Below, in pieces: positions 1 to 64,000 of a stretch of DNA of 64,000 bases; the first letter of the stretch is position 1; the number at the start of each line of letters is the position of its first letter. Source of the stretch: Bacillota bacterium (GTDB lineage Bacteria; Bacillota; Clostridia; Christensenellales; CAMQZB01); contig JAWXUX010000011.1 of NCBI GenBank assembly GCA_044426045.1, forward strand, positions 760 through 64,759, written 5' to 3'. Below the pieces are notes generated by a model that was not told the DNA's origin, searched no databases, and worked only from the letters and a program-made list of their open reading frames with translations. The position numbers and the translations under genes are program-made.

Positions 1-376
1 TTTGTCCCTTGCAACGATAAAGCATTTCGCGAAGGTGTTTTTCGCAAAGTGGGTTGTTGAAATGGCTGTGTTCAACCAAAACTTGACGAACTGAATAGTT
101 CGGATTGATGAATTTTCGATAGTTTTCCATAAGAATTGACTGACCTTGCGCGGCATAGTCGGTTTTGGCAATTTCGATTGGCAAGGCTAGCTCTGCCCCG
201 TTTCTTTTTATGTAGTCAATTCGCCCGATTTCCGTTGCACCAGAAGAAACCCAAATCATTCCCGGGTGCAATTCTCGCGAAATTCTTGCAAAAATGTTAT
301 AATCGATATCGTTATCTTGTTTGGAAATCAGCGCCATAGAGCCAACTTTTCCAACTAAATCAAAATCAAACTTCAT
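1..376 (-). CDS. Amino-acid kinase fold protein (glutamate 5-kinase-like), 5' part only; continues past the window start
   Basis: Own translation of the minus strand from ATG 376-374 (GGAG about 8 nt upstream): MKFDFDLVGKVGSMALISKQ...MIWVSSGATEIGR. The K-x-GS loop and SSGA motif resemble the Asp/Glu/uridylate kinase family. It is not in the ORF track because there is no stop inside the window. Confidence 0.5.
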   Translation of the reverse strand, partial: MKFDFDLVGKVGSMALISKQDNDIDYNIFARISRELHPGMIWVSSGATEIGRIDYIKRNGAELALPIEIAKTDYAAQGQSILMENYRKFINPNYSVRQVLVEHSHFNNPLCEKHLREMLYRCKGQ

Positions 377-447
377 GTTTTCTCCTTTGCATGCTTTTGT
401 GTTTTAGTGTTTAGTGTTTTTATATTTTTGTGTTTTTATGTAGTGGT

Positions 448-639
448 TTATTTCTTTTTATATGTTTTTCCTGCGGTTGACGGCATGATGATTTTGTCGA
501 TTGTAAGGCTCATTTCGTCTTTTCCGCCCGTCACACATTTCATGCAGTTGTCACAAATTTTTGTTTCGTCAAACTCGCAAAGTCCGCAATCGCCACAGTT
601 GTCACATTCCTTGGTTTTATCATTAACGCAAACTCTCAT
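448..639 (-). CDS. Small cysteine-rich protein (63 aa), family not recognised
   Basis: ORF track. Seven Cys are arranged CxxCxxCxxC...CxxCxxC in the first 35 residues. A GAGG-like SD lies about 8 nt upstream. It sits between two same-strand genes. Confidence 0.4.
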   Translation of the reverse strand: MRVCVNDKTKECDNCGDCGLCEFDETKICDNCMKCVTGGKDEMSLTIDKIIMPSTAGKTYKKK

Positions 640-682
640 TTTATTACCTCGTTATATCATTTGTTTATATCATTTATTTATA

Positions 683-1903
683 TCATTTTATCAATTTTTT
701 CAAGCATGTTTTTGCGGCATATTTGCAATGTTCATACGTGAGTCCACCTTGCATATAGGCAACATACGGCTCGCAGATTGGCGCATCGGCTGAAAGTTCG
801 AGGCTCGCACCTTGAACAAAGCAACCCGCCGCCATGATGACTTTTGATGTGTAGCCCGGCATATCCCACGCTTCAAGCTTGACGTGAGCATCCACTGGCG
901 AAACTTCTTGTATGCTTTGAATAAATCCGCAAAGCTCGTCTTCCGTGTCGAATTTTATGCACCTTGTGATGTCTTCGCACTTGCTTCCCGCTTTTGGCAA
1001 TGTTTCATAACCGAGGTTTTCCATCATTTTGCCAAAGAGAAGTGAGCCTTTGATGCTTTGCGAGATTGTGTGTGGTGCAAGAAACATCGCTTGATAAAAA
1101 AGGCGGTAACCCGATTCAAACGAGCCAATTTCAAGCCCAACCGACGGCACGGTGAACCTTCCGCCTACCATTTCGATATACTTCTTTTTGCCCGCGATAT
1201 AACCGCCTGTCGCAACGATACCCGCACCTGGGTTTTTTATCATTGAACCGCAGATGATATCCGCACCGACTGCTGTTGGCTCTTTTGTGTCGACAAATTC
1301 AGTGTAGCAGTTGTCGATAAAAATGATGATATCTTCATCAATCGCTTTCACAAATTTCACAAGCTCTTCAATCTGAGCTGTTGAAAGGGCGTTTCGCCAA
1401 GCATAGCCACGCGAGCGTTGAACATAGACCATTTTATATTTTTTGCTTGTGAGTTTTTCTTTCAAAAGTTCGAAATCGAAATCGTCACCTTTAAGGCTGA
1501 TATCTTCAAAGCTGATGAAATAATCCGCAAGGGATCCGTTTTTTGAGGCTAGCACTTCTTCAAGAGTGTCATATGGACGTCCCGTCACGCTGAGCACGTT
1601 GTCGTGCGGTCTCAAAACGCCATAAAGTGCCATTCCGATTGCGTGAGTTCCGCTCATGATCATTGGGGAAATGATTGCACTTTCCGCTTCCACGATGTCG
1701 GCAAAAAGATTATAAAGCGTGTCGCGAGAAAGGTCGCCATAGCCATATCCCGTGCTTCCATAAAAATGGTTTAGCGAGATTGTGTTTTTTTTGAATGCTT
1801 TCAGCACTTTTTCTTGATTAAATTGGGCAATTTCTTCCACCGCTTTGAACTGCTGTTTTAAGCTTTCTTCAATTTCTTCGATGTATTTTGCAGTGTCTTG
1901 CAT
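683..1903 (-). CDS. YnbB / aluminium-resistance family PLP-dependent enzyme (Cys/Met-metabolism fold)
   Basis: ORF 683..1933. The sequence (GSTGYGYGD...SGTHA...) is typical of this family, which commonly follows hfq in Firmicutes. Start moved to ATG 1903, which has AAAGGAGAAAC directly upstream. Confidence 0.8.
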   Translation of the reverse strand: MQDTAKYIEEIEESLKQQFKAVEEIAQFNQEKVLKAFKKNTISLNHFYGSTGYGYGDLSRDTLYNLFADIVEAESAIISPMIMSGTHAIGMALYGVLRPHDNVLSVTGRPYDTLEEVLASKNGSLADYFISFEDISLKGDDFDFELLKEKLTSKKYKMVYVQRSRGYAWRNALSTAQIEELVKFVKAIDEDIIIFIDNCYTEFVDTKEPTAVGADIICGSMIKNPGAGIVATGGYIAGKKKYIEMVGGRFTVPSVGLEIGSFESGYRLFYQAMFLAPHTISQSIKGSLLFGKMMENLGYETLPKAGSKCEDITRCIKFDTEDELCGFIQSIQEVSPVDAHVKLEAWDMPGYTSKVIMAAGCFVQGASLELSADAPICEPYVAYMQGGLTYEHCKYAAKTCLKKLIK

Positions 1904-1913
1904 GTTTCTCCTT

Positions 1914-2147
1914 TTATTCAAGCCTTGTTTCACCGCTCAGGATAAAGTCGCTTGAAATAACGTATAGTATATTTGATTTATAAAGCATGATTTGGTGCTT
2001 TTCGGTGTCGAGAATGACAACTTGCGGGTCGAAACCCCTGACTATGCCTTTCACGGTTTCACCACCGCACAAAATCGCTTCAACTTGCTTTTTTTCACGC
2101 CTTGAATGGTTCAAAATTATATCTTGCAAAATTAACTGTGTTTTCAC
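1914..2147 (-). CDS. hfq: RNA chaperone Hfq
   Basis: 77 aa. Sm-like core LQD..LN..R.....V...L..G....G.V.GFD.....L........YK..I.Y. GTG start with GAGGTGA 5 nt upstream. Sits in the miaA-hfq context. Confidence 0.85.
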   Translation of the reverse strand: MKTQLILQDIILNHSRREKKQVEAILCGGETVKGIVRGFDPQVVILDTEKHQIMLYKSNILYVISSDFILSGETRLE

Positions 2148-2224
2148 GTCTTCACCTCGTGCCCTTTCGAGCCTTTTTAGATGATTTTGGTCAAAGATAT
2201 ATTTTTTATACCACAGTTTTGGTT

Positions 2225-3142
2225 TTATTGGTTTTTATATTTTTCGATAATGAAATTCGCTTTTTCTTCTGCTGTTAGGTTTTCTGGGATACACTCGCAA
2301 ACGCCTGCGTTTTTGAACCATGTGAATTGGCGTTTGGCGTAGTTTCGGGAAAACTGCTTGATTTTTTCAAGCGTTTCACCTTTTGTCCAAATGCCATTTT
2401 TGAAGTTGAAAATTTCGCGATAGCCAATGGCTTTCATGCTTCCAAATTCTTCGCAATTTGGGTGGGTTTCCAAGATTTTGTCGAATTCTTCAAAAAGTCC
2501 CGCTTCCTCCATCAAATCGACACGCATGTTTATTCGGCTGTACAAAAGTTCACGATTGATATCGATATAAAAGGCGGAGTGGTTGTATCTTGGGGTTTTT
2601 TCTTCTTTTATTTCGGATTTTTTAACACCCGTTTCGTGGAAAATTTCTAGTGCTCTTATAATTCTTGGCACATCGTTTATGTGAAATTTATCGGCGGTTT
2701 CTTTATCCACGCTTGCGAGCATGTCATAAAGATATTGATTGCCTTTTTCAGCGAGAATTTGCTTATATTCTTCACGGAGTTTATCATTTTTTGCCGTGCC
2801 ACCAAACGAACGGTTGAAAAGCAGACTGTCGATATAAAGCCCCGTTCCACCGCAGATGATTGGCACATTGCCACGAGCTGAGATTTCATCAATTGCAATG
2901 CTCGCTTTTTCCACAAAGTCGGAAACGGAAAATTCCTCGCTTGGCTCGCAGATATCGATGAGATGGTGGGGAACCCCTTGCATTTCCTCCCCTGTCACTT
3001 TTGCGGTGCCGATGTCGAGGGTTTTATATATTTGCATTGAATCGGCAGAAATCACTTCGCCGTTTATTTTTTTTGCAATTTCAACGGCGAGCGAGCTTTT
3101 CCCCGATGCTGTTGGTCCTGCAATAACGATTATTTTTTTCAT
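2225..3142 (-). CDS. miaA: tRNA dimethylallyltransferase
   Basis: P-loop IVIAGPTASGKS and overall MiaA similarity. Start moved to the ATG giving MKKIIVIAGPT (AAAGGA SD); it overlaps the mutL stop. Confidence 0.9.
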   Translation of the reverse strand: MKKIIVIAGPTASGKSSLAVEIAKKINGEVISADSMQIYKTLDIGTAKVTGEEMQGVPHHLIDICEPSEEFSVSDFVEKASIAIDEISARGNVPIICGGTGLYIDSLLFNRSFGGTAKNDKLREEYKQILAEKGNQYLYDMLASVDKETADKFHINDVPRIIRALEIFHETGVKKSEIKEEKTPRYNHSAFYIDINRELLYSRINMRVDLMEEAGLFEEFDKILETHPNCEEFGSMKAIGYREIFNFKNGIWTKGETLEKIKQFSRNYAKRQFTWFKNAGVCECIPENLTAEEKANFIIEKYKNQ

Positions 3143-5097
3143 AGTATCCTTTTGAACCATTTTTCAACGTCACGTTTTGGAACTGTCACAACAACGGGTC
3201 TTCCGTGCGGACATTTCATTGCGAGGTTGTTTAAGAGTTTTGAAACGAGCTCCTTCACTTCTTTTTCCGATAGGTCTTGACCCGCTTTCACCGCGTGTTT
3301 GCACGCTTTTTGGATTAGGTTCATTTTCACAAACGCAGGCAAATCTTCCGCGAACTGTTCGATTTCGGAAAATATGTCATTGAAAAAACCTTGGATATCA
3401 AGTCCCACAAGTTGGGTTGGAATTTCGCAAACATCATATTCGCTCCTGCCAACTGCTGGCAGAATTCGAAAGCCCATATCCATGAGTGAATGGTGGTGAA
3501 GGTGGATAAAATCTTCTTCGATTGGATTTAGTTTCAACAAAAACGGCACAAGCAGTTCTTGCCTTGCAACTTCGGCATGCGTGACACTGTTTCGATAGTT
3601 TTCATATATAAGCGTTTCGTGGGCGGCGTGTTGGTCAATCATCAGAAGTTTATCGCCACTTTGAACCATTATATAGGTTGAAAAAAGTGTGCCAACAATT
3701 CGAACGTCCGCCTCGTCAAGCGTGCGATTCAGCTCCTTTTGCCAATCTTCAATCACTTTCGCTTCTTCTTTTTGCGTTAGTGGTTGTGGCGTTATATCGG
3801 AAACTCCACCGTCGAACATGCTTTGTGAAAGCATTTGAACTTCGTTGTGGGCTATGTTTTCTTTTGGGGTGAAAGTGAATTCTACATCGTATTTTTTATC
3901 CACTTTATCTTTTTCCGCTTCCGAGCGATATTCCACGTTTTCATTTTCGTTATAGCTTTTCAAAAGCTGAAATGCATTCGGTGGTGCTGGGTCAAAAAGT
4001 GGGGTGTTGTCATATTCTTCTTGCTGCTGTTTGGTCATCACGGGGATATATTTTATTATTTTCTTGCCTTCAAGTGGGAATTCGCCCGAATTGCCACAAT
4101 CGGCAACTTCTTCCGTTTCACTTTTGAGATATTCCGTCACCGCTTTGAAAATTGTGCCAAATACGAGTTTTGTGTCTTGAAATCTCACGTCGGTTTTTGT
4201 TGGCGACACATTGACATCCACAAACCCTGGCAAAAAATCAAAGTGCATAACAAAAAATGGGAATGATTTTTTCATGACAAATGGGCGATAGACGGCATTC
4301 AGACACTGCGAAAGTGTTTCGTTTTTCACGTATCTGCCATTAACGAACATCGTTTGATAGGTTCTGTTGCCTTTTGGGAAATCTATTTTTGAATAGTAGC
4401 CTTTTATTGAGATATTGTTTCTCACCACGTTGATATAATGGGAATTTTCGATATAGTCACCCGAATAAACTTCAAAGACTGCCGTTTCCAAGTTTTTGCC
4501 CGAAACGCTGTATATTTTCTTGCCGTTAAGGTAGTAGTTGAACGCTGTGTAGGGATTGGAAAGAATGAGTTTTTCCACCATAACTGTTATTTCGCGTTCT
4601 TCTGATTTTGGGGCTTTCAAGAATTTTTCGCGGACTGGGGTGTTGAAAAATAGGTTTTCCACGATAACTTCGGTGCCTTTTTCCGTGCTTGAATCGGCAA
4701 CGCTTGAAATTATTCCGCCTTTTGAAATAACTTCGGTGCCAACTTCTTCGCTTTGGTGTTTGGTTCTTATTGTCATCATGGAAACTGATGCTATCGACGG
4801 GATTGCCTCGCCACGAAAGCCATATGTTGCCATGTTTTCAAGGTCATCTGCTGAGGAAAGTTTGCTTGTTGCGTGCTTATAAAAGCAGTTTCGCGCGTCT
4901 TGACGTTCCATGCCAACACCGTCGTCGATAACGCTTATGTCCTTTGCATCGTTTGAGATGAAAATCGTGATTGATTCAGCACCCGCGTCAAGTGCGTTTT
5001 CAACGAGTTCTTTCACTACGCTTGATGGGCGTTCGATAACTTCCCCTGCTGATATTTGATTGTAGGTTACGCTGTCTAGCACTTTGATTTTTGGCAT
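3139..5097 (-). CDS. mutL: DNA mismatch repair protein MutL
   Basis: 652 aa. N-terminal GHKL motifs (QISAGEVIERPSSVVKELVENALDAG, DDGVGM) and a MutL C-terminal dimerisation domain. Directly downstream of mutS. Confidence 0.95.
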   Translation of the reverse strand: MPKIKVLDSVTYNQISAGEVIERPSSVVKELVENALDAGAESITIFISNDAKDISVIDDGVGMERQDARNCFYKHATSKLSSADDLENMATYGFRGEAIPSIASVSMMTIRTKHQSEEVGTEVISKGGIISSVADSSTEKGTEVIVENLFFNTPVREKFLKAPKSEEREITVMVEKLILSNPYTAFNYYLNGKKIYSVSGKNLETAVFEVYSGDYIENSHYINVVRNNISIKGYYSKIDFPKGNRTYQTMFVNGRYVKNETLSQCLNAVYRPFVMKKSFPFFVMHFDFLPGFVDVNVSPTKTDVRFQDTKLVFGTIFKAVTEYLKSETEEVADCGNSGEFPLEGKKIIKYIPVMTKQQQEEYDNTPLFDPAPPNAFQLLKSYNENENVEYRSEAEKDKVDKKYDVEFTFTPKENIAHNEVQMLSQSMFDGGVSDITPQPLTQKEEAKVIEDWQKELNRTLDEADVRIVGTLFSTYIMVQSGDKLLMIDQHAAHETLIYENYRNSVTHAEVARQELLVPFLLKLNPIEEDFIHLHHHSLMDMGFRILPAVGRSEYDVCEIPTQLVGLDIQGFFNDIFSEIEQFAEDLPAFVKMNLIQKACKHAVKAGQDLSEKEVKELVSKLLNNLAMKCPHGRPVVVTVPKRDVEKWFKRIL

Positions 5098-5098
5098 T

Positions 5099-7687
5099 TT
5101 AGTTCTCCAATTCTTCTTTTAGTTTCGCAAGGATATCATGTGCGGTTCTTGGGGTAATTTCGTCGAGATTAAGCGATAAAATTTCCTCGCACGCCTTTTT
5201 ATATTCACTTGGGATTTCTTCTTGTTCTGGAGCGGCGATGGAGTCGAAATCGATTTTGCCCTGCACGCATGTGAGTTCAACACTTTCGAGGTCTTTCAAG
5301 ATTTTTTTTGCATTTTTCAACACTTCTTTTGGAAGTCCCGCAAGTGAAGCGACTTCGATACCAAAGCTTCGCTCCGATCTGCCACGCACGATTTTTCTTA
5401 AAAAGACGATTTTTCCGCCTTGCTCGCGAACCATGATTTTATAGTTTTTGATACCTTCAGCAACCATTTCAAGCTCGGTTAGCTCGTGATAGTGGGTTGC
5501 AAAGATTGTTTTTGCATGGATTTTTTCAGTTATATATTTCGTCACTGCAAAGGCGATTGAAAGTCCGTCCATTGTTGAGGTGCCACGTCCAACTTCGTCC
5601 AAAATAATCAGTGAATTTATTGTGGCATTTTGCAAGATGTTGGAAACTTCAACCATTTCTACCATGAATGTTGATTGGTCATAAATCAAATTGTCGCTTG
5701 CACCAATTCGCGTGAAAATTCGGTCGCAAATTGGGATTGTCGCTTTTGTTGCGGGCACAAACGAGCCCATGTGGGCAAGGAATGTGATGATTGCAATTTG
5801 TCGCATATATGTGCTTTTTCCCGCCATGTTTGGGCCCGTTAGAATGGTTGTGCGAGAATCTGTTGTGTTCAAGTGGGTGTCGTTTGCAACAAACGTTTCT
5901 TTTGTTTGAAGTTTTTCCACAATCGGGTGGCGACCGCCGATGATTTCTAGCTCATCAGAAAGGGTGATTTGCGGTCTTACAAAATCGTTTTCCCTTGCGA
6001 CGATTGCAAAGGCTAGCATGCAATCAAGGTGGGAAATTGCCATTGCTGTTTCTTGCATTGGTTTGATAAAACCAGATAAAAATGCGAGAAGTTGGGCAAA
6101 GATTTCCTCTTCAATGGCAAGGGATTTTTCCTTTGCGGAAAAGATTTTTTCTTCGAGGGTTTTGAGTTCTTCTGTTATATATCTTTCGCAGTTTGCGACC
6201 GTTTGTTTTCTGACATAATGAAGTGGCACGAGGTCTTGATTTTGTTTTGTCACTTCAATATAATAACCATAAACGCGGTTGACTTTTATTTTAAGGTTTT
6301 TGATGCCGGTGCTTTCGCGTTCACGCTCTACCATTTCATTGATGACGGTTTGTGAGTTTTGTTGAAGCTCGCCAAGTTCTTTCAAATCGGCGTTGAAATC
6401 TTCGTTGATATAGCCACCGTCTTTTGTGAGGGCGGGGGGATTATCCGCTATTGTTTTTGCAAGCGCTTCGCAAACAGATGGGAACTGCTGGATTTGTTCC
6501 GACAAATCGGATATCGCTTTCACCCCAAAAGAAGAAAGCACGTTTTTGAGATCTGGCAAGACTGCAAGAGATTTCCCAAGCGCTTCAAGGTCGCGTGGGT
6601 TTGCGTTGCCAAGTGAGATTTTTCCGCTTATTCTGAAAATGTCGCGAACGAGGGAAAGTGCATTTTTCACTTTGTCACGTTTTATATTGTTTTCCACAAG
6701 CCCTTCCACGATATCAAGCCTTGTTTCGATGTTTTCTTGGTTTATGAGCGGTGCGTTCAGATATTCTTTCAGCTGTCTTGCGCCCATTGATGTTTGCGTT
6801 TTTGAAAGTAGCCACAAAATGCTTCCATATGCCTTGCCGTCGCGATTTGAGGCGAGAATTTCGAGGTTACGTTTTGTGTTTGAATCGATTTTGAGATGCT
6901 CGCTTTTTCTGATAACTGTGAGTTTATCAAGGTGGGCAAGGGATTTTTTTTGCGTTTCTTCGATATATTCAAGAAGTGAGCCAACTGCTGAAAACACGCT
7001 TTTTGATTTGATTTCAAAGGCGTCAAGCGTTGCAATGCCGAGTTGCTTTTTGATTTTTTTCACGCCGTTTTCTTCGTTATATGCCCATTCATAATAGCTT
7101 TGGAACTTTGGCACAAGCTGTTTTTCTGCGATTGGGAAATAATATTGCTTCGCAGCTCCCCTTGCGATGATTTCTGCGGGCGCGATATCAAGCAGCATTT
7201 CAGAAACTTCCGTCACGTCGCCTTTTGTTTTGCCCTCCCAACAGAAAATCTCGCCAACAGAAATATCGCACCACGCAAGGGCGAATTTTCCGTTTGTTTC
7301 GGTGATTGAGAGGATATAATTTGAAGTGTCCTCTTTCAGCATGTCGGTTTCGACAAGCGTTCCTGCTGTCACCACTTTCACGACTTCGCGTTTCACAATG
7401 CCTTTGGCGCTAGGTTTTGTGACTTGCTCGCAGATTGCCACCTTATAGCCTTTTTCGACAAGCCTTGCGATATATTGATTAACCGCGTGATATGGGACTC
7501 CGCACATTGGGGCTTTTTGCTCCTCGCCACAATTTCTGCCAGTGAGGGTGAGGTCGAGCTCCTTTGATGCCAAAATTGCATCGTCATAGAACATTTCGTA
7601 AAAATCACCAAGCCTGTAAAGCAATATGCTGTCTTTATATTCTTCTTTCATTTGAAAGTATTGTTTCATCATTGGTGTCAGTGCCAT
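5099..7687 (-). CDS. mutS: DNA mismatch repair protein MutS
   Basis: 862 aa. N-terminus TPMMKQY...K......LLYRLGDFYE, and Walker A GPNMAGKSTYMRQ. Confidence 0.95.
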   Translation of the reverse strand: MALTPMMKQYFQMKEEYKDSILLYRLGDFYEMFYDDAILASKELDLTLTGRNCGEEQKAPMCGVPYHAVNQYIARLVEKGYKVAICEQVTKPSAKGIVKREVVKVVTAGTLVETDMLKEDTSNYILSITETNGKFALAWCDISVGEIFCWEGKTKGDVTEVSEMLLDIAPAEIIARGAAKQYYFPIAEKQLVPKFQSYYEWAYNEENGVKKIKKQLGIATLDAFEIKSKSVFSAVGSLLEYIEETQKKSLAHLDKLTVIRKSEHLKIDSNTKRNLEILASNRDGKAYGSILWLLSKTQTSMGARQLKEYLNAPLINQENIETRLDIVEGLVENNIKRDKVKNALSLVRDIFRISGKISLGNANPRDLEALGKSLAVLPDLKNVLSSFGVKAISDLSEQIQQFPSVCEALAKTIADNPPALTKDGGYINEDFNADLKELGELQQNSQTVINEMVERERESTGIKNLKIKVNRVYGYYIEVTKQNQDLVPLHYVRKQTVANCERYITEELKTLEEKIFSAKEKSLAIEEEIFAQLLAFLSGFIKPMQETAMAISHLDCMLAFAIVARENDFVRPQITLSDELEIIGGRHPIVEKLQTKETFVANDTHLNTTDSRTTILTGPNMAGKSTYMRQIAIITFLAHMGSFVPATKATIPICDRIFTRIGASDNLIYDQSTFMVEMVEVSNILQNATINSLIILDEVGRGTSTMDGLSIAFAVTKYITEKIHAKTIFATHYHELTELEMVAEGIKNYKIMVREQGGKIVFLRKIVRGRSERSFGIEVASLAGLPKEVLKNAKKILKDLESVELTCVQGKIDFDSIAAPEQEEIPSEYKKACEEILSLNLDEITPRTAHDILAKLKEELEN

Positions 7688-7726
7688 TTTGTCCCCTTTT
7701 GTGTTTGGATTGTCTATATTTCTTTT

Positions 7727-7822
7727 GTTATTCTATTCTTCCACACTTTCAATTTCGCCTTGTTTTGCGATTGTGTTATTCTATTCTTCCACACTCTCGA
7801 TTTCACCTTTGAGTTGCGAAAT
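7727..7822. repeat. Diverged tandem duplication (2 x ~48 bp) of the miaB 3' end
   Basis: GTTATTCTATTCTTCCACACT(T/C)TC(A/G)ATTTC(G/A)CC... occurs twice. The copy beyond the stop still reads ...GEIESVEE*. Confidence 0.8.
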
Positions 7823-9109
7823 CGTTGTGCCTGTTATTTTGATGTTCACCATTTTGCCGATAAGGTCTTCTCTGTCCGTATAAAAAACCACCATTTTGCC
7901 GTTGTCGGTTCTTCCGCAGTGGTGACCGTTGCCTCTTGAATCTTCGCAAAGCACTTCGACGGTTTTGCCGATATATGAATCGGCGATTTCTTTCGAAATT
8001 TTATTTTGCACTGCAATCAGGCGTTCAATTCTTTCAGATTGAATTTTGTCGGGAATTTGATTTTCCATGCTCGCGGCTGGCGTGCCTTTTCTGACTGAAT
8101 AAACAAAAGTGAAAGCAGTGTCGTATTTCACCTTTTCAACAAGCGAAACCGTTTCAAGAAAGTCCTCTTCCGTTTCGCCTGGGAAACCAACCATGATGTC
8201 AGACGTGATACCAACGTTTGGAATTTCCGCCCTTATCATTTCGATTTGTGAAAGATAGTCCTCGCGAGTGTATTTGCGGTTCATGGCTTTCAAAACTTTG
8301 TTTGAGCCCGCTTGAACTGGAAGGTGGATATATGAACTGATGTTGTCATATTTTTTCATGACGTCCACAACGGATTTCGAAAAATCTTTTGGATGACTTG
8401 TCATGAATCGAAGTCGGTATTTATATGGCAGTTTTGCTAGCTCTTCCATGAGAACTGCAAAGTTGATTTCGGGATTTTTGAAATCGTTGCCATATGAATC
8501 GACATTTTGACCAAGAAGTGTGATTTCTTTATAGCCTTCTTCAAGCAAGGTTTCGACTTCCTTTTTGATATCTTCAATCTTTCTTGAACGCTCGCGTCCG
8601 CGAACATAAGGCACGATGCAATAGGTGCAAAAGTTGTTGCAACCAAACATGATATTAACCCACGCATTTGGGAAAGATGTTCTTGAAATTTCCATATCTT
8701 CGATGATTTCTTTTGATTCGCAAGGCACGTTGAAAATGCGTTTTTTTGAATGTTGCTTTTCTTTTATCATTTCCTTTAGTTCGTGCAAGTTGAAAGTTCC
8801 AAAAATGATATCAACAAATTTGAAAGTATCTTTCACTTTTTCGGCGTCCTTGCCAACTTGAGTCATGCAACCGCCAACGCAGATGATTTTTTCGGGGTGC
8901 TCACGTTTCATGCTTTTGAGCGCGCCAATATTTCCAAACGCTTTATCAACGGCGTTTTCACGGATTGAACAGGTGTTGAAAACGATGATATCAGCTTCAA
9001 GCATATCATGCGTTTCTGTGTAGCCAAGGCTTTCGATTTGTCCTGCGATTTTTTCTGAATCATGGACGTTCATTTGACATCCATATGTCTTTATTAGATA
9101 CTTATTCAA
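7781..9109 (-). CDS. miaB: tRNA-i6A37 methylthiotransferase MiaB
   Basis: TYGCQMN motif, radical-SAM CNNFCTYC and a TRAM C-terminus. The ORF track starts at ATG 9151, but a consensus -10 box ends only 2 nt upstream of it. TTG at 9109 has GGGAG 6 nt upstream and gives the canonical MNKYLIKTYGCQMN N-terminus. Confidence 0.85.
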   Translation of the reverse strand: MNKYLIKTYGCQMNVHDSEKIAGQIESLGYTETHDMLEADIIVFNTCSIRENAVDKAFGNIGALKSMKREHPEKIICVGGCMTQVGKDAEKVKDTFKFVDIIFGTFNLHELKEMIKEKQHSKKRIFNVPCESKEIIEDMEISRTSFPNAWVNIMFGCNNFCTYCIVPYVRGRERSRKIEDIKKEVETLLEEGYKEITLLGQNVDSYGNDFKNPEINFAVLMEELAKLPYKYRLRFMTSHPKDFSKSVVDVMKKYDNISSYIHLPVQAGSNKVLKAMNRKYTREDYLSQIEMIRAEIPNVGITSDIMVGFPGETEEDFLETVSLVEKVKYDTAFTFVYSVRKGTPAASMENQIPDKIQSERIERLIAVQNKISKEIADSYIGKTVEVLCEDSRGNGHHCGRTDNGKMVVFYTDREDLIGKMVNIKITGTTISQLKGEIESVEE

Positions 9110-9153
9110 GTTTTGCTCCCTATAGTTAGAATTAAATTTTTCGATACACATTA

Positions 9154-9182
9154 ATTATATATTTTTTTTTATTAAATTTCAA
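9154..9182 (-). promoter_or_regulatory. Sigma-A-type promoter upstream of miaB
   Basis: Minus strand TTGAAA-N17-TATAAT. Confidence 0.5.
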
Positions 9183-9277
9183 GTTAAAAAGCTATCAACA
9201 TGAATTTTTCTAGCTTTTTATGCGTTTTTTTCGCTGAAATTGCAAACAATATTTATAAAAAAATGCGGTGGTGGGAA

Positions 9278-11536
9278 ATGAAGGTTTTTAAAATTGTGAT
9301 AATGGGAATTTTGGTGGCTTGTTTGGTGGTTTTGGGATTTTTTTCCGCTTATTTTTTCAGCGTTTATAATCGCGGAAAAGAAATCGACATCAACTTCGAA
9401 AATAACCTTGACAAATTCGTTTTTTTAGAGTTTTTCGACGGTGAAAATAACATTGCGGAGTTTGGCGGAATGGATTTTTGTGAGTCTGGCGAAATCAAAA
9501 GTCACACTTTCAACGCGTTTATTGCAAAGGAAGATAGACGATTTTTGTCGCATTCTGGGGTGGATTTTCGCGGTATTTTGCGTGCGGGAATTGTGAATTT
9601 GAAAAGTGGCAACGCCGTTCAAGGGGGTTCAACAATCACGCAACAGCTTGCAAAAAATTTGCTTTTATCATCAGAAAAAAAGCTTTCACGAAAGATAACA
9701 GAAGTGGCTCTTGCAAGAAAGATTGAGGAAAATTATACAAAGGAAGAGATTTTGACGATGTATCTCAACGTGATATATTTTGGGGAAAACACGTTTGGAA
9801 TAACTGATGCTTCAATGCTTTATTTTGGCAAAAAGCCATGCGAGCTTACGATTTCCGAAAGTGCCATGCTTGCGGGAATTTTGCCGTCCCCTGAAAATTT
9901 TTCGCCGATAAAATCAATAGATATTGCCAAAGAAAAGCGAGATATTGTGCTTTTGCTTATGAAAAATGAAAATTATATCACTGAAATGGAATATCAAAAT
10001 GCACTGAAAGAAGAAATCACGCTGAATATAACAAAAAGTGAGGGGGAAAATTATGATTATCTGAATCACGCAATGAAAGAGGCTTCGGAAATTTTGGGGA
10101 TTTCCGAGCGAGAACTTGCGGGGCTTGATTATAAAATTTTCACTTATATGGATGCAAATAAGCAATCGGAAATTAAAAAACTTGGCGATGAAATAACGGA
10201 AACCGACGGGGTTTTGCTTGCCATCGACAACCAAACTCGCGGGGTTTTGGGGGTTTTTGAGAGCCGTCATGACATGATTTTTGAAAGGCGGTCGCCGGCT
10301 TCACTTATAAAGCCACTGCTTGTTTATGCCCCTGCACTTGAGGAAAATATTATTTTTGAAGAGTGCGTTCTTGACGATAAAAAGACGGATTTTGAGGGTT
10401 ATTGCCCGCGAAATTATAACGATGTTTACTACGGCGAGGTGACGGCAAAAACGGCGCTTGCCAAAAGTTTGAACGTGCCAAGCGTGAAAATTCTTGACTC
10501 GCTTTCCGTTGAAACTGCCACGAGGTACGCTCGCATGCTTGATTTGCCACTTGAAAAGAGCGACACAGGGCTTGCCGTTGCACTTGGTGGGCTTTCACAT
10601 GGCTTTTCGCCCATTGAAATTTCCGCGGGATATGCGAGTGTTGCCGATGGCGGAGAATTTGCAAAAACAGCTTTTGTGCGTGAGATTGTGAGTTCTTCCG
10701 GAGAGATTATTTACTCTCGCGAGGTTGAAAAACAAAAGGTTTTTGGGGAGGACACGGCATATATTTTGACTGATATGTTGAAAGAATGCACGCGAGTTGG
10801 CACGGGAAAAAAACTTGGGGAAGTTTCACCTTTTATCGCTTCAAAAACCGGCACAAATGGCGATGAAAACGGCAATTTTGATGCACTTGCTTGCGCTTAT
10901 TCACCTTTGGAAACCTTTTTTTGTTGGCTTGGAAATGCGGATTTTTCGCGAGTTTCAAGCAGCATAAAAGGGAGCACACTGCCAATTGATAATGCGGTGA
11001 AATATTTTTCTTCATGCAGTGAGATTTCAGATTTTGAAAAGCCCGAAAGCGTTGTTACCCTTTCATATGACAAAAATGAATATTTGGAAAACGGGAAACT
11101 GCTTCTTTCAACTGCCGACACGCCCGCAAAATATGTCGGAAAAACACTGATTTCAAAGCGATTTTGCCCCATATTGAAAAGTTTGAAATATTCTTTTCCA
11201 AAAGTCGCTGGTGCTAGCATCGTTCAAAGTGGCGAATATTTAGAAATTGAGTTTTTGTCGCAAGAATTTGCAAAATACGAAATTAAAAATAAAGTGACGG
11301 GTGAAATCGACAGCGAAATTTTAGGAACGGGCAAGAATATTTCCGTTGTTCTCCCCGCAAATGGAGATTATGCACAATTTGAAATCACAGCTTTTAACAA
11401 AGAAACAAATAAAAAAGGTGAAACGCATATTTTTGAAAAATTATATTTGAAAAAGAACTTTTTGCCAAGTGAAAAAGGACTGACTGGCGAAGATATGCCA
11501 AAGAGCGATGCGGAGATATTGGAGTTTTTTTCGTGA
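9278..11536 (+). CDS. Class A penicillin-binding protein (glycosyltransferase + transpeptidase)
   Basis: GT51 motifs (EDRRFLSHSGVD, GGSTITQQL) followed by a transpeptidase region (SLIKP, KTG). Start placed at the ATG before the TM helix MKVFKIVIMGILV (GGTGGTGGG upstream). The stop TGA lies inside a GTGAAAG-like heptamer. Confidence 0.85.
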   Translation: MKVFKIVIMGILVACLVVLGFFSAYFFSVYNRGKEIDINFENNLDKFVFLEFFDGENNIAEFGGMDFCESGEIKSHTFNAFIAKEDRRFLSHSGVDFRGILRAGIVNLKSGNAVQGGSTITQQLAKNLLLSSEKKLSRKITEVALARKIEENYTKEEILTMYLNVIYFGENTFGITDASMLYFGKKPCELTISESAMLAGILPSPENFSPIKSIDIAKEKRDIVLLLMKNENYITEMEYQNALKEEITLNITKSEGENYDYLNHAMKEASEILGISERELAGLDYKIFTYMDANKQSEIKKLGDEITETDGVLLAIDNQTRGVLGVFESRHDMIFERRSPASLIKPLLVYAPALEENIIFEECVLDDKKTDFEGYCPRNYNDVYYGEVTAKTALAKSLNVPSVKILDSLSVETATRYARMLDLPLEKSDTGLAVALGGLSHGFSPIEISAGYASVADGGEFAKTAFVREIVSSSGEIIYSREVEKQKVFGEDTAYILTDMLKECTRVGTGKKLGEVSPFIASKTGTNGDENGNFDALACAYSPLETFFCWLGNADFSRVSSSIKGSTLPIDNAVKYFSSCSEISDFEKPESVVTLSYDKNEYLENGKLLLSTADTPAKYVGKTLISKRFCPILKSLKYSFPKVAGASIVQSGEYLEIEFLSQEFAKYEIKNKVTGEIDSEILGTGKNISVVLPANGDYAQFEITAFNKETNKKGETHIFEKLYLKKNFLPSEKGLTGEDMPKSDAEILEFFS

Positions 11537-11549
11537 AAGGAAAAAAAAA

Positions 11550-11794
11550 GTGAAAGGTGAAAGGTAAAAGGTGAAAGGTGAAAGGTGAAAGGTGAAAGGT
11601 GAAAGGTGTGGTAGGCACTCGGCTTCGCCTCGTGCACCCCATTATATTTAGGTAGCAAAAAAGGAACGCTCCTATTTGAATAGTTACGTCCCTATTATGG
11701 ATTACAAATATAATTGAAAAGCACGAAGCGAAGCTGAGTGCATTACCACACCTTTCACCTTTCACCTTTCACCTTTCACCTGACGCGTAGCGTC
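11550..11794. repeat. Composite palindromic intergenic element, copy A (type 1 core)
   Basis: 8x GTGAAAG (one GTAAAAG), GTGTGGTAGG, hairpin GCACTCGGCTTCGCCTCGTGC, AT-rich core with AGGAACGCTCCT hairpin, hairpin GCACGAAGCGAAGCTGAGTGC, ATTACCACAC, 4x CTTTCAC, mini-hairpin GACGCgtaGCGTC. Lies between convergent PBP and GntR genes. An isolated heptamer at 11533-11540 contains the PBP stop. Confidence 0.9.
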
Positions 11795-12544
11795 CTATTT
11801 TTTTGCCAACATTTCCTTGAAAAGGTTATTTTCTGACACGATTTCGGCTACGTCGCCAGAAAGTGTTACGTTTTCGAAATATTCTGGGTATTTTTCAACG
11901 ATTTCGTCTTTTTCTGTGATAACTTTTCTCACGTGTTGGCGAAGGACTTGTTTTGCGCCTTCGACATCTTCGTTTTTGATACATTCAAGCAAGTTTTCGT
12001 GTTGCACAATGTTTGTTTCAATCACGTCTTCAACCATCATTGAAAGGTATCTCATACGGCGATAGTTGCCACCAACTGAAACTGTCACTTCATAGCACAT
12101 TGGCTTATCCACATCTTCATACATGATTTGGTGGAATTGGTCGTCATATTCCATGAATTTGATATAATCTTTTTCAGCGGCTGCCTTTTTTTGTTTTCCG
12201 ATTATTCTTTCCAACCTGTAGATAGCTTCTTCGGATTTTTCTTTCACGAAAAGTTCCAAAACTGCCCTTTCCACAGATTCACGCAAGAAGCGTTCTTCAT
12301 TTGCGTGGTGGTAGTTGATTTTTGAGATGAACGTGCCTTTTTGCGGAATGATGTTCACTAGCCCTTCTCTTGAAAGTTTGATAAAAGCTTCTCTCACAGG
12401 TGTTCTTGAAACGCCCAATTTTACAGAGAGTTCTTGTTCGCTCATTGCTGTTCCTGGGGCAAGGTTCAAGTTGATGATATTATTTCTTATCGCTTGATAA
12501 ATTCTGCTTCCAACTGAGTTGTTTTCTTTTGATTGATTTTGCAT
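11795..12544 (-). CDS. GntR family transcriptional regulator (FadR/FCD-type C-terminal domain)
   Basis: Winged-HTH signature LSVKLGVSRTPVREAFIKLSREGLV, with a helical C-terminal domain. Confidence 0.85.
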   Translation of the reverse strand: MQNQSKENNSVGSRIYQAIRNNIINLNLAPGTAMSEQELSVKLGVSRTPVREAFIKLSREGLVNIIPQKGTFISKINYHHANEERFLRESVERAVLELFVKEKSEEAIYRLERIIGKQKKAAAEKDYIKFMEYDDQFHQIMYEDVDKPMCYEVTVSVGGNYRRMRYLSMMVEDVIETNIVQHENLLECIKNEDVEGAKQVLRQHVRKVITEKDEIVEKYPEYFENVTLSGDVAEIVSENNLFKEMLAKK

Positions 12545-12554
12545 AGTGCTCCTC

Positions 12555-13643
12555 CTATGTATTGAAACGCGGTGCGTCTTCCGTTCTGCCTTTCAGCGTG
12601 CAATATTTGTCGGTTCTGTCAAGCGGGAACTTGACTGTTTCCCCCGTTATTGCTGATTTATAGATTGCGACAACCATTTCAAGGGCGTTCCTGCCGTCCT
12701 CGCCAGTTATCAAAAGTTGCTCTGCGCCCAAAATTGCGTTCACAAAGTTTGCAATTTGACCGTCGAACTTTTGCGGTTTATTATATTCTTTTTTTTCAAA
12801 AAGTTTTTCAATTTCGGTTTTGCCATCGGGGTCATCGGTGTTGAAACCATTTTCAAGACCCTTTGAACACAAAACGCCAAACGGGATTGAAACTCCGCCT
12901 TTTTCCGTTTGGAAAAAGATTTCCTTTTTCTCGCCGTGGTGAAGCATTGAACATTGAAGCGTTGCAAGACTGCCGTTTGGATATTTCAAAATCGATATTG
13001 AAATGTCCTCTTCTTGCGAGCTTTTGTGGTTCAAATTTGAAAAAACTGATGTGATTTCGCAAGGCGTGCCGTTTGCCCAAAGCAAAAGGTCGATATGGTG
13101 GATTGCGTTGTTCATCGTGACACCGCCACCTTCGATTTCCCATTTGCCTCGCCAGTCCATATCGTAATACGCGTCGGAACGATACCAATGCGAGTGTACG
13201 TCGGTGTGGAAAACTTTTCCAAGCTCGCCACTTTTCAGCATTTCGATAACTTTTGCGTTGTCGCTGTCGTATCTGTTTTGTGCGACTGAAGAAAACACGC
13301 ATCCATTTTCGCTTGCGGTTTTTATCATTATATCACAATCTTCGATACTTTGAGCCAATGGTTTTTCACAAATCACGTGCTTTTTTGCAGAAAATGCGTC
13401 GCAAGCGATTGTTTTGTGGCTTGCGGGCGGTGAACAGATTGAAACAATGTCGCAAAGCGAAAGTCCGTCGCGATAGTCTGAAACACACTCGCAATCAAGG
13501 TTGAACTGCTTTTTCAGCGCTAGAGCTTTCGTCACATCGCGGTTTGCAAGTGCTGTTATTTTGCAATCCTCACCTTTTGCAAGGAATGCTTTTATGTGTT
13601 TGGGTGCAATCATTCCACACCCAACAATCATAACTTTTAACAT
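12555..13643 (-). CDS. Gfo/Idh/MocA family oxidoreductase
   Basis: N-terminal Rossmann motif VMIVGCGMIAPKH and EKP motif (VICEKPLA). Confidence 0.85.
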   Translation of the reverse strand: MLKVMIVGCGMIAPKHIKAFLAKGEDCKITALANRDVTKALALKKQFNLDCECVSDYRDGLSLCDIVSICSPPASHKTIACDAFSAKKHVICEKPLAQSIEDCDIMIKTASENGCVFSSVAQNRYDSDNAKVIEMLKSGELGKVFHTDVHSHWYRSDAYYDMDWRGKWEIEGGGVTMNNAIHHIDLLLWANGTPCEITSVFSNLNHKSSQEEDISISILKYPNGSLATLQCSMLHHGEKKEIFFQTEKGGVSIPFGVLCSKGLENGFNTDDPDGKTEIEKLFEKKEYNKPQKFDGQIANFVNAILGAEQLLITGEDGRNALEMVVAIYKSAITGETVKFPLDRTDKYCTLKGRTEDAPRFNT

Positions 13644-13682
13644 AATTTACCCCTGTTTATGTTTTGTTGGTTATTTTATTAT

Positions 13683-13863
13683 GGGCACTTCTAAAAAGTA
13701 TTGACCAAAGATTGATTTCAAAAAAAGTGCGTATTTTTTGCAGAATTTCGACGTAAAACTGGACGTTTTTCTAGAAATTTTGTGTTACGAGCGTAGCGAA
13801 CTACCTGAAAATCAAGCCTTTTTTGGGAATTAAGATTTGAGTTAAGACTTTTTAGAAGTGCCC
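13683..13863. mobile_element. MITE-like element (family 2), copy 1
   Basis: Perfect 17-18 bp terminal inverted repeats GGGCACTTCTAAAAAGT...ACTTTTTAGAAGTGCCC, with TTAT on both flanks. Lies between uxuA and the oxidoreductase gene. Confidence 0.8.
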
Positions 13864-13889
13864 TTATTTCTTATTGCTGTTTTTCAGTC

Positions 13890-14957
13890 TTATTTGCTAG
13901 ATTTTTCGATAGCTTCCCAAAGTCCTTGCAAATAACAAGCACCGAGCGCTCTGTCGTAGAGTCCGTAGCCTGGCATTGCAACTTCGCCCCAAATCATTCT
14001 GCCGTGGTCGGGTCTTATTGGACCGTCAAAGCCGATTTCGTGGAGGGCTTTCATGATTTCATACATGTCAAGTGAGCCGTCAGATGAAAGGTGCGCTGAT
14101 TCTTCAAAAATCCCCGGCGCGTCATGTTTTGTGTTTCTGACGTGGGCGAAATGAATTCTGCCTTTCAAACTTCTGATGATGTCTGGAATATCGTTTTTAG
14201 GGTTTGAAGAAAGTGAACCCGTGCAAAGCGTTACCCCATTTCTTGGGTTTGGAACTGCGTTCATAAGTTTCAAAATCGCTTCTTTTCCCGTGATAATTCT
14301 TGGAAGACCAAAAACGCTCCAAGCGGGATCGTCGATATGAATTGCCATATTGATGTCGCATTTGTCGCATGTTGGCATGATTGCATTCAAAAAATATACG
14401 AGGTTATCAAACAATTTTTCGTTATCAATCGTGCTGTACTGTTCAAAAAGTTCTTTGATGTGCGCCATGCGTTCTGGTTCCCAACCTGGCATAACAAAGC
14501 CATTTGAGTTTTTATCCATATCTTCAAAGAATGATTGTGGGTCGATTTTGTCCACTTCTTCTTGGTTATATGCAAGCACTGTTGAACCGTCCGCTCTTTC
14601 CTTTGCAAGGTTAGAACGAGTCCAGTCAAAGACAGGCATGAAGTTATAACACACCATTTTTATTCCGCACTGTGAAAGTTTTTCAAGTGTTCTTTTATAG
14701 TTTTCAATATATATTTCACGGTCTGGCGCTCCAGTTTTGATTGAATCGTGAATGTTCACGCTTTCAATTCCCGCAACTTTTAAACCAGCACTTTCAACGG
14801 TTGCAATCATCTTTTTGATTTCGCTTAGCTCCCATTCTTCACCGGGTTTTGTGCCATAAAGTGTTGTTATCACGCCTTCCACCCCAGGGATTTGACGAAT
14901 TTGCTCAAGCGTTACACTGTCGTAACCTTCGCCATACCATCTTAATGTCATTTGCAT
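13890..14957 (-). CDS. uxuA: Mannonate dehydratase
   Basis: 355 aa. N-terminus MQMTLRWYG......L..IRQIPGV.G and overall UxuA-like sequence. Confidence 0.9.
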   Translation of the reverse strand: MQMTLRWYGEGYDSVTLEQIRQIPGVEGVITTLYGTKPGEEWELSEIKKMIATVESAGLKVAGIESVNIHDSIKTGAPDREIYIENYKRTLEKLSQCGIKMVCYNFMPVFDWTRSNLAKERADGSTVLAYNQEEVDKIDPQSFFEDMDKNSNGFVMPGWEPERMAHIKELFEQYSTIDNEKLFDNLVYFLNAIMPTCDKCDINMAIHIDDPAWSVFGLPRIITGKEAILKLMNAVPNPRNGVTLCTGSLSSNPKNDIPDIIRSLKGRIHFAHVRNTKHDAPGIFEESAHLSSDGSLDMYEIMKALHEIGFDGPIRPDHGRMIWGEVAMPGYGLYDRALGACYLQGLWEAIEKSSK

Positions 14958-14992
14958 ATAATGCCTCCAAATACATTTAGTTTATCTTGTAT

Positions 14993-15021
14993 ATTGTAAC
15001 ATACTAGTGTGTGATTGTCAA
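14993..15021 (-). promoter_or_regulatory. Sigma-A-type promoter upstream of uxuA, with an imperfect palindrome over the -10
   Basis: Minus strand TTGACA-N17-TACAAT. GTATGTTACAATATAC (12/16 palindromic) overlaps the -10 and is a candidate operator for the co-located GntR regulator. Confidence 0.55.
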
Positions 15022-15073
15022 GAGGGAGAGTTAAAAAAATCGGGAGATTTTTTTAAAGGGGAAAGAGAGGAAG

Positions 15074-15353
15074 GTGAAAGGTGAAAGGTGAAAGGTGAAA
15101 GGTGAAAGGTGAAAGGTGAAAGGTGAAAGGTGTGGTAATGCACTCGCCTTGCTCGTGCTTTCTATATTTCAATTTTGGCGGGCGTTGGGGACGGTACGCA
15201 CACATGGGTGCGACCCTACGCATGGAAATAGCTACAAACACGTTAAAACGCTTGTAGCTATTGTAGTTTTGTATTTAATTTAGGATGCACGGAGCGTTAG
15301 CGTAGTGCCTACCACACCTTTCACCTTTCACCTTTCACCTTTCACCTTTCACC
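15074..15353. repeat. Composite palindromic intergenic element, copy B (type 2 core, long variant)
   Basis: 8x GTGAAAG, GTGTGGTAATGCACTCG... hairpin, core with stem ATAGCTACAA/TTGTAGCTAT and a 49-nt GC-rich insert (15177-15225), ...GTAGTGCCTACCACAC, 5x CTTTCAC. The inner part is inverted relative to type 1. Confidence 0.9.
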
Positions 15354-15361
15354 TTATAAAA

Positions 15362-16732
15362 TTATACCGTCAAATTCCTAAGCCATTTGCCATCTTTGAC
15401 GAATTTTGTGCCTAGGACATTTTTGATTAGGTCGGCGGTGTGGGAAACTAGGTAGATTTCTACTACTGTTATTCCAAGGGTTACTGCGTTCATTCCTAGA
15501 ACCACTGTCAGTGGGAATGCGATAAGGATTGTTGCACCTTGGTCAAGGAAGAATGCGCGGAGGGAATCGCCGCCTGAACGCAATATGAAAAAGCAACATG
15601 CGTTATATGAATATGACGGCAAGAACACCGCTATCACGATGATGATTTTCACCGAAATTGTTTTTATTTCATCGGTTGGCGAGAAAAGTTCGAGTATGCT
15701 TGGCGAAAGCACCGCAAGCCCGATTGCCATCACGATACCTGCCATGATTGAAAGTCCTTTCATTCTGTCCGCTTCGCGTTTCGCGCCCTCGAAATCGTTC
15801 ACTCCAAGCTTTGGACCGACGATTATTGATGTGCCTGTTGCAAGTCCCGCAAAGAACACGAAAAATAGGTCGCAGATGTTTTGACTGTAGGAATAGGCTG
15901 TGTACCATGTGTCGTTTTTGTAGGTTGTGAAGATGATGAGAACCGCCACCATTGTCGCCCACAAAAGTTCGTTTGCAACGAGGGGCAAGCCTTTTTTTGC
16001 GTAGTTTTCCAAAAGCGATTTTTGAAGTTTGAGATATTTCCAAAATTTCTTGAAATATGATTTTTTCCAAACGATTGCAAACACGAAAAGTGTTGTCATT
16101 TCAAACACACGGCTTGAAACTGTTGCAATCGCGGCACCCCTTGCGGCGAGCTCGGGAAAGCCGAGATTTCCGAAAATAAGGAGGTAGTTGAGCCCTGTGT
16201 TTATGCAAATTCCGCAAATGCCGACCACCATTGGTAGCAATGTTTGTTGAACTGTTCGAAATGATGTTGCAACCGCCATGTTGACTGCCCAAATGATCAT
16301 GCCGAATTTGATGATTTCAAGATATTGATAGCCATACACCCTCGATTCTGGCGATTGGATATAGATATCCACAATGCTGTTGCCAAAAAAATGGATGAAA
16401 ATCGCCGTGAGACCGCCGACAATAATCGCGGAAATCCATGCGAGGTTGAAAGTTCTTTTGACGTCATCCGCTTTTCCCGCGCCGTAGTATTGCGAAAGAA
16501 ATATGCTTGATGCTGCGGAAAGTCCGATAAACAAGAAGTTGAAAATCGCGACCAATCTGTTTGCTGCCGAAACACCGCCATAGGCAATGCTGTTTCCGTT
16601 ATAGGCGTTCACCATGAGGTTATCAACATAGCCACCGAGCGAGAAAAGCAGTTGTTGTATTATTATTGGGGTCACAATTATAAAGACATGCTTATAAAAC
16701 TGCTTGTCTCCGATATATTTTTTTATATTCAT
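15362..16732 (-). CDS. MATE family efflux transporter
   Basis: 456 aa, about 12 predicted TM helices, MATE-like N-terminal region (PIIIQQLLFSLGGYVDNLMV). Confidence 0.85.
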   Translation of the reverse strand: MNIKKYIGDKQFYKHVFIIVTPIIIQQLLFSLGGYVDNLMVNAYNGNSIAYGGVSAANRLVAIFNFLFIGLSAASSIFLSQYYGAGKADDVKRTFNLAWISAIIVGGLTAIFIHFFGNSIVDIYIQSPESRVYGYQYLEIIKFGMIIWAVNMAVATSFRTVQQTLLPMVVGICGICINTGLNYLLIFGNLGFPELAARGAAIATVSSRVFEMTTLFVFAIVWKKSYFKKFWKYLKLQKSLLENYAKKGLPLVANELLWATMVAVLIIFTTYKNDTWYTAYSYSQNICDLFFVFFAGLATGTSIIVGPKLGVNDFEGAKREADRMKGLSIMAGIVMAIGLAVLSPSILELFSPTDEIKTISVKIIIVIAVFLPSYSYNACCFFILRSGGDSLRAFFLDQGATILIAFPLTVVLGMNAVTLGITVVEIYLVSHTADLIKNVLGTKFVKDGKWLRNLTV

Positions 16733-16824
16733 TTTGTCCTTTAAAGATGTTTTTTATTTCGTTTATATATTTTCGTTTTTTCGTTTGTAGTATTGTTTGT
16801 ATTATTTTCGTTTATAGTATTGTT

Positions 16825-17316
16825 TTATTGATGTTGTTTATTTTTATATTCGTCTTTCACTTTTTGGATGATTTTTTCAGGCACTGCAAATGAGATATCG
16901 CCGTCAAATTTGAGCAGTTGACGGACAAAAGACGAGCTCACACATGTGAGGTTTGGACTTGCAGAAAGATAGACACACTCGAAATTTTCGTCGAGATGCT
17001 TATTCACTTGCTCCATTGAAACTTCATATTCAAAGTCGGTTGCGTTGCGAATTCCACGAACAACGGCGTTGATTTCGTTTTGTTTCACAAAGTCCACCGC
17101 TAGCCCTTCAAAAGACGATACAATAATTTTTTCGTCATGTTCAAATAGTGATTTTATGAAACCAAGGCGAGTTTCAAGTGGGAAAGCATATCTTTTTTCT
17201 GGATTTTCAAATATGCAGATATAAACTTTGTCAAACAGCTTTTCCGCCCTTTTGATTACTTCTTCGTGACCTTTTGTGATTGGGTCAAAACTTCCTGAAA
17301 TCAGACATTTTCTCAT
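16825..17316 (-). CDS. coaD: Phosphopantetheine adenylyltransferase
   Basis: 163 aa. GSFDPITKGHEEVI (T/HxGH nucleotidyltransferase motif). Confidence 0.9.
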   Translation of the reverse strand: MRKCLISGSFDPITKGHEEVIKRAEKLFDKVYICIFENPEKRYAFPLETRLGFIKSLFEHDEKIIVSSFEGLAVDFVKQNEINAVVRGIRNATDFEYEVSMEQVNKHLDENFECVYLSASPNLTCVSSSFVRQLLKFDGDISFAVPEKIIQKVKDEYKNKQHQ

Positions 17317-17348
17317 TTCGCTCTCCTTATATTTCTTGGAATATTCCT

Positions 17349-17930
17349 TTATTCTTCTTCGCTCACTTCTTCGCTTTCTTCTTCGCGTTTATATTCAAAG
17401 AAAGAAAACACTGCTTTGCCGTATCTTCTTGTGTCAAATTCAACGAGGTTTTCAAGGTTGATGTTGTGCTTTTCACCTTCGGCATATTCATAAATCACCA
17501 TGCCGTTTTCAGTTATCAACTTGTTTTTATCGATGATTTCCACTGCGTCCACGCCAAGTTTTGTTTTATATGGTGGGTCAAGGAAAATCACGTTGAATTT
17601 TTCCTTTCTTGTGATAAATCTGTTCAATCCAAAAAGTGCTGGCGTCAGCAACACTTCCGCTTCGATATTCAAAAGTTTCAAGTTTGCTTTCACAAGGTCG
17701 CACGAAAATTTTTCCTTGTCGCAAAAAACAACCCTGCCCGCGCCCCTTGAAAGTGCTTCAATACCAACGCTTCCGCTTCCCGCAAAAAGATCGAGGAAAC
17801 TCATGCCGTTGACGTCGTTTTGCAAGATTGAAAAAATTGCTTCTTTTGCCCTGTCGCTTGTTGGGCGGATATCTTTACCTTTGAATTCGTGGAGAATTCT
17901 TCCACGATGTTTACCACTGATTACTCTCAT
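17349..17930 (-). CDS. rsmD: 16S rRNA (guanine966-N2)-methyltransferase RsmD
   Basis: MRVISGKHRGR......G...RPTSDR.KEAIF, DLFAGSG, DPPY motifs. It has an unusual acidic C-terminal tail (EEESEEVSEEE). Confidence 0.85.
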   Translation of the reverse strand: MRVISGKHRGRILHEFKGKDIRPTSDRAKEAIFSILQNDVNGMSFLDLFAGSGSVGIEALSRGAGRVVFCDKEKFSCDLVKANLKLLNIEAEVLLTPALFGLNRFITRKEKFNVIFLDPPYKTKLGVDAVEIIDKNKLITENGMVIYEYAEGEKHNINLENLVEFDTRRYGKAVFSFFEYKREEESEEVSEEE

Positions 17931-18388
17931 GCTTGTCCTTTTTTATGGATGTTTCCATAGATGTTTTTTTCTGTTATTATTATGTCCATTGGAATGTCAA
18001 ATTTGTCGGGGTCGATTGTTTCAACCATTAAATTTTCATATGTTATTCCAATTTTTATTCCTTTAAAATTTTGCAAAAATACGTCATAAAACCCCTTGCC
18101 AAAGCCAATTCGTTGCATGTTTTTTGAAAACGCAACCCCTGGAATAAGGCAAATATCGATTTTTTCCTTTTCGATTTCTCCGCACGTTGGCTCGTAAATG
18201 CCAAACGCACCGATTTGGAAATTTTCCGATTTTGCGACAACGATGCCATTTTCAATAACGGGATAAAAAACCTTGCTTGAAATGTGATTTTCAAGATTAT
18301 CAAGGTTTATTTCGCCACGAATTGATTTATATGACATCACTGTTTTTTCTTTTATTTCGGGATAGTGCGATAAAAGATTTTGTATCAC
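17927..18388 (-). CDS. 5-formyltetrahydrofolate cyclo-ligase; the true start is probably upstream (up to 18475)
   Basis: C-terminal motifs (IDICLIPGVAF......RIGFGKGFYD). The in-frame region upstream of the GTG (KSEIRNFAKKARDGF...) looks like the genuine MTHFS N-terminus but has no ATG/GTG/TTG. See findings. Confidence 0.7.
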   Translation of the reverse strand: MIQNLLSHYPEIKEKTVMSYKSIRGEINLDNLENHISSKVFYPVIENGIVVAKSENFQIGAFGIYEPTCGEIEKEKIDICLIPGVAFSKNMQRIGFGKGFYDVFLQNFKGIKIGITYENLMVETIDPDKFDIPMDIIITEKNIYGNIHKKGQA

Positions 18389-18464
18389 TTCACCGCTTTT
18401 TTCTGCAATATAGTCAGCGGGAAAACCATCTCTTGCTTTTTTTGCGAAATTTCTTATTTCAGAT

Positions 18465-19511
18465 TTAGTCTTGATACTCCCTCACCACCCGTTCTGATAT
18501 TTGCGTTAGTGCTTCATATGGGATTGTTTTTATTTTATCTGCATACTGCATAAGCGATAAATTTTCCGAGAAAATCTCCACACTGTCACCAGCTTCGCAC
18601 TTAACATCCGAAACGTCGGCAAAAAAACAGTCCATGCACACGCTTCCAACGATTTTGCACATTAATCCATTGATTATAACACATCCACCGTTTCTTATCA
18701 ACCGATTTACGCCGTCTGCGTAGCCTCCGCGGATAATTGCGACCTTTATTTTATCTTTTGCCATAAAATAATCGCCATATCCAACATATTCATCGGCATT
18801 CACATTTTGAAATGCGACGATTTCACTTTTGAAAGCAACCGATTGTTGAAAAACATTGTCACCGCCCGTGCCAATGAGGTCGATTCCCACACGCACCATG
18901 TCGAGGTGAAAATCATGACCAAGACTTGTGCCGTATGATGCAGCGATGTGTTTTGTTGTGTTCACATTCTTTGTCATATCCAAAAATTTATCTTTTTGGA
19001 ATGTTGCAAATTCTTTGTCACGCCCTGAAAGGTGGGAAAAAACGCCCGCGATGGCGAGATTTTTGTTGCTTTCAACTTCGTTTAGCATTGAATGAAACAC
19101 TGACTTTTCATTGACGCCATATCGATTCATTCCGCTGTTGATTTTGATTTGAACGCACGCCTTCTTGCCTGCTTTTTTTGCGTGGTAGGCGATGTCTTTA
19201 AGCTGAGACTCGGCAAAAACAGTCAGCATTATATCTTCTTTTATGCTCTCTTGTAAAAACTCGTTTTCAAATGGCGAGAGTTGCAAAATTGGCTTTTTTA
19301 TCCCAAGCTCGCGAAGTTTTAACCCTTCACGAGAAAAAGCGACAGCAAAACAATCCACGTTGTTTTCTGTCGCTTTAGAAATTTTTTCGGCACCAAGGCC
19401 ATACGCATTTGCTTTCACAACTGCGCACAGCTTTGTCCCTTTTTTCAAATTTGATTTAATCTTTGAGATGTTTGCATTGTATTTTTTTGTGTCGACACAA
19501 AGTTTCATCAA
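18465..19511 (-). CDS. alr: Alanine racemase
   Basis: 348 aa. PLP-lysine motif AVVKANAYGLGA. Confidence 0.9.
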   Translation of the reverse strand: MMKLCVDTKKYNANISKIKSNLKKGTKLCAVVKANAYGLGAEKISKATENNVDCFAVAFSREGLKLRELGIKKPILQLSPFENEFLQESIKEDIMLTVFAESQLKDIAYHAKKAGKKACVQIKINSGMNRYGVNEKSVFHSMLNEVESNKNLAIAGVFSHLSGRDKEFATFQKDKFLDMTKNVNTTKHIAASYGTSLGHDFHLDMVRVGIDLIGTGGDNVFQQSVAFKSEIVAFQNVNADEYVGYGDYFMAKDKIKVAIIRGGYADGVNRLIRNGGCVIINGLMCKIVGSVCMDCFFADVSDVKCEAGDSVEIFSENLSLMQYADKIKTIPYEALTQISERVVREYQD

Positions 19512-19533
19512 AAATTCCTCCTGAAATTCCCCT

Positions 19534-19950
19534 TTAGAAAATCTCCGTAATTAAGTTTGCTCCGCTTTCTTTCAAAATTTCGATAACTGCGTTTGCGTTT
19601 TCAACTTTTATCAAGATAAGTGCTGCATTTTTTTCTGTTCTTGCGATTGAATAAAGATATTCCACATTTATTCCACATTCTTGGATTTCGAGAAGTGTTT
19701 GTGAAAGTCCGTTTGGTCTATCATCAACTGCGATACCAACAAGTTGCGTTCTTGAAGCTGTGAAACCTGCTTCTTTGATAACGGCAATCGCTTTATCGTT
19801 TTGGTTTGTGATGATTCTCACGATACCAAATTCAGCTGTGTCGGCAATTGTCATCATTGTGAGGTCAATTCCCGCATCGCCTAGTGCTTTTGTTAGCGTG
19901 TATAGTCTGCCTGTTTTATTTTCCATAAAAACTGAAATTTGTTCAATCAT
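19534..19950 (-). CDS. ACT domain-containing protein
   Basis: 138 aa with two ACT-like beta-alpha-beta-beta-alpha-beta repeats. Typical partner of paaK/ior clusters. Confidence 0.75.
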   Translation of the reverse strand: MIEQISVFMENKTGRLYTLTKALGDAGIDLTMMTIADTAEFGIVRIITNQNDKAIAVIKEAGFTASRTQLVGIAVDDRPNGLSQTLLEIQECGINVEYLYSIARTEKNAALILIKVENANAVIEILKESGANLITEIF

Positions 19951-19996
19951 TTTTATTCCTCCTAGATTTTATGTTAATTTTTTATTTATTGTTACC

Positions 19997-20025
19997 ATTT
20001 TATAACAAAAACCCCGTTTTGTCAA
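19997..20025 (-). promoter_or_regulatory. Sigma-A-type promoter upstream of the ACT-domain gene
   Basis: Minus strand TTGACA-N17-TAAAAT, immediately after the paaK stop. Confidence 0.5.
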
Positions 20026-20027
20026 GA

Positions 20028-21335
20028 TTAACCTTTTGCGCGTTGGTCGATAACTCTTTTTGCCTTGCCTTCACTTCTTGGGATTGTGCCCGGTTCAACC
20101 AAAGTGATTTTTGCTTTGATATTGAGAATTGAATTAAGGTCGTTTTGCAATTTTTTCTTGATATCTTCGAGTTTTCTCACTTCGTCTGAGAAGAGTTTCT
20201 CAGTCATTTCAACTTGAACTTCCATTTCGTCAAGAGTACCTTCACGAGTGATCACGAGTTGATAGTGTGGCGCAACTTCGTCCATATCCATAAGAACGCT
20301 TTCGATTTGTGATGGGAACACGTTGATACCACGAATGATAAGCATATCGTCGGTTCTGCCCACAATACGGCTCATTCTGACAGTTGTTCTTCCGCAAGCA
20401 CAAGGAGTTGAATCAATTGAAGAGATGTCGCGAGTTCTGTAACGAAGAAGTGGCATACCTGTTTTTGTGATTGTTGTGAAAACAAGTTCCCCTTTTGTGC
20501 CGTCAGGCACGCGTTCGAATGTTTCGGGATCAACAATTTCAGGATAGAAGTGGTCGTCTTGCACGTGGGCACCGCAGTGGTGCATACAGTCGATTGAAAC
20601 GCCTGGCCCGATGATTTCTGAAAGTCCATATATATCCATTGCATCGATTCCAAGTTTAGATTCGAGGGTGTTTTTGATTTCTTCACTCCATGGTTCTGCC
20701 CCGAAAAGACCGCCTTGAAGTTTCAAATCTTTTTTAGGGTCAAGACCCATTTTTTCCATTTCTTCAGTGAGATACACCATATATGATGGAGTGCAACAAA
20801 CAAAGTTTGCTTCGAAGTCTTGCATCAACATGATTTGACGTTTTGTGTTACCACTTGATGCTGGAACTGTCGCACAGCCGAGTTTTTCCGCGCCATAATG
20901 TGCGCCAAGACCACCTGTGAAAAGTCCGTAGCCATAGGCAACGTGAACTGTTGAATCCTTTGTTGCACCCGCTGATGCGAGGGCACGAGCCACAACTTCG
21001 CTCCAAATATCGATATCAACTTGAGAATAGCCAACTACTGTTGGTTTGCCCGTTGTTCCGCTTGATGCGTGAAGGCGAATGATTTCTGATTTTGGCTGAG
21101 CAAGAAGACCAAACGGATAGTTATCGCGGAGGTCTTGTTTTGTTGTGAATGGGATTTTGACGATATCGTCGATTGAATTGATATCATCTGGTGTTATTCC
21201 CGCTTCATCGAATTTCTTTTTGTAGAATGGAACGTTGTTATAGCAAAGTTCGCAAACCCTTTTTAGTTCTTTTGACTGAAATGCATGCTTTTCTTCTGGT
21301 GACATGCACTCTCTTTCTGGATTAAAAATCCCCAT
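20028..21335 (-). CDS. paaK: Phenylacetate-CoA ligase family protein
   Basis: 435 aa. SSGTTGKPTVV AMP-binding motif and PaaK-like N- and C-termini. Confidence 0.85.
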   Translation of the reverse strand: MGIFNPERECMSPEEKHAFQSKELKRVCELCYNNVPFYKKKFDEAGITPDDINSIDDIVKIPFTTKQDLRDNYPFGLLAQPKSEIIRLHASSGTTGKPTVVGYSQVDIDIWSEVVARALASAGATKDSTVHVAYGYGLFTGGLGAHYGAEKLGCATVPASSGNTKRQIMLMQDFEANFVCCTPSYMVYLTEEMEKMGLDPKKDLKLQGGLFGAEPWSEEIKNTLESKLGIDAMDIYGLSEIIGPGVSIDCMHHCGAHVQDDHFYPEIVDPETFERVPDGTKGELVFTTITKTGMPLLRYRTRDISSIDSTPCACGRTTVRMSRIVGRTDDMLIIRGINVFPSQIESVLMDMDEVAPHYQLVITREGTLDEMEVQVEMTEKLFSDEVRKLEDIKKKLQNDLNSILNIKAKITLVEPGTIPRSEGKAKRVIDQRAKG

Positions 21336-21366
21336 CTTTTTTCTCCTTTTCCCTTATTGTTTTTAT

Positions 21367-21525
21367 GGGAACTTCTAAAAACTCTTAACGCAAATCTTAA
21401 TTCCCAAAAAAGGCTTGATTTTCTGCAAAATTTCTCGAAATATACCCGATATTACTTCGAAATATTGCAAAAAATACGCACTTTTTTTGAAATCAATCTT
21501 TGGTCAATACTTTTTAGAAGTGCCC
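21367..21525. mobile_element. MITE-like element (family 2), copy 2 (inverted relative to copy 1)
   Basis: The reverse complement is identical to copy 1 over the first 60 nt and nearly identical over the last ~55 nt; the centre differs. TTAT on both flanks. Lies between iorB and paaK. Confidence 0.8.
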
Positions 21526-21555
21526 TTATGATTTAAAAATATTTTTATAAATACC

Positions 21556-22125
21556 TTATTGATTATATCCAAGCATGAAAGCTTTTTCGTTCACTTCGTA
21601 AATTTTTGGTTTCACGAGGTTTTTGATTGCTTCAAGCATTGTTTCTTTGTCAAGTTCAAGCGATTTTGTTAGTGCACCAATCATGACTGTGTTTGCAGTT
21701 AGTTCGTTGCCCGCTTGTTTTGCAAGGCTGAATGCGTCGATTTCGATTGCGTTTGGTGTCACGCTTGCAATTTGAGCTTCGATATCTGCTGGATATACTG
21801 CAGTTCCTGAAACCACTGTCATAGGCATGATTTTTTGTGAGTTATATAAAATTACGCCGTTATCTTTCAAGATTTCAGAATATCTCATAGCTTCCAAAGT
21901 TTCAAAGCTCATGATGATATCAGCTTGTTTTGTAAAAAGGATTGGCGAGTTGATTTTTTCGCCGATTTTCACATATGTAACTACGCTTCCGCCACGTTGG
22001 CTCATGCCGTGAACTTCGGAAAGTTTCGCGTCCATGTTTTTGAGAAGTGCGTATTCGCCCAAAATTTTTGATGCAAGAAGTGTGCCTTGACCGCCTACTC
22101 CGCAAATAAGAATGTTATAGTTCAT
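21556..22125 (-). CDS. iorB: Indolepyruvate:ferredoxin oxidoreductase subunit beta
   Basis: ILICGVGGQGTLLASK motif. Start moved to ATG 22125 (AAAGGAGG upstream), just after the iorA stop. Confidence 0.85.
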   Translation of the reverse strand: MNYNILICGVGGQGTLLASKILGEYALLKNMDAKLSEVHGMSQRGGSVVTYVKIGEKINSPILFTKQADIIMSFETLEAMRYSEILKDNGVILYNSQKIMPMTVVSGTAVYPADIEAQIASVTPNAIEIDAFSLAKQAGNELTANTVMIGALTKSLELDKETMLEAIKNLVKPKIYEVNEKAFMLGYNQ

Positions 22126-22126
22126 A

Positions 22127-23848
22127 TCACGCCTCCTTTGAAATGCAGTTAAATTTGCAAAGCGCTGTGCAAACGCCACAACCTTTACAAGTTGCTCCGT
22201 CGATAACCACTTTACCGTTTTGAACTGAGATTGATGGGCAACCGATTGTCATGCATGCTTTACAGTTTTTGCAAGTTTCGGCGTTTATCACATATTTGAA
22301 TTTTGGCACGCCCGGAAGAAGCACGCAAGGGCGTTTTGCAATGATAACTTTCACGCCATCCATTGCTTGGAATTTAAGAAGCAATGCTTCAAATGCGTTG
22401 ATATCATAGGCATCAACTGCTTCGACAGCTTGAACTTTGCACGCTTTTGCGATTTCCATATAGTCAACTTTTGTTGTTTCTTGCATTTTGATTGTTTTGC
22501 CAGTGCCGGGGTGTTGTTGATGACCTGTCATGCCGGTTGTTGAGTTGTCAAGGATGATAACAATGCCCTCGCCTTTGTTATACACTGCGTTTGCAAGCCC
22601 TGTGATACCTGAGTGCATGAAAGTTGAATCGCCGATAACTGCGGCTGTTTTTTTGGCAAATTCAATACCGCGAGCCTTATGAAAGCCCATTGCCATACCG
22701 ATTGAAGCGCCCATGCAAACAACTGCGTCGATTGCAAGAAGTGGAGCTGATGCACCAAGAGTGTAGCAGCCGATATCCCCCGTCACGTTGAATTTGTGTT
22801 TTTTGAGGATGTGGAAAATGCCACGGTGAGGACAACCCGCACACATAACTGGTGGGCGAATTGGAAGGTTTGCTGGCATCGCTTCAGTTTTCACGCCAAG
22901 GATTTTTTCTTTGATGATATCTTCGGAAATTTCCCCTTGAAGGGAGAACAAGTTTTTGCCTTCGCAAACGATACCTCTTGCTTTCATTCCGTCTTCGATA
23001 TATGGTTCAAGTTCTTCGATAACAACAACTCGTTCCACTTTTGAAGCGAATTCTTTCAATTTGTCGATTGGGAGTGGGTAAACCATGCCAATTTTGAAAA
23101 TTGACGCTTCTGGCAACACTTCTTTTGCATATTGATACACAGCACCCGTGCAGACAACGCCGAGTTTTTCTGATTTGATGTCATAGAAGTTGAGCTCGGT
23201 TTCATTTGAGAATTTTGTTAGAGCCTCGTCGCGTTTTTCAACCACGATATGTCTGCCTTTTGCCATTGCTGGCACCATGACATATTTTGGGATGTCTTTT
23301 TTATATTCTTTCACTGGGACTTCTTTAATCTCGCCAAGCTGAACAATACTTCTTGAATGGGCAACGCGTGTTGTCATTCTTAAAAATACTGGAGTGTCGA
23401 ATGCTTCGGAAATTTCAAAGGCTTTTCCAACGAAATCTTTAGATTCTTGTGAATCTGATGGTTCAAGCATTGGGATGTGGGCACTTCTTGCATAAAATCT
23501 TGAGTCTTGCTCGTTTTGTGAAGAGTGCATTCCTGGATCGTCGGCAACAGCAACAATAAGCCCCGCGTTGATACCAGTGTAGCTTGCAGTGAAAACGCAA
23601 TCGGCTGCCACGTTGAGCCCAACGTGTTTCATGCTGACAATCGTTCTTGCACCCGCAATGGCAGAGCCATAGGCAACTTCTGCTGCTACTTTTTCATTTG
23701 GTGACCATTCGGCATAAACGCCGTCGTATGTTGCGATTTCTTCAGTGATTTCCGTTGATGGAGTTCCTGGATAAGCCGTAGCTACCCTTCCGCCCGCTTC
23801 AACAAATCCCCTTGCAACCGCAGAGTTTCCTAGTAGTATTTTTTTCAT
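22127..23848 (-). CDS. iorA: Indolepyruvate:ferredoxin oxidoreductase subunit alpha
   Basis: 573 aa. TPP-binding region and C-terminal 2x[4Fe-4S] motifs (CKNCKACMTIGCP, CKGCGVCTALC). Confidence 0.9.
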   Translation of the reverse strand: MKKILLGNSAVARGFVEAGGRVATAYPGTPSTEITEEIATYDGVYAEWSPNEKVAAEVAYGSAIAGARTIVSMKHVGLNVAADCVFTASYTGINAGLIVAVADDPGMHSSQNEQDSRFYARSAHIPMLEPSDSQESKDFVGKAFEISEAFDTPVFLRMTTRVAHSRSIVQLGEIKEVPVKEYKKDIPKYVMVPAMAKGRHIVVEKRDEALTKFSNETELNFYDIKSEKLGVVCTGAVYQYAKEVLPEASIFKIGMVYPLPIDKLKEFASKVERVVVIEELEPYIEDGMKARGIVCEGKNLFSLQGEISEDIIKEKILGVKTEAMPANLPIRPPVMCAGCPHRGIFHILKKHKFNVTGDIGCYTLGASAPLLAIDAVVCMGASIGMAMGFHKARGIEFAKKTAAVIGDSTFMHSGITGLANAVYNKGEGIVIILDNSTTGMTGHQQHPGTGKTIKMQETTKVDYMEIAKACKVQAVEAVDAYDINAFEALLLKFQAMDGVKVIIAKRPCVLLPGVPKFKYVINAETCKNCKACMTIGCPSISVQNGKVVIDGATCKGCGVCTALCKFNCISKEA

Positions 23849-23894
23849 ATCTTTCCTCTTTGTAATTTTATTTCATCTTTTATATTAATGGATA

Positions 23895-23943
23895 GCAAAG
23901 GAGCTTTGCTCCGCATGCCTACCACAATTTTTAATTTTTAATT
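23895..23943. repeat. Solo or degenerate end of the composite element
   Basis: GCAAAGGAGCTTTGCTCCGCATGCCTACCACAA followed by 2x TTTTTAA. Resembles the ...GCACGGAGCGAAAGCGTAGTGCCTACCACAA end of copy E. No partner arm is present. Confidence 0.5.
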
Positions 23944-23985
23944 GAAATAAATAAAAATCACAGATTTTTATTTGTTTCGTAGATT

Positions 23986-25284
23986 TTATTTGTTTCTCAT
24001 GTCATGAACACGTTGGGTTTTGCCTTCGTAGCGTTTGAGAGAGAATGGTTCAACGAGTTTCACGCCCACTTCAAGTCCCAAAACTTCTTTGATTTTGCCC
24101 GCGACATAATTTCTTAGCTGTTCAAGTTTTCCATATGATTCAAGCAAACTTTCGTCACGCATTTCTACGCTGACGGTGAGTTTATCAAGATAGTTTTCCC
24201 TTGTCACCAAGATTTCATAGTGGTTGCCGATTTCTTCGATGTTCATTAGCACTGCTTCGATTTGCGATGGGAACACATTCACGCCACGAATGATTAGCAT
24301 ATCATCTGTTCTGCCTTTGATTTTGCCCATACGCACAGATGTTCTGCCACATTTGCAAGGTTCAAAGTTTAGCGACGAGATGTCTTTTGTTCGGTATCTT
24401 AAAATTGGCATGCCTTGTTTTGAAAGTGCGGTGAACAAAAGTTCCCCTTCCTCACCTTCGTTTAACACTTTGTTTTCCGCAATGTTCACGATTTCAGGAT
24501 AGAAATGGTCTTCATTGATGTGCATGCCACATCTGAGGTGGCAATCACCCGAAACACCCGGCCCGATGAGTTCAGTGAGACCGTAGTTATCCGTTGAAAG
24601 AATTCCTAGCGTTTGAGAAAGTTCGCGGTGCATTTCCTCGGTTGAAGCCTCCGCACCAAAAAGACCCAAACGAAGACGGAAATTTTCCATTGGAAGATTT
24701 TTATTTTTTATGCTTTCTGCGATATACATTGCATATGAAGGAGTTGCAACAAGTGCTGTCACGCCAAAATCTTCAAGCAGCATGATTTGCTTTGCAGTGT
24801 TACCTGATGATGCCGGAACAACTGATGCACCAATTTTTTCCCAACCCATATGAACCCCAAGCGCGCCTGTGAAAAGTCCATATCCAAAGGAAATTTGCAC
24901 GATATCTTCATCATTACCGCCAACTGCTGTTATAAGCCTTGCCATGCAATCTGACCACATATCTAGGTCATAACGAGTGTAGCCGGCAACAATTGGTTTG
25001 CCCGTTGTTCCGCTTGATGCGTGAAGTCGCACGATTTCTTTTTGCGGAACGGCAAAAAGACCATATGGATAGTTTTCCCTTAGATCTTCTTTTGTTGTGT
25101 ATGGAATCAAGCTGATATCTTTCAGCGTTTGTATATGTTTTGGTTTCAGACCGACAGAATCGAATTTTTGCGTGTACATTGGAACTTTGTCATAACAATA
25201 GTTGACCATATGTTTTAGTTTGTCAAGCTGCAAACTTTGCATTGATTTTCTGTCCATCGTTTCAATATCTTTTTGAAAAAACAT
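23986..25284 (-). CDS. paaK: Phenylacetate-CoA ligase family protein (second paralog)
   Basis: 432 aa. SSGTTGKPIVA motif; collinear with the 20028..21335 product. Confidence 0.85.
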   Translation of the reverse strand: MFFQKDIETMDRKSMQSLQLDKLKHMVNYCYDKVPMYTQKFDSVGLKPKHIQTLKDISLIPYTTKEDLRENYPYGLFAVPQKEIVRLHASSGTTGKPIVAGYTRYDLDMWSDCMARLITAVGGNDEDIVQISFGYGLFTGALGVHMGWEKIGASVVPASSGNTAKQIMLLEDFGVTALVATPSYAMYIAESIKNKNLPMENFRLRLGLFGAEASTEEMHRELSQTLGILSTDNYGLTELIGPGVSGDCHLRCGMHINEDHFYPEIVNIAENKVLNEGEEGELLFTALSKQGMPILRYRTKDISSLNFEPCKCGRTSVRMGKIKGRTDDMLIIRGVNVFPSQIEAVLMNIEEIGNHYEILVTRENYLDKLTVSVEMRDESLLESYGKLEQLRNYVAGKIKEVLGLEVGVKLVEPFSLKRYEGKTQRVHDMRNK

Positions 25285-25488
25285 TTTTTATACCCCTTTC
25301 TCAATTTATATCATTTTCAGCTCTTCACTGATATATAGCATTGTATCATAGAAGCAAAGTCAAAAACAAGCGAAATATGGAGGATTTGGATATTAAATTT
25401 CCCTTTTCGTGATTTTTATTTTTTAAGGGCATTTACATAAAGTCCTTTGAGGGATTTAAACCTTTGGGTTTTTTGGGTTTTTTATATG

Positions 25489-25519
25489 AAAAAATGGCAG
25501 AATTCTCCGCCATTTTTTT
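25489..25519 (-). terminator. Intrinsic terminator after pyrB (A-run/T-run on both sides)
   Basis: AAAAAATGGCAGAATTCTCCGCCATTTTTTT directly after the pyrB stop. Confidence 0.6.
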
Positions 25520-26666
25520 ATTTATCTGATATTATAAATTTTTCGTATTCCAAGATTTCGCCAGTGATTTCTTTGTCGCAATATGCGCAATAGATTTTAC
25601 CGTTTTCATCTGCGTGGAATTTTTCTTCGATTTCTTGTTCGAACTTTGTCACGCACTTTTCATTGTCGCATGAACATTTTGAATCCACCATTTTTCTGCC
25701 GTTGAAAACCGCGTTGCCGTTTGAGGCTTCGGGCATGAAACCGCAATAGGCTGGAGTTTCAGAAAGCAGTTTTATAATGAGCGCTTTTCTCATGATTTTG
25801 CCATAAAACGCTTGACGGAAATATGACGAGCGAGGGTCGCTATCCACATGTGCGGAAACTTCGTTCACTCGTGGGAGTGGGTGCAAAACGCACATTTTTT
25901 CTTTCGCGAGTTTCATGAGGGTTGTTGTGAGGATATAACTGCCCTCCACTTGCTGATATTGTTCGATATCGTCAAACCGTTCCTTTTGAATTCTTGTCAT
26001 ATACAAAACATCAAGGGTTGGAAGTGCTTTTTCGAGGTTGCGTGTTTCAGAAAAATCAATACCGCTTGCCGTGATTTCGCTTTTGATATTTGTTGGCATT
26101 TTGAGCTCGCTTGGAGAAATGAACACCATTTTAACGTTTTTGTGACGTTCAAGTGCGGAAACAAGTGAATGCACTGTTCTTCCATATTTGAGATCACCGC
26201 AAAAACCAACGGTGATATTGTCAAGAGTGCCAAGCTCGCTTTTGATTGTGAAAAGGTCGGCAAGCGTTTGGGTTGGGTGGTGATGTCCGCCGTCGCCCGC
26301 GTTGATAACAGGGACGTGGCTTTCTTTTGCACCAACGATGCCCGCTCCCTCCTGAGGGTGTCGCATGGCGATGATATCGGCATAACACGACACAACTTTC
26401 ACTGTGTCCCTTATGCTTTCTCCCTTTGCTGCCGAGCTGTTTGCTCCCGATTCAAAGCCAAGAACGTCCCCGCCAAGTTCAATCATGGCAGATTCAAAAG
26501 ACAGTCTTGTTCTTGTTGATGGTTCAAAAAATAGCGACGCAAGTTTTTTGCCTTTGCAACAATTTGAATATTTACCTGGGTCACGCATGATTTCTGACGC
26601 GTGCTCCATGAGAGCGTCAAGTTCTTCAACTGTGAAATCTGTTATATCTGTTAGGTGCTTAATCAT
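25518..26666 (-). CDS. pyrB: Aspartate carbamoyltransferase catalytic chain with a C-terminal PyrI-like zinc domain
   Basis: 382 aa. STRTR, HPTQ and HPLPR motifs in the first ~305 aa. The C-terminal ~75 aa carry C-x4-C...(21)...C-x2-C (CDNEKC...CAYCDKE), matching the PyrI zinc-domain pattern. Confidence 0.9.
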   Translation of the reverse strand: MIKHLTDITDFTVEELDALMEHASEIMRDPGKYSNCCKGKKLASLFFEPSTRTRLSFESAMIELGGDVLGFESGANSSAAKGESIRDTVKVVSCYADIIAMRHPQEGAGIVGAKESHVPVINAGDGGHHHPTQTLADLFTIKSELGTLDNITVGFCGDLKYGRTVHSLVSALERHKNVKMVFISPSELKMPTNIKSEITASGIDFSETRNLEKALPTLDVLYMTRIQKERFDDIEQYQQVEGSYILTTTLMKLAKEKMCVLHPLPRVNEVSAHVDSDPRSSYFRQAFYGKIMRKALIIKLLSETPAYCGFMPEASNGNAVFNGRKMVDSKCSCDNEKCVTKFEQEIEEKFHADENGKIYCAYCDKEITGEILEYEKFIISDK

Positions 26667-26706
26667 TGCGATTTTCTCCCTTTTTGTTTACTTTGTTTCG
26701 TTTACT

Positions 26707-27339
26707 TTATAGATTTTGCCAGCTTGGGTCGCTTGGATTAGCGCGGAAAGTTAGAAGCATTTCTGCTTGCTTTTCTGTTATGTAGCCTTCTTGAACCGCA
26801 ACGCCCGCAAGAGCATCAAGGTTTGAAAGGCTGATGTTTTTCACGTTGGCAGCGGCGAGTCTTTCCACGCCTTTTTTCATGCCGTATGTGAAGATTGAAA
26901 CGATGCCTAGAACTTCGGCGCCCGCTTCTTTCAAAACTTCAACAACTTCGATAACGCTTCCGCCCGTTGAGATGAGGTCTTCAACAACAACGACTTTTTG
27001 ACCTTTTTCAAGTTTGCCTTCGATTTGGTTTTGTCTGCCATGGTCTTTATTGCCACTTCTGACATAACCCATTGGAAGTCCCATCATGTGGGCTGTGATA
27101 CCCGCGTGGGCAATGCCCGCTGTTGATGTGCCCATCAAAACTTCCGCTTCTGGATAGTTTTGTTCAATCAATGTTTTTAGTCCCGTTTCAACGTTTGTTC
27201 TCACATCTACGTCAGAAAGTGTGAGGCGGTTGTCGCAATAGATTGGGCTTTTGATTCCGCTTGCCCATGTGAATGGGTCTGCTGGGCTCAAAAATACTGC
27301 TTTTATTTTCAAAAGGTCTTTTGCAATTGTTTTTTCCAT
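26707..27339 (-). CDS. pyrE: Orotate phosphoribosyltransferase
   Basis: PRPP-binding motif [13 protein letters not shown]. Start moved to ATG 27339 (AAGGAGA upstream). Confidence 0.9.
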
Positions 27340-27432
27340 CGTTATCTCCTTGGTTTTCATTTCGTTTACTTTTTTATTATTTCTCGTTCGCTTTTCGATT
27401 GCTTTTCGATTGCTTTTTATTTTTTATTCGCC

Positions 27433-28134
27433 TTATTCGCCGATAAATTCAGCGCACGCTTGTTTATATGCTGCAACTGGGTCGGCGGCGGCTGTTATTG
27501 GGCGACCCACCACGATATAATCGCTTGTGAGTGCTTTTGCATCGGCTGGCGTTGTAACTCTTATTTGGTCACCTTTGTCCCCGCCTGCAAATCTGATACC
27601 TGGAGTTATTGTGAGGAAATCGTCGCCGAGTTTTTCATGAACGCTTTTTGATTCAAGTGGTGAGCAAACAATGCCGTCAAGTCCCGCGATTTTTGCGTTT
27701 TTTGCGTAGTGCGCCACTGTGTTTTCAAGTGTTTCGTTTATCAAAAGGTCGGATTTCATTCTTTCTTCTGATGTGCTTGTGAGTTGAGTCACTGCAATCA
27801 AAATTGGGCGAGTGCCGTCGGGTTTTGTTAGCCCTTCAAGCGCCGCTTTCATCATTTCAACAGTGCCTGATGCGTGAAGGTTTGTCATGTCCACATCAAG
27901 GTTTGAAAGCACTTTCATTGCTGATTTAACAGTGTTTGGGATATCGTGAAGTTTAAGGTCTAGGAAAATTTTGTGACCCATTGCCTTGATATCTCTTACG
28001 ATTTGTGGACCTTCAGCATAAAAAAGTTCCATGCCGATTTTCACAAACGGTTTTTCGTTTTCGAATTTATCCAAAAAATTTAGTGTCGCTTCCTTTGATG
28101 GAAAGTCGCATGCTATTATTACATCTTTAGCCAT
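27433..28134 (-). CDS. pyrF: Orotidine 5'-phosphate decarboxylase
   Basis: 233 aa. [14 protein letters not shown] motif. Confidence 0.9.
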
Positions 28135-29044
28135 TATGTGCTCCTCCGATTATATCTTTTAGGTTTGTTATATTATATTTTTCGCAAACTTTTGGCAAGT
28201 TTTTGATTATTTCTTTAGAGGCAAATGGATTCACGAGATTTTCCGCACCAATTTGCACCGCACTTGCACCTGCAAGCATCATTTCGATCACGTCTTCCGC
28301 CGTTGCAACACCGCCCATTCCGATGATTGGGATGTTCACCGCTTCAAACACTTGATACACCATGCGAACGGCAACGGGCATGATTGCCCTTCCCGAAAAA
28401 CCGCCCATTTTATTTGCTATCACGGGTTTTCTTGTTTTGATATCAATTTTCATGCCGAGAAGGGTGTTTATCATTGAGATGCCATCGGCTCCCCCATTTT
28501 CGCACGCTTTTGCAATTTCCACGATATCTGTCACGTTTGGTGAAAGTTTAACATAAAGTGGCTTTGTTGTTGCATCTTTCACGGCTTTTGTGATGTCGTG
28601 TGCACATTCTGGCGACGTGCCAAAGCTCATACCGCCGTTGTGGACGTTTGGGCATGAGATGTTGAGTTCAAGTATTGCAATATCTGGGCATGCGTCGAAT
28701 TTTTTTGCAACTTCGACATATTCTTCTGTTGAAAATCCGCAGATATTTGCGATTGATTTTTTTGAGAAAACCTCTTTGAGTTTTGGGATTTCCTTTGAGA
28801 TAACCGCATCCACCCCTGGGTTTTGAAGTCCCACAGAGTTTATCATCGACTCACGGCATTCCGCAATTCTTGGGGTTGGATTTCCAAATCTTGCTTCCGC
28901 CGTTGTGCCTTTCAAAGATATGCTTCCAAGGATGTTGATGTCGTACCAATTTGCGTATTCATAGCCAAAACCGAAGGTTCCGCTTGCGGGGATGATTGGG
29001 TTTTCAAGTTCCCACCCCGACAAATTCACTTTCAAATTTACCAC
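28127..29044 (-). CDS. pyrD: Dihydroorotate dehydrogenase B, catalytic subunit
   Basis: 305 aa, class 1B-like ([13 protein letters not shown]). Paired with pyrK. Confidence 0.9.
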
Positions 29045-29778
29045 AGGATTTCCTCCTTTTCAAGCACTGGACCTTCAACGCAAATGCGTTTGTTTCCATA
29101 TATCGTTTTGCAACTGCAACCCATGCAACCGCCAAAACCGCAACCCATTCTTTCTTCAAAAGAAAGCTGTCCGCTTGTTTTTGCCACGCTGAAAATCGCT
29201 TTCAGCATAGCTTCTGGCCCGCATGTGAAAAAATATGAATATGGGATATCCATTGCATTTGTCACAAACCCTTTTGTGCCACAGCTTCCGTCAACTGTTG
29301 TGACGGCAACGCTCGCACCGATTTTTTCAAACTGCTCGCGATAGAAAACTTCACCTTCCGAGCCAAAGCCCAAGATAACTGAAACTTTCTTGCCTTCGGA
29401 AATCAATCTTTTTGCAAGGTTGAACATTGGCGGAACGCCAACGCCACCGCCGATAAGAAGTGGAGTGTCCCCCGATTTTGAAGTGTCGAAACCGTTGCCA
29501 AGACCAACTAGCAAATCTAGCGTTTCGCCAGCCGTCATTTGCGACATTTGGTCGGTGCCACCGCCAACAACTTTATATATCAAAGTGAGCTTTCCATCTT
29601 CCTTTCCATCTTTATAGTCACAAATGGAGATTGGACGGCGCAAAAACTTGCCGTCAAGTTTGATATTGACAAACTGCCCTGAGGCTTTCACCTCGCTTGT
29701 GTCGCCACAAAGTTGCATTTCAAACACGTCTTTTGCTATTTTTTGATTGCTTTTTATTGTGAAAATTGCTTTGTTCAT
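29038..29778 (-). CDS. pyrK: Dihydroorotate dehydrogenase B, electron-transfer subunit
   Basis: 246 aa. FAD/NAD-binding fold and C-terminal 2Fe-2S motif CGFGGCMGCSC. Confidence 0.9.
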   Translation of the reverse strand: MNKAIFTIKSNQKIAKDVFEMQLCGDTSEVKASGQFVNIKLDGKFLRRPISICDYKDGKEDGKLTLIYKVVGGGTDQMSQMTAGETLDLLVGLGNGFDTSKSGDTPLLIGGGVGVPPMFNLAKRLISEGKKVSVILGFGSEGEVFYREQFEKIGASVAVTTVDGSCGTKGFVTNAMDIPYSYFFTCGPEAMLKAIFSVAKTSGQLSFEERMGCGFGGCMGCSCKTIYGNKRICVEGPVLEKEEILW

Positions 29779-29785
29779 ATTTTTC

Positions 29786-32700
29786 CTATTGTCTTTCTGC
29801 GTCTATTCTTGAAACTGTTAGCGTGATATCTTCAAGCACTTCGAGCAGTACTTTCACTGTGTCAAGTGATGTGAACATTGTCACGTTGTTATCAACGGCA
29901 CATCTTCTGATGATATAGCCATCGGTTTGTTCCATTGACGAGTTGATATCTCTTGTGCTGATAACGTAGTTCACATATCCTTTTCTTATGCTTTCAAGGA
30001 TATCTTCACTGCCTTCAGAAAGTTTCTTTTTCGCTCTTGTTCTCACGTTGTGGGCTTTCAACATATCAGCAGTGCCTTTTGTTGCTTCGATATTGAAACC
30101 TAGGTCATAAAACCTTTTCACGAGTGGGAGTGCTTCTTCTTTATCTTCATCCGCGATTGAAACAAAGATTGTGCCGTAGTTTGCAACGTTCATTCCGCTT
30201 GCCCAAAGTGCCTTATACATAGCGCGTGGGAATGTTTTGTCGTATCCAATCGCCTCGCCCGTTGATTTCATTTCTGGTGAGAGATAGGCATCAAGTCCTG
30301 CGATTTTAGAAAAAGAGAACGCAGGGGCTTTCACGTACCACCATTTTCTTTCTGGTGGGTAGATTTCTGTTATGCCTTGGTCTTTTAGGCTTTTTCCAAG
30401 AATAACTCTTGTGCCGATATCTGCAAGGCTGTAGCCCGTTGATTTAGAGATGAATGGAACCGATCTACTAGAGCGTGGGTTAACTTCGATAACAAAGACG
30501 TTTTCTTGTTTATCCACGATGAATTGGATGTTATACAGTCCGATTATGCCAATTCCTAGGCCGAGTTTTTTAGTGTATTCAAGGATAGTTTCTTTCACTT
30601 TATCTGAAACGCTGAATGTTGGATAAACACTGATACTGTCGCCCGAGTGGATACCTGTTCTTTCAACAAGTTCCATAATGCCCGGAACAAAAACGTCCAC
30701 GCCGTCGCACACTGCATCAATTTCAAGTTCCTTGCCTTGAACATATTTATCAACCAAAACTGGTTGTTTTTCGTCAACTTGAACGGCTGTTTTCAAATAG
30801 TATTCAAGCGATTCGTCGCTGTTAACAATTTGCATTGCACGCCCGCCAAGAACATAGCTTGGACGAACAAGAACTGGATATCCAATTTCGTTTGCAACTT
30901 TCAAGCCGTCAGGGATGTTTGTTACAGCCCCGCCCTTTGGTTCTGGAATTTGAAGTTCGTTCATCACTTTTTCAAACACTTCGCGGTTTTCCGCCCTTTC
31001 GATAGCTTCAACGCCCGTGCCGATGATTTTCACGCCACGTTCGGCAAGTTTTCCCGCAAGGTTGATTGCTGTTTGACCGCCAAGGGACGCGATAACGCCA
31101 TCTGGTTTTTCAAGCTGAATAATTTCCATTGCGTTTTCCACTGTTAGCGGTTCAAAATAGAGTTTATCACTTGATGTGTAGTCGGTTGAAACTGTTTCTG
31201 GGTTGTTGTTTATGATGATTGCTTCATAGCCACTTTCACGGATTGTCATGATTGCGTGAACTGTTGAATAGTCGAATTCCACGCCTTGACCAATACGGAT
31301 TGGACCTGAGCCAAGCACGATGATTTTCTTTTTATCTGTCACGATTGATTCGTTTTCATCTTCAAAAGTGCTGTAGAAATACGGCACGTAGCTTTCGAAT
31401 TCCGATGAACATGTGTCAATCATTTTATATACTGGAGAGATTTTATTGAGTTTTCTGATATCGTAGATTTCAGCTTCGTCCATATCCCAAACTTTCGAGA
31501 TATAGCTATCGGCAAAGCCCATATATTTGGCACGTTTCAAGATTTCGATATCATCAGGATTTGCTTTCAATTCCTTTTCGCAATCGATGATGTTTTTGAA
31601 CATATTGAGGAAAAGTTTGTCGATTTTTGTCACGTTTGCGATATCATAAATTTCAACGTCACGGCGAAGTAGTTCGCCGATTGCAAAAATTCTGTCGTCG
31701 GTGCCGTCTTTGATATAAGAAAGCATGTCGCCCGTTTCCCAACCGATGAATTTTTTGATTTGAAGGTGGTCGGTGCCGATTTCAAGGGATCTGATTGCTT
31801 TTAGCAAGCTTTCCTCCATTGTTCTGCCAACGCCCATAACTTCGCCTGTTGCTTTCATTTGTGTTGAAAGTTTGTTTGAGGCTGAGTTGAATTTATCAAA
31901 TGGGAATCTCGCGATTTTTGTTACCACATAGTCAAGCGCTGGTTCAAATGATGCTGGTGTGTTTGCAATTTGGATTTCGTCAAGCGTCATGCCAACGGCG
32001 ATTTTTGCTGAAACGCGCGCGATTGGGTAGCCTGTTGCTTTACTTGCAAGGGCTGATGAACGGCTTACACGCGGGTTAACTTCGATGATGAAATAATCAA
32101 ACGAATGTGGGTCAAGGGCAAATTGCACGTTGCAACCGCCTTCGATTTTAAGCTCGCGAATAATTCTGAGAGCTGAGTTTCTGAGCATGTGATATTCTTT
32201 ATTTGAAAGGGTTTGAGATGGTGAAACAACCACAGAATCGCCCGTGTGAACCCCAACAGGGTCGATATTTTCCATGTTACAAATCGCAATCGCTGTGTCA
32301 TTTTTGTCGCGGATTACTTCGTATTCAATTTCCTTATAGCCTTTGATACTTTTTTCAACCAAAACTTCTGTCACTGGTGAAAGTTTCAATGCATTTTTAA
32401 TAAGCGGAATAAGTTCGGCTTCGTCATCGGCAAAACCACCGCCCGTTCCCCCAAGGGTGAAGGCTGGTCTCAAAACGACAGGATAGCCTATTCTTTGCGC
32501 AATTTCAATACCATCTTCAACCGTTTTTGCGATATCTGAAACCAAAACTGGCTCGCCGAGGTCGATACACAAGTTTTTGAAAAGATCTCTATCTTCTGCC
32601 CTATCGATACTGTCGATTGTTGTGCCAAGGATTTCAACGTTACATTCGTCAAGCACGCCTTTTTTCGCAAGTTGCATTGCAAGGTTCAAGCCTGTTTGTC

Positions 32701-32974
32701 CGCCTATTCCCGGGATGATTGCATCTGGACGTTCGTGGCGGATGATTTTTGCAACCGCTTCGAGAGTTAGTGGCTCCATATAAACTTTGTGGGCGATTGA
32801 TGTGTCTGTCATGATTGTTGCAGGGTTTGAATTCACAAGCACAACTTCATAGCCTTCTTCTTTGAGTGCAAGGCACGCTTGCGTTCCCGCATAGTCAAAT
32901 TCGGCGGCTTGTCCGATAACAATTGGACCTGAGCCGATAACCAAAATTTTGTGTAGGTCAGTTCTTTTAGGCAT
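29786..32974 (-). CDS. carB: Carbamoyl-phosphate synthase large subunit
   Basis: 1062 aa with duplicated ATP-grasp halves (ILVIGSGPIVIGQAAEFDYAGTQA / IIVLGSGPIRIGQGVEFDY). Confidence 0.95.
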   Translation of the reverse strand: MPKRTDLHKILVIGSGPIVIGQAAEFDYAGTQACLALKEEGYEVVLVNSNPATIMTDTSIAHKVYMEPLTLEAVAKIIRHERPDAIIPGIGGQTGLNLAMQLAKKGVLDECNVEILGTTIDSIDRAEDRDLFKNLCIDLGEPVLVSDIAKTVEDGIEIAQRIGYPVVLRPAFTLGGTGGGFADDEAELIPLIKNALKLSPVTEVLVEKSIKGYKEIEYEVIRDKNDTAIAICNMENIDPVGVHTGDSVVVSPSQTLSNKEYHMLRNSALRIIRELKIEGGCNVQFALDPHSFDYFIIEVNPRVSRSSALASKATGYPIARVSAKIAVGMTLDEIQIANTPASFEPALDYVVTKIARFPFDKFNSASNKLSTQMKATGEVMGVGRTMEESLLKAIRSLEIGTDHLQIKKFIGWETGDMLSYIKDGTDDRIFAIGELLRRDVEIYDIANVTKIDKLFLNMFKNIIDCEKELKANPDDIEILKRAKYMGFADSYISKVWDMDEAEIYDIRKLNKISPVYKMIDTCSSEFESYVPYFYSTFEDENESIVTDKKKIIVLGSGPIRIGQGVEFDYSTVHAIMTIRESGYEAIIINNNPETVSTDYTSSDKLYFEPLTVENAMEIIQLEKPDGVIASLGGQTAINLAGKLAERGVKIIGTGVEAIERAENREVFEKVMNELQIPEPKGGAVTNIPDGLKVANEIGYPVLVRPSYVLGGRAMQIVNSDESLEYYLKTAVQVDEKQPVLVDKYVQGKELEIDAVCDGVDVFVPGIMELVERTGIHSGDSISVYPTFSVSDKVKETILEYTKKLGLGIGIIGLYNIQFIVDKQENVFVIEVNPRSSRSVPFISKSTGYSLADIGTRVILGKSLKDQGITEIYPPERKWWYVKAPAFSFSKIAGLDAYLSPEMKSTGEAIGYDKTFPRAMYKALWASGMNVANYGTIFVSIADEDKEEALPLVKRFYDLGFNIEATKGTADMLKAHNVRTRAKKKLSEGSEDILESIRKGYVNYVISTRDINSSMEQTDGYIIRRCAVDNNVTMFTSLDTVKVLLEVLEDITLTVSRIDAERQ

Positions 32975-34061
32975 TTTTATCTTCCTCCATCATCTTAACA
33001 AACTCGTCGAACAAATAGCCACTGTCTTCAGGGCCTGGGGCTGATTCTGGGTGATATTGAACAGAGAAAACTTTATCTTCCATGCAAGACACACCCTCGA
33101 TTGTGTTATCAAGAACGTTTATATGAGTAACTTTTAGTCTAGTGTTTTTGATTGAATCGTCGCAAACTGCATAGCTGTGGTTTTGTGACGTGATTTCAAG
33201 TTTGCCCGTTGCAAGGCTTTTCACAGGGTGGTTACCACCGCGGTGACCAAACTTGAGTTTATATGTTTTTGCGCCATAAGCAAGGGAAATCAGTTGGTGA
33301 CCAAGGCAAATGCCAAAGATTGGTTTTTCGCCGATGAGTGACTTCACAACTTCTGTTGTAGCTTCAACGCTTTCTGGGTTGCCAGGGCCGTTTGAAAGGA
33401 AAATGCCGTCTGGTTTCAAAGCGAGGATTTCTTCTTTAGTGACGTTATATGGCACAACTGTCACGTTGCAACCACGCTTATTTAGACTTCTCACGATGTT
33501 GAGTTTTATTCCGCAGTCGATTGCGACAACTTCAAGTTTTGCATGCGCTGTTCTTGCAAACCATTTCTTTTTTGAGCTAACACGCGAAACTTCGTCCCCT
33601 GGGAGTGATTTTGTTTTCAAAATTTCAAGGCATGTCTCCATTGGCGTTTCAAAATCTGTCATATATGCTTTCATTGAGCCTTTGTCGCGAATGTGGCGAG
33701 TGAGTTTTCTTGTGTCCACGCCATACATTGCTGGGATGTTATATTCTTCCAAGACTTCCGCAAGTGGTTTTGTCGCGCGATAGTTGCTTGGTTGAGGAGT
33801 GTATTCTTTCACAACAAATCCGCCAAGTGTTGGGTATTGCGTTTCATAGTCCTCGTCGCAAATGCCGTAGTTTCCGATGATTGGATATGTCATCACAACT
33901 GTTTGATCGGTATATGATGGGTCGGATAAAATTTCTTGATATCCTACCATTGATGTGTTGAAAACGAGTTCGGTGAGTGAATCTCTTTTCACCCCAAAGT
34001 TGTAGCCAAAATATACACTGCCGTCTTCAAGAACTAGTTTTCTTGTGAATTTGCTTTCCAT
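32967..34061 (-). CDS. carA: Carbamoyl-phosphate synthase small subunit
   Basis: Glutamine amidotransferase triad region (GICLGHQL, HRGGNHP). Start moved to ATG 34061 (GGAGG 7 nt upstream). Confidence 0.9.
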   Translation of the reverse strand: MESKFTRKLVLEDGSVYFGYNFGVKRDSLTELVFNTSMVGYQEILSDPSYTDQTVVMTYPIIGNYGICDEDYETQYPTLGGFVVKEYTPQPSNYRATKPLAEVLEEYNIPAMYGVDTRKLTRHIRDKGSMKAYMTDFETPMETCLEILKTKSLPGDEVSRVSSKKKWFARTAHAKLEVVAIDCGIKLNIVRSLNKRGCNVTVVPYNVTKEEILALKPDGIFLSNGPGNPESVEATTEVVKSLIGEKPIFGICLGHQLISLAYGAKTYKLKFGHRGGNHPVKSLATGKLEITSQNHSYAVCDDSIKNTRLKVTHINVLDNTIEGVSCMEDKVFSVQYHPESAPGPEDSGYLFDEFVKMMEEDKNA

Positions 34062-35263
34062 GTGTTTCCTCCGTTTACTGTCTTTATGCATTTAGCATAC
34101 ACTTTCTTTCCAAGAAATGGCGAGTTTTTGCCTTTTGAAAGGAAGTTTTCTGCTTTTATTTCGTAGTTAGCGTTCAAATCAAAAACTGTGTAGTTTTCTT
34201 CGAACTTTTGGTTTATTCCAAAGCGTTTTGCTGGGTTTGTTGTTAGTAGCTCGGAAAGTTTTTCTAGTGAAAGAATTCCCGTTTTCACAAGGTGGGTATA
34301 AAGAAGCGGAAATGCTGTTTCTATTCCCACAATGCCCATGGCACTTTTGAGTAGGCCGCCCGCTTTTTCGCTTTCTGCGTGAGGTGCGTGGTCGGTTGCA
34401 ATCATGTCGATTGTGCCGTCTTGCAAGCCTTTTATAAGGGCGATTTGGTCTTCTTTGCTTCTGAGTGGCGGATTCATTTTGAAGTTGCCTTCGTCTTTTA
34501 GGTCGGCTTCAGTGAGAACAAGATAGTGAGGCGCTGTTTCGCACGTCACATCAAGTCCCTCGGCTTTTGCCTTTCTTATCATCTCCACCCCTTCTTTTGT
34601 TGAAAGGTGGCACACGTGATATTTCACGCCAGTTTCGCGAACTAGTTTCAGGTCGCGAGCGAGCATTCCGAATTCTGCTTCTGAGGGGATTGCTGGGATG
34701 TTGTGTTTTTTTGCATACTCGCCGTCGTGGATAACGCCGTTTTTCTTGATTTCGTCATCTTCGAGATGTTGGGCAAATATTCTGCCCGTTTTTGCAACTT
34801 CAATCATTGCCTTTCTTGTGACTTCTTGCGATTGCACGCCCTTGCCGTCATCTGAAAAGGCAACGCAATAGGGTGCTAGTTTTTTAAAATCAACAAGTTC
34901 TTTGCCGTTTTCACCTTTCGTGAGCGCGCCATATGGATAGACCTCGCAAACTGCGTCAGAATTTATGATGTCAAGTTGAACTTGCAAGTTTTCCATGCTG
35001 TCTGGCACGGGGCTTACATTTGGCATAGAGCAAACTGCAGTGTAGCCACTTGAAAGTGCGGCAAGCGTGCCTGTTTTGATTGTTTCTTTATGAAAAAACC
35101 CCGGTTCACGAAGATGTACGTGTACATCAATAAAACCAGGGAAGATAACGATTTCGCTATCTTTATCTGAAATTTCCAAATCTGAAATAAACCCTTGCAA
35201 AGATGTTTCTTCGCAAGATTGGAGTTTTCCGTTTTTGATAATTTGTATCAATTTATTATTCAT
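34034..35263 (-). CDS. pyrC: Dihydroorotase
   Basis: 409 aa. Metal-binding DVHVHLREPG and ATDHAPH motifs. Confidence 0.9.
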   Translation of the reverse strand: MNNKLIQIIKNGKLQSCEETSLQGFISDLEISDKDSEIVIFPGFIDVHVHLREPGFFHKETIKTGTLAALSSGYTAVCSMPNVSPVPDSMENLQVQLDIINSDAVCEVYPYGALTKGENGKELVDFKKLAPYCVAFSDDGKGVQSQEVTRKAMIEVAKTGRIFAQHLEDDEIKKNGVIHDGEYAKKHNIPAIPSEAEFGMLARDLKLVRETGVKYHVCHLSTKEGVEMIRKAKAEGLDVTCETAPHYLVLTEADLKDEGNFKMNPPLRSKEDQIALIKGLQDGTIDMIATDHAPHAESEKAGGLLKSAMGIVGIETAFPLLYTHLVKTGILSLEKLSELLTTNPAKRFGINQKFEENYTVFDLNANYEIKAENFLSKGKNSPFLGKKVYAKCIKTVNGGNTWKANSQEN

Positions 35264-35283
35264 TCTGCCTCCGCATACTTACC

Positions 35284-35317
35284 TATAAAAAGAGCCCGTC
35301 AAAGATTTTGACAGGCG
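35284..35317 (-). terminator. Leader (attenuator) terminator upstream of pyrC
   Basis: Minus strand GCCTGTCAAAatcTTTGACGGGC followed by TCTTTTTAT. It lies between the pyr promoter and the pyrC SD. Confidence 0.6.
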
Positions 35318-35438
35318 AAAATTTACATGCTAACAAATAGATTAACGCATTGTGCGAGCGTACCTATTTTTCTTGTGTTGTCCACGCATGAACATTGTTG
35401 CCTTGCCAATATCTCGTATTGATCTTAAAGTCTTTGTT

Positions 35439-35468
35439 ATTATATACCTAGTGGGGGTGGTTTGTCAA
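35439..35468 (-). promoter_or_regulatory. Sigma-A-type promoter of the pyr operon
   Basis: Minus strand TTGACA-N18-TATAAT, about 170 nt upstream of the pyrC ATG. Confidence 0.55.
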
Positions 35469-35475
35469 GCGAAAA

Positions 35476-35619
35476 GCGTGTTTTTCGTCCGCTTATGCTT
35501 TTTTTATAAAAATAAGTTTGTGGCACGCTGTTTTATTTAGGTGAAAAGTGAAAGGCGTATTTTTTTATCCGCTTATGCTTTTTTATAAAAATAAGTTTGT
35601 GGCACGCTGTTTTATTTAG
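35476..35619. repeat. Tandem duplication (2 x ~79 bp) of a 65-nt hairpin module separated by GTGAAA(A/G) heptamers
   Basis: GCGT(G/A)TTTTT..TCCGCTTATGCTTTTTT(T)ATAAAAATAAGTTTGTGGCACGCTGTTTTATTTAG occurs at 35476-35540 and 35555-19. Outer stem GCGTG/CACGC, inner stem CTTAT/ATAAG, T-runs on both strands (terminator-like). A shorter relative lies at 55681-55735. Confidence 0.8.
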
Positions 35620-35891
35620 GTGAAAGGTGAAAGGTGAAAGGTGAAAGGTGTGGTAGGCACTCGCTTTGCTCGTGCACCCTATTATATTTGGACAGTAAAA
35701 AAGGAACGTTCCTATTAAATAGTTACGTTCCTACAAGTGGTTACAAATATAATTGAAAAGCACGAGCGGTACGCGAGTGCATTACCACACCTTTCACCTT
35801 TCACCTTTCACCTTTCACCTTAAGCGTAGCGTTTCACCTTTCACCTTTCACCTTTCACCTTTCACCTTAAGCGAAGCGTTTCACCTTTCAC
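35620..35891. repeat. Composite palindromic intergenic element, copy C (type 1 core)
   Basis: 4x GTGAAAG, GTGTGGTAGG hairpin, core with perfect palindrome AGGAACGTTCCT, hairpin GCACGAGCGGTACGCGAGTGC, ATTACCACAC, 4x CTTTCAC, then two further blocks each made of a TTAAGCG(T/A)AGCGTT mini-hairpin plus heptamers. Abuts the PHP gene stop. Confidence 0.9.
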
Positions 35892-36604
35892 TTTAAAAAA
35901 GCTTCTCTCTCCAAAACCCCAAAAATCCCCTCTACGCTTTTTTCACATTCTAGCCAACACTCTGCTTCCGCCATGCTTTCTAGGTAGTGGGCATCGGAGT
36001 TATCTAGGACTCGGTAGTTTTCAAGTCCTGCGTTTTTAAGGTCTTCCATAGTGGCGTTTTTGCCTTTTTCTATTATTTTGAAGCCCATATCGCTGTCCAT
36101 TCCGCCTAGGATTGGGATTATTCCACTGCCCTCTTTCAAAACGTGGGCGGGGAAACAAATTCCGCCAAGGCTATCCACGATTTTTGCGATTTCGTATATG
36201 CCAATATCAACGCCATAAAGGGTGAAGTTTGGGTTTTCGCCCGTCACTTCATCATTTTCGTTCATATAAATTTGCTTTCCGAAAATTCTTTCATCGTTTG
36301 GCATAATCGTCATTCTTGAAAGCACAATTTTTTCAAGCTGCACGGCGGAATCTGCCGTTTTGAAAAGGCACACCACGTGGATATCTTCACTTGTTGTGAC
36401 TTCCATTCCTGCAATCACGATAAGACCCACGCTTTCACCCACTTTTTGGCACGCGCAAACATTGCCCGCGGTGTTGTGATCGCAAATTGCAATCGCATCA
36501 TACCCAAGCATTTTTGCAAAATTCACCACGTTGTTTGGGGTGTTTTCCTCCCCGCCACACGGTGAAAGGCATGTGTGGATGTGAAAGTCATAGTAGCATT
36601 TCAT
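35888..36604 (-). CDS. PHP (polymerase/histidinol phosphatase) domain protein
   Basis: 238 aa. YDFHIHTCLSPCG and AICDHN metal-binding motifs. The stop TGA is contributed by a GTGAAAG heptamer of the adjacent repeat element. Confidence 0.8.
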   Translation of the reverse strand: MKCYYDFHIHTCLSPCGGEENTPNNVVNFAKMLGYDAIAICDHNTAGNVCACQKVGESVGLIVIAGMEVTTSEDIHVVCLFKTADSAVQLEKIVLSRMTIMPNDERIFGKQIYMNENDEVTGENPNFTLYGVDIGIYEIAKIVDSLGGICFPAHVLKEGSGIIPILGGMDSDMGFKIIEKGKNATMEDLKNAGLENYRVLDNSDAHYLESMAEAECWLECEKSVEGIFGVLEREAFLK

Positions 36605-36671
36605 TTTGTTTACCTTTCAAGGGGCAATGCCCCCAAAATTTTTCATGAGGCAAAGCCCCAAAAATTATTGT

Positions 36672-36998
36672 TTAAATACCAAACGCAGATATTGCAACCG
36701 CGATTTGATACACTGATTTTTCCGTTGAAAAAATTGAAACTCCCATCATTTCTGCTCGTTTTGACATGTTTTCATCTGGTGATGTGCCGTCGCAAAGGAT
36801 TATCATTGAAGTTTCGCAAAGGGATGCAACGCCCATGACGTTCACGTTGTTCATAACGGTGAGCCAGCACGCTTTTTCATCTTGTTTTGATATCGCAAAA
36901 CTCAAAAAATCGCCACAATAAACGCTTTCGACGTCGAAATTTTCACCTTCAACGCAAAGTTTTACTCCGAGTTTTTCACTAAGTTCAAACACTTTCAT
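36672..36998 (-). CDS. Small DRTGG-like domain protein
   Basis: 108 aa, collinear with the 38737..39084 product but lacking the DxT..LTG motif. Overlaps the upstream gene by 14 nt (coupled). Confidence 0.55.
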   Translation of the reverse strand: MKVFELSEKLGVKLCVEGENFDVESVYCGDFLSFAISKQDEKACWLTVMNNVNVMGVASLCETSMIILCDGTSPDENMSKRAEMMGVSIFSTEKSVYQIAVAISAFGI

Positions 36999-38247
36999 TG
37001 GTTTCTCCTTGTTTTCTCACGCATTTATCTTCCGCCTCGCCGTAAAGGATTATGTCTTCGGCATATGCTCTGCAACTTGGAGCACCGCAAAGTCCGCAGT
37101 CTATTCCGCCAAGGTTTCTTTCAATTTTCTCGATATCCGCCATGATTTGCATTGCTTTTAGCATATCGTCGGAAAATTTAAAAACGTCGGCTGTGTCGAG
37201 GGGTTGTTCCCAACGCATGTCGTTTGCGTTTTTCCCAAAGCTTGCGAGTTTAGCTTTTGTGACGGGCATATTTTTTCTGAGATTTTGGATTTTTGTTTTT
37301 GCGACAAATGGGTTTTCGATATTCAAAACCCCACCAACGCAACCGCCTGGGCATGCGTTTAGCTCGATAAATTCTATATCTGAAAGTTTGTCATCTTCAA
37401 GTTCTTTCAAGATTGCAATACAGTTTTCAATGCCGTCGGCAGAAAGGTATTTATCAAGCCTTACGCCGTTGCATTCACCGCCTGATGATGCCCAACCGAT
37501 GCCGAGAATTCCGCTTGATTGGATTTTTTGCGGAGTCACGATTTTGTTCATTTCTTTCACTAGTGCAAAATAAACTTCCGATTGCGAGAAAATGCCGTCT
37601 ATTCTTTTCTTTTTTGTTCCAAGGTTGTTTTGGATTGCAAAAACTTTTGCTGGGCACGGAGAAATGAAAAACACGCCGATTTCTTCATTTTTCAGCCCTG
37701 TTTCTTTCATCACAACTTCCCGTGCGAGTTTTGCCGAAACGTCGACTGGTGCGAGAAGTGGCAAAAGGTTATCTTTCAAATCGTGGAAACGAAGAAGTAT
37801 CAATTCCACAATCGCAGGACATGCCGAGCTTATTATCGGCTTTTGAACTTCACCGCTTGCAATCAATTTTCGAGTTGCTTCGCTCACGAGTTCCGCACCC
37901 GCGGAAACTTCAAAAACACGGTCAAAACCCATGTTTAAAAGCCCTGTCAAAACAATATCGACATCTTCAAGGTTGTTGAATTGACCGTATAGTGATGGGC
38001 TTGGAAGTGCTACTTTATATTTAAATTTTGACTTGTGCAGCATGTCAAGGCTGTCATAGACCGCACGTTTTGCATGCGACCCGCACACGCGGATACACTC
38101 GCCACATCCAATGCATTTTTCATAGTGCACCATGGCGATTCCGTCTTTTATTCTTATTGCTTCGGTTGGGCATTTTCGCATGCACGCAATGCAACCTTTG
38201 CATTTATCTTTATCAAGTTTTACTGTTGACGACCGTTTATCATTCAT
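36985..38247 (-). CDS. [FeFe]-hydrogenase-like H-cluster-domain protein with 2x[4Fe-4S] N-terminus and RnfB-like C-terminal Fe-S motif (putative sensor)
   Basis: CKGCIACMRKCP and CIGCGECIRVCG. H-cluster-like motifs SSACP (vs TSCCP), SPCPAK (vs MPCxxK) and ELNACPGGCVGG. C-terminal CGLCGAPSCRAYAEDI resembles the RnfB N-terminal Fe-S motif. Confidence 0.8.
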   Translation of the reverse strand: MNDKRSSTVKLDKDKCKGCIACMRKCPTEAIRIKDGIAMVHYEKCIGCGECIRVCGSHAKRAVYDSLDMLHKSKFKYKVALPSPSLYGQFNNLEDVDIVLTGLLNMGFDRVFEVSAGAELVSEATRKLIASGEVQKPIISSACPAIVELILLRFHDLKDNLLPLLAPVDVSAKLAREVVMKETGLKNEEIGVFFISPCPAKVFAIQNNLGTKKKRIDGIFSQSEVYFALVKEMNKIVTPQKIQSSGILGIGWASSGGECNGVRLDKYLSADGIENCIAILKELEDDKLSDIEFIELNACPGGCVGGVLNIENPFVAKTKIQNLRKNMPVTKAKLASFGKNANDMRWEQPLDTADVFKFSDDMLKAMQIMADIEKIERNLGGIDCGLCGAPSCRAYAEDIILYGEAEDKCVRKQGETNESV

Positions 38248-38317
38248 ATCATTTTACCCTTTGATAAAAAATCTCAAATGTCTTATTTTTTCGTCCCTAT
38301 GTTTTGTCCTTTTTGTT

Positions 38318-38740
38318 TTATTTGATATTTATCATCATTTTCACGTCTGTTCCAACGCCTACTTCCGACTTGATTTCCAAGCTGTCGGAATATTTTTTCA
38401 TGTTTGGAAGACCCATGCCTGCACCAAACCCAAGCGAGCGAACCGATTCTGTCGCTGTTGAAAATCCCTCTTGCATTGCTTTTTCGATATCCGCAATCCC
38501 TTTGCCCCTGTCGGAAAGCAAAAGCTCGATTTTATCTGGGAAAATTTCCACAAAAACCTTGCCACCATCGGCATGAATAACCATATTGATTTCCGCTTCA
38601 TACATCGCAATGACAACTCTTCTCACAATGGGTGCGGGAATTCCAAGCTGTTTTAGTCGCTTTTTCACATCTTCTGATGCTTCGCCAGCTGAGGCAAAGT
38701 TTTCGCCATCCACGTCATATTCTAGTTTCAGAGAGTTCAA
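38318..38740 (-). CDS. GHKL-type ATPase, SpoIIAB-like anti-sigma/serine kinase fold
   Basis: 140 aa. N-box-like EAEINMVIH, DRGKGI and G-box GFGAGMGLPNMKK. Confidence 0.75.
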   Translation of the reverse strand: MNSLKLEYDVDGENFASAGEASEDVKKRLKQLGIPAPIVRRVVIAMYEAEINMVIHADGGKVFVEIFPDKIELLLSDRGKGIADIEKAMQEGFSTATESVRSLGFGAGMGLPNMKKYSDSLEIKSEVGVGTDVKMMINIK

Positions 38741-39084
38741 TTTTCATCCCTCCCAAGACCTGCGTGATAAAGCTTGCCACACGCTTGGTACATTTTTTCC
38801 TTGGTTGCAATTATCACCATTTCTTTTTCTTTTGCGATATCAAGCACCATTTGGTCGGGACGTTTGCCACGAACAAAAACCACGCAACCAATATCAACCA
38901 TTTCGCAAGTTCTGCAAACTTGGGGATTAACAAGCCCAGTTAAAAGCATTGTTTGGTCAGACACAAACGCGAGAACGTCGCTCATCATGTCCGAGCCAAA
39001 CGCACCCTTGATTTCCATATCAGTTTGGTTTTCGCCAACCAAAATTTCAGCGTCAAGCAATTTTACAATTTCTTTTACTTTCAT
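38737..39084 (-). CDS. DRTGG domain protein
   Basis: 115 aa. DQTMLLTGL corresponds to the DRTGG signature. First gene of the cluster. Confidence 0.75.
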   Translation of the reverse strand: MKVKEIVKLLDAEILVGENQTDMEIKGAFGSDMMSDVLAFVSDQTMLLTGLVNPQVCRTCEMVDIGCVVFVRGKRPDQMVLDIAKEKEMVIIATKEKMYQACGKLYHAGLGRDEN

Positions 39085-39132
39085 GATTTCTCCTTTTAAG
39101 GATTTTCTTGATTATTTATAAGGATTTTTATA

Positions 39133-39161
39133 ATTTTATCACAGAATATGTGCTTTTTCAA
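39133..39161 (-). promoter_or_regulatory. Sigma-A-type promoter of the DRTGG/hydrogenase-like cluster
   Basis: Minus strand TTGAAA-N17-TAAAAT with TG at -15/-14. Direct repeats GCAAATAATTT x2 lie just upstream (39165-39200). Confidence 0.5.
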
Positions 39162-39202
39162 TAGGGATTGAAAATTATTTGCTTAAATGATAAATTATTT
39201 GC

Positions 39203-41032
39203 CTAAATTTCACCTTTACTTTCAAAAAAAGCAATCTCCTCAAGAAAAATTTCGCCGTATCTTTCGAATTTCACTTCGCCAACGCCGTTAACTTCAAGCA
39301 TTTCTTCTTTGGTTTTTGGGCGTTTATCCGCCATATCGATAAGGGTTTTATCGGAAAACACGACGTATGATGGGACGTGTTTTTTCTTTGCAAGATTGCC
39401 ACGAAGGATTTTGAGGGTGTCAAATAGCGTTGCATCTTCTGGGGTGATTTCAACTGATGCTTTGAATTTTTGCGATTTCGACATTTTTTCTTCGGCGTTG
39501 AACTTGAGCTCGAACTCCTCGCCGTTTCGCATGAAATTCTTGCCTTCTTCGGTGAGTTTCAATGTTGGATATTCGCTGTCGGTTTGGGTGATATAGCCAT
39601 TTTCAACAAGGCTGTCGATAACGGATTTCAAATATCGCACGCTTTTGTCGCTCGCGTTATAATATGAATTTTCGTTGAGTCGCCATGTGAGAATTTGTTT
39701 TGATTTGCTTCCCGAAAGCACGCTTGCGATAACTCCGCTTCCGAACCTTTCGCGAAGGGATGAAATGCACGAGATGATTTGCCTTGCTTCGGCTGTTGCG
39801 TTCGAGCTTTCGTATTTAGTGTTGCAACCACTGCAATTTCCGCATTTTTCGGTGGGTTTTTCACCGAAATATTCAAGAATATAATTTCTTATGCAACCAT
39901 TGTGCTTGGCATAGTCAGTCACTATTTGAAGGCGTTTTTTGTCTTTTTTTATCAGTTCAAGCTTCGCTTTTGGATCTAGGTCTTGAACATCTTTTGAGTT
40001 TTCAATCAGCCAGATGTTGTTTCTGACGTCGCTTGCGGAAAAAAACATTGTGCATATTGCAGGAGCACCGTCACGCCCCGCCCGCCCTGCTTCTTGATAG
40101 TAGCTTTCGAGGTCTTTTGGCATGTTGTAGTGCAAAACAAACCCGACGTCGGATTTATCAATGCCCATACCAAAGGCGTTTGTTGCCACCATGATTTTCA
40201 CGCGATCGTATAAAAAATCGTTTTGGTTTTTGGTTCTTTCGCTTTCCGATAGCCCCGCGTGGTATCTTGATGCGTTGTAGCCATTTTGATTCAAAGTTTC
40301 GCAAACTTCTTCCACGAGTTTTCGAGAAAAGCAATACACAATGCCAACTTTGTTTTTGTTTTTTGCCATAAAAGATAGAAGTCCCTCTTTTTTGCGATTT
40401 GGCTTTGTCACTTCAAAATAAAGGTTTTCACGATTGAATCCCGTGATTGTGATTTGTGGTTTTTGAAGTTTCAAAAGTTTCACGATATCATCTTGAACTT
40501 TTTTTGTCGCCGTTGCGGTGAACGCTGAAATTGGTGGGCGATTTTCTAGCTTTTCAATAAATTTTGGGATATCGAGATAGCTTGGGCGGAAATCTTGACC
40601 CCATTGCGAGATGCAGTGGGCTTCATCAACTGTCAACATTGAAATTTTAGTGTTTGTCGCAAAATGAAGAAAACTTTGGGAAAGAAGGCGTTCGGGTGCG
40701 ACATAAACAAGTTTATATTTGCCGTTTTTTGCATAGTCAAGCGCCATTTCCACTTGCCTTGGAGTTAGGCTTGAATTTATGTAGGCTGCGGGGATGCCGA
40801 GTTCTTTTAGCACCATAACTTGGTCTTGCATCAGCGAAATCAGCGGTGAAACCACGATTGCAACGCCATCAAAATGTATTGCGGGAACTTGAAAACACAG
40901 CGATTTTCCACCGCCCGTTGGCATGATTCCAACAACGTCGCCACCGTTTATTATTTCCTCCACAATTTGCTGTTGACCACGGCGAAATTCGTCATATCCA
41001 AAATGCGTTTTTAAAATTTCTTTTGCGTTCAT
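39203..41032 (-). CDS. recQ: ATP-dependent DNA helicase RecQ
   Basis: 609 aa. Motifs PTGGGKSLCFQ, DEAHCISQWGQDFRP, Zn-binding Cys cluster, C-terminal HRDC. Confidence 0.95.
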   Translation of the reverse strand: MNAKEILKTHFGYDEFRRGQQQIVEEIINGGDVVGIMPTGGGKSLCFQVPAIHFDGVAIVVSPLISLMQDQVMVLKELGIPAAYINSSLTPRQVEMALDYAKNGKYKLVYVAPERLLSQSFLHFATNTKISMLTVDEAHCISQWGQDFRPSYLDIPKFIEKLENRPPISAFTATATKKVQDDIVKLLKLQKPQITITGFNRENLYFEVTKPNRKKEGLLSFMAKNKNKVGIVYCFSRKLVEEVCETLNQNGYNASRYHAGLSESERTKNQNDFLYDRVKIMVATNAFGMGIDKSDVGFVLHYNMPKDLESYYQEAGRAGRDGAPAICTMFFSASDVRNNIWLIENSKDVQDLDPKAKLELIKKDKKRLQIVTDYAKHNGCIRNYILEYFGEKPTEKCGNCSGCNTKYESSNATAEARQIISCISSLRERFGSGVIASVLSGSKSKQILTWRLNENSYYNASDKSVRYLKSVIDSLVENGYITQTDSEYPTLKLTEEGKNFMRNGEEFELKFNAEEKMSKSQKFKASVEITPEDATLFDTLKILRGNLAKKKHVPSYVVFSDKTLIDMADKRPKTKEEMLEVNGVGEVKFERYGEIFLEEIAFFESKGEI

Positions 41033-41055
41033 TGATTGCTCCTTGTATTGATTAA

Positions 41056-41329
41056 GGTGAAAGGTAAAATCTGAAAAATTAAAGTAAAAAGCTTTGCTTT
41101 AAGTGAAAAGTGAAAAGTGAAAAGTGAAAAGTGAGGTAGGCACTCGTTTCGCTCGTGCACCCTATTATATTTGGGCACTGAAATAGGGACGCCCCTATTT
41201 GAATAGTTGCGTTCCTTCTGCTAGTTGCAAATATAATTGAAAAGCACGAGCGGTACGCGAGTGCATTACCTCACTTTTCACTTTTCACTTTTCACTTTTC
41301 ACTTAACGCGTAGCGTTTCACCTCTCACC
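41056..41329. repeat. Composite palindromic intergenic element, copy D (type 1 core, GTGAAAA arm variant)
   Basis: Decayed heptamers, AAAGCtttGCTTT mini-hairpin, 4x GTGAAAA, GTGAGGTAGG..., core, ...CATTACCTCAC, 4x TTTTCAC, TTAACGCGTAGCGTT. Both the arm changes and the T>A change are mirrored on the other side. Ends 24 nt upstream of the recQ ATG. Confidence 0.9.
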
Positions 41330-41331
41330 TT

Positions 41332-43611
41332 CTATTTATATTTATCCACGCAAAGCGAGAATGTTTTTTCTCCGTTTATGAAATAGAAGAAGATGTGCAT
41401 GCCTTGTTCGTCTAGGATTTTGCCGATTTTTGAATATTCGTCTTTTTTTGTTGGGTAAAGACATGAAATCAGCGTGTGTTTTTTGGCGGGTTTTGTGTTC
41501 ATTTGGTAGTGCCAATGTTTTTGTTTATCCGCTTTTTCAGCTTCGTCCACGCCGTCAAATTCGTCGGTGATATTCGTGCTTTCAATGCCTGATGAAACGT
41601 GAACAAATTCACATTCTAGGCTAGCTTTTTCACCCGTCAAATTATAAAATTCGCCGTTTGCTTCTGGCTTATAGATTGAATGGAGAAGGAAAGAAACTGG
41701 CGCTTCTTTTTCAAGTTCCACCTTATCCACAAGCACGAAATATTTATCGTCGACAAAATATATTTCACGCGTGTAGTCCACAAGATGTGGCACGTTGAGT
41801 TTATAGGCAGCGGTTGCGTTTTCCACAATGTGGACATAATTTTCCGTTTCTGTCACGCGTTTAACTTCGCCGTTTGAAGCGAGTTGAAGCGTTTTATCCA
41901 TTTCAAAATATTGGCTTTGACCGTCGATGAGAAGCACATTTTTTGAATGTGATTTTTTGCGCCATTTTCTGTGAAAAGAGCTGTTGAAGCCGATATAATA
42001 GCCTGTTTCCACAAGAAGTGGGTCGCCAAATGCGTGCAAATAAAATGCGTTTTGGTCGCCGTGGCTGTGAGAAAGTGAGCCATATTTGCTTGATTTTGTG
42101 AGAAAATAGATATGGTTTTCGGGATCTGCAATATCCTTGTGGATTGCGACCCAACCGATATCTTTGAACCATTTCACACGTCTGCCCGCATTTGGAGTTT
42201 TTGCGGGAATTTCACCGCAGTTTGAAAGGTGAAGCATTTCGTCGAAATAGAAATCCCACCAACCAACATCGAAAAATTCCGTTGAGTCATACGTCTCGTT
42301 TTTTGCGACTTGGTCGAAATACCATTGGTGCTCGCCGTTGCCTGTGATTCCCGCAAGCGCGCGCACGTTGAAAGCTGTTTTCAGCGTTGGGGTGTTGCCA
42401 AGGTTTGTTTGGTCGCCAAAAGAGGCACGGATTGTGTCGTAAGGCAGACACATCATTGGGAATTCCGCTGTTTTTTGGAAGAATGGTCTTTTCAAAAGGT
42501 CAATTCCCGAATAGTTTTTCAATATATTCAGTGCATCGATAACAAACGCCATGCCTGTTGTCCAATAAAAAGTACCCTCGCACCAACCGCCATCGTCACC
42601 GCCCCATGGGGTGTAGATCACGTTGATATATTCAGTTGCGTATTTCAGCCATTTTTTAACAGTGCCGTCGTCTTCGCCAAGCATTGCAATTCCGCATGGG
42701 ATAAGCACTGATGAAATCGAGCGAATTGCGTGGCTGTCATAAAGTGAATAATCGATTTTGCAATGAGTGAAAACATGATCCATGATTTCTTTTGTTCTTA
42801 TGAAAAGTGGCTCGAGCACCGCTTTTCTTTGCTCCACTGTCATATGGTTATAAAGCCAATCGTAGCCCCAGCCTAGGGTTGCTGTCACTTTGAATGCACA
42901 TTCGTCGTGATAGCTTCTTTTTGTTGAGCCGTTCACGTCCCATTTTGCGATTTCAAGAAGTGAATTTATCGCTTGATTTATATATTCCTTATTATCTAGC
43001 ATTTCGCCCGCAATCGCAAGAAATTTGATGTGGTTGAATGCTTCTTGACATTGAAGATAGTTGCCACGCCAGATGTGCATAACCCTCACATCGTTTGGAT
43101 ATCTTGATGGCTCTGCCACTAGCGGTTTTCCGATGTATCTTTTTGCGGCTTTTTCAAAGAACCTATCAAACTTGCAATATGAGTTATCTGCTTGCACGTT
43201 TTTCTTGAAATCTTTGAATCTTTCCCCTGAAAGCCACAATCTTGGATGGGATGTTTCATTATTTTCAAATCTTTCAGCTTCGCTTTCGATTGGGTTTACA
43301 AATGAGTTTTCGCTCGTGATAAAACTGCGAACTTTGCTCCATTCATATTCACCGCCAGAAACTGTGTATCGCCAAAAATATTCGCCATTTTCAAAGGAAA
43401 TTGGCGGTGCAAAGAAGTTGTGACCGATGTTTTCGTATCTGAAAACTTCCGATTTGAAATCGACATCTTTTGAAATTTCAATTGTGTAGGGGCCGTTTTC
43501 TTTATTGCCCGCAATCCATGTGAAACGCGGTGGATTTTCCGACACGTTTCCGCTTTCTGGTGAGTATCTTATGGTTAGTATTCCGCTGTTTGGTTGGTCT
43601 AGTTTTCTCAT
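41332..43611 (-). CDS. Heparinase II/III-like polysaccharide lyase family protein, no signal peptide seen
   Basis: 759 aa. C-terminal HSHGDQNAFYLHAFG motif typical of heparinase II/III-like domains. The N-terminal beta-rich region resembles those that precede such domains. Confidence 0.7.
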   Translation of the reverse strand: MRKLDQPNSGILTIRYSPESGNVSENPPRFTWIAGNKENGPYTIEISKDVDFKSEVFRYENIGHNFFAPPISFENGEYFWRYTVSGGEYEWSKVRSFITSENSFVNPIESEAERFENNETSHPRLWLSGERFKDFKKNVQADNSYCKFDRFFEKAAKRYIGKPLVAEPSRYPNDVRVMHIWRGNYLQCQEAFNHIKFLAIAGEMLDNKEYINQAINSLLEIAKWDVNGSTKRSYHDECAFKVTATLGWGYDWLYNHMTVEQRKAVLEPLFIRTKEIMDHVFTHCKIDYSLYDSHAIRSISSVLIPCGIAMLGEDDGTVKKWLKYATEYINVIYTPWGGDDGGWCEGTFYWTTGMAFVIDALNILKNYSGIDLLKRPFFQKTAEFPMMCLPYDTIRASFGDQTNLGNTPTLKTAFNVRALAGITGNGEHQWYFDQVAKNETYDSTEFFDVGWWDFYFDEMLHLSNCGEIPAKTPNAGRRVKWFKDIGWVAIHKDIADPENHIYFLTKSSKYGSLSHSHGDQNAFYLHAFGDPLLVETGYYIGFNSSFHRKWRKKSHSKNVLLIDGQSQYFEMDKTLQLASNGEVKRVTETENYVHIVENATAAYKLNVPHLVDYTREIYFVDDKYFVLVDKVELEKEAPVSFLLHSIYKPEANGEFYNLTGEKASLECEFVHVSSGIESTNITDEFDGVDEAEKADKQKHWHYQMNTKPAKKHTLISCLYPTKKDEYSKIGKILDEQGMHIFFYFINGEKTFSLCVDKYK

Positions 43612-43630
43612 CTTGTCCCCTTTTATTTAG

Positions 43631-43660
43631 AGAGCACCTTTAAATTCGGTGCTCTTTTTC
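43631..43660. terminator. Hairpin after argH
   Basis: AGAGCACC-N9-GGTGCTCT. The T-run is only on the plus strand, so its role as the argH terminator is uncertain. Confidence 0.3.
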
Positions 43661-43680
43661 TCATCTATTAAAAATATTGT

Positions 43681-45066
43681 TTAAAAATTGAATGTTTTTA
43701 GGAAATCTTTGCAATACGCGATTTGGTCAGAAACACATTGCGGACTTGGAGAGCCCATTGATGTGCGTTTTTTCACGCACTGCATGATATCAACTGCTTC
43801 AAAGATATCCTCTTCGAAAAGTTCGGATTTTGTTTTGTACCACGCGAGAGGGAGTGTGTTCATTGTGTGATTTTGGTCGATACAATCGGCAACTAGCTCG
43901 CCTGTGATTTTATATGCCGTTCTGAAAGGCATGCCTTTTTTCACGAGATAATCCGCACAATCCGTTGCATTAACAAAGCCTTTTTGCACCGCAAGAAGCA
44001 TGTTATCTTCACGAAGGCGCATTGTTGCAAGCATTTTATCAAAGATTGGAATACAATTTTTCACGGTTTTCACGCTGTCGAAAATGCCTTCTTTATCTTC
44101 TTGCATATCTTTGTTATAGGCAAGTGGAAGACCTTTCATCACCGTTAGAATACCCATGAGATTGCCATACACCCTGCCTGTTTTTCCGCGGATTAGTTCT
44201 GGGATATCTGGGTTTTTCTTTTGTGGCATGATTGAAGAGCCTGTTGAATAGGCATCGTCGAGTTCCACAAACTTGAATTCCCAACTGCACCACATGATGA
44301 CTTCTTCGGAAAATCTTGAAAGGTGCATCATGATTGTTGAAATGGCAGATCCAAGTTCGATAACGAAATCTCTATCAGAAACGCCGTCAAGGCTGTTTTG
44401 GGCTGGTCTTTCAAAGCCTAGAAGTTGGGCAGTTTGGTTGCGGTCAATATCATATGTTGTGCCCGCAAGCGCGCAAGAGCCAAGTGGGCAGACATTTGTT
44501 CTTTTGTAGCAATCGCAAAGTCGCTGTTTATCGCGCATGAACATTTGGGCATACGCCATCATCACGTGAGCAAATGTCACGGGTTGAGCACGTTGCAAAT
44601 GTGTGTAGCCTGGCATAACAACTTCTTTTGTTTTTTCCGCAATGTCGCAAAGGGTTTCGAGAAGGCTTGAAAGCAAGCTTGAAATTTCCATTGTTTGGTT
44701 TTTGAGATACATGCGAAGGTCAAGCGCCACTTGATCGTTACGGCTTCTTGATGTGTGAAGGCGTTTGCCCGCATCGCCAATGCGTTTTGTGAGCTCCGCT
44801 TCGATAAACATGTGGATATCTTCCGCTGTCATGTCAAAATCGAGTTCACCATTTTGAAGTTCTTCAAGTATTTTCGCAAGTCCATCTTTTATTTTTTCCG
44901 CATCTTCATTTGAAATGATACCCTTTGTCGCAAGCATTGTTGCGTGCGCAATACTGCCCGTGATATCTTCAGCAAACATCACGCAGTCAAACGATATTGA
45001 CGAGTTGAAATCATTCGTTTCTTCAGCAAGAGATTTCTTAAATCTTCCACTCCACATTTTTTCCAT
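43681..45066 (-). CDS. argH: Argininosuccinate lyase
   Basis: 461 aa. MWSGRF N-terminus, SRNDQV and GSSIMPQKKNPD signature. Confidence 0.95.
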   Translation of the reverse strand: MEKMWSGRFKKSLAEETNDFNSSISFDCVMFAEDITGSIAHATMLATKGIISNEDAEKIKDGLAKILEELQNGELDFDMTAEDIHMFIEAELTKRIGDAGKRLHTSRSRNDQVALDLRMYLKNQTMEISSLLSSLLETLCDIAEKTKEVVMPGYTHLQRAQPVTFAHVMMAYAQMFMRDKQRLCDCYKRTNVCPLGSCALAGTTYDIDRNQTAQLLGFERPAQNSLDGVSDRDFVIELGSAISTIMMHLSRFSEEVIMWCSWEFKFVELDDAYSTGSSIMPQKKNPDIPELIRGKTGRVYGNLMGILTVMKGLPLAYNKDMQEDKEGIFDSVKTVKNCIPIFDKMLATMRLREDNMLLAVQKGFVNATDCADYLVKKGMPFRTAYKITGELVADCIDQNHTMNTLPLAWYKTKSELFEEDIFEAVDIMQCVKKRTSMGSPSPQCVSDQIAYCKDFLKTFNF

Positions 45067-45106
45067 ATTTTTCTTATCCTTATAACGTTTTTTTCTTTAC
45101 ATTATA

Positions 45107-45135
45107 ATTATAAGGCAAAGAGGGAGGGATGTCAA
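45107..45135 (-). promoter_or_regulatory. Sigma-A-type promoter of argH
   Basis: Minus strand TTGACA-N17-TATAAT (perfect consensus). Confidence 0.6.
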
Positions 45136-45160
45136 TAGAAAATGAGGGGAAATTTTATAA

Positions 45161-45358
45161 GTGAATAGTGAATAGTGAATAGTGAATAGTTGTGGTAATG
45201 CACTCGCTTCGCTCGTGCTTTCTATGTTTGGAAATTAGAATAGTTGCAAACACTTGAAATTGTTTGCAACTATTGTAGTTTTATATTCAATTTTGTATGC
45301 ACGGAGCGAAAGCGTAGTGCCTACCACAACTATTCACTATTCCCTATTCTCTATTCAC
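45161..45358. repeat. Composite palindromic intergenic element, copy E (type 2 core, GTGAATA arm variant)
   Basis: 4x GTGAATA, GTTGTGGTAATGCAC..., core stem ATAGTTGCAAACA/TGTTTGCAACTAT, ...GTGCCTACCACAAC, TATTCAC/TATTCCC/TATTCTC/TATTCAC. Confidence 0.9.
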
Positions 45359-45361
45359 TTT

Positions 45362-45386
45362 AAAAAATTTGCAAAGCAAATTTTTT
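45362..45386 (-). terminator. Terminator of the spoIIIA operon
   Basis: Perfect palindrome AAAAAATTTGCaaaGCAAATTTTTT overlapping the spoIIIAH stop. Confidence 0.55.
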
Positions 45387-45858
45387 AACTAACTGGAATA
45401 ATCTTCACGTTCGCATATGTCGCGTTGGTTTCGCTGGAGATTACTTCATAGATTTGTGCGACTTCGGTTTGGGTTAGTTCGTCGGCTTTGACAATTACGT
45501 TTATATCGTCGCTGTCGTATGACATTGTCACCACAACATCTTCAAAACCTTTTGCACCGATAAGGCTTTCAAGAGTTAGCTCGGCATCCATAACGGCGAC
45601 TATGCTCATTTTTTGTGCGGCGGCGTCGGCGAGAACTTCGGCGTCAAGCGATTCTGTTGCTATTATTGAATCGAGATTTAAAAGCTGTTCTTGTCTTGTT
45701 GTTGTGCGCTCGCTTCTGTATTCAGAAAAATAATCTGAAACTGTGATATCCTCGCTTGCCGTCACGTCTGTTGACAAAAGCACGTTCACATAAACTGTTG
45801 CGACAAGCAAAAACACTAAACACACTGATACTACTATTTTCTTTCTTTTTGACATCAT
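45385..45858 (-). CDS. spoIIIAH: Stage III sporulation protein AH
   Basis: 157 aa. N-terminal TM, F..YR.ER...R...L and LE.LI.AKGFEDVVV pattern as in SpoIIIAH. Last gene of the spoIIIA operon. Confidence 0.7.
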   Translation of the reverse strand: MMSKRKKIVVSVCLVFLLVATVYVNVLLSTDVTASEDITVSDYFSEYRSERTTTRQEQLLNLDSIIATESLDAEVLADAAAQKMSIVAVMDAELTLESLIGAKGFEDVVVTMSYDSDDINVIVKADELTQTEVAQIYEVISSETNATYANVKIIPVS

Positions 45859-45978
45859 GGATAACTACCTCCGACCATCTGCTTTTTATTTGCGAAACAT
45901 CGAAAACGCTTCCGTGTTTCTTCTTATGCCCTATCTTATGAGAAGGCTTTTTTATTTAGAACTGTTTTGAACTTTTTT

Positions 45979-46413
45979 TTATCCCGATTTCACTGCCACT
46001 TTTGAAAGTGGCACGCTTGCAAGCTCGCAAATGGCAAAGCCTATTTCTTCGGCGGTTTCTTTCGTGAGCGTTTCGCTTGAAGTTGCGGTTATCAATGTTA
46101 TTTCTTCGCCGTCAAAATCGCACTGGATTTCTGCGGTTATGCCGTTTTCTGCAAGGCATGTTTCGATGGTGCTTTCAATCACAAAAACATATTGGCTGTC
46201 GACAATTTCGATATAACCTTCATTTATCGTGGGGGTTGAAAGGTCTAGCGTTTCTGATGATAAAAGTTCAGCAATTGGGATAACCATGATTGTTGAAACG
46301 GATATTCCGATTGCTAGGCGGGCGAATTTTTTCATGGACTCGCTTGAAACGAGAACCTCGCACACAACCGAAAGTACCGCAGCCCCTGCGAGGGTGAGAA
46401 GAATTTCTTGCAT
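45979..46413 (-). CDS. spoIIIAF: Stage III sporulation protein AF
   Basis: 144 aa. N-terminal pattern VLVSSESMKKFARLAIGISVSTIMVIPI resembles SpoIIIAF LLPSSSMQKYAKMVVSLLLIVVMLTPI. Confidence 0.6.
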   Translation of the reverse strand: MQEILLTLAGAAVLSVVCEVLVSSESMKKFARLAIGISVSTIMVIPIAELLSSETLDLSTPTINEGYIEIVDSQYVFVIESTIETCLAENGITAEIQCDFDGEEITLITATSSETLTKETAEEIGFAICELASVPLSKVAVKSG

Positions 46414-46510
46414 GTTTCCTCCTTGTTTTATGACTGGTTTTAGCTAGCAATCCATTTATTAAACTAGCTGTCCCCTTATCTGCTGTTCCCTTATCTTATT
46501 GGCAATTATT

Positions 46511-47710
46511 TTATAAAATCATGTTTGTGCCAATCAAAAGCATGATTATCGCAATGCAGTACATAAAAAGCACGGCGATATAGGCAACGGAGATAAGGGA
46601 TAGTGATTTTGCCACGCTTTTGAAAAGCCCCGACACTTCTTTTGGTGAGAAAAGCGAAGTGAGTGCCCCTGACAGCTTGAAAAGAAGTGACACGCACACG
46701 AGTTTAGAAAGTGGTGCAAGAAGCGTAGCAAAGGCGAGAATAACAAAGCCCACGCCCACTGCGTTTTTCAGAAGAACGCCCGAAAGCAAAATAAGATCGA
46801 AACCGTCGCGGACATATGAGCCTATCACGGGAACGGAATTTGAGATTGCGTATTTTGCCGTGCGATATGAAACAGAATCAAACCCTCCCGCCGATATTCC
46901 GCCAAGTGCCATGACGGCTGAAAAAATCGTGAACACCACACCAAGGGCAGTTTTTGACACCGAAAGGAAAAAATCCGCAAGGGCGGAAAAGTTCATTTGT
47001 GGAGAGAGTGAATTTATCATGTTTATTCCAAAAATAAACAAAAACATGGGGAAAATATATCCCGCAACGAGTTTCAAAATCACATTTGACAAAATATAAA
47101 ACAGCGGTGAAAAGCAAGAGGCACTCGCCGTGCCACCGAGGGCATAAACCAATGTTATCAAGATTGGGAACACCGTTTCCGCTTGAAGCGAGAGGGCGTT
47201 TATGCCCGTTTCAACTTCCGTTGCAACGGCGAGAACTGTTGGGGTTATCACCGCAATTATCACGAGATTTAAGGCGAGCGACAGCAGTTTTTGCATGTCG
47301 GATTTTATAAAGTCGCCCGCGAAATTTGAAAGCACCGAAACCAAGATTGTCACCGCGATTATTGTCACAAAGGTTGGCAAAAGTGATTTTAGATCGGAAA
47401 AAAACACTTCGAAAATCCCCGAAAAAAGGGTTTGTCCGTCCGCGAAATATTCACCATTCAAAAGTGACACCACGCATGAATAAAAACCCCCCGAAATGAT
47501 TGTTTCACTTTCGCCCATTTCAAGAAATTCGTCGAAATATGACAGTTCAAGCGAATTTAGCTGACCTGATAAAATTTCCGAAAACTCGCTTTCTGTTTCT
47601 TCGTCAGATTCGGGAAAAAGGTCGAAATCGCTTGCGTCAAGTGCCATTGTTTTTATTGGAAAAGCGGTGATTGTCAAAAGAAGTGCGAGTGCGATTATTA
47701 TTTTTTTCAC
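46511..47710 (-). CDS. spoIIIAE: Stage III sporulation protein AE
   Basis: 399 aa, signal peptide plus polytopic membrane protein; position in the operon. Confidence 0.85.
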   Translation of the reverse strand: MKKIIIALALLLTITAFPIKTMALDASDFDLFPESDEETESEFSEILSGQLNSLELSYFDEFLEMGESETIISGGFYSCVVSLLNGEYFADGQTLFSGIFEVFFSDLKSLLPTFVTIIAVTILVSVLSNFAGDFIKSDMQKLLSLALNLVIIAVITPTVLAVATEVETGINALSLQAETVFPILITLVYALGGTASASCFSPLFYILSNVILKLVAGYIFPMFLFIFGINMINSLSPQMNFSALADFFLSVSKTALGVVFTIFSAVMALGGISAGGFDSVSYRTAKYAISNSVPVIGSYVRDGFDLILLSGVLLKNAVGVGFVILAFATLLAPLSKLVCVSLLFKLSGALTSLFSPKEVSGLFKSVAKSLSLISVAYIAVLFMYCIAIIMLLIGTNMIL

Positions 47711-48090
47711 AGCAGACCTCCCACGATGGTGATGAAGTTTTCAATCAGCGGAATTGTTTGCAAAAGAACTGTTATTTTGCCAAAAATTCGCACTTTTGAA
47801 GCGAGAGTCGCCGTCCCTGCTTCTTCGCAAATGCTTCCAGCTAGCTCGGAAATATAGGCAACACCCACGATTTTCAGAACGCTTTCAAAAAGGGTTGTGT
47901 CGATTTTTGCCATTTCAAAGACATCAGATAGCTGTTCGAAAGCGGAAATTGCCGAGCCAAGAACCGACATTGCAAGAAGTATTGAACACGCGATTGAAAG
48001 GAGAATTCCAATCTGTTTTTCTTGGTTTTTCACCACCATTATAACAATGCAAAACACGACGGCGCACGTCGCAAATTTTATCAGTTCCAT
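47707..48090 (-). CDS. spoIIIAD: Stage III sporulation protein AD
   Basis: 127 aa membrane protein; position and sequence pattern. Confidence 0.8.
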   Translation of the reverse strand: MELIKFATCAVVFCIVIMVVKNQEKQIGILLSIACSILLAMSVLGSAISAFEQLSDVFEMAKIDTTLFESVLKIVGVAYISELAGSICEEAGTATLASKVRIFGKITVLLQTIPLIENFITIVGGLL

Positions 48091-48091
48091 A

Positions 48092-48292
48092 TCAAAACGA
48101 GAAAACTAATTTGATTGTTTCAAGCAGTGTTGAAAGCATGTCAACAATAAGCATCAAAACAATTATCAGCCCGCCAAGGCTTACAAGTCCCGCAATTTCG
48201 CCAAGGTCGGATTTTTTCAAGACTTGGCAAATTATTGAAACGAGAATGCCTATCCCCGCGATTTTAAAAATGATATCAACTTCCATATTCAC
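48092..48292 (-). CDS. spoIIIAC: Stage III sporulation protein AC
   Basis: 66 aa with two TM helices (IFKIAGIGILVSIICQVLK). Confidence 0.8.
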   Translation of the reverse strand: MNMEVDIIFKIAGIGILVSIICQVLKKSDLGEIAGLVSLGGLIIVLMLIVDMLSTLLETIKLVFSF

Positions 48293-48295
48293 CCC

Positions 48296-48736
48296 TTAAA
48301 GCCACAAAATCCCAATGAGCAGTCCAAATAAAATTCCGAGTTTCTGGCTTGTCTCACCTTTTTGTTTCAGCTGTTTTTTCGCGTTTTCAAGCGAGGCTTG
48401 ATTTCTTTTTTCAAACGCTTCAAGCTTTGATTTCGCCGTTACCGTTTCGCACGTTTCAATTTCCAAAAGCAGTGCTTTCAAATCAGCAGTTTCCTTTGGC
48501 ATTTCGCCCCCAAGTTCGCTTTTTTCAAGCAAGATATCAGAAAGTGGCGTTTTGAATGGGTAGGCAAGAAGAATTTCCGCCGTCGGACGTTTGAAGTGGG
48601 TTATGTTTTCTTCAATAACAGTTGCAACATCGGAAATTTCTTGCAAAATTTCCACCCTTTTTTTATAGTCCTTGCAGATATAAACCCCACAAAGCCAGCC
48701 AACGACTGTCCATATTATTAAAAAAGCTATTTTCAT
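48296..48736 (-). CDS. spoIIIAB: Stage III sporulation protein AB
   Basis: 146 aa. N- and C-terminal TM helices flank a helical domain; operon position. Confidence 0.7.
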   Translation of the reverse strand: MKIAFLIIWTVVGWLCGVYICKDYKKRVEILQEISDVATVIEENITHFKRPTAEILLAYPFKTPLSDILLEKSELGGEMPKETADLKALLLEIETCETVTAKSKLEAFEKRNQASLENAKKQLKQKGETSQKLGILFGLLIGILWL

Positions 48737-48761
48737 ACTTTTATATCCTTATATATTTTCC

Positions 48762-49625
48762 TTATATATTTTCCTTATATATATTTATTTCACGAAAGTT
48801 TTCGTCGAGCACAGCTTCAACTGTGCCTTTGCCGTTTTTTTCAGATAAAATGACGTATCTTTGGAAAATTTCCCCCTTGAAAACCTCGCTGTTTTTATAA
48901 TCTTGGATATTTCTGCCGTGAAATGATGCATATATTGCAATCCCCGCCATTCTTGCCTTTTCAAGAAGTCCCGCATCTAGCGAATAAAACATTTCGTCGA
49001 TCATGATAACGTGGGGGGAAAAGAGGCGGATTGCGATTTCAAAGGCTTTGTTTTTCTTAGCAAACCGCATTGTATCCACGTTTGGAAGGTTTTCGGTTGC
49101 ACCCAAAAATTCCCCCCGCTCGTCGCACAAAAACACTTTTTTATTTTTGGGAAACGCCGTCAAAATCTTTTTCAAAAATGTGGTCTTACCCACCCCGTAA
49201 GGGGAAATGACCAGCGTTGAAAGGGTGTTTTTTGCAATGTTGCTCGCGTGAACGCATGGAGTGATTTCACCTTGGAATGGCAATCTGAGTGCAAGCGATG
49301 TGATATCAGAAATTGAGGAAATTTCCCCCGACAGATAGCCACAATTTCCGCAAACGCCCAATCTTGCACCGTTTTTTGTGAGAAATCCTTCCTTGATTTC
49401 CACTTCTTTTGAAAAAAATGAGCCGTTGGTGAAATTTTGCACCAGCGTTTTTATATCGGATTTTTCAATCATGATTTTTTTGCCAAGTGGCGAAACTGCC
49501 TCCATCATTTCACCGCAATATTCCACTTGCAGTGGGCTTCCAATGCGCAGGCGAAGTTCGGTGAGATTTTCCCTTTTATAATGTGAAACTGCTTTTGCGA
49601 GTTCTTGTCCAATTAAATTTTCCAT
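48762..49625 (-). CDS. spoIIIAA: Stage III sporulation protein AA (secretion-type ATPase)
   Basis: 287 aa. Walker A SPYGVGKTT and Walker B VIMIDE. First gene of the operon. Confidence 0.85.
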   Translation of the reverse strand: MENLIGQELAKAVSHYKRENLTELRLRIGSPLQVEYCGEMMEAVSPLGKKIMIEKSDIKTLVQNFTNGSFFSKEVEIKEGFLTKNGARLGVCGNCGYLSGEISSISDITSLALRLPFQGEITPCVHASNIAKNTLSTLVISPYGVGKTTFLKKILTAFPKNKKVFLCDERGEFLGATENLPNVDTMRFAKKNKAFEIAIRLFSPHVIMIDEMFYSLDAGLLEKARMAGIAIYASFHGRNIQDYKNSEVFKGEIFQRYVILSEKNGKGTVEAVLDENFREINIYKENI

Positions 49626-49720
49626 AAGTCAATATATGTGCTTATCGCAAATTTTAGACATCAAATTTTGCAAAAAATACTGATTTTGCATTGTTTTTCA
49701 CTCTATCGCCTTTTATTTTG

Positions 49721-49749
49721 TTGATTTTTTAACAAGAATTATATATAAT
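49721..49749 (+). promoter_or_regulatory. Sigma-A-type promoter of serC-serA
   Basis: TTGATT-N17-TATAAT, about 50 nt upstream of the serC ATG. Confidence 0.45.
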
Positions 49750-49802
49750 TATATGTATTATACATTTTTGAAAATATTATTATTATTTTAAAGGAGCTTA
49801 AA

Positions 49803-50882
49803 ATGAGAAAAGTTTACAATTTTTCGGCTGGTCCATCAATGCTTTTTGACGATGTTTTGAAAAAAGCACAAAGCGAAATCCTTGATTATAAGGAAACTGG
49901 CATGAGCGTTATGGAAATGAGTCACAGAAGTGCACCATACATGGAAATTTCCAAGAAAACACAAGACCTTTTTAAAGAGGTTTTGAATATTCCTGAAGGT
50001 TATTCGGTATTGCTTTTGCAAGGGGGCGCTAGCATGCAATTTGAAGCAGTTTGTTTGAACCTTATGAACTCATCGAAAAAAGCTGACTATATTGTGACTG
50101 GTAACTTCGCAAAAAAAGCTTTTTCTGAAGCGAAAAAATTCGGCGAGGCTGTTTGCGTTGCTTCTTCAGCAGATAAAAACTTTACATACATCCCTGATGT
50201 TGACAAAATTGAATATTCTGCTGATGCGGATTATCTTCACATCACTCACAACAACACTATTTTTGGAACAAAATATTCAAAACTTCCAAAAGTTGCAACT
50301 AAACTCGTTTGCGACATGTCTTCAAGCATACTAAGTGAAGAAATGGATTTTTCTGCTTACGATTTGGTTTATGCGGGTGCACAAAAGAACATCGGACCTG
50401 CGGGGCTCACTGTTGTTATTGTTAAAGATGAAATTATCGGAAACGAACGTGACATTTGCCCAACTATGCTTAAATATTCAATCCATAAGGATAATGACAG
50501 CCTTTATAACACTCCTCCTGCATATTCAATTTATATGGCTATGCTAACTCTTGAGCACATCAAGGAAATGGGCGGTGTTAAAGCTATTCAAAAAATCAAT
50601 GAATATAAAGCTGGTCTTTTATATGATTATATCGACGGTTGCGATTTTTATCAAAATCCAGTTGAAAAAGAATTCAGATCACTCATGAACGTGCCTTTCA
50701 CAACTCCTTCAGCAGAGCTTGATGCGAAATTTGTTAAAGAAGCAAAAGCGTTTGGTCTTGAATCAATCAAAGGTCACCGTTTGGTTGGCGGTATGCGTGC
50801 TTCTATTTATAACGCAATGCCAGTTGAAGGCGTTGAAACGCTTATCACATTCATGAAAAAATTTGCTAGCGAAAACGCTTAA
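49803..50882 (+). CDS. serC: Phosphoserine aminotransferase
   Basis: 359 aa. YNFSAGPSML N-terminus and PLP-lysine region GAQKNIGPAG. Confidence 0.9.
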   Translation: MRKVYNFSAGPSMLFDDVLKKAQSEILDYKETGMSVMEMSHRSAPYMEISKKTQDLFKEVLNIPEGYSVLLLQGGASMQFEAVCLNLMNSSKKADYIVTGNFAKKAFSEAKKFGEAVCVASSADKNFTYIPDVDKIEYSADADYLHITHNNTIFGTKYSKLPKVATKLVCDMSSSILSEEMDFSAYDLVYAGAQKNIGPAGLTVVIVKDEIIGNERDICPTMLKYSIHKDNDSLYNTPPAYSIYMAMLTLEHIKEMGGVKAIQKINEYKAGLLYDYIDGCDFYQNPVEKEFRSLMNVPFTTPSAELDAKFVKEAKAFGLESIKGHRLVGGMRASIYNAMPVEGVETLITFMKKFASENA

Positions 50883-50906
50883 TCGCTGGGATAAAGGGAA
50901 ATAAAA

Positions 50907-52067
50907 ATGAAAAAGATTTTAAAACTTAATGAAATTAGCCCAGTTGCTAATTCAATTTTCACAGATTACGAATATTCAAAAGATATCGAAAACCCATGCG
51001 GTATTATGCTCCGCTCTTTCAAAATGCACGATTATGTTATGCCAGAATCTCTTCTTGCTGTCGCTCGTGCGGGGGCTGGAACAAATAATATTCCAATCGA
51101 GGTTTGCAGTGAAAAAGGTATTGTTGTTTTCAACACTCCTGGTGCAAACGCAAACGCTGTTAAAGAGCTCACAATTTGCGCGCTTTTAATGTCTTCAAGA
51201 AAAGTTTGCCAAAGTTATGTTTGGGCGGAAGGTCAAAAAGAAGTTGGAGCAGACGTTCCAAAGCTTGTTGAAAAAGAAAAAGCAAGATTTGGTGGCCCTG
51301 AAATTGCCGGCAAAACTCTTGGCGTTATCGGTCTTGGTGCGATTGGTGCAATGGTTGCAAACGCTTGTTGCGACCTTGGAATGGAAGTTCTTGGATATGA
51401 CCCATATATTTCCGTTGAATCTGCTTGGGGACTTTCAAAACAAGTTACTCACGTGACTGATTTTAATGAATTGATTTCAAAATGCGATTATATTTCAATC
51501 CACGTTCCTCTTGTTTCTGGAACAAAAGAATGTATCAACAGCGAAAGTATCAACAGAATGAAAAACGGCGTGAGAATCATCAACTGCTCTCGTGGCGAAC
51601 TTGTTGATAACACTGCAATCGTTGAGGCTTGCGAAAGCGGAAAAGTTGCTTGTTATGTGACTGATTTCCCTTGCGCTGAAGTGATTGGATATGAAAATAT
51701 CATCACTATTCCTCACCTTGGTGCTTCAACTCCTGAAGCGGAAGATAACTGTGCTGTTCTTGCGGGAAAACAACTCACTGATTATCTTGAAAATGGTAAC
51801 ATCAAAAATTCTGTTAACTTCCCTGCTGTTTCAATGGCGAGAAGTGGCGATGTGAGAATTTCTATCGTTCACAAAAACGTTAAAAACACTCTTTCAAAAC
51901 TCACTTCAATCATTTCAGAATTGGGTCTTAACATCGCAAACATGGCAAATGCTTCAAAGGGCGATTTTGCTTATTCACTTTTCGATATCGATGGCGACCT
52001 TGCTGGAAGCGATATTGAAAAATTCGAGGAAGTTGAAGGCGTTATTAAAGCAAGAATTTTGAGATAG
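50907..52067 (+). CDS. serA: D-3-phosphoglycerate dehydrogenase (with C-terminal ACT-like domain)
   Basis: 386 aa. NAD-binding GVIGLGAIG and catalytic region PHLGAST. Follows serC. Confidence 0.9.
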   Translation: MKKILKLNEISPVANSIFTDYEYSKDIENPCGIMLRSFKMHDYVMPESLLAVARAGAGTNNIPIEVCSEKGIVVFNTPGANANAVKELTICALLMSSRKVCQSYVWAEGQKEVGADVPKLVEKEKARFGGPEIAGKTLGVIGLGAIGAMVANACCDLGMEVLGYDPYISVESAWGLSKQVTHVTDFNELISKCDYISIHVPLVSGTKECINSESINRMKNGVRIINCSRGELVDNTAIVEACESGKVACYVTDFPCAEVIGYENIITIPHLGASTPEAEDNCAVLAGKQLTDYLENGNIKNSVNFPAVSMARSGDVRISIVHKNVKNTLSKLTSIISELGLNIANMANASKGDFAYSLFDIDGDLAGSDIEKFEEVEGVIKARILR

Positions 52068-52094
52068 TTTATATCACAATTTCTTTTTATATTT

Positions 52095-52112
52095 AAGGGC
52101 ACTTCTAAAAAT
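52095..52112. repeat. Solo terminal repeat of MITE family 2
   Basis: AAGGGCACTTCTAAAAAT immediately upstream of the serA terminator hairpin. No partner repeat is present. Confidence 0.5.
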
Positions 52113-52150
52113 AAAACAGTTACAAGATTTTGTCTTGTAACTGTTTTTTT
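52113..52150 (+). terminator. Intrinsic terminator after serA
   Basis: ACAGTTACAAGattttgtCTTGTAACTGT followed by TTTTTTT. Confidence 0.8.
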
Positions 52151-52222
52151 ATTTGCTTTATTTGTTTTTGTTTTGTTTGTTTGCTTTATTTTTTGCTTTT
52201 TATTTTTGTTTTTATTTTTATT

Positions 52223-52927
52223 TTAGTCACCGAGTGGAATTCTTATTGTGTCTTCTTTGGTGGCAGCATATTTTTTGGCAAAGTTCGCACTTTCTTCGGC
52301 GACCACCCTTTCCATGAGCTCCCATTCGCCTATTCTTGAGATTGAAATTTCAAAGGCGGTGCGAGTTTCTTCGGTGGTTTCGGTTTTTTTCGTGTACTGA
52401 CGCGATTGAATTCTTCCGATAACGGAAAGTTGACTGCCAACTTCTAGGCTTTGGGCAAACCTTGCGTTTCTTCCCCACGCGATTGCGGGGATATAGTCGC
52501 TTTTGCCAAACGAGCGATTGACAGCAACCAAAATATCGGCAATTTCCCTTGCAAAAGGGGTTGTTCTAAAAATTGTTGGCTTGCAGATATAGCCAGAAAG
52601 TGCAATCACGTTTGGGTTTTTTGAAAAGTCGTTTTCCAATATATTTCTTGCAAAAACTGTTAAAACGAGTTTGGATTTGCCACTAGAAAGCTTGTTGTAG
52701 CTTCGAAATTGCCCGAAAATCGTGAGCACTTCGCCGATTTCCACATTGACTTCCGAAAGCAATCTTTCTGAAATGGTGACGGGCACGATATCGCACTGCC
52801 CCGACAGCCTTTCGACAGAAAAGTCCATTTCATAAAAACCTTCGCCATAAACTTCGTGTGAATAAATCGGCATTGATTTGATTTCACCACGAATGTACAC
52901 TTGATTATTTTTCTCTTCGCAAAACAT
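52223..52927 (-). CDS. SSB-like protein with two OB-fold-like halves
   Basis: 234 aa. The second half (IPAIAWGRNARFA..LEVGSQLSVIGRIQSRQY) matches the SSB OB-fold pattern. The first half has the same pattern, weaker. Confidence 0.45.
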   Translation of the reverse strand: MFCEEKNNQVYIRGEIKSMPIYSHEVYGEGFYEMDFSVERLSGQCDIVPVTISERLLSEVNVEIGEVLTIFGQFRSYNKLSSGKSKLVLTVFARNILENDFSKNPNVIALSGYICKPTIFRTTPFAREIADILVAVNRSFGKSDYIPAIAWGRNARFAQSLEVGSQLSVIGRIQSRQYTKKTETTEETRTAFEISISRIGEWELMERVVAEESANFAKKYAATKEDTIRIPLGD

Positions 52928-52943
52928 TTATTTACCCCTCTTT

Positions 52944-53675
52944 TCAAACAGTCGAGATTTGCTCGCCGTTTGAATTTATTTTGTAGTCCTCTTTGATTAT
53001 AAGCTCCGAAACTGTCACAAATTCGTAACCTTCAGCTATGAGTTTCGGAATTGCATCTTTTATCCCTTCAACAACGTTGTCAGAATTGTTGTGCATGAGT
53101 ATTATTGAGCCCGCAGAAACTTTTGTTGTTATCCTTTGTGAGATTTCCGACCCCGAAATGCCTTTCCAATCGAGGGTGTCGACATCCCATTGAATAACTT
53201 TTTGACCAATTTCGTCGCACGCAGTTATCATATCGTTTGTGTATTCGCCAAAAGGTGCACGAAAAACATTGATTTCTACCCCCGCGATGCTTTCGATTAT
53301 TTCAGTTGAAGACTGAATTTCGCTGATTGTTTCAGCGGTTGTCATGCTTGCAAAATGCGGGTGGGTTGACGAATGATTGCCAACTTCACAGCCAGATTCC
53401 ACAATCGCCCCCACCATATCGGGATATTTTTCCGCCCAAAAACTTACCATAAAAAACGTCGCGTCGATATCATATTCTTCCAAAACTTCCAAAATTTCCA
53501 ACGTTTTATCTGCTCCCCATGCACAATCGAATGTGAGCGCAATTTGTTTTTCTTCCGTTTTCACGCGATAGATTGGAACGAGGCGCTTGCTGCTTGTGTA
53601 GCCCACCAAAACAGTGATTGAAAATATACAAACTGAAAATATTGCAATCAATTTCATTGCTGTTTTACTTCTCAT
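52944..53675 (-). CDS. Polysaccharide deacetylase (NodB homology domain), PdaA/PdaB-like
   Basis: LTFDCAWG, HSSTHPH motifs. Start moved to ATG 53675 (AAAGGAGA upstream), giving an N-terminal signal/TM. Confidence 0.85.
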   Translation of the reverse strand: MRSKTAMKLIAIFSVCIFSITVLVGYTSSKRLVPIYRVKTEEKQIALTFDCAWGADKTLEILEVLEEYDIDATFFMVSFWAEKYPDMVGAIVESGCEVGNHSSTHPHFASMTTAETISEIQSSTEIIESIAGVEINVFRAPFGEYTNDMITACDEIGQKVIQWDVDTLDWKGISGSEISQRITTKVSAGSIILMHNNSDNVVEGIKDAIPKLIAEGYEFVTVSELIIKEDYKINSNGEQISTV

Positions 53676-53846
53676 ATCATCTCCTTTATTATACCAAGTG
53701 CACATGTGTAAAAGCTATACACTAACCGCTCTATTAATGTCGAAGTTTCACTGTTTTTAGCAAAAAAACGGGTGTGAGAGTTTCGGTGCGGTTTTGAGTT
53801 TTGTTTATTATATGCGAGAGGGGGTGGGGAATATGTTTTTTTTAAG

Positions 53847-54048
53847 GTGAAAGGTGAAAGGTGAAAGGTGAAAGGTTTGGTAGGCACTCGCTTCGCTCGT
53901 GCATTCAATTTATATTTGGGCAGTAAAAAAGGAACGTTCCTATTTGAATAGTTACGTCCCTACTATTGGTTACAAATATAATTGAAAAGCACGAAGCGAA
54001 GCTGAGTGCATTACCACACCTTTCACCTTTCACCTTTCACCTTTCACC
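53847..54048. repeat. Composite palindromic intergenic element, copy F (type 1 core)
   Basis: 4x GTGAAAG, GTTTGGTAGG hairpin, core, hairpin, ATTACCACAC, 4x CTTTCAC. The most compact type 1 copy. Confidence 0.9.
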
Positions 54049-54052
54049 TAAT

Positions 54053-54071
54053 AAAAAATCTTCGATTTTTT
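54053..54071 (-). terminator. Weak AT-rich hairpin at the permease stop
   Basis: AAAAAATCttcGATTTTTT. Confidence 0.3.
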
Positions 54072-55419
54072 ATTTTGCTTTCTTATTCATAAAAATCATA
54101 CCCACAACGCCGACTACTGCGAAAACTATCAAATAATAGAAGTTTGCCCAGCCGTGGCTTACTATTGAGGCTGTCATCATGACAAGTGAAGCCGCGCAGC
54201 CTGCGATTGGCATAACGAATCTTTTGAAGAATGGCAAATCTTTTTCCTTTTTCATCATCATGATGAAAATTGGGATATAAAGTGCATAGATTGTTACGAT
54301 TGGAATTTCTGATGAGTCAAACGTGAACACTCCAAACCATGTTGATGTGAGGTTTGCGCCATAGAAATATAGTAGCCAAAAACCTGAAAGGAACAAGCCA
54401 AGAACACAAGAGTTTGTTGGCATGCCAGTTGTTTTATCGATTGTTTTGAGCATATCTTGTTTTGGACCAAGGTCTCTTGCTGCAAGTGAATAAAGCGCAC
54501 GAACGCCACCCAGCATCAAGCCGTTTTCTGTTCCCAAAACTGAAATCACAATAAACACCATCAAGATTGTTGCACCGCCAGAGCCAAGAAGGTTTGTGAA
54601 CGCTTGTTTAACACCCTCTTCGCCAAGTGACATGAGGTCAGCGTTTCCGATTGAACCAGCTAGTCCAATATAATAGACAACATATGTCACCACAACGATG
54701 AGCGTTCCGCCAACTAGGGCTATTGGTAAGTTCTTTTTCGCGTCTTTGAGTTCGGCATTGATTGATGTTGCAATGATCCACCCTTCATAGGCAAAACATG
54801 TCGCACAAACTGCCGTGAAAAGACCTGTTGATGTTGAAACTGTTGGATCAACAACTGTTGTGAAGTTTTCAATCATCACGCCGTTTGAAAGACCCACGAT
54901 TGTTCCCACAACCGCCATGATTGCAAGTGGAATCATTTTGATTACCGTTGTTGAAACTTGGAATTTGCCCGCAAGTATTGGCGAAATTGTGTTCATCGTG
55001 AATGATGCCACCAAAACAAACATTGAAATTGTCATAACTTCAGCTGATGTGATGTCAAATCCAAGAAGCACGCCGATATATCTGCCCGATATCCATGCGA
55101 GAACTGAAACTAGTGATGGATAATAAATTATCGCCATGAACCAACCAACAAAGTAGCCATATTTTTTGCCACACGCTTGTTCGGCATAGTCCACAAGTCC
55201 ATTAACCTTTTCATATTTTGTTGCCATAACAGCAAAATTATAAGCACAAATAACCATGATGATACCACCGATTATCCATGCCAAAATGCCAATCGGCAAG
55301 TTTCCGCCAGTTGCATTCAGTACTTTTTCTGCTTTGAAAAATACACCACTTCCGATAACGATACCAACAACAAGTGCCATCGCCGTGAAGAGTCCATATT
55401 TTTTTGATAAGTTGTCCAT
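54070..55419 (-). CDS. APC superfamily amino-acid permease
   Basis: 449 aa, about 12 TM helices, N-terminal GIVIGSGVF motif. Confidence 0.85.
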   Translation of the reverse strand: MDNLSKKYGLFTAMALVVGIVIGSGVFFKAEKVLNATGGNLPIGILAWIIGGIIMVICAYNFAVMATKYEKVNGLVDYAEQACGKKYGYFVGWFMAIIYYPSLVSVLAWISGRYIGVLLGFDITSAEVMTISMFVLVASFTMNTISPILAGKFQVSTTVIKMIPLAIMAVVGTIVGLSNGVMIENFTTVVDPTVSTSTGLFTAVCATCFAYEGWIIATSINAELKDAKKNLPIALVGGTLIVVVTYVVYYIGLAGSIGNADLMSLGEEGVKQAFTNLLGSGGATILMVFIVISVLGTENGLMLGGVRALYSLAARDLGPKQDMLKTIDKTTGMPTNSCVLGLFLSGFWLLYFYGANLTSTWFGVFTFDSSEIPIVTIYALYIPIFIMMMKKEKDLPFFKRFVMPIAGCAASLVMMTASIVSHGWANFYYLIVFAVVGVVGMIFMNKKAK

Positions 55420-55487
55420 AATTTTATTTCTCCCCTTTTATCATTATGCATTTTTGTATAACTTTATTCTCTTAGCTATACGTATAA

Positions 55488-55516
55488 ATTATACACTCGT
55501 CTTATTTGTTTGTCAA
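55488..55516 (-). promoter_or_regulatory. Sigma-A-type promoter of the amino-acid permease gene
   Basis: Minus strand TTGACA-N17-TATAAT (perfect consensus). Confidence 0.6.
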
Positions 55517-55659
55517 TTATTTAACAGAAAAAATTCACCAATATATAGCACTAAATCAAACTTTATTTCACTTATTTTATCATCGATTCCAAAATGCTCT
55601 TTTTTGGTAATTTTTGCAGTGTTTATGGCGGTGTTTGGTTTTTAAAATACGACAAATTT

Positions 55660-55691
55660 GCGTGTATCTAGCTTGATACACGCGTGTTTTT
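55660..55691 (+). terminator. Orphan terminator-like hairpin (no obvious plus-strand gene)
   Basis: GCGTGTATCtagcttGATACACGC followed by GTGTTTTT. Its 3' half is related to the 65-nt module at 35476-35619. Confidence 0.4.
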
Positions 55692-55906
55692 GGATAGCAT
55701 TCGCACGCTGTTTTTTGTTGTTTTTTAGGGGGATGTTCTAGGATTATTTCACTTGAAACTTCAACATTTTCAACGCCGAAATAAAAATGAATTTCCTTTT
55801 CTTCCCTGTCGCAAATTGATGTGTAGAATTTCATGGGGGGGGTGATTTTTTTTGGTTTTGAGTTTGGGCATAGTTAGGCGGTTGGTTTGGGGGGATATTT
55901 TTTTAA

Positions 55907-56172
55907 GTGAAAGGTGAAAGGTGAAAGGTGAAAGGTGTGGTAGGCACTACGCTTCGCTCCGTGCACCCCATTATATTTGGCTAGTTTAATAGGAACGTTC
56001 CTATTGAATAGTTGCGTTCCTACAAGTGGTTGCAAATATAATTGAAAAGCACAAGGCAAAGCCGAGTGCATTACCACAACTTTTCACTTTTCACTTTTCA
56101 CTTTTCACTTTAAGCGTAGCGTTTCACTTTAAGCGTAGCGTTTCACTTTAAGCGTAGCGTTTCACCTTTTAC
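55907..56172. repeat. Composite palindromic intergenic element, copy G (type 1 core, mixed arms)
   Basis: Left arm 4x GTGAAAG but right arm 4x TTTTCAC (GTGAAAA type). Followed by 3 tandem 19-bp units TTTAAGCGTAGCGTTTCAC (56109-56165). Confidence 0.9.
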
Positions 56173-56175
56173 CTT

Positions 56176-56194
56176 AAAATCGCTACGCGATTTT
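56176..56194 (-). terminator. Hairpin at the stop of 56193..57056
   Basis: AAAATCGCtacGCGATTTT. Confidence 0.35.
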
Positions 56195-57056
56195 ATCTAT
56201 CGTTTTTCTTTGCTTTCACGATATAGTTGCCGTTTTTTACGTTACCGAACATGTAGTATCCGATGTCGTTGGTTCTTGTTGTTGCGATACATCTTTCGAT
56301 TTGTTTGCTTGTTGCGTTGATTTCGTAAAGACCAACATAAACGCCTGTTTTGATTACGTTATCATATTTCACAAAGCCAGAGATTGTGCCTGTGTTTGTT
56401 TCGGGATCTTTGACGATGATGAGCGTTGAGTTGACGATATTGCCACCCGCGATAGTCACAAGGATTGTGTTTGAAGCCTTATAACCATCTTTTGTTGCAA
56501 CGATGTTATACGCGCCGTCTTCGATTGCGTAAAAAACAAACTCGCCGTCGTCGGCTGAAATTGTTGTTGCAATTGTTTCGTCAGTTTCTGGGTTTTTGAG
56601 ATACACTTTTGCATTTTCCGCTGATGAAGTTTCATCGTTATCGAAAAGTTCTTTGACAATACCTGCAACAGTGCCAAGTTCCATTGTGGTGTCATATTCA
56701 AGTGTCAAATCAACGCTTTGAAGTTCGTTTGGGTTCAAAATGCATGTTTTTGGAATACTGATTGGGCATTTTTTCGATGTGCATGCGATTGAATACGTTC
56801 CGCTTGCAAGGTCTTCGAAAATATATTTACCAGAGGCATCTGTCAAAACGTGGAGATACGGTTTGCCGTTTTCGTCGAATAATTTGACCGTTGCACCTTC
56901 TGCTGGATTGCCGTCTTGGTCAGTAACCGTTCCTTCAATTCCTGAAGAGTCGTTTTCTGATTCCGCAAGCGACAGTGTCACTTCAAATTCTTCCTTATCT
57001 TGCAATGTGAATTCATCACTATACACCAATTTGTATTTATCTTTTATAATTGCCAT
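56193..57056 (-). CDS. Protein with three carboxypeptidase-regulatory-like (CarboxypepD_reg-type beta-sandwich) repeats, no signal peptide
   Basis: 287 aa with three repeats of G.V.G.V.D..G.P...A.V.L.......TD..G.Y.F..L..G.Y. Confidence 0.65.
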   Translation of the reverse strand: MAIIKDKYKLVYSDEFTLQDKEEFEVTLSLAESENDSSGIEGTVTDQDGNPAEGATVKLFDENGKPYLHVLTDASGKYIFEDLASGTYSIACTSKKCPISIPKTCILNPNELQSVDLTLEYDTTMELGTVAGIVKELFDNDETSSAENAKVYLKNPETDETIATTISADDGEFVFYAIEDGAYNIVATKDGYKASNTILVTIAGGNIVNSTLIIVKDPETNTGTISGFVKYDNVIKTGVYVGLYEINATSKQIERCIATTRTNDIGYYMFGNVKNGNYIVKAKKNDR

Positions 57057-57109
57057 AATATGGTTCTCCTTTGCTTTCGCAATGTGTGTTTTTGGTTCTC
57101 ACCATACCC

Positions 57110-57137
57110 CATTATATGAATTGTTATTTTGTTTGGT
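57110..57137 (-). promoter_or_regulatory. Sigma-K-like promoter candidate for 56193..57056
   Basis: Minus strand AC-N17-CATATAATG (Bacillus sigma-K consensus AC-N16/17-CATAnnnTA). No sigma-A -35 is present. Confidence 0.3.
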
Positions 57138-57229
57138 GTGAAATTTTGCCTTTCTTAAAAGAATTTTTCCCAAAATTAAGGTTACTTTAAAGTTTGAGAT
57201 TTATTCTTTTATTAAGCAAAACACTAGTC

Positions 57230-57257
57230 ACATTTTGAAGCCACCTCGCATAATATC
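57230..57257 (+). promoter_or_regulatory. Sigma-K-like promoter candidate for 57279..57905
   Basis: AC-N17-CATAATATC. Confidence 0.25.
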
Positions 57258-57278
57258 AAGCAAAGCGGGAGGTTAAAA

Positions 57279-57905
57279 ATGGAAAAATTTTATACGGATA
57301 TCATGGCGGGAATTGCCCTTGAAGAGGCGGGGATTGCACACATTTTGAATGCGGAAGGTGAAAAAATTCAGCTTGCCGTTGCAAATTGTAGCAATATTTG
57401 CGAGCTTTTGGAAGTCAATGCTTCGGTTGCTTGCACGATTGAGGAGATTATGTGGCTTGAATTTATTTCATACCACAAAATGAAAACTCTGCTGGGCTGT
57501 TGCAGTTGCCAAAATTGCAAGGAAGAAAAACCACCACGGAAAAAGCCTTGCTGTGACGAAAAAAAGAAATGTCCACCAAAAGCGCCCTGCAAAAAATGTG
57601 GCGGGGGTGAGACTGGGGATTGCTTGCCAATAAAAGAAAAGCCAAACTGCTCTTGTAGGGTAGAAATTTGCGGTCGCGTTTTTAAAGCGAACGGCGAAAT
57701 TGCAACTTGCGGAGTTGTGACTGCTAACGGAAATGGCGTGGTTTCAACGGAAATTTGCTCGGATGGTAGGTATTTTTTGAAAAACCTGAACCCAACGACT
57801 AAACTTGTTGTCAATGCACATTCGAATTGCGGAAAAACTGGTTCTTTTCTTTTGAAAAAACCGTTTAAAAATTCTTATCAAATAGATATGTTTTTGGACG
57901 GTTAA
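57279..57905 (+). CDS. Cys/Lys/Pro-rich protein: N-terminal AHILNAEGEKIQ helical domain plus C-terminal beta-sandwich-like domain
   Basis: 208 aa. The N-terminal ~75 aa are homologous to the 58029..58394 product. Linker CCSCQNCKEEKPPRKKPCCDEKKKCPPKAPCKKCGGG. GGGAGG SD. Confidence 0.6.
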   Translation: MEKFYTDIMAGIALEEAGIAHILNAEGEKIQLAVANCSNICELLEVNASVACTIEEIMWLEFISYHKMKTLLGCCSCQNCKEEKPPRKKPCCDEKKKCPPKAPCKKCGGGETGDCLPIKEKPNCSCRVEICGRVFKANGEIATCGVVTANGNGVVSTEICSDGRYFLKNLNPTTKLVVNAHSNCGKTGSFLLKKPFKNSYQIDMFLDG

Positions 57906-57950
57906 TTCACTTTATATGGTGATTTAAACTCTTACTTCTTTTTTATTAGC

Positions 57951-57980
57951 AAAAAACATCCCAAAAGTGGGATGTTTTTT
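57951..57980. terminator. Bidirectional intrinsic terminator between convergent genes
   Basis: AAAAAACATCCCAaaagTGGGATGTTTTTT. Confidence 0.7.
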
Positions 57981-58028
57981 GTTTTTTTTATTTGTTTTTG
58001 CTTGATTTTGTTTGTTTTTGGCTTGCTT

Positions 58029-58394
58029 TTATAAAGCTTCTGCTGTTTTGCTGACTTCTGTTTCGTCTTTAACGATAACTTCTTCTTCCACAACTTCGAC
58101 TTCTTCCTTAACTTCTTCGTCACATTTGCAAAGACAATCGGTGAACAATCCTAGTTTTGAAATCAAAATCTTTTCAAGTTCGGCAACAGTCCCAACCATG
58201 TCGGACACAGAATTGTTGAATTCGAGAAGCTGTTCGCTTGTCACCTCTTTATCCGCAACAACACGTTGAATTTTTTCGCCCTCCGCATTCAAAATATGTG
58301 CAAGAGCTGCTTGTTCAAGTGCAACTGATGCAATGATATCTGTTATGGCTTCGCAACGAGTTACCCCGCTTGTTTCAATTACTGGCATTCCCAT
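58029..58394 (-). CDS. Small protein with AHILNAEGEKIQ helical domain and acidic tail
   Basis: 121 aa. TDIIASVALEQAALAHILNAEGEKIQ...CLCKCDEE followed by an E/V-rich tail. AAAGGAGAAAC SD. Confidence 0.6.
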   Translation of the reverse strand: MGMPVIETSGVTRCEAITDIIASVALEQAALAHILNAEGEKIQRVVADKEVTSEQLLEFNNSVSDMVGTVAELEKILISKLGLFTDCLCKCDEEVKEEVEVVEEEVIVKDETEVSKTAEAL

Positions 58395-58433
58395 TTTTAG
58401 TTTCTCCTTTTTGGTTTATGCCTTATTATATGC

Positions 58434-58462
58434 AAAGGGGGGAGGGGGAGGTGCTGGGGTGG
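58434..58462 (-). promoter_or_regulatory. Sigma-K-like promoter candidate for 58029..58394
   Basis: Minus strand AC-N18-CATATAATA. Confidence 0.3.
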
Positions 58463-58516
58463 GTGCAGATTTTTTTTGTTGAGAGGATTTAGAATATAAT
58501 GTTATAGTTTTTTAAA

Positions 58517-58730
58517 GTGAAAAGTGAAAGGTGAAAGGTGAAAGGTGTGGTAATGCACTCGCTTTGCTCGTGCTTTCAATGTTTAAAAATATAAATAGTT
58601 GCAAACAACTTTTGTCGTTTGCAACTTATTTTAGTTTTGTATTCAATTTTGGGTGCACGGAGCGTTAGCGTAGTGCCTACCACACCTTTCACCTTTCACC
58701 TTTCACCTTTCACCTTAGCGAAGCGTTTTA
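58517..58730. repeat. Composite palindromic intergenic element, copy H (type 2 core)
   Basis: GTGAAAA + 3x GTGAAAG, GTGTGGTAATGCAC..., core stem AGTTGCAAAC/GTTTGCAACT, ...GTGCCTACCACAC, 4x CTTTCAC, TTAGCGAAGCGTT. Confidence 0.9.
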
Positions 58731-58736
58731 CTCAAT

Positions 58737-58775
58737 AAAAAACTCCCCATCTTGCGACAGGGAGTACTTTTTTTA
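58737..58775 (-). terminator. Intrinsic terminator after the EF-G paralog
   Basis: Minus strand ACTCCC-N12-GGGAGT followed by TTTTTTATT. Confidence 0.6.
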
Positions 58776-60839
58776 TTTCTCTTTCTCTTCTTCATAAGCT
58801 TTAACAACTTTTCTTGTTACTTCTTCTGGAGCGGATTCGTATCTTTCGAAATGCATTGTGTATTTGCCCCTGCCTTGCGTGATTTGGCGAAGGTCTGTTG
58901 CGTATCTGAGCATTTCAGCTTGTGGAACTTCCGCTGTCACAACTTGGCGACCTTCTGCGTTTGTTTCCATGCCCAGAATTCTTCCGCGACGTTTGTTCAT
59001 GTCGCTCATAATACCGCCTGTGTATTCATCATTGACGATGATTTCCGCTGTCATGATTGGTTCAAGCAAAATAGGAGATGCGTTTTTGAGTTCTTTGAAC
59101 GCTTGACTTGCCGCCATTTTGAAGGCTACTTCAGATGAATCGACATCGTGATATTTGCCGTCAAAAACAACTGCTTTCAAGTTCACAACTGGGCATCCCG
59201 CTTGGATACCTTTCAAAAGACATTCGCGGATACCTTTTTCAATAGCTGGGATATATTGTTTTGGCACTGCCCCGCCAACAACTTCGCTTGCAAACTCGAA
59301 TTCACCTTCGTAAAGTGGTTCAAATCTCATTTTGCAGACGCCGTATTGACCGCCACCACCAGATTGTTTGATGTGTTTGCCTTCCGCTTCGATTTTCTTT
59401 CTTATTGTTTCGCGATATGAAATCTTTGGAGTTTCCAAAAGCGCTTCAACCTTGAATTTTGATTGCAATTTTTTGCAGATGATGTCAAGGTGAGTTTCAC
59501 CCATACCTGAAAGCAATGTTTGATTTGTTTCGGCGTTCTTTTCGATTGTGAAAGTCACGTCTTCTTCTGCTATTCTGTAAAGTCCTTGGATGACTTTTTC
59601 TTCTTGTTTAGAATCTTTTGCTGTCACAGCAAGGGTCATCATTGGTTTTGGGAATTCGATTTCAGGATATTTCATGCCAAACTTTTCGCTTGCAAGAGTG
59701 TCGCCTGTGTTTGTGTTTTGAAGTTTTGCAATCGCACCGATATCACCCGCGCAAAGGCAATCAATAGCCTTTTGTTTTTTGCCTTTCATAACAAGCGGTG
59801 CAGAGATTTTTTCAGTTTTGCCAGTTGTCATATTGATAAGGCTGTCGCCTGGCTTTAGCATACCTGTCATCACTTTCACGATATTCATTTTGCCAACGAA
59901 TGGGTCTGCGATTGTTTTGAAAACTTTCACTGATGTCGCGCCTTCTTCTGAAATTGTGACTGCAACTTCGTTGCCTTCGCCATCAATCGCTTTCACATGA
60001 GTGTTTTCGCCTGGCTCGGGCATCACGCGCACGATTTGATCCATCAAGTTGAAAACGCCTTTGTTTGCTGTTGCAGATCCGCAAAGGATTGGAACTGTGC
60101 TACCTTCGTTGATACCAATTCTCACGCCTTTGATAACTTCATCATTTGTGAGTTCAATTCCTTCAAAGAATTTGTCAAGCAAGCCTTCGTCGTTTTCCGC
60201 TGCCGCTTCGATAAGTTGTTTATATGCGTTATCCGCGGCTTCTTTATATTCCGCTGGGATGTCGATTTTGTCACGTTTTGTTTCGCCGAACCTATACGCG
60301 CGTTGGCTTAGAATAGAGATATATCCCACCATTTTGCCGTCTTCAAGCATTGGAAGTTGAAGCGGTGCGATTTTGTTGCCAAAAGTTTCTTTGAGGGCGG
60401 CTATTGTGCCTGTTATATCGGCATTTTCCTTATCAACTTGGTTGATGAAAAGCATCATTGGAAGTTTAGCTTTCAAGCATCTTTCGATTGATTTTTCAAG
60501 ACCAACTGTAACTTCGCCCGTTGGACCTGCCACGATGATTGCGCCATCAGCTGCTTGCATGCCTTGATAGATTTCACCCGCGAAATCATAAAAACCTGGA
60601 AGGTCGATAAGATTTAGGCGTAGCTCTTTCCATTCACATGATGCAACTGAAAGTGAAATTGACATTTTTTTCGCAATTTCTTGTTCTTCAAAATCCATGC
60701 ACGTTGTGCCGTCTGTTATTTTACCCATGCGGTCGATTTCGCCAGCGTTATATAAAATCGCTTCGCAAAGTGAAGTTTTACCTTCACCACTGTGACCCAT
60801 GACTGCAATATTCCTTATTTTTTTAGTTTCGTAGCTCAT
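58773..60839 (-). CDS. Elongation factor G family GTPase (stand-alone paralog, not in an rpsL-rpsG-fusA-tuf context)
   Basis: 688 aa. G1 GHSGEGKTS, G3 DLPG; EF-G domains II-V are collinear. Confidence 0.9.
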   Translation of the reverse strand: MSYETKKIRNIAVMGHSGEGKTSLCEAILYNAGEIDRMGKITDGTTCMDFEEQEIAKKMSISLSVASCEWKELRLNLIDLPGFYDFAGEIYQGMQAADGAIIVAGPTGEVTVGLEKSIERCLKAKLPMMLFINQVDKENADITGTIAALKETFGNKIAPLQLPMLEDGKMVGYISILSQRAYRFGETKRDKIDIPAEYKEAADNAYKQLIEAAAENDEGLLDKFFEGIELTNDEVIKGVRIGINEGSTVPILCGSATANKGVFNLMDQIVRVMPEPGENTHVKAIDGEGNEVAVTISEEGATSVKVFKTIADPFVGKMNIVKVMTGMLKPGDSLINMTTGKTEKISAPLVMKGKKQKAIDCLCAGDIGAIAKLQNTNTGDTLASEKFGMKYPEIEFPKPMMTLAVTAKDSKQEEKVIQGLYRIAEEDVTFTIEKNAETNQTLLSGMGETHLDIICKKLQSKFKVEALLETPKISYRETIRKKIEAEGKHIKQSGGGGQYGVCKMRFEPLYEGEFEFASEVVGGAVPKQYIPAIEKGIRECLLKGIQAGCPVVNLKAVVFDGKYHDVDSSEVAFKMAASQAFKELKNASPILLEPIMTAEIIVNDEYTGGIMSDMNKRRGRILGMETNAEGRQVVTAEVPQAEMLRYATDLRQITQGRGKYTMHFERYESAPEEVTRKVVKAYEEEKEK

Positions 60840-60974
60840 TTTAGTTTTTCCCCTTTACTAAAAATTTGAGTGGAAACTTAAAAGCGTTGCAAATACTTGA
60901 ATGCTGATATCTTTTATATCCAAATTATTAATATTCAGTTTTGCTACGCTTTAAGCCTCCAATGATTTTTATCT

Positions 60975-61003
60975 ATTATATACCAAAAATCTCCCAACTT
61001 CAA
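60975..61003 (-). promoter_or_regulatory. Sigma-A-type promoter of the EF-G paralog
   Basis: Minus strand TTGAAG-N17-TATAAT. Implies a ~130-nt leader. Confidence 0.5.
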
Positions 61004-61044
61004 GGGGGTTTTGAAAAAAAGTTTAGAATTTTTTTTAGAAAATT

Positions 61045-61086
61045 AAAAAGCCCCTTATTTTTTGGGGTGATAAAGGGGCTTTTTAT
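61045..61086 (-). terminator. Hairpin downstream of murI
   Basis: AAAAAGCCCCTTAT-N11-ATAAAGGGGCTTTTT, with T-runs on both strands. Confidence 0.45.
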
Positions 61087-61153
61087 TGGGGATTTTGGAG
61101 ATTGCGTTTGGAGATTTTGCTTTGGGGACTTTGATTTTTAAGGTGACTTCTGA

Positions 61154-61903
61154 TCAGTTTATCAAGCTGACATATTTGAGTTTTTCTTTAGTGTTTTCCT
61201 TTGTCATCACAAGTTTCACCGAGCCAAAACCGATTTTTTCCTTTTGAATAGATTTTGCAATGTTGCACGCGGTGCCGTTTATTCCGTCGAAAATTTTCGT
61301 TTCTTCCGAAAAGGCATAGCAAAAAACATCCCGCACCAATGCATAGTGGGTGCAACCCAAGATCAGCGACTGAAATTTTTGGGGATATGCCCGCTTGATT
61401 TTTTTGATTTCACGATATATCGCTTCTTTGTCGCCGATTTTTTCTTCTATTGTCTTGGCAAGGAGTGGGGCTGGGTGGATTATGATTTTGTTTTGAGTGT
61501 CAATAATATCCAGTTTTTCTTTCGCGCTTTCGCATGTTTTGGGCGTTGCTATCAAAAGTGCGTTTTTTATTCGCGGTTTCAAGGCGGATTTGATTTCTGG
61601 CTCTATTCCAAATATTTTTGTTTCGGGGAAAACTCGCCTTATTTCTGAAATGGATTTCGTCGTTATTGTGTTGCACGCGATAACAACGCACTTGGTTGTT
61701 GTTTTCACAACGCTTTCAAGATTTTTTATCACATGCGAGGTGATTTGATTTTGAGTTTTACTGCCGTATGGCATATTCTCGTTATCCGCAAAATAAATAT
61801 AGCTTTCTTTTCTCGCTTTCTCCCTCGTTTTGTTGAGAAGCGCTATTCCGCCGATACCGCTGTCGTAAAAAATGATTTCCTTTATATTGCACCTCCCTCG
61901 CAT
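61154..61903 (-). CDS. murI: Glutamate racemase
   Basis: 249 aa. FYDSGIGG, VIACNT and LGCTHY motifs. The ATG at 61903 lacks an SD. A GGGAGGTG SD precedes an in-frame ATA at 61885, so the start is uncertain. Confidence 0.85.
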   Translation of the reverse strand: MRGRCNIKEIIFYDSGIGGIALLNKTREKARKESYIYFADNENMPYGSKTQNQITSHVIKNLESVVKTTTKCVVIACNTITTKSISEIRRVFPETKIFGIEPEIKSALKPRIKNALLIATPKTCESAKEKLDIIDTQNKIIIHPAPLLAKTIEEKIGDKEAIYREIKKIKRAYPQKFQSLILGCTHYALVRDVFCYAFSEETKIFDGINGTACNIAKSIQKEKIGFGSVKLVMTKENTKEKLKYVSLIN

Positions 61904-62019
61904 TTTTGTGTTTTACAGCGTTTTTCGTGCTGTTTTTCACTGCAAATTTGCTCGTATAAACAAATATATGAAAAAATCACGAATTCGTTGCTAAAATTCA
62001 AAAAAAATCGTTATTTTAC

Positions 62020-62048
62020 TTGCATTTTTTCTATTATTATGATAAAAT
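62020..62048 (+). promoter_or_regulatory. Sigma-A-type promoter of rpsT
   Basis: TTGCAT-N17-TAAAAT with extended TG. Confidence 0.55.
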
Positions 62049-62101
62049 CATGAAGTTAAATATGCAAATTATGTAAATTCAAATATTAAGGAGAGAAAAT
62101 C

Positions 62102-62368
62102 GTGCCAAACATTAAATCAGCTAAAAAACGCGTTCTAGTGACTAAAAAAAGAACTTTGGAAAACAAAATGACTGTTTCTGCAATCAAAACTTCACTTAAA
62201 AAATTCAATGCAGCAGTAGCAGCTAAAGACGTTGCTCTTGCAACTGAACTTTTCAACGCAACTCTTGCTCTTGTTGATCGCGCTTGCAAAAAAGGTATCT
62301 ACCACAGAAATAATGCAGCTAGAAAACAATCAAGCATGCAAAAAGCTTTGAACAGCATTTCTGAATAA
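62102..62368 (+). CDS. rpsT: 30S ribosomal protein S20
   Basis: 88 aa. PNIKSAKKRV N-terminus. GTG start with AAGGAGAG upstream. Confidence 0.95.
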   Translation: MPNIKSAKKRVLVTKKRTLENKMTVSAIKTSLKKFNAAVAAKDVALATELFNATLALVDRACKKGIYHRNNAARKQSSMQKALNSISE

Positions 62369-62396
62369 TCAGAACAATTTTAATTTAAAATAAATC

Positions 62397-62424
62397 GAGC
62401 GTGCAATTTGCACGCTCTTTTTTT
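62397..62424 (+). terminator. Intrinsic terminator after rpsT (shared with the convergent gene)
   Basis: GAGCGTGCaatttGCACGCTC followed by TTTTTTT. Confidence 0.75.
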
Positions 62425-62429
62425 GCTTT

Positions 62430-63329
62430 TTAGTCAAGTTTTGTCACCGCTTTTTGCGGTATTTTAATGCCGATTTTATCACCTATTTTAAAGGTGTTTA
62501 TTATTGGTATTTCTAGTGTTTCGGTTTCAAATTCTATTGTCATTTTATCGTGTTGAACACTTGAAATAACGCCCTCGTATTCACTGCCGATTTCAACCTT
62601 GTTTCCATCCACATAAAAGTTCTGTGTCCCTTTGGCATATATGTTGTTTGGGAACGCAGAAAAGGCTGTTGCGATAGTTGTTGTTGCGGGCTTATTTCTT
62701 ATATTTTGATAGTTATTTTTGTGAATAATACTGCCACAAAGCAATAGGGACACATCGTCTGCACCAAGGTCAAATGGGCGTGACAAAAGCAAAACGCACA
62801 GCGGTTTTTCAGTGTGGTTTTGATAGGCTTTTATCACCTTTTTGAGTGTCAAATATAGCTGTTTTTCACTGCCAATCGCCACAAAAGGACTGTCAAGCAC
62901 AAGAAGACTTGGCGTTTTTTTGAGGGCTTTTATAAGGGTTATTTCAAGCCTTTTTGAAAGTGTAAGTTCGCTGATTTTTTGGCTTTTAATATCGAAAAAA
63001 CCAACCTCAGAAAGGAACTTTTTTGAAAGCTTATTTTGGTGTTTTCCCGCTTGAAAGTTATCCCCTGCGGTCGCATTTTCTTTCAAAAACCAATCGCTTA
63101 AAACGGCGGAAATTTCCGCTTTGGCTAGCTTTTTTGTGAGAATTTCACCATTCAAAGTGATGTTTGTTTGATCTTTTTTCGGGAATAAAAGTAAATCGAG
63201 GAGAGTTGTTTTACCCTCCCCTCGATTTGCAAAGATTATATTTAATCCTTTATTAAATTCGCCATTTAAACCCCTCAATACTTTCGTGTTTGTGATATAT
63301 TCAAATGTGATATTTACAATTTTTAGCAT
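62430..63329 (-). CDS. Degenerate ABC-type ATPase-like protein with MalK/TOBE-like C-terminal domain
   Basis: 299 aa. Walker A-like ANRGEGKTT, weak signature LTLSKR, and Walker B LLVLDSPF (the catalytic Glu position is Ser). C-terminal beta-rich domain. Confidence 0.6.
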   Translation of the reverse strand: MLKIVNITFEYITNTKVLRGLNGEFNKGLNIIFANRGEGKTTLLDLLLFPKKDQTNITLNGEILTKKLAKAEISAVLSDWFLKENATAGDNFQAGKHQNKLSKKFLSEVGFFDIKSQKISELTLSKRLEITLIKALKKTPSLLVLDSPFVAIGSEKQLYLTLKKVIKAYQNHTEKPLCVLLLSRPFDLGADDVSLLLCGSIIHKNNYQNIRNKPATTTIATAFSAFPNNIYAKGTQNFYVDGNKVEIGSEYEGVISSVQHDKMTIEFETETLEIPIINTFKIGDKIGIKIPQKAVTKLD

Positions 63330-63330
63330 T

Positions 63331-63960
63331 TTAGAAATCGAATTTCGCTTTCATAGCTGCAACGATCACTTCAGCTGCCTTATCCGCGCCAAAATACGAC
63401 ATATCGATACAAAGATCGTAGTTTTTATTATCTCCCCAAACTTGGTCTGTATAATAATTGTGGTAGTTTGCACGTTTTTTATCAGTTTTCTTGATATATG
63501 TTACAAGATTTTTTTCCGCAATTTCCGGATGACGTGAGCCAACCCTTGCTACTCTCTTGTCCATATCAGAGCAATAGCTGAAAACTGAGAATGTGTTTTC
63601 ATATTCCCTTAGCACATAGTTTGCACATCTGCCAACAATCACACAATTTTCGCTTGAAGCAAGACGTTTGATTGTTTCTGATTTTTTCAGATACAGATTT
63701 TCATATGTTGGTGCATCTTGATAGTTATAGAAGTTTGAAAACATGATTGAATTGCTTCCTGCCGCAACACCGTCGCCAAACATGAACTTCAATTTTTCAT
63801 CCGCTTCTTCAAACAATTCTTTTGAATATCCGCTTTCTGCTGACGCCATTTCCAAAAGTTCTTTATCGATATACCTATACCCCAAAAGTTCTGAAACCTT
63901 TCGCGCAAGTTCTCTTCCACCGCTGCCAAATTCTCTACCGACTGTAATCACATAGCTCAT
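63331..63960 (-). CDS. Cytidylate kinase-like family protein
   Basis: 209 aa. N-terminus ITVGREFGSGGRELA is typical of the cytidylate-kinase-like (Cytidylate_kin2-type) family. Confidence 0.8.
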   Translation of the reverse strand: MSYVITVGREFGSGGRELARKVSELLGYRYIDKELLEMASAESGYSKELFEEADEKLKFMFGDGVAAGSNSIMFSNFYNYQDAPTYENLYLKKSETIKRLASSENCVIVGRCANYVLREYENTFSVFSYCSDMDKRVARVGSRHPEIAEKNLVTYIKKTDKKRANYHNYYTDQVWGDNKNYDLCIDMSYFGADKAAEVIVAAMKAKFDF

Positions 63961-64000
63961 ATGATACCTCCTTATCTGTTTCTTTTGGTATTTTAACTCA

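What the first reader, a model, noticed from the sequence alone, without database searches (positions are those of the whole stretch)
45161..45358. Compensatory substitutions inside the type 2 core hairpin
The type 2 cores carry a central stem-loop whose stem differs between copies while pairing is kept:
- Copy E: ATAGTTGCAAACA / TGTTTGCAACTAT.
- Copy H: AGTTGCAAAC / GTTTGCAACT.
- Copy B: ATAGCTACAA / TTGTAGCTAT, where TTG>CTA on one side is mirrored by CAA>TAG on the other.

Type 1 cores behave the same way. They keep a palindrome that reads AGGAACGTTCCT in C, F and G, AGGAacgcTCCT in A, and AAATAGGGacgcCCCTATTT in D.

Structure is therefore preserved over sequence in at least three separate stems, which points to a functional folded nucleic acid rather than a decaying remnant.
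Basis: seen in the sequence. Interest (0 to 1): 0.6.

Follow-up and report, generated by a model that had tools for sequence, protein, structure and literature searches.

The report
Terminator-like hairpins inside a repeat family
The paired substitutions are real: these hairpins sit in the cores of an abundant 200-base intergenic repeat and look like transcription stop signals kept in shape by selection, which is a known kind of role for bacterial repeats in an undescribed repeat family.

Summary
Across 45 genomic copies, 98% of stem cells pair. All 47 cells changed on both sides still pair (8 pair types, no mismatch), while the loops vary freely.

The type 1 ("alpha") claim is half right. A longer hairpin, AGGRACG...CGTYCCT followed by a conserved T-run, does.

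The elements are gene-less miniatures of a heptamer-armed cassette; two full copies in this genome carry a PF05635 (23S rRNA intervening-sequence protein) gene between the same ends.

The core hairpins most likely act as intrinsic terminators:
- The hairpin-to-T-run direction follows the flanking genes in 69 of 76 co-directional sites.
- Beta and alpha are enriched between convergent genes (49% and 27%, against 13% background).
- A third core, gamma, has no fold and no orientation bias.
- Alpha carries G·U rather than A·C mismatches on the strand read with the flanking genes (69 to 15).
- A congeneric genome has ordinary terminators at three syntenic sites.

No transcript data could be consulted, so termination itself is inferred. 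Earlier reports of this scan described the same repeat family on other DNA of this genome.

The parts
45161..45189 (+). Heptamer arm of copy E, (GTGAATA)x4. It is complementary to the arm at 45324-45358.
   Evidence: Arm units match between the two sides in 124 of 136 genomic copies.
45194..45218 (+). 'AT-end' subterminal hairpin of copy E: GGTAAT-GCAC-TC-GC-TTC-GC-TC-GTGC.
   Evidence: The outer GCAC/GTGC is invariant, and the inner 2-3 pairs covary across 167 copies.
45239..45274 (-). Type 2 (beta) core hairpin of copy E: 14-bp stem, 8-nt loop. The element's G-to-AT direction and the flanking genes are both on the minus strand.
   Evidence: covariation; flagged as terminator-like on the plus strand; whole element -102 kcal/mol, z = -18.
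45299..45325 (+). 'G-end' subterminal hairpin of copy E, read here as its reverse complement: GCAC...GTGC-C-TACC.
45324..45358 (+). Second heptamer arm of copy E, degenerate (TATTCAC)n.
15228..15261 (-). Beta core hairpin of copy B, stem variant ATAGCTAC/GTAGCTAT, with one G.U on the minus strand.
58595..58626 (-). Beta core hairpin of copy H, followed on the minus strand by ATTTATATTT.
11661..11693 (-). Alpha (type 1) long hairpin of copy A. On the minus strand it reads AGGGACG...CGTTCCT followed by T-run, with a G.U pair that is A.C on the plus strand.
35701..35732 (-). Alpha long hairpin of copy C.
41185..41216 (-). Alpha long hairpin of copy D.
53929..53961 (-). Alpha long hairpin of copy F. 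Minus strand: AGGGACGTAACTATTCAAATAGGAACGTTCCT followed by TTTTTT.
55991..56021 (-). Alpha long hairpin of copy G.
45107..45135 (-). Consensus -35/-10 promoter-like site (TTGACA-17-TATAAT, 12 of 12) just downstream of copy E in the direction of transcription. E therefore lies between a stop codon (gene 45385-45858) and the next promoter.
   Evidence: This is a pattern match only.

Best explanation
**What the elements are.** The hairpins are the core modules of a roughly 200-nt intergenic repeat family, with about 180 copies in this 2.05-Mb Clostridia genome. Each copy has this layout:
- two inverted arrays of about four heptamers;
- two inverted subterminal hairpins (GCAC..GTGC), one preceded by GGTAG and the other by GGTAAT;
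- one of three unrelated 80-85-nt cores, which I call alpha, beta and gamma.

Two full-length copies carry a PF05635 (23S rRNA intervening-sequence protein) gene between the same ends. The short copies are therefore gene-less miniatures of that cassette.

**What the hairpins do.** I propose that the alpha and beta core hairpins work in RNA as factor-independent transcription terminators for the flanking host genes. Alpha works in one direction. Beta is probably bidirectional. Purifying selection on the terminator stem is then what keeps the two arms complementary while stem sequence and loops change.

**Shown:** the covariation, the T-runs, the orientation and context biases, the absence of both fold and bias in gamma, and ordinary terminators at syntenic sites of a sister genome.

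**Inferred:** that transcription actually stops there, and how the elements spread.
For: 1. **Pairing is kept through double changes.** Beta: 98% paired, 47 of 47 doubly changed cells paired. Alpha long hairpin: 91.8% paired, 0 of 500 shuffles as high.
2. **A T-run follows the stem.** The alpha stem is followed by a conserved (A/T)TTTT run, with those columns at least 90% invariant. Beta has T-rich tails in both directions, 5-6 T of 9.
3. **The hairpin direction follows the genes.** Between co-directional genes, the hairpin-to-T-run direction follows the genes in 50 of 56 alpha copies (p = 1e-9). In 19 of 20 beta copies the G-to-AT direction, in which the hairpin is followed by a T-rich tail, follows the genes (p = 4e-5). 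The two families have opposite orientation relative to their shared ends, so the core sets the bias, not the ends.
4. **Gamma is an internal control.** It has no conserved fold (alifold 0; minimum free energy equal to shuffles), no orientation bias (20 of 36) and no enrichment at convergent sites.
5. **Genomic context fits.** Convergent intergenic regions are 13% of the background but hold 49% of beta (p = 1e-9) and 27% of alpha (p = 0.001). Divergent regions hold 2% and 7% against 13.5%.
6. **Mismatch type is strand-specific in alpha.** On the strand read with the flanking genes in 50 of 56 co-directional sites, alpha stems carry 69 G.U against 15 A.C cells, or 52 against 13 after collapsing identical stems. 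This is expected for an RNA fold of that strand.
7. **A sister genome has terminators at the same places.** In the same-genus genome G001, the syntenic sites of copies A, B and G hold no element but an ordinary hairpin plus T-run terminator. The ortholog of the gene next to E is followed by a different element whose core hairpin plus T5 faces that gene.
8. **Element-bearing regions have few other terminators.** Regions downstream of genes that hold alpha or beta have fewer terminator-like sites outside the element (29% and 36%, against 52% in regions without an element) and 96% and 86% with the element counted. This comes from a crude finder of my own.
9. **Copy E is placed where a terminator belongs.** It lies between a stop codon and a consensus promoter-like site.
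Against: - No transcript 3' ends could be examined.
- Alpha orientation follows the replication direction (65 to 4) at least as well as the gene direction. Of the 4 loci that separate the two, 3 follow replication. Because nearly all alpha copies share one orientation to the fork, part of the G.U excess could be a replication-strand mutation bias.
- Beta shows no G.U excess over A.C (9 to 7). Its tails are T-rich in both directions, so its 19 of 20 orientation bias is not explained by the T-run alone.
- U-tracts are short (4-6) and stems are AT-rich. The tool's simple terminator scan flagged the cores of E and H but none of the alpha cores.
- The top five pairs of beta (CAAAC/GTTTG) are almost invariant, which a plain terminator does not require.
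- Gene calls behind the orientation counts are a crude longest-ORF set of my own.
- Copies are related, so the shuffle-based statistics overstate independence.
Confidence: 0.6

Rival explanations
1. The core hairpins fold in single-stranded or cruciform DNA and are recognition structures for the machinery that copies or moves the element. This would resemble REP/REPIN hairpins recognised by RAYT, or the end hairpins of IS200/IS605. Selection would then act on mobility, not on host transcription.
For: - The element as a whole is REPIN-like: inverted subterminal hairpins with a GTAG-like 5' motif, and complementary arms.
- Beta stems are almost purely Watson-Crick with no strand asymmetry.
- Alpha orientation tracks the replication direction 65 to 4.
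- Sites differ between G000 and G001, so the family turns over.
Against: - Gamma copies (42) and the two PF05635-bearing cassettes share the ends but have no core hairpin, so a core hairpin is not needed for spread.
- Alpha and beta share ends yet have opposite end-orientation biases, which an end-determined strand preference cannot produce.
- Unrelated cores here and in G001 share only the layout of a hairpin followed by a T-run.
- No cognate RAYT was found. The one IS200-type TnpA has different hairpins, and a weak RAYT-like protein (35 bits against a cutoff of 80, HUH motif degenerate) has no element nearby.
Confidence: 0.15
2. Complementarity is maintained mechanically and without selection. 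Template switching within the quasi-palindrome during replication copies a change from one arm to the other, and a few master variants then amplified into subfamilies.
For: - Transversion-type swaps (U-A to A-U, C-G to G-C) cannot pass through a wobble intermediate.
- Stem variants go with loop subfamilies.
- The beta core is confined to this species, so it is young: 41 hits here, none in G001, and 1 weak hit in 119 other genomes of the order.
Against: - Loops diverge freely within identical stems.
- Alpha keeps many G.U pairs on one strand rather than being corrected to perfect pairs.
- Mechanical correction does not explain the T-runs, the orientation bias or the enrichment at convergent sites.
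Confidence: 0.1
3. The hairpins are RNA elements of another kind: a processing or stability signal (for example RNase III or 3'-exonuclease barriers, as for REP and Correia elements) or a binding site for a protein such as the PF05635 product, rather than terminators.
For: - Related PF05635 cassettes in 23S rRNA are excised by RNase III at their heptamer-bearing stem (PMC4990558, read).
- The near-invariant CAAAC/GTTTG top of the beta stem suggests sequence-specific recognition.
- Whole elements fold into very stable long hairpins.
Against: - The conserved T-run directly 3' of the alpha stem and the bidirectional T-rich tails of beta are terminator features.
- Ordinary terminators occupy the syntenic sites in G001.
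- There is no match to any Rfam family.
Confidence: 0.1

Closest known systems
REP / BIME / REPIN elements of Enterobacteria and Pseudomonas, mobilised by RAYT (from my own knowledge; also named in earlier scan notes)
   Same: Both are abundant intergenic palindromic repeats built from two inverted hairpins with a GTAG-like 5' motif. Both lie after genes and between convergent genes, and both have reported effects on mRNA 3' ends and transcription attenuation.
   Different: - The arms here are tandem heptamer arrays whose unit differs between copies.
- The two hairpins enclose an 80-85-nt exchangeable core.
- No flanked RAYT gene was found.
- The full-length relative carries a PF05635 gene instead.
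Correia repeat-enclosed elements (CREE) of Neisseria (PMC2649163; review PMC10969869, abstracts seen)
   Same: Both are MITE-like repeats of about 100-150 bp, with inverted ends and a conserved core, that are transcribed with neighbouring genes. CREE fold into hairpins and alter expression through RNase III cleavage and promoter or terminator activity.
   Different: There is no sequence relation. CREE have plain 26-bp inverted repeats and a TA duplication. Here the arms are heptamer arrays, there are subterminal hairpins and alternative cores, and no target duplication was identified.
23S rRNA intervening sequences carrying an S23p / PF05635 ORF (Coxiella burnetii, Leptospira; PMC4990558)
   Same: Both have a long stem containing tandem heptamers that encloses a PF05635 gene. 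Two cassettes in this genome have exactly that build and the same ends as the short elements.
   Different: The elements here lie between protein genes, not in rRNA. Most have lost the ORF and carry a hairpin plus T-run core instead. RNase III excision is untested.
Intrinsic (Rho-independent) terminators formed by dispersed repeats, such as paired uptake sequences (DUS/USS) in Neisseria and Haemophilus (from my own knowledge)
   Same: In both, a repeated sequence forms the terminator hairpin of many unrelated genes, and the stem is kept complementary.
   Different: There the repeat itself is the stem and has a second role in DNA uptake. Here the terminator is one module inside a larger composite element.
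Heptamer repeat arrays of Xanthomonas and Nostoc (GGGNATC; PMC4692102)
   Same: Both are heptamer arrays with a preference for four units. Both lie between aligned ORFs, close to stop codons.
   Different: Those arrays were interpreted as G-quadruplex formers. The units here (GTGAAAG, GTAATAG, GTGAATA, TTAAAAA) cannot form quadruplexes and occur as inverted pairs around hairpins.

Membership tests
Intrinsic (factor-independent) transcription terminator | Stable stem-loop in the transcript | tested here: met
   Alpha and beta cores fold at -18 to -22 kcal/mol, against -6 to -11 for shuffles. The helices are conserved and covarying.
Intrinsic (factor-independent) transcription terminator | U-tract immediately 3' of the stem | tested here: inconclusive
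   The alpha stem is followed by a conserved (A/T)TTTT run, 4-6 T long. Beta has 5-6 T of 9 on both sides. These tracts are shorter and less pure than textbook ones. The tool's scan flagged E and H but no alpha copy.
Intrinsic (factor-independent) transcription terminator | Lies downstream of a gene and points the same way | tested here: met
   69 of 76 copies between co-directional genes point the same way as the genes. The cores are enriched at convergent regions and depleted at divergent regions. The core lies about 117 nt after the upstream stop codon.
Intrinsic (factor-independent) transcription terminator | Transcripts end at the U-tract | not testable with these tools
REP / REPIN with RAYT | Inverted pair of short hairpins with a conserved 5' GTAG-type motif | tested here: inconclusive
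   The two hairpins are inverted and GCAC..GTGC is invariant. One end reads GGTAG-GCAC and the other GGTAAT-GCAC.
REP / REPIN with RAYT | A single-copy RAYT gene flanked by the repeats | tested here: not met
   PF01797 finds two genes. One is an IS200-type TnpA with its own, different hairpins. The other is a 261-aa protein scoring 35 bits against a cutoff of 80 for REP_Tyr_transpos, with the HUH motif degenerate and no element nearby.
MITE (miniature inverted-repeat transposable element) | Terminal inverted repeats and many dispersed copies | tested here: met
   About 180 copies, with matching arms in 124 of 136.
MITE (miniature inverted-repeat transposable element) | Target-site duplication | tested here: inconclusive
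   Flanks are often T-run + AA and TTAA-like, but no consistent duplication was seen. The syntenic intergenic DNA of G001 is too diverged to align base by base.
MITE (miniature inverted-repeat transposable element) | Full-length relative encoding a transposase | tested here: not met
   The full-length relatives with the same ends encode only a PF05635 four-helix-bundle protein.
MITE (miniature inverted-repeat transposable element) | Filled and empty sites between related genomes | tested here: met
   Sites A, B and G are filled in G000 and hold no element in G001.
PF05635 (IVP/S23p) heptamer-armed cassette / 23S rRNA intervening sequence | PF05635 ORF enclosed by a stem with tandem heptamers | tested here: not met
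   The copies under study have no ORF. Two full-length cassettes with identical end architecture do: C2:170094-170648 and C33:21690-22245, at 95 bits. The short elements are derivatives, not members in the strict sense.
PF05635 (IVP/S23p) heptamer-armed cassette / 23S rRNA intervening sequence | Excision from the transcript by RNase III | not testable with these tools
   Known for Coxiella (PMC4990558). There are no transcript data here.

The most novel reading that the evidence does not exclude
The heptamer-armed PF05635 cassette family acts as a mobile carrier of transcription terminators. Since this species split from its sister species, gene-less copies with interchangeable, unrelated hairpin plus T-run cores, set in either orientation between the same ends, have taken over the terminator position at roughly 140 gene ends, where the sister genome keeps ordinary terminators. 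The end hairpins would serve as the exchange or mobility sites, and the PF05635 protein as the missing factor.
Probability: 0.2. Interest if true: 0.75.

Novelty: new variant of a known kind. Interest (0 to 1): 0.5.

Why it matters
Dispersed bacterial repeats that double as terminators or RNA-processing signals are known (REP/BIME, Correia elements, uptake-sequence pairs). The general idea is therefore not new.

Three things are new here.
- One composite repeat family carries alternative core modules. Two are structured and orientation-biased, and one is unstructured and unbiased. That gives a natural internal control linking the fold to a role tied to the direction of the flanking genes.
- The family is tied to the PF05635 / 23S rRNA intervening-sequence cassettes, whose biology has been obscure for decades.
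- A sister genome has plain terminators at the same positions, which suggests fast replacement of terminators by repeat-borne ones.

If confirmed, genome annotation of such lineages should treat these repeats as transcription-unit boundaries. The system would also be a compact model for how selection maintains RNA stems in a multi-copy family.

Tried and rejected
- **Rfam.** No family matched at gathering thresholds over the whole window. Only chance-level hits (E = 0.14-0.43) appeared on copy E.
- **RAYT or IS200 as mobiliser.** I looked for one and rejected it on hairpin mismatch, sub-threshold score and lack of flanking copies.
Tested and not supported.
- **Strand-specific RNA signal in beta.** Not found: G.U 9 against A.C 7.
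- **Arm mismatches.** G against A units in alpha arms give 6 to 2 in favour of the non-host strand. That is too few to use and does not support RNA-level pairing of the arms.
- **In-situ compensatory changes at orthologous copies.** Not possible. G001 lacks beta cores altogether, and the syntenic sites are empty or hold a different element.
- **Literature.** Searches for a description of PF05635 cassettes as mobile heptamer-armed elements found only the Coxiella intervening-sequence paper and the heptamer-array papers.
- **My own terminator finder.** It also scores the AT-end hairpin plus TTTC tail, so its "with element" percentages are inflated for all three families, gamma included.

Full report
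**What is at the coordinates**

Window 45161-45358 is one copy (E) of a repeat that occurs eight times in the window. The window is contig C5:760-64759 of a 2.05-Mb, 39% G+C genome in 33 contigs. A conserved 1062-aa protein places the organism among uncultured gut Clostridia (Bacillota). The nearest named record is 93% identical at the protein level.

Every copy has the same layout:
- a tandem array of about four heptamers;
- GTGTGGTA;
- a small hairpin closed by GCAC/GTGC;
- an 80-85-nt core;
- the inverted hairpin, TACCACAC and the inverted heptamer array.

**Census and orientation**

A regular-expression census finds 130 complete copies. Profile searches find 94, 45 and 42 loci for three unrelated cores, which I call alpha, beta and gamma.

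The two ends are not identical. One reads GGTA-G-GCAC and the other, on the opposite strand, GGTA-AT-GCAC. That gives every copy a direction, which I call G-to-AT. Each core has a fixed orientation relative to the ends.

"Type 2" is beta seen in the opposite orientation.

**The type 2 (beta) stem**

I aligned the first 72 nt of all 45 beta cores (A1) and counted a 13-pair helix.
- 98.0% of cells pair, against 89.9 +/- 0.6 in shuffles (0 of 500 as high) and 27-46% when the partner is slid by 1-3 columns.
- Five pairs carry double changes.
- There are 14 further pair types against 10.1 +/- 0.7 (0 of 500). That is the measure the tool describes as robust to relatedness.
- RNAalifold predicts the same helix unaided.

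A count that does not depend on the tree gives the same answer. All 47 cells in which both partners differ from the consensus still pair (46 Watson-Crick, 1 G.U, 0 mismatched). They represent 8 distinct pair types. If the arms evolved independently, the seven Watson-Crick types alone would have a chance of about (1/3)^7 = 5e-4.

Complementary lower-stem variants include CTA/TAG, TTG/CAA, CCAG/CTGG, CGA/TCG, TCA/TGA, GTA/TAC and TCG/CGA. Some require transversions on both sides. The loop drifts in sequence and length: 16 copies with the identical stem have 11 different loops.

**The type 1 (alpha) stem**

On 82 full-length alpha cores (A2):
- The local palindrome (AGGAACGTTCCT and its extensions) is paired in 82.4% of cells, no better than shuffles (480 of 500 as high), with no excess covariation.
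- A longer hairpin, AGGRACG with CGTYCCT around an inner CTATT/AATAG, is paired in 91.8% of cells, with score, percentage and doubly changed cells above all 500 shuffles.
- RNAalifold on whole elements finds that same stem.
- Variant copies that lack the palindrome altogether, such as TAGGAACGCTA...TAGCGTTCCTA, keep only the long pairing.

The palindrome arises because the segment next to the 3' arm is a partial direct copy of the 5' arm.

**Other stems**

The subterminal hairpins keep GCAC/GTGC invariant. Their inner 2-3 pairs vary with compensation (GC/GC, GGC/GCC, GCG/CGC, GCC/GGC, AGC/GCT). Paired cells number 329 of 441 and 427 of 501, against 249 +/- 6 and 303 +/- 7 in shuffles.

The heptamer unit differs between copies (GTGAAAG, GTAATAG, GTGAATA, GTGAAAA, TTAAAAA). 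The two arms of a copy match in 124 of 136 cases.

**What the family is**

Two almost identical full-length cassettes, C2:170094-170648 and C33:21690-22245, have the same arms and end hairpins. In the G-to-AT direction they enclose a PF05635 (23S rRNA intervening-sequence protein) gene scoring 95 bits. The short elements are gene-less miniatures of that cassette.

Earlier reports of this scan reached the same reading for other windows of this genome. I re-derived it here.

The Coxiella intervening sequence has the same ingredients: an S23p ORF, a stem cut by RNase III, and tandem heptamers (PMC4990558).

A RAYT-type mobiliser was not found.

**What the core hairpins do**

Several independent lines point to intrinsic terminators.

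- *T-runs.* The alpha stem, read against the G-to-AT direction, is followed by a conserved (A/T)TTTT run. Beta has T-rich tails both ways.
- *Orientation.* Between co-directional genes, the alpha hairpin-to-T-run direction follows the genes in 50 of 56 cases (p = 1e-9). In 19 of 20 beta copies the G-to-AT direction follows the genes (p = 4e-5). Because alpha and beta share ends but are biased in opposite end-orientations, the core sets the bias.
- *Internal control.* Gamma has no conserved fold (alifold 0; free energy equal to shuffles). It is unbiased (20 of 36) and is not enriched at convergent sites.
- *Context.* Convergent regions are 13% of intergenic regions of at least 50 nt, but hold 49% of beta and 27% of alpha. 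Divergent regions hold 2% and 7%.
- *Mismatch type.* On the strand read with the flanking genes in 50 of 56 co-directional sites, alpha stems carry 69 G.U against 15 A.C cells (52 against 13 after collapsing identical stems, p = 1e-6). This is as expected if that strand folds as RNA. Window copies A and F show it: G.U on the minus strand, A.C on the plus strand.
- *Sister genome.* In the congeneric genome G001, the syntenic sites of A, B and G hold no element but an ordinary hairpin plus T-run terminator. The ortholog of the gene beside E is followed by a different family member whose core hairpin plus T5 faces the gene.
- *Position of E.* It lies between a stop codon and a consensus promoter-like site.
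- *Other terminators nearby.* A crude terminator finder of my own sees fewer independent terminators in regions that hold alpha or beta: 29% and 36%, against 52%.

**Caveats**

- No transcript data could be consulted. Termination is inferred.
- 84% of genes run with replication, and alpha orientation tracks replication 65 to 4. Of four loci that separate the two directions, three follow replication. A replication-linked cause, and a contribution of strand-biased mutation to the G.U excess, are not excluded.
- Beta shows no G.U excess (9 to 7). That fits a bidirectional terminator needing Watson-Crick pairs on both strands, but it fits a DNA-level fold equally well.
- The T-rich tails on both sides of beta do not explain its 19 of 20 orientation bias.
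- The top of the beta stem (CAAAC/GTTTG) is nearly invariant, for no reason I can give.
- Gene calls were a simple longest-ORF set.
- Copies are related, so shuffle statistics overstate independence.

**Distribution**

By BLAST, the ends occur in G000 and in the one other genome of the genus, and in none of 29 further relatives searched.

A covariance model of the beta core finds 41 copies in G000, none in G001, and one weak hit in 119 other genomes of the order. The beta core and all its stem variants are therefore confined to this species among the genomes searched. G001 has alpha copies and other hairpin plus T-run cores between the same kind of ends.

**Verdict**

The paired substitutions are real for type 2. 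For type 1 they are real in a different helix from the one named. The fold is functional, most probably as repeat-borne intrinsic terminators. This is a new variant of a known kind, not a new class of structured nucleic acid. The same repeat family has already been reported by this scan on other DNA of this genome.

Noticed in passing
window 15177-15225 (copy B); also G000 C5:43-224, C7:14126, C15:114904, C23:28614, C4:35555, C31:62875: A GC-rich insert of about 49 nt (...GTAGGGTCGCACCCATGTGTGCGTACCGTCCCCAACGCCCGCC, read in the element's G-to-AT direction) is nested at the same spot just after the beta hairpin in about ten copies, where it displaces the T-rich tail. Longer versions occur at C15:27817, C31:199993 and C17:485. 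It looks like a second, REP-like repeat that targets this position.
   Followed up: partly
window 35822-35890, 56105-56170; also 41305-41318, 58717-58730, 11783-11794: Outside the right arm, several copies carry one to three extra units of a small motif, AAGCGTAGCGTT (a mini-hairpin ACGC-nnn-GCGT), alternating with more heptamers. The arm region can therefore be reiterated.
   Followed up: no
G000 C2:117045-117760 (locus L001): One IS200-type insertion sequence (155-aa Y1 transposase) is bounded by its own hairpins, CCACCAGCTNAGCTGGTGG. It lies next to a half element and a stretch of CCAAAT-like short repeats.
   Followed up: partly
L106 3815-3910 (G001 C31, syntenic to window about 11540-11790): Where G000 has alpha copy A, G001 has a one-sided array of about 11 heptamers (TTTTGGA/TTTTGGG) directly next to an ordinary terminator hairpin. 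Heptamer arrays therefore also occur without the hairpin element.
   Followed up: no
window 45141 / 45385 and 58412 / 58814 compared with G001 contigs C10 and C29: Gene order between G000 and G001 breaks exactly at copies E and H (and F). At E the G001 contig continues with unrelated genes, so the elements coincide with rearrangement points. Some of the other breaks may only be contig ends caused by the repeats.
   Followed up: partly
G000 C14:46604 and C14:20302: Two beta copies have a 5' arm of one stem variant and a 3' arm of another (ATAGCGACGAAC with GTTTGCAACTAT; ATAGCTAGCAAAC with GTTTGAAACTAT). This suggests recombination between copies that breaks the pairing.
   Followed up: no
all families, e.g. 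window 45200-45232 (plus strand): Read from the AT end inward, the AT-end hairpin is always followed by a T-rich tract: TTTTCAATTATATTT in alpha, TTTCTATGTTT in beta, TTTCCATTATTT in gamma, TTTCAATTATTTATTT in the PF05635 cassette. The end hairpin itself is therefore terminator-like in that direction.
   Followed up: partly
beta cores genome-wide (alignment A1, columns 38-42 and 55-59): The five stem pairs next to the loop (CAAAC/GTTTG) are almost invariant in 45 copies, while the lower stem and the loop vary. I have no explanation for this.
   Followed up: no
G000 C16:11303, C15:28031, C7:14153, C4:129674: A few copies have arms built from different heptamer units on the two sides, for example GGTAATA on the left and AATTTTT on the right. 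The arms can therefore be exchanged or evolve separately.
   Followed up: no

Follow-up and report, generated by a model that had tools for sequence, protein, structure and literature searches.

Organization of the locus

The window analyzed here is a DNA stretch of 64,000 nucleotides. Its host belongs to an uncultured Bacillota/Clostridia MAG lineage, which is anaerobic and has a 2-Mb genome. In an earlier sequence-only reading, three unassigned genes had been described in this window, and all three open reading frames are present. It had also been claimed that their products share a domain carrying the motif NAEGEKIQ, which is true for the 208-aa and the 121-aa proteins but not for the 287-aa protein. 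As had been suggested, no signal peptide is evident when the N-termini of the three proteins are read. The features of the locus are as follows (A-ENA, alpha-helical endospore appendage):

53836-54060, 55894-56170 and 58508-58717: flanking repeats
56193..57056, minus strand: gene of the 287-aa protein, three CarboxypepD_reg/SdrD_B-type beta-sandwich domains
57111..57137, minus strand: sigma-K/E-type promoter-like motif of the 287-aa gene, ACCAAACAAAATAACAATTCATATAAT (AC-N17-CATAtaaT)
57230..57256, plus strand: sigma-K/E-type promoter-like motif of the fusion gene, ACATTTTGAAGCCACCTCGCATAATAT (AC-N17-CATAataT)
57279..57905, plus strand: gene of the 208-aa fusion protein, A-ENA domain + linker + beta-sandwich
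57279..57494, plus strand: A-ENA domain of the fusion (residues 1-72), helical hairpin without N-terminal latch
57495..57653, plus strand: Cys/Lys/Pro-rich disordered linker of the fusion (residues 73-125)
57654..57905, plus strand: C-terminal prealbumin/CarboxypepD_reg-like beta-sandwich of the fusion (residues 126-208) plus stop codon
57948..57983, no strand: hairpin (16-pair stem, 4-nt loop) followed by a T-run, likely a shared (bidirectional) terminator
58029..58394, minus strand: gene of the 121-aa protein, single-domain A-ENA subunit; latch MGMPVIETSGVTR (residues 1-13), helix 1 (13-47), helix 2 (53-82), acidic disordered tail (82-121)
58425..58452, minus strand: sigma-K/E-type promoter-like motif of the 121-aa gene, ACCTCCCCCTCCCCCCTTTGCATATAAT (AC-N18-CATAtaaT), C-rich spacer

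The fusion and 121-aa genes converge on the terminator-like hairpin. In four genomes, the module is kept in the order permease, 287-aa protein, fusion protein and small A-ENA protein, and the fusion proteins of these genomes share 52-86% identity. In the same-genus genome G001, the downstream flank of the module differs and the adjacency of the 287-aa and A-ENA genes stays. In the whole genome of the host, we counted two A-ENA genes. An Rfam scan of positions 53500-59000 gave no RNA family match.

It had been proposed that each gene is preceded by the motif AC-N17/18-CATAnnnT, and this was confirmed. A single copy of the motif precedes each gene (at -49, -58 and -81 relative to the start codons), its genome-wide rate is 0.41 per kb per strand, and the chance of finding it within 100 nt for all three genes is p ~6e-5. 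It is conserved in three orthologous loci and in 11 of the 12 orthologous upstream regions. For the 121-aa gene, the -10 element is conserved in the loci L026, L027 and L013 and the AC in L026 and L013; for the 287-aa gene, the motif is conserved in the same three loci; for the fusion gene, the CACATTTT...GCATA core is kept in 4/4 orthologous loci.

The locus had further been described as bracketed by repeats. Such repeats are present, but the bracketing is not specific for this locus because they belong to a genome-wide family: the repeat pattern gave 842 overlapping matches in the genome versus 0 in the reversed control. The idea that the repeats mark a mobile island was rejected, since the repeat is a genome-wide intergenic element; it is also countered by the presence of the module at an identical site, adjoining the permease gene, in three related genomes.

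Family assignment and structural properties of the 121-aa protein

Both NAEGEKIQ-domain proteins matched chain A of PDB entry 9ihh in phmmer, the 121-aa protein with E 9.4e-15 over residues 1-81 and the 208-aa protein with E 8.9e-8 over residues 7-69. This entry is entitled "Ex vivo spore-silk A-ENA fibers" and originates from Bacillus thuringiensis israelensis (Bti). The Pfam family PF26595 (A_ENA) is precomputed on both proteins (listed as P0001 and P0121) and on all 447+42 database relatives. When the domain was scanned against Pfam (in a release older than PF26595), NCBIfam and PHROGs, no accepted match was obtained; a match to Mce4_CUP1 (E 0.009) was rejected as helical noise. DUF3992, which is the S-/L-ENA subunit, gave no match in the Pfam scan of the three proteins. 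The N-terminal helical domain of ~75 residues, which the sequence-only reading had seen in both the 208-aa and the 121-aa proteins, proved to be shared indeed (36/75 identities, 48%; pairwise E 2e-15), and the DNA of their genes shows 78% complementarity along a stretch of 89 nt.

The only A-ENA fibers described so far, in 2026, are those of a single aerobic insect pathogen (Sleutel et al., Nat Commun 2026, PMC13111695), and our literature search for "spore-silk" or PF26595 yielded nothing besides this single paper. A-ENA subunits are alpha-helical hairpins, which self-stack into double-helical fibers, and intermolecular isopeptide bonds that arise autocatalytically lock these fibers. Both the self-assembly and the autocatalysis were shown in E. 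coli (PMC13111695). The result is an 8-nm double-helical cross-alpha fiber on or around spores, which in the insect pathogen glues the spores to toxin crystals (PMC13111695).

The 121-aa and 208-aa proteins are members of this family, and the formerly unassigned locus can now be named: it is a recognizable A-ENA spore-surface locus with few local peculiarities. We consider it highly probable that its products make up an endospore appendage system of the A-ENA (alpha-helical) type in an uncultured, spore-forming member of the Bacillota/Clostridia. The earlier proposal of a spore-surface module, in which the family had been left unnamed, is supported by the assignment to A-ENA (PDB 9ihh, Pfam PF26595). 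Homology to a well-characterized non-spore family had been named as an outcome that would speak against it, and the opposite was found, a family of spore-associated fibers. Homologues that precede collagen-like repeats, which had also been brought up, occur in four genomes (G018, G230, G217, G317).

Judged from its sequence, the 121-aa protein is shown by homology to be an orthologue-grade relative of the Bti "sporesilk" subunit. The AF2 model (pLDDT 77.7) predicts a hairpin with helices at residues 13-47 and 53-82. In Foldseek, 9ihh_A was the top match of this model (prob 1.00, TMt 0.75, 46% identity) and the only significant one, the next ones having E >0.6. As latch, we defined the ~13 N-terminal residues starting with M-G-M-P, in which the free G2 amine is the isopeptide donor. 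The 121-aa protein carries such a latch (MGMPVIETSGVTR), and M3, P4 and I6 are invariant among 55 homologues. C-terminal of the hairpin, residues 82-121 form an acidic disordered tail with a net charge of -10.

We assigned the roles of the isopeptide residues according to Table 1 of PMC13111695. The 121-aa protein retains G2, E27, Q28, E38, E40, K41, Q43, N60 and K80, and in terms of residue presence triads 1-3 are conserved (G2/Q43/E40, K41/N60/E38, K80/Q28/E27). The residues retained would allow linkage of the G2 N-terminus to Q, of K to N and of K to E/Q. Among the 120 closest homologues, the triads of bonds 1-3 show little or no variation, and both the 121-aa and the 208-aa proteins have them. 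Triads 4 and 5 were not found in the alignment: K77 is replaced by Leu, as in 112 of the 120 closest homologues, and the pair K76/Q82 reads E/I in the 121-aa protein versus W/Y in the 208-aa protein. On the basis of these residues, bonds 4 and 5 of the Bti fiber are predicted to be unable to form here, so that the inter-protofilament link would be missing and the fiber geometry may differ. Fibers of the paralogue A-ENA1, which lack bonds 1 and 5, are equally stable (PMC13111695) and thus, not all five bonds are required for fiber formation. Since the 121-aa protein has retained the N-terminal latch and three of the five isopeptide triads, it is likely the major fiber subunit.

When we compared the locus with the Bti A-ENA/A-ENA1 "sporesilk" system (UniProt Q8KNV8/Q8KNV7; PDB 9ihh; PMC13111695), we found that both involve a subunit of ~100 aa without signal peptide, the MGMP... 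latch, an alpha-helical hairpin, the core H-[IV]-[IL]-N-A-E-G-E-K-[IV]-Q and the residues of bonds 1-3 together with the catalytic Glu. The promoter motif (AC-N17-CATAtaaTA) and the arrangement of two paralogous genes in a small cluster are also common to the two systems. In contrast to Bti, bonds 4 (K77-E78) and 5 (K76-Q82) cannot form in the window proteins, the 121-aa subunit has a long acidic tail, and the second paralogue is a latch-less fusion and not a near-identical copy. The cluster lacks an amidase gene, there are no Cry/Cyt genes in its vicinity, and it does not reside on a toxin plasmid; its host is an anaerobic uncultured member of a Clostridia-type MAG lineage with a 2-Mb genome.

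Another difference concerns the cysteines. In the 121-aa protein, one Cys lies at the latch junction and three in a D-C-x-C-x-C motif (C14, C87, C89, C91), whereas residues 1-86 of the Bti protein are free of Cys, and cysteine is not mentioned in the A-ENA paper (PMC13111695). Cys is present within 14 residues after the K84 equivalent in 120 of the 120 closest homologues and at the latch junction in 86 of them, and one Cys at the junction of latch and helix plus D-C-x-C-x-C after helix 2 make up the Cys set of the clostridial subtype. Conservation and helix geometry suggest that this cluster may form disulfides replacing the two lost isopeptide bonds. By homology, the main cross-links are nevertheless expected to be intermolecular isopeptide bonds, and the cysteines would be a possible addition.

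The fusion protein and the triple beta-sandwich protein

The AF2 model of the 208-aa fusion protein predicts helices at residues 2-35 and 40-75. The protein retains E15, E16, E26, E28, K29, Q31, N47 and K67 as equivalents of triads 1-3, but the G2 donor is absent: the protein begins four residues before helix 1 and the latch is missing. The Lys/Pro/Cys linker described earlier is present (residues 73-125). It involves 11 Cys in 53 residues (21%), has a net charge of +6 and is predicted to be disordered (AF2 pLDDT <50 over residues 73-125), and its character is kept in the orthologues P0122-P0125. The fusion as a whole has 19 Cys (9.1%).

For the C-terminus, AF2 predicts a seven-strand beta-sandwich (residues 128-206, pLDDT ~80), and Foldseek retrieved prealbumin-like sandwiches of UafA, RrgB, teneurin and intradiol dioxygenases (E 7e-4 to 1e-2). 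At the level of sequence, the match to PF13620 (CarboxypepD_reg) was weak and sub-threshold (14.4 bits, E 0.05), and neither SdrD_B nor another Pfam model scored above threshold on this passenger domain. Thus, the carboxypeptidase-regulatory-like beta-sandwich of the earlier reading holds as a fold but not by sequence. We also considered the domain as a copy of the repeats of the 287-aa protein; the sequence similarity is not significant (E 0.13).

A-ENA fusions ("ruffles") described before combine the A-ENA domain with collagen + C1q, with SdrD_B/OmcB or with 4Fe-4S passengers (PMC13111695), and the fusion classes listed include SdrD_B passengers (PMC13111695). The 208-aa protein resembles them in that it carries a passenger behind an N-terminal A-ENA domain, in that its gene adjoins that of a single-domain subunit and in that its passenger belongs to the prealbumin/SdrD_B-like fold class. 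It differs by its Cys/Lys/Pro-rich, not collagen-like, linker and by a passenger that exceeds no Pfam threshold, SdrD_B included. Other A-ENA fusions of Clostridia, which are of the collagen type and the (PCPRPP)n type, keep the latch and differ in this respect from the 208-aa protein. C-terminal tags on Bti subunits are accessible on the fibers (PMC13111695), and therefore C-terminal passengers are compatible with assembly. The 208-aa protein is probably a minor subunit with a decorating, capping or anchoring role.

The 287-aa protein had been described as three beta-sandwich repeats, and Pfam yielded three CarboxypepD_reg stretches (PF13620, E 4e-29, 101.2 bits versus a cut-off of 32.3) as well as a match to PF17210 (SdrD_B, E 1.6e-19). 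The protein is acidic (net charge -19) and has 4 Cys. It is tied to the A-ENA pair only by genus-level synteny and the shared promoter type, and as such a syntenic neighbor, it is a possible partner of the pair. A general linkage of its family to A-ENA was rejected, since nine homologues from Clostridia MAGs (39-45% identity; Oscillospiraceae, Lachnospiraceae and others) have no A-ENA gene within 4 kb. These homologues leave considerable room for an alternative that we regard as the somewhat less probable one, namely that the gene is an unrelated neighbor with its own function outside the A-ENA system. Most of the nine homologues directly follow a small unassigned gene, which at the one locus read (L019) encodes hydrophobic stretches and has no Pfam match, and the lack of significant similarity to the beta-sandwich of the fusion points in the same direction. 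Against this stands the adjacency to the A-ENA pair, which is kept in all four lineage genomes even though the downstream flank differs in G001. Moreover, the conserved promoter type is that of both A-ENA genes, the fold class is common to the passenger domain of the fusion, and the protein lacks a signal peptide although domains of this type are usually extracellular.

Proposed assembly and timing of expression

We infer that the 121-aa protein would be made without a signal peptide in the mother cell, from its sigma-K/E-type promoter, and may self-stack there into a cross-alpha fiber of two protofilaments. Covalent locking of the fiber would need no accessory enzymes, and the acidic C-terminal tail of the protein would project from the fiber. 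The hairpin of the 208-aa protein appears to carry the isopeptide residues of the stacking face as well as the Gln that accepts a latch, while the protein itself is latch-less, and it would most likely co-polymerize as a minor subunit, at a fiber end or interspersed. It would display its prealbumin-like beta-sandwich on the flexible Cys/Lys/Pro-rich linker, which could tie the fiber by disulfides to Cys-rich spore-surface proteins or to neighboring fibers. With less assurance, we suggest that disulfides of the Cys cluster may stand in for the two lost isopeptide bonds, and we see in the triple beta-sandwich protein a possible surface partner that is co-expressed.

A more far-reaching version of this model, which we put forward tentatively and consider rather unlikely in its entirety, regards the clostridial A-ENA as a distinct hybrid-cross-linked fiber. 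Here, three isopeptide triads would be kept, and the conserved Cys set would have taken the place of bonds 4 and 5 and thereby of the only link between the protofilaments. The latch-less fusion would be a dedicated cap or anchor, which is disulfide-tied to the spore surface and presents a prealbumin-like adhesin domain, with the triple beta-sandwich protein as its partner.

The sequence-only reading had favored a coat or exosporium. Its spore-surface part stands, but its layer part is weakened: an appendage or extrasporal fiber is more likely. If the A-ENA-domain proteins were building blocks of a cross-linked coat/exosporium-like layer, the hairpin would serve as covalent stacking module and the cysteines would tie the proteins into the coat. 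The very Cys-rich fusion (19 Cys, 9.1%; 21% in the linker), the Cys cluster conserved across the small subunit family, the loss of the inter-protofilament isopeptide bond 5 and the presence of only two A-ENA genes in the genome would fit such a layer. We nevertheless judge it improbable, since latch, stacking-face triads and hairpin are conserved to a degree matching a fiber-forming protein, and since Bti A-ENA and A-ENA1 form fibers alone in E. coli, A-ENA1 even without bonds 1 and 5 (PMC13111695).

The fiber that we favor can be compared with two other systems. Like the S-ENA/L-ENA of the Bacillus cereus group (DUF3992, L-BclA tip fibrillae), it would be a mother-cell-made, self-assembling spore-associated fiber with covalent cross-links, in S-/L-ENA disulfides via an N-terminal connector, and with separate minor subunits or tip proteins encoded nearby. 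The folds are unrelated, a beta-rich jellyroll there and an alpha hairpin here, without sequence similarity, and disulfides are the only cross-links of S-/L-ENA. Sortase-assembled Gram-positive pili and MSCRAMM B-repeats (RrgB, SdrD, UafA) likewise present prealbumin/CnaB-like beta-sandwiches on an isopeptide-stabilized fiber, and these proteins are the Foldseek and Pfam neighbors of the fusion C-domain and the 287-aa protein. In contrast to such pili, the present system involves no signal peptide, LPXTG motif or sortase, and its assembly would take place inside the mother cell.

The locus and its four-genome synteny group place the A-ENA building block in small-genome uncultured anaerobic Clostridia without toxin context. 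Broader fiber roles in spore adhesion or aggregation have been suggested (PMC13111695), and the same building block in Clostridia lacking this context supports them. The Cys cluster at the positions of the lost bonds and the latch-less fusion are testable leads on fiber termination, anchoring and extra cross-linking, which also bear on extremely robust self-assembling fibers as recombinant nanofiber material.

As to the timing of expression, the Bti a-ena promoter carries the same AC-N17-CATATAATA motif and was active only in sporulating cells in reporter experiments (PMC13111695). Production by vegetative cells, as a biofilm-matrix or cell-surface fiber not associated with spores in this lineage, is very improbable: TATAAT-like hexamers do occur in the -10 elements, with a perfect sigma-A TATAAT in CATATAAT that by sequence would allow vegetative transcription, but a usable sigma-A -35 is absent, as had been claimed (the best match in our scan was 9/12), a fiber without signal peptide could leave the cell only upon lysis, in line with the lysis of the mother cell, the only homologue studied is strictly sporulation-associated (PMC13111695), and the host has a sporulation core. 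Spo0A and SpoIVA (both above curated cut-offs) are encoded in the genome together with two sigma-K/E-like sigma factors, which agrees with the earlier description of the host as a spore former.

Genes of the locus and identity of the shared domain

The sequence-only reading had placed three open reading frames in this locus, and we recovered all of their coordinates exactly.

56193-57056, minus strand: 287-aa protein with three CarboxypepD_reg/SdrD_B domains
57279-57905, plus strand: 208-aa fusion of A-ENA domain, linker and beta-sandwich
57948-57983: hairpin and T-run in the gap where the fusion and 121-aa genes converge
58029-58394, minus strand: 121-aa protein, a single A-ENA domain

Pairwise comparison of the 208-aa and 121-aa proteins indicated a common N-terminal region of 75 residues (48% identity, E 2e-15), and the DNA of the two genes is still 78% complementary across 89 nt. 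The shared NAEGEKIQ domain had no match in NCBIfam, PHROGs or a Pfam copy lacking PF26595. When we searched the PDB sequences, residues 1-81 of the 121-aa protein matched 9ihh_A, "Ex vivo spore-silk A-ENA fibers" (E 9.4e-15), and so did the 208-aa protein (E 8.9e-8). In a large protein database, precomputed PF26595, which is A_ENA in the gene tables, was present on every one of the small protein's 447 relatives and on all 42 of the fusion's. The AF2 model of the 121-aa protein (alignment of 55 sequences, pLDDT 77.7) involves helices 13-47 and 53-82, and its sole significant structural neighbour in the PDB was 9ihh_A (prob 1.00, target TM 0.75, 46% identity); all subsequent ones had E > 0.6. 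The locus encodes members of A-ENA, a family described and entered in Pfam and PDB in 2026. The spore-surface interpretation, proposed before the family could be named, is supported by this assignment, since A-ENA (PDB 9ihh, PF26595) is a spore-fibre family.

The architecture read from the fusion sequence was also correct. Its AF2 model folds residues 2-35 and 40-75 into a hairpin and residues 128-206 into a beta-sandwich of seven strands (pLDDT about 80), with a disordered segment (73-125, pLDDT < 50) in between. For the sandwich, Foldseek retrieved prealbumin-like domains at E 7e-4 to 1e-2, namely those in UafA, RrgB, teneurin and intradiol dioxygenases; the match of this sandwich to Pfam CarboxypepD_reg was weak (E 0.05). 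For the 287-aa protein, Pfam yielded PF13620 (E 4e-29, three stretches) and PF17210 (E 1.6e-19).

Isopeptide residues and cysteines

A-ENA homologues are known from Clostridia and Bacillales (PMC13111695). In Bacillus thuringiensis israelensis (Bti), the subunits comprise about 100 aa, with an N-terminal latch of 13 residues followed by an alpha-helical hairpin, and stack to a cross-alpha fibre of two protofilaments; on stacking, five donor/acceptor/catalyst triads meet and autocatalytically form intermolecular isopeptide bonds (PMC13111695). The fibres assemble in E. coli without helper proteins, resist boiling SDS and leave C-terminal tags accessible (PMC13111695). We aligned the Bti sequence (PDB-match version) with the window proteins and their 120 closest homologues.

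Isopeptide triads of Bti A-ENA (PMC13111695) and corresponding residues of the 121-aa protein
Bond 1: Bti G2-Q44, catalyst E41; 121-aa protein G2, E40, Q43
Bond 2: Bti K42-N64, catalyst E39; 121-aa protein K41, N60, E38
Bond 3: Bti K84-E29, catalyst E28; 121-aa protein K80, Q28, E27
Bond 4: Bti K77-E78, catalyst E28; donor K77 replaced by Leu in both window proteins and 112/120 homologues
Bond 5: Bti K76-Q82, catalyst E86; K76/Q82 replaced by E/I in the 121-aa protein and W/Y in the fusion

It can be seen that Bti A-ENA has five bonds, whereas the 121-aa protein carries the residues for bonds 1-3 but not for bonds 4 and 5. Across the 120 homologues, the residues of bonds 1-3 are invariant or nearly so. 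Judged from its residues, the 121-aa protein can form at most six of a protomer's ten bonds, the inter-protofilament one not being among them. The recombinant paralogue A-ENA1 formed fibres without bonds 1 and 5 even though the residues for them are conserved, and these fibres were equally stable (PMC13111695). Since the fusion starts only four residues ahead of helix 1, it lacks the latch and the G2 donor; it retains the latch-acceptor Gln (Q31) and the stacking-face triads of bond 2 (K29, N47, E26) and bond 3 (K67, E16, E15).

The fusion contains 19 Cys (9.1%), 11 of which lie in its 53-residue linker (net charge +6). In the 121-aa protein, one Cys (C14) marks the point where the latch joins helix 1, and three more (C87, C89, C91) directly follow helix 2; its acidic disordered tail (residues 82-121) has a net charge of -10. 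All 120 closest homologues carry a Cys at most 14 residues past the K84 equivalent (consensus L-x-L-F-x-D-C-L-C-x-x-C), and 86 of them a Cys at the C14 position. In a biased sample, 120 of the 142 Leu-77 sequences had C-x-C past helix 2 and 102 a latch Cys; neither feature was present in the four "KKE" sequences, which are of Bti type. Residue 14 is level with residues 86-87 in the antiparallel hairpin (helices 13-47, 53-82), and therefore a C14-C87 disulfide, intra- or inter-protomer, is geometrically plausible. The A-ENA paper mentions neither cysteine nor disulfide anywhere and lists fusion classes with collagen/C1q, SdrD_B/OmcB or 4Fe-4S passengers (PMC13111695). Several features go beyond this published description: a conserved Cys cluster in proteins that have lost bonds 4 and 5, a beta-sandwich fusion that has no latch and a linker of Cys/Lys/Pro type, the acidic tail on the 121-aa subunit, and the genus-specific triple beta-sandwich neighbour gene. 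Their functional roles are putative.

Promoter-like motifs, synteny and distribution

Exactly one AC-N17/18-CATAnnnT motif was found upstream of each gene.

57111-57137, minus strand: promoter-like motif of the 287-aa gene
57230-57256, plus strand: promoter-like motif of the fusion gene
58425-58452, minus strand: promoter-like motif of the 121-aa gene

At the genome-wide rate of 0.41 per kb per strand, the probability of this motif within 100 nt of three of three genes is about 6e-5. The motif is kept in 8/9 upstream regions of three orthologous loci in related genomes (11/12 once the window is counted), and all of these regions retain the -10 element. CATATAAT includes the sigma-A hexamer TATAAT, and a sequence scan found no good sigma-A -35 paired with it; sigma-K, sigma-E and sigma-A cannot be separated for these motifs from sequence alone. 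Spo0A (204 bits) and SpoIVA (283 bits) are both encoded in the genome, with scores above cut-off, and the sigma-K model gives 284 and 268 bits for two of its sigma factors. In Bti, the a-ena promoter has a predicted SigK site (CACCTTTGGAATAGCTGTTACATATAATA) and its reporter was on only in sporulating cells (PMC13111695). The spacer of the 121-aa promoter-like motif (58430-58452, minus strand), from AC to CATATAAT, is nearly all C on the coding strand (CCTCCCCCTCCCCCC); because it recurs in orthologous locus L026 (CTCCAACCCCCACCTCC) and, more weakly, in L027, it may represent a conserved promoter feature and not a chance G-tract.

The fusion and 121-aa genes are the only A-ENA genes of this genome (2.05 Mb, 95% complete). 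The order permease, 287-aa protein, fusion, small subunit recurs in three further genomes or contigs: GCA_028748585, GCA_028748465 and "Bacillota bacterium FM_57_G124_V", a MAG of the same genus. Their fusions show identities of 86%, 70% and 52%. Among the three proteins of the module, conservation is greatest for the 287-aa one (84% in the MAG of the same genus). More remote relatives of it (39-45%), present in nine further Clostridia MAGs, had no A-ENA gene within 4 kb, and thus the membership of the 287-aa protein in the module is lineage-specific. A-ENA is sporadic in the order (4/41 sampled genomes) and in the class (14/301 sampled genomes, 13/178 genera), and among the database relatives of the fusion only five proteins have its full architecture. 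Directly downstream lies a 688-aa EF-G-family paralogue (58773-60839, minus strand); the corresponding flank in G001, a genome of the same genus, carries genes for phenylacetate-CoA ligase and indolepyruvate oxidoreductase, so that the module is syntenic on the permease side only.

Flanking repeats and related architectures

Palindromic intergenic elements of about 220 bp surround the locus.

53836-54060: palindromic element
55894-56170: palindromic element, with three 19-nt tandem copies (56103-56168)
58508-58717: palindromic element

Their terminal inverted repeats of ~45 nt consist of (GTGAAAG)4 and GTGTGGTAGGCACT; no Rfam match was found. Across the 2.05-Mb genome the arm pattern had 842 matches (433+409, overlapping ones included) vs 0 in the reversed control, mostly as plus/minus pairs about 165-170 nt apart. 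The elements do flank the locus, as had been described, but they are a general intergenic repeat and we rejected them as a module boundary.

Elsewhere, A-ENA domains occur with a latch and collagen repeats, with a latch and a Cys-rich C-domain attached by a (PCPRPP)n linker, or C-terminally after Cys-rich N-terminal domains. Tandem arrays of A-ENA fusions were seen in other Clostridia (locus L015 on G018:C8, 6568-8629; loci L036, L038 and L047 in genomes G230 and G217), G217 having four such genes consecutively. In one fusion type, the latch and A-ENA domain precede collagen-like GPT repeats and a globular domain at the C-terminus; in another, an (PCPRPPCPPEKPC)n linker joins them to a C-domain rich in Cys (13-19 Cys). 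The database protein P0126 (241 aa) carries a tandem pair of A-ENA domains with an internal latch-like segment (MSAPVIETPASPVSR) between them and a poly-Thr tract ahead, and could represent a dimer of subunits in one polypeptide. The A-ENA domain of P0138 (177 aa) matched Baculo_PEP_C below threshold (E 0.0064, 17 bits, cut-off 38), which is probably helical noise; Baculo_PEP_C is the baculovirus polyhedron envelope protein, and both it and A-ENA wrap crystalline inclusion bodies. In most other Clostridia MAGs (L017-L024), the 287-aa homologue directly follows a gene that ends in a conserved motif containing AQFRDFVSGCVGCLI. In L019, the one locus viewed in full, the product of this gene (~156-177 aa, no Pfam match) has hydrophobic stretches, and a gene for a serine recombinase is found upstream.
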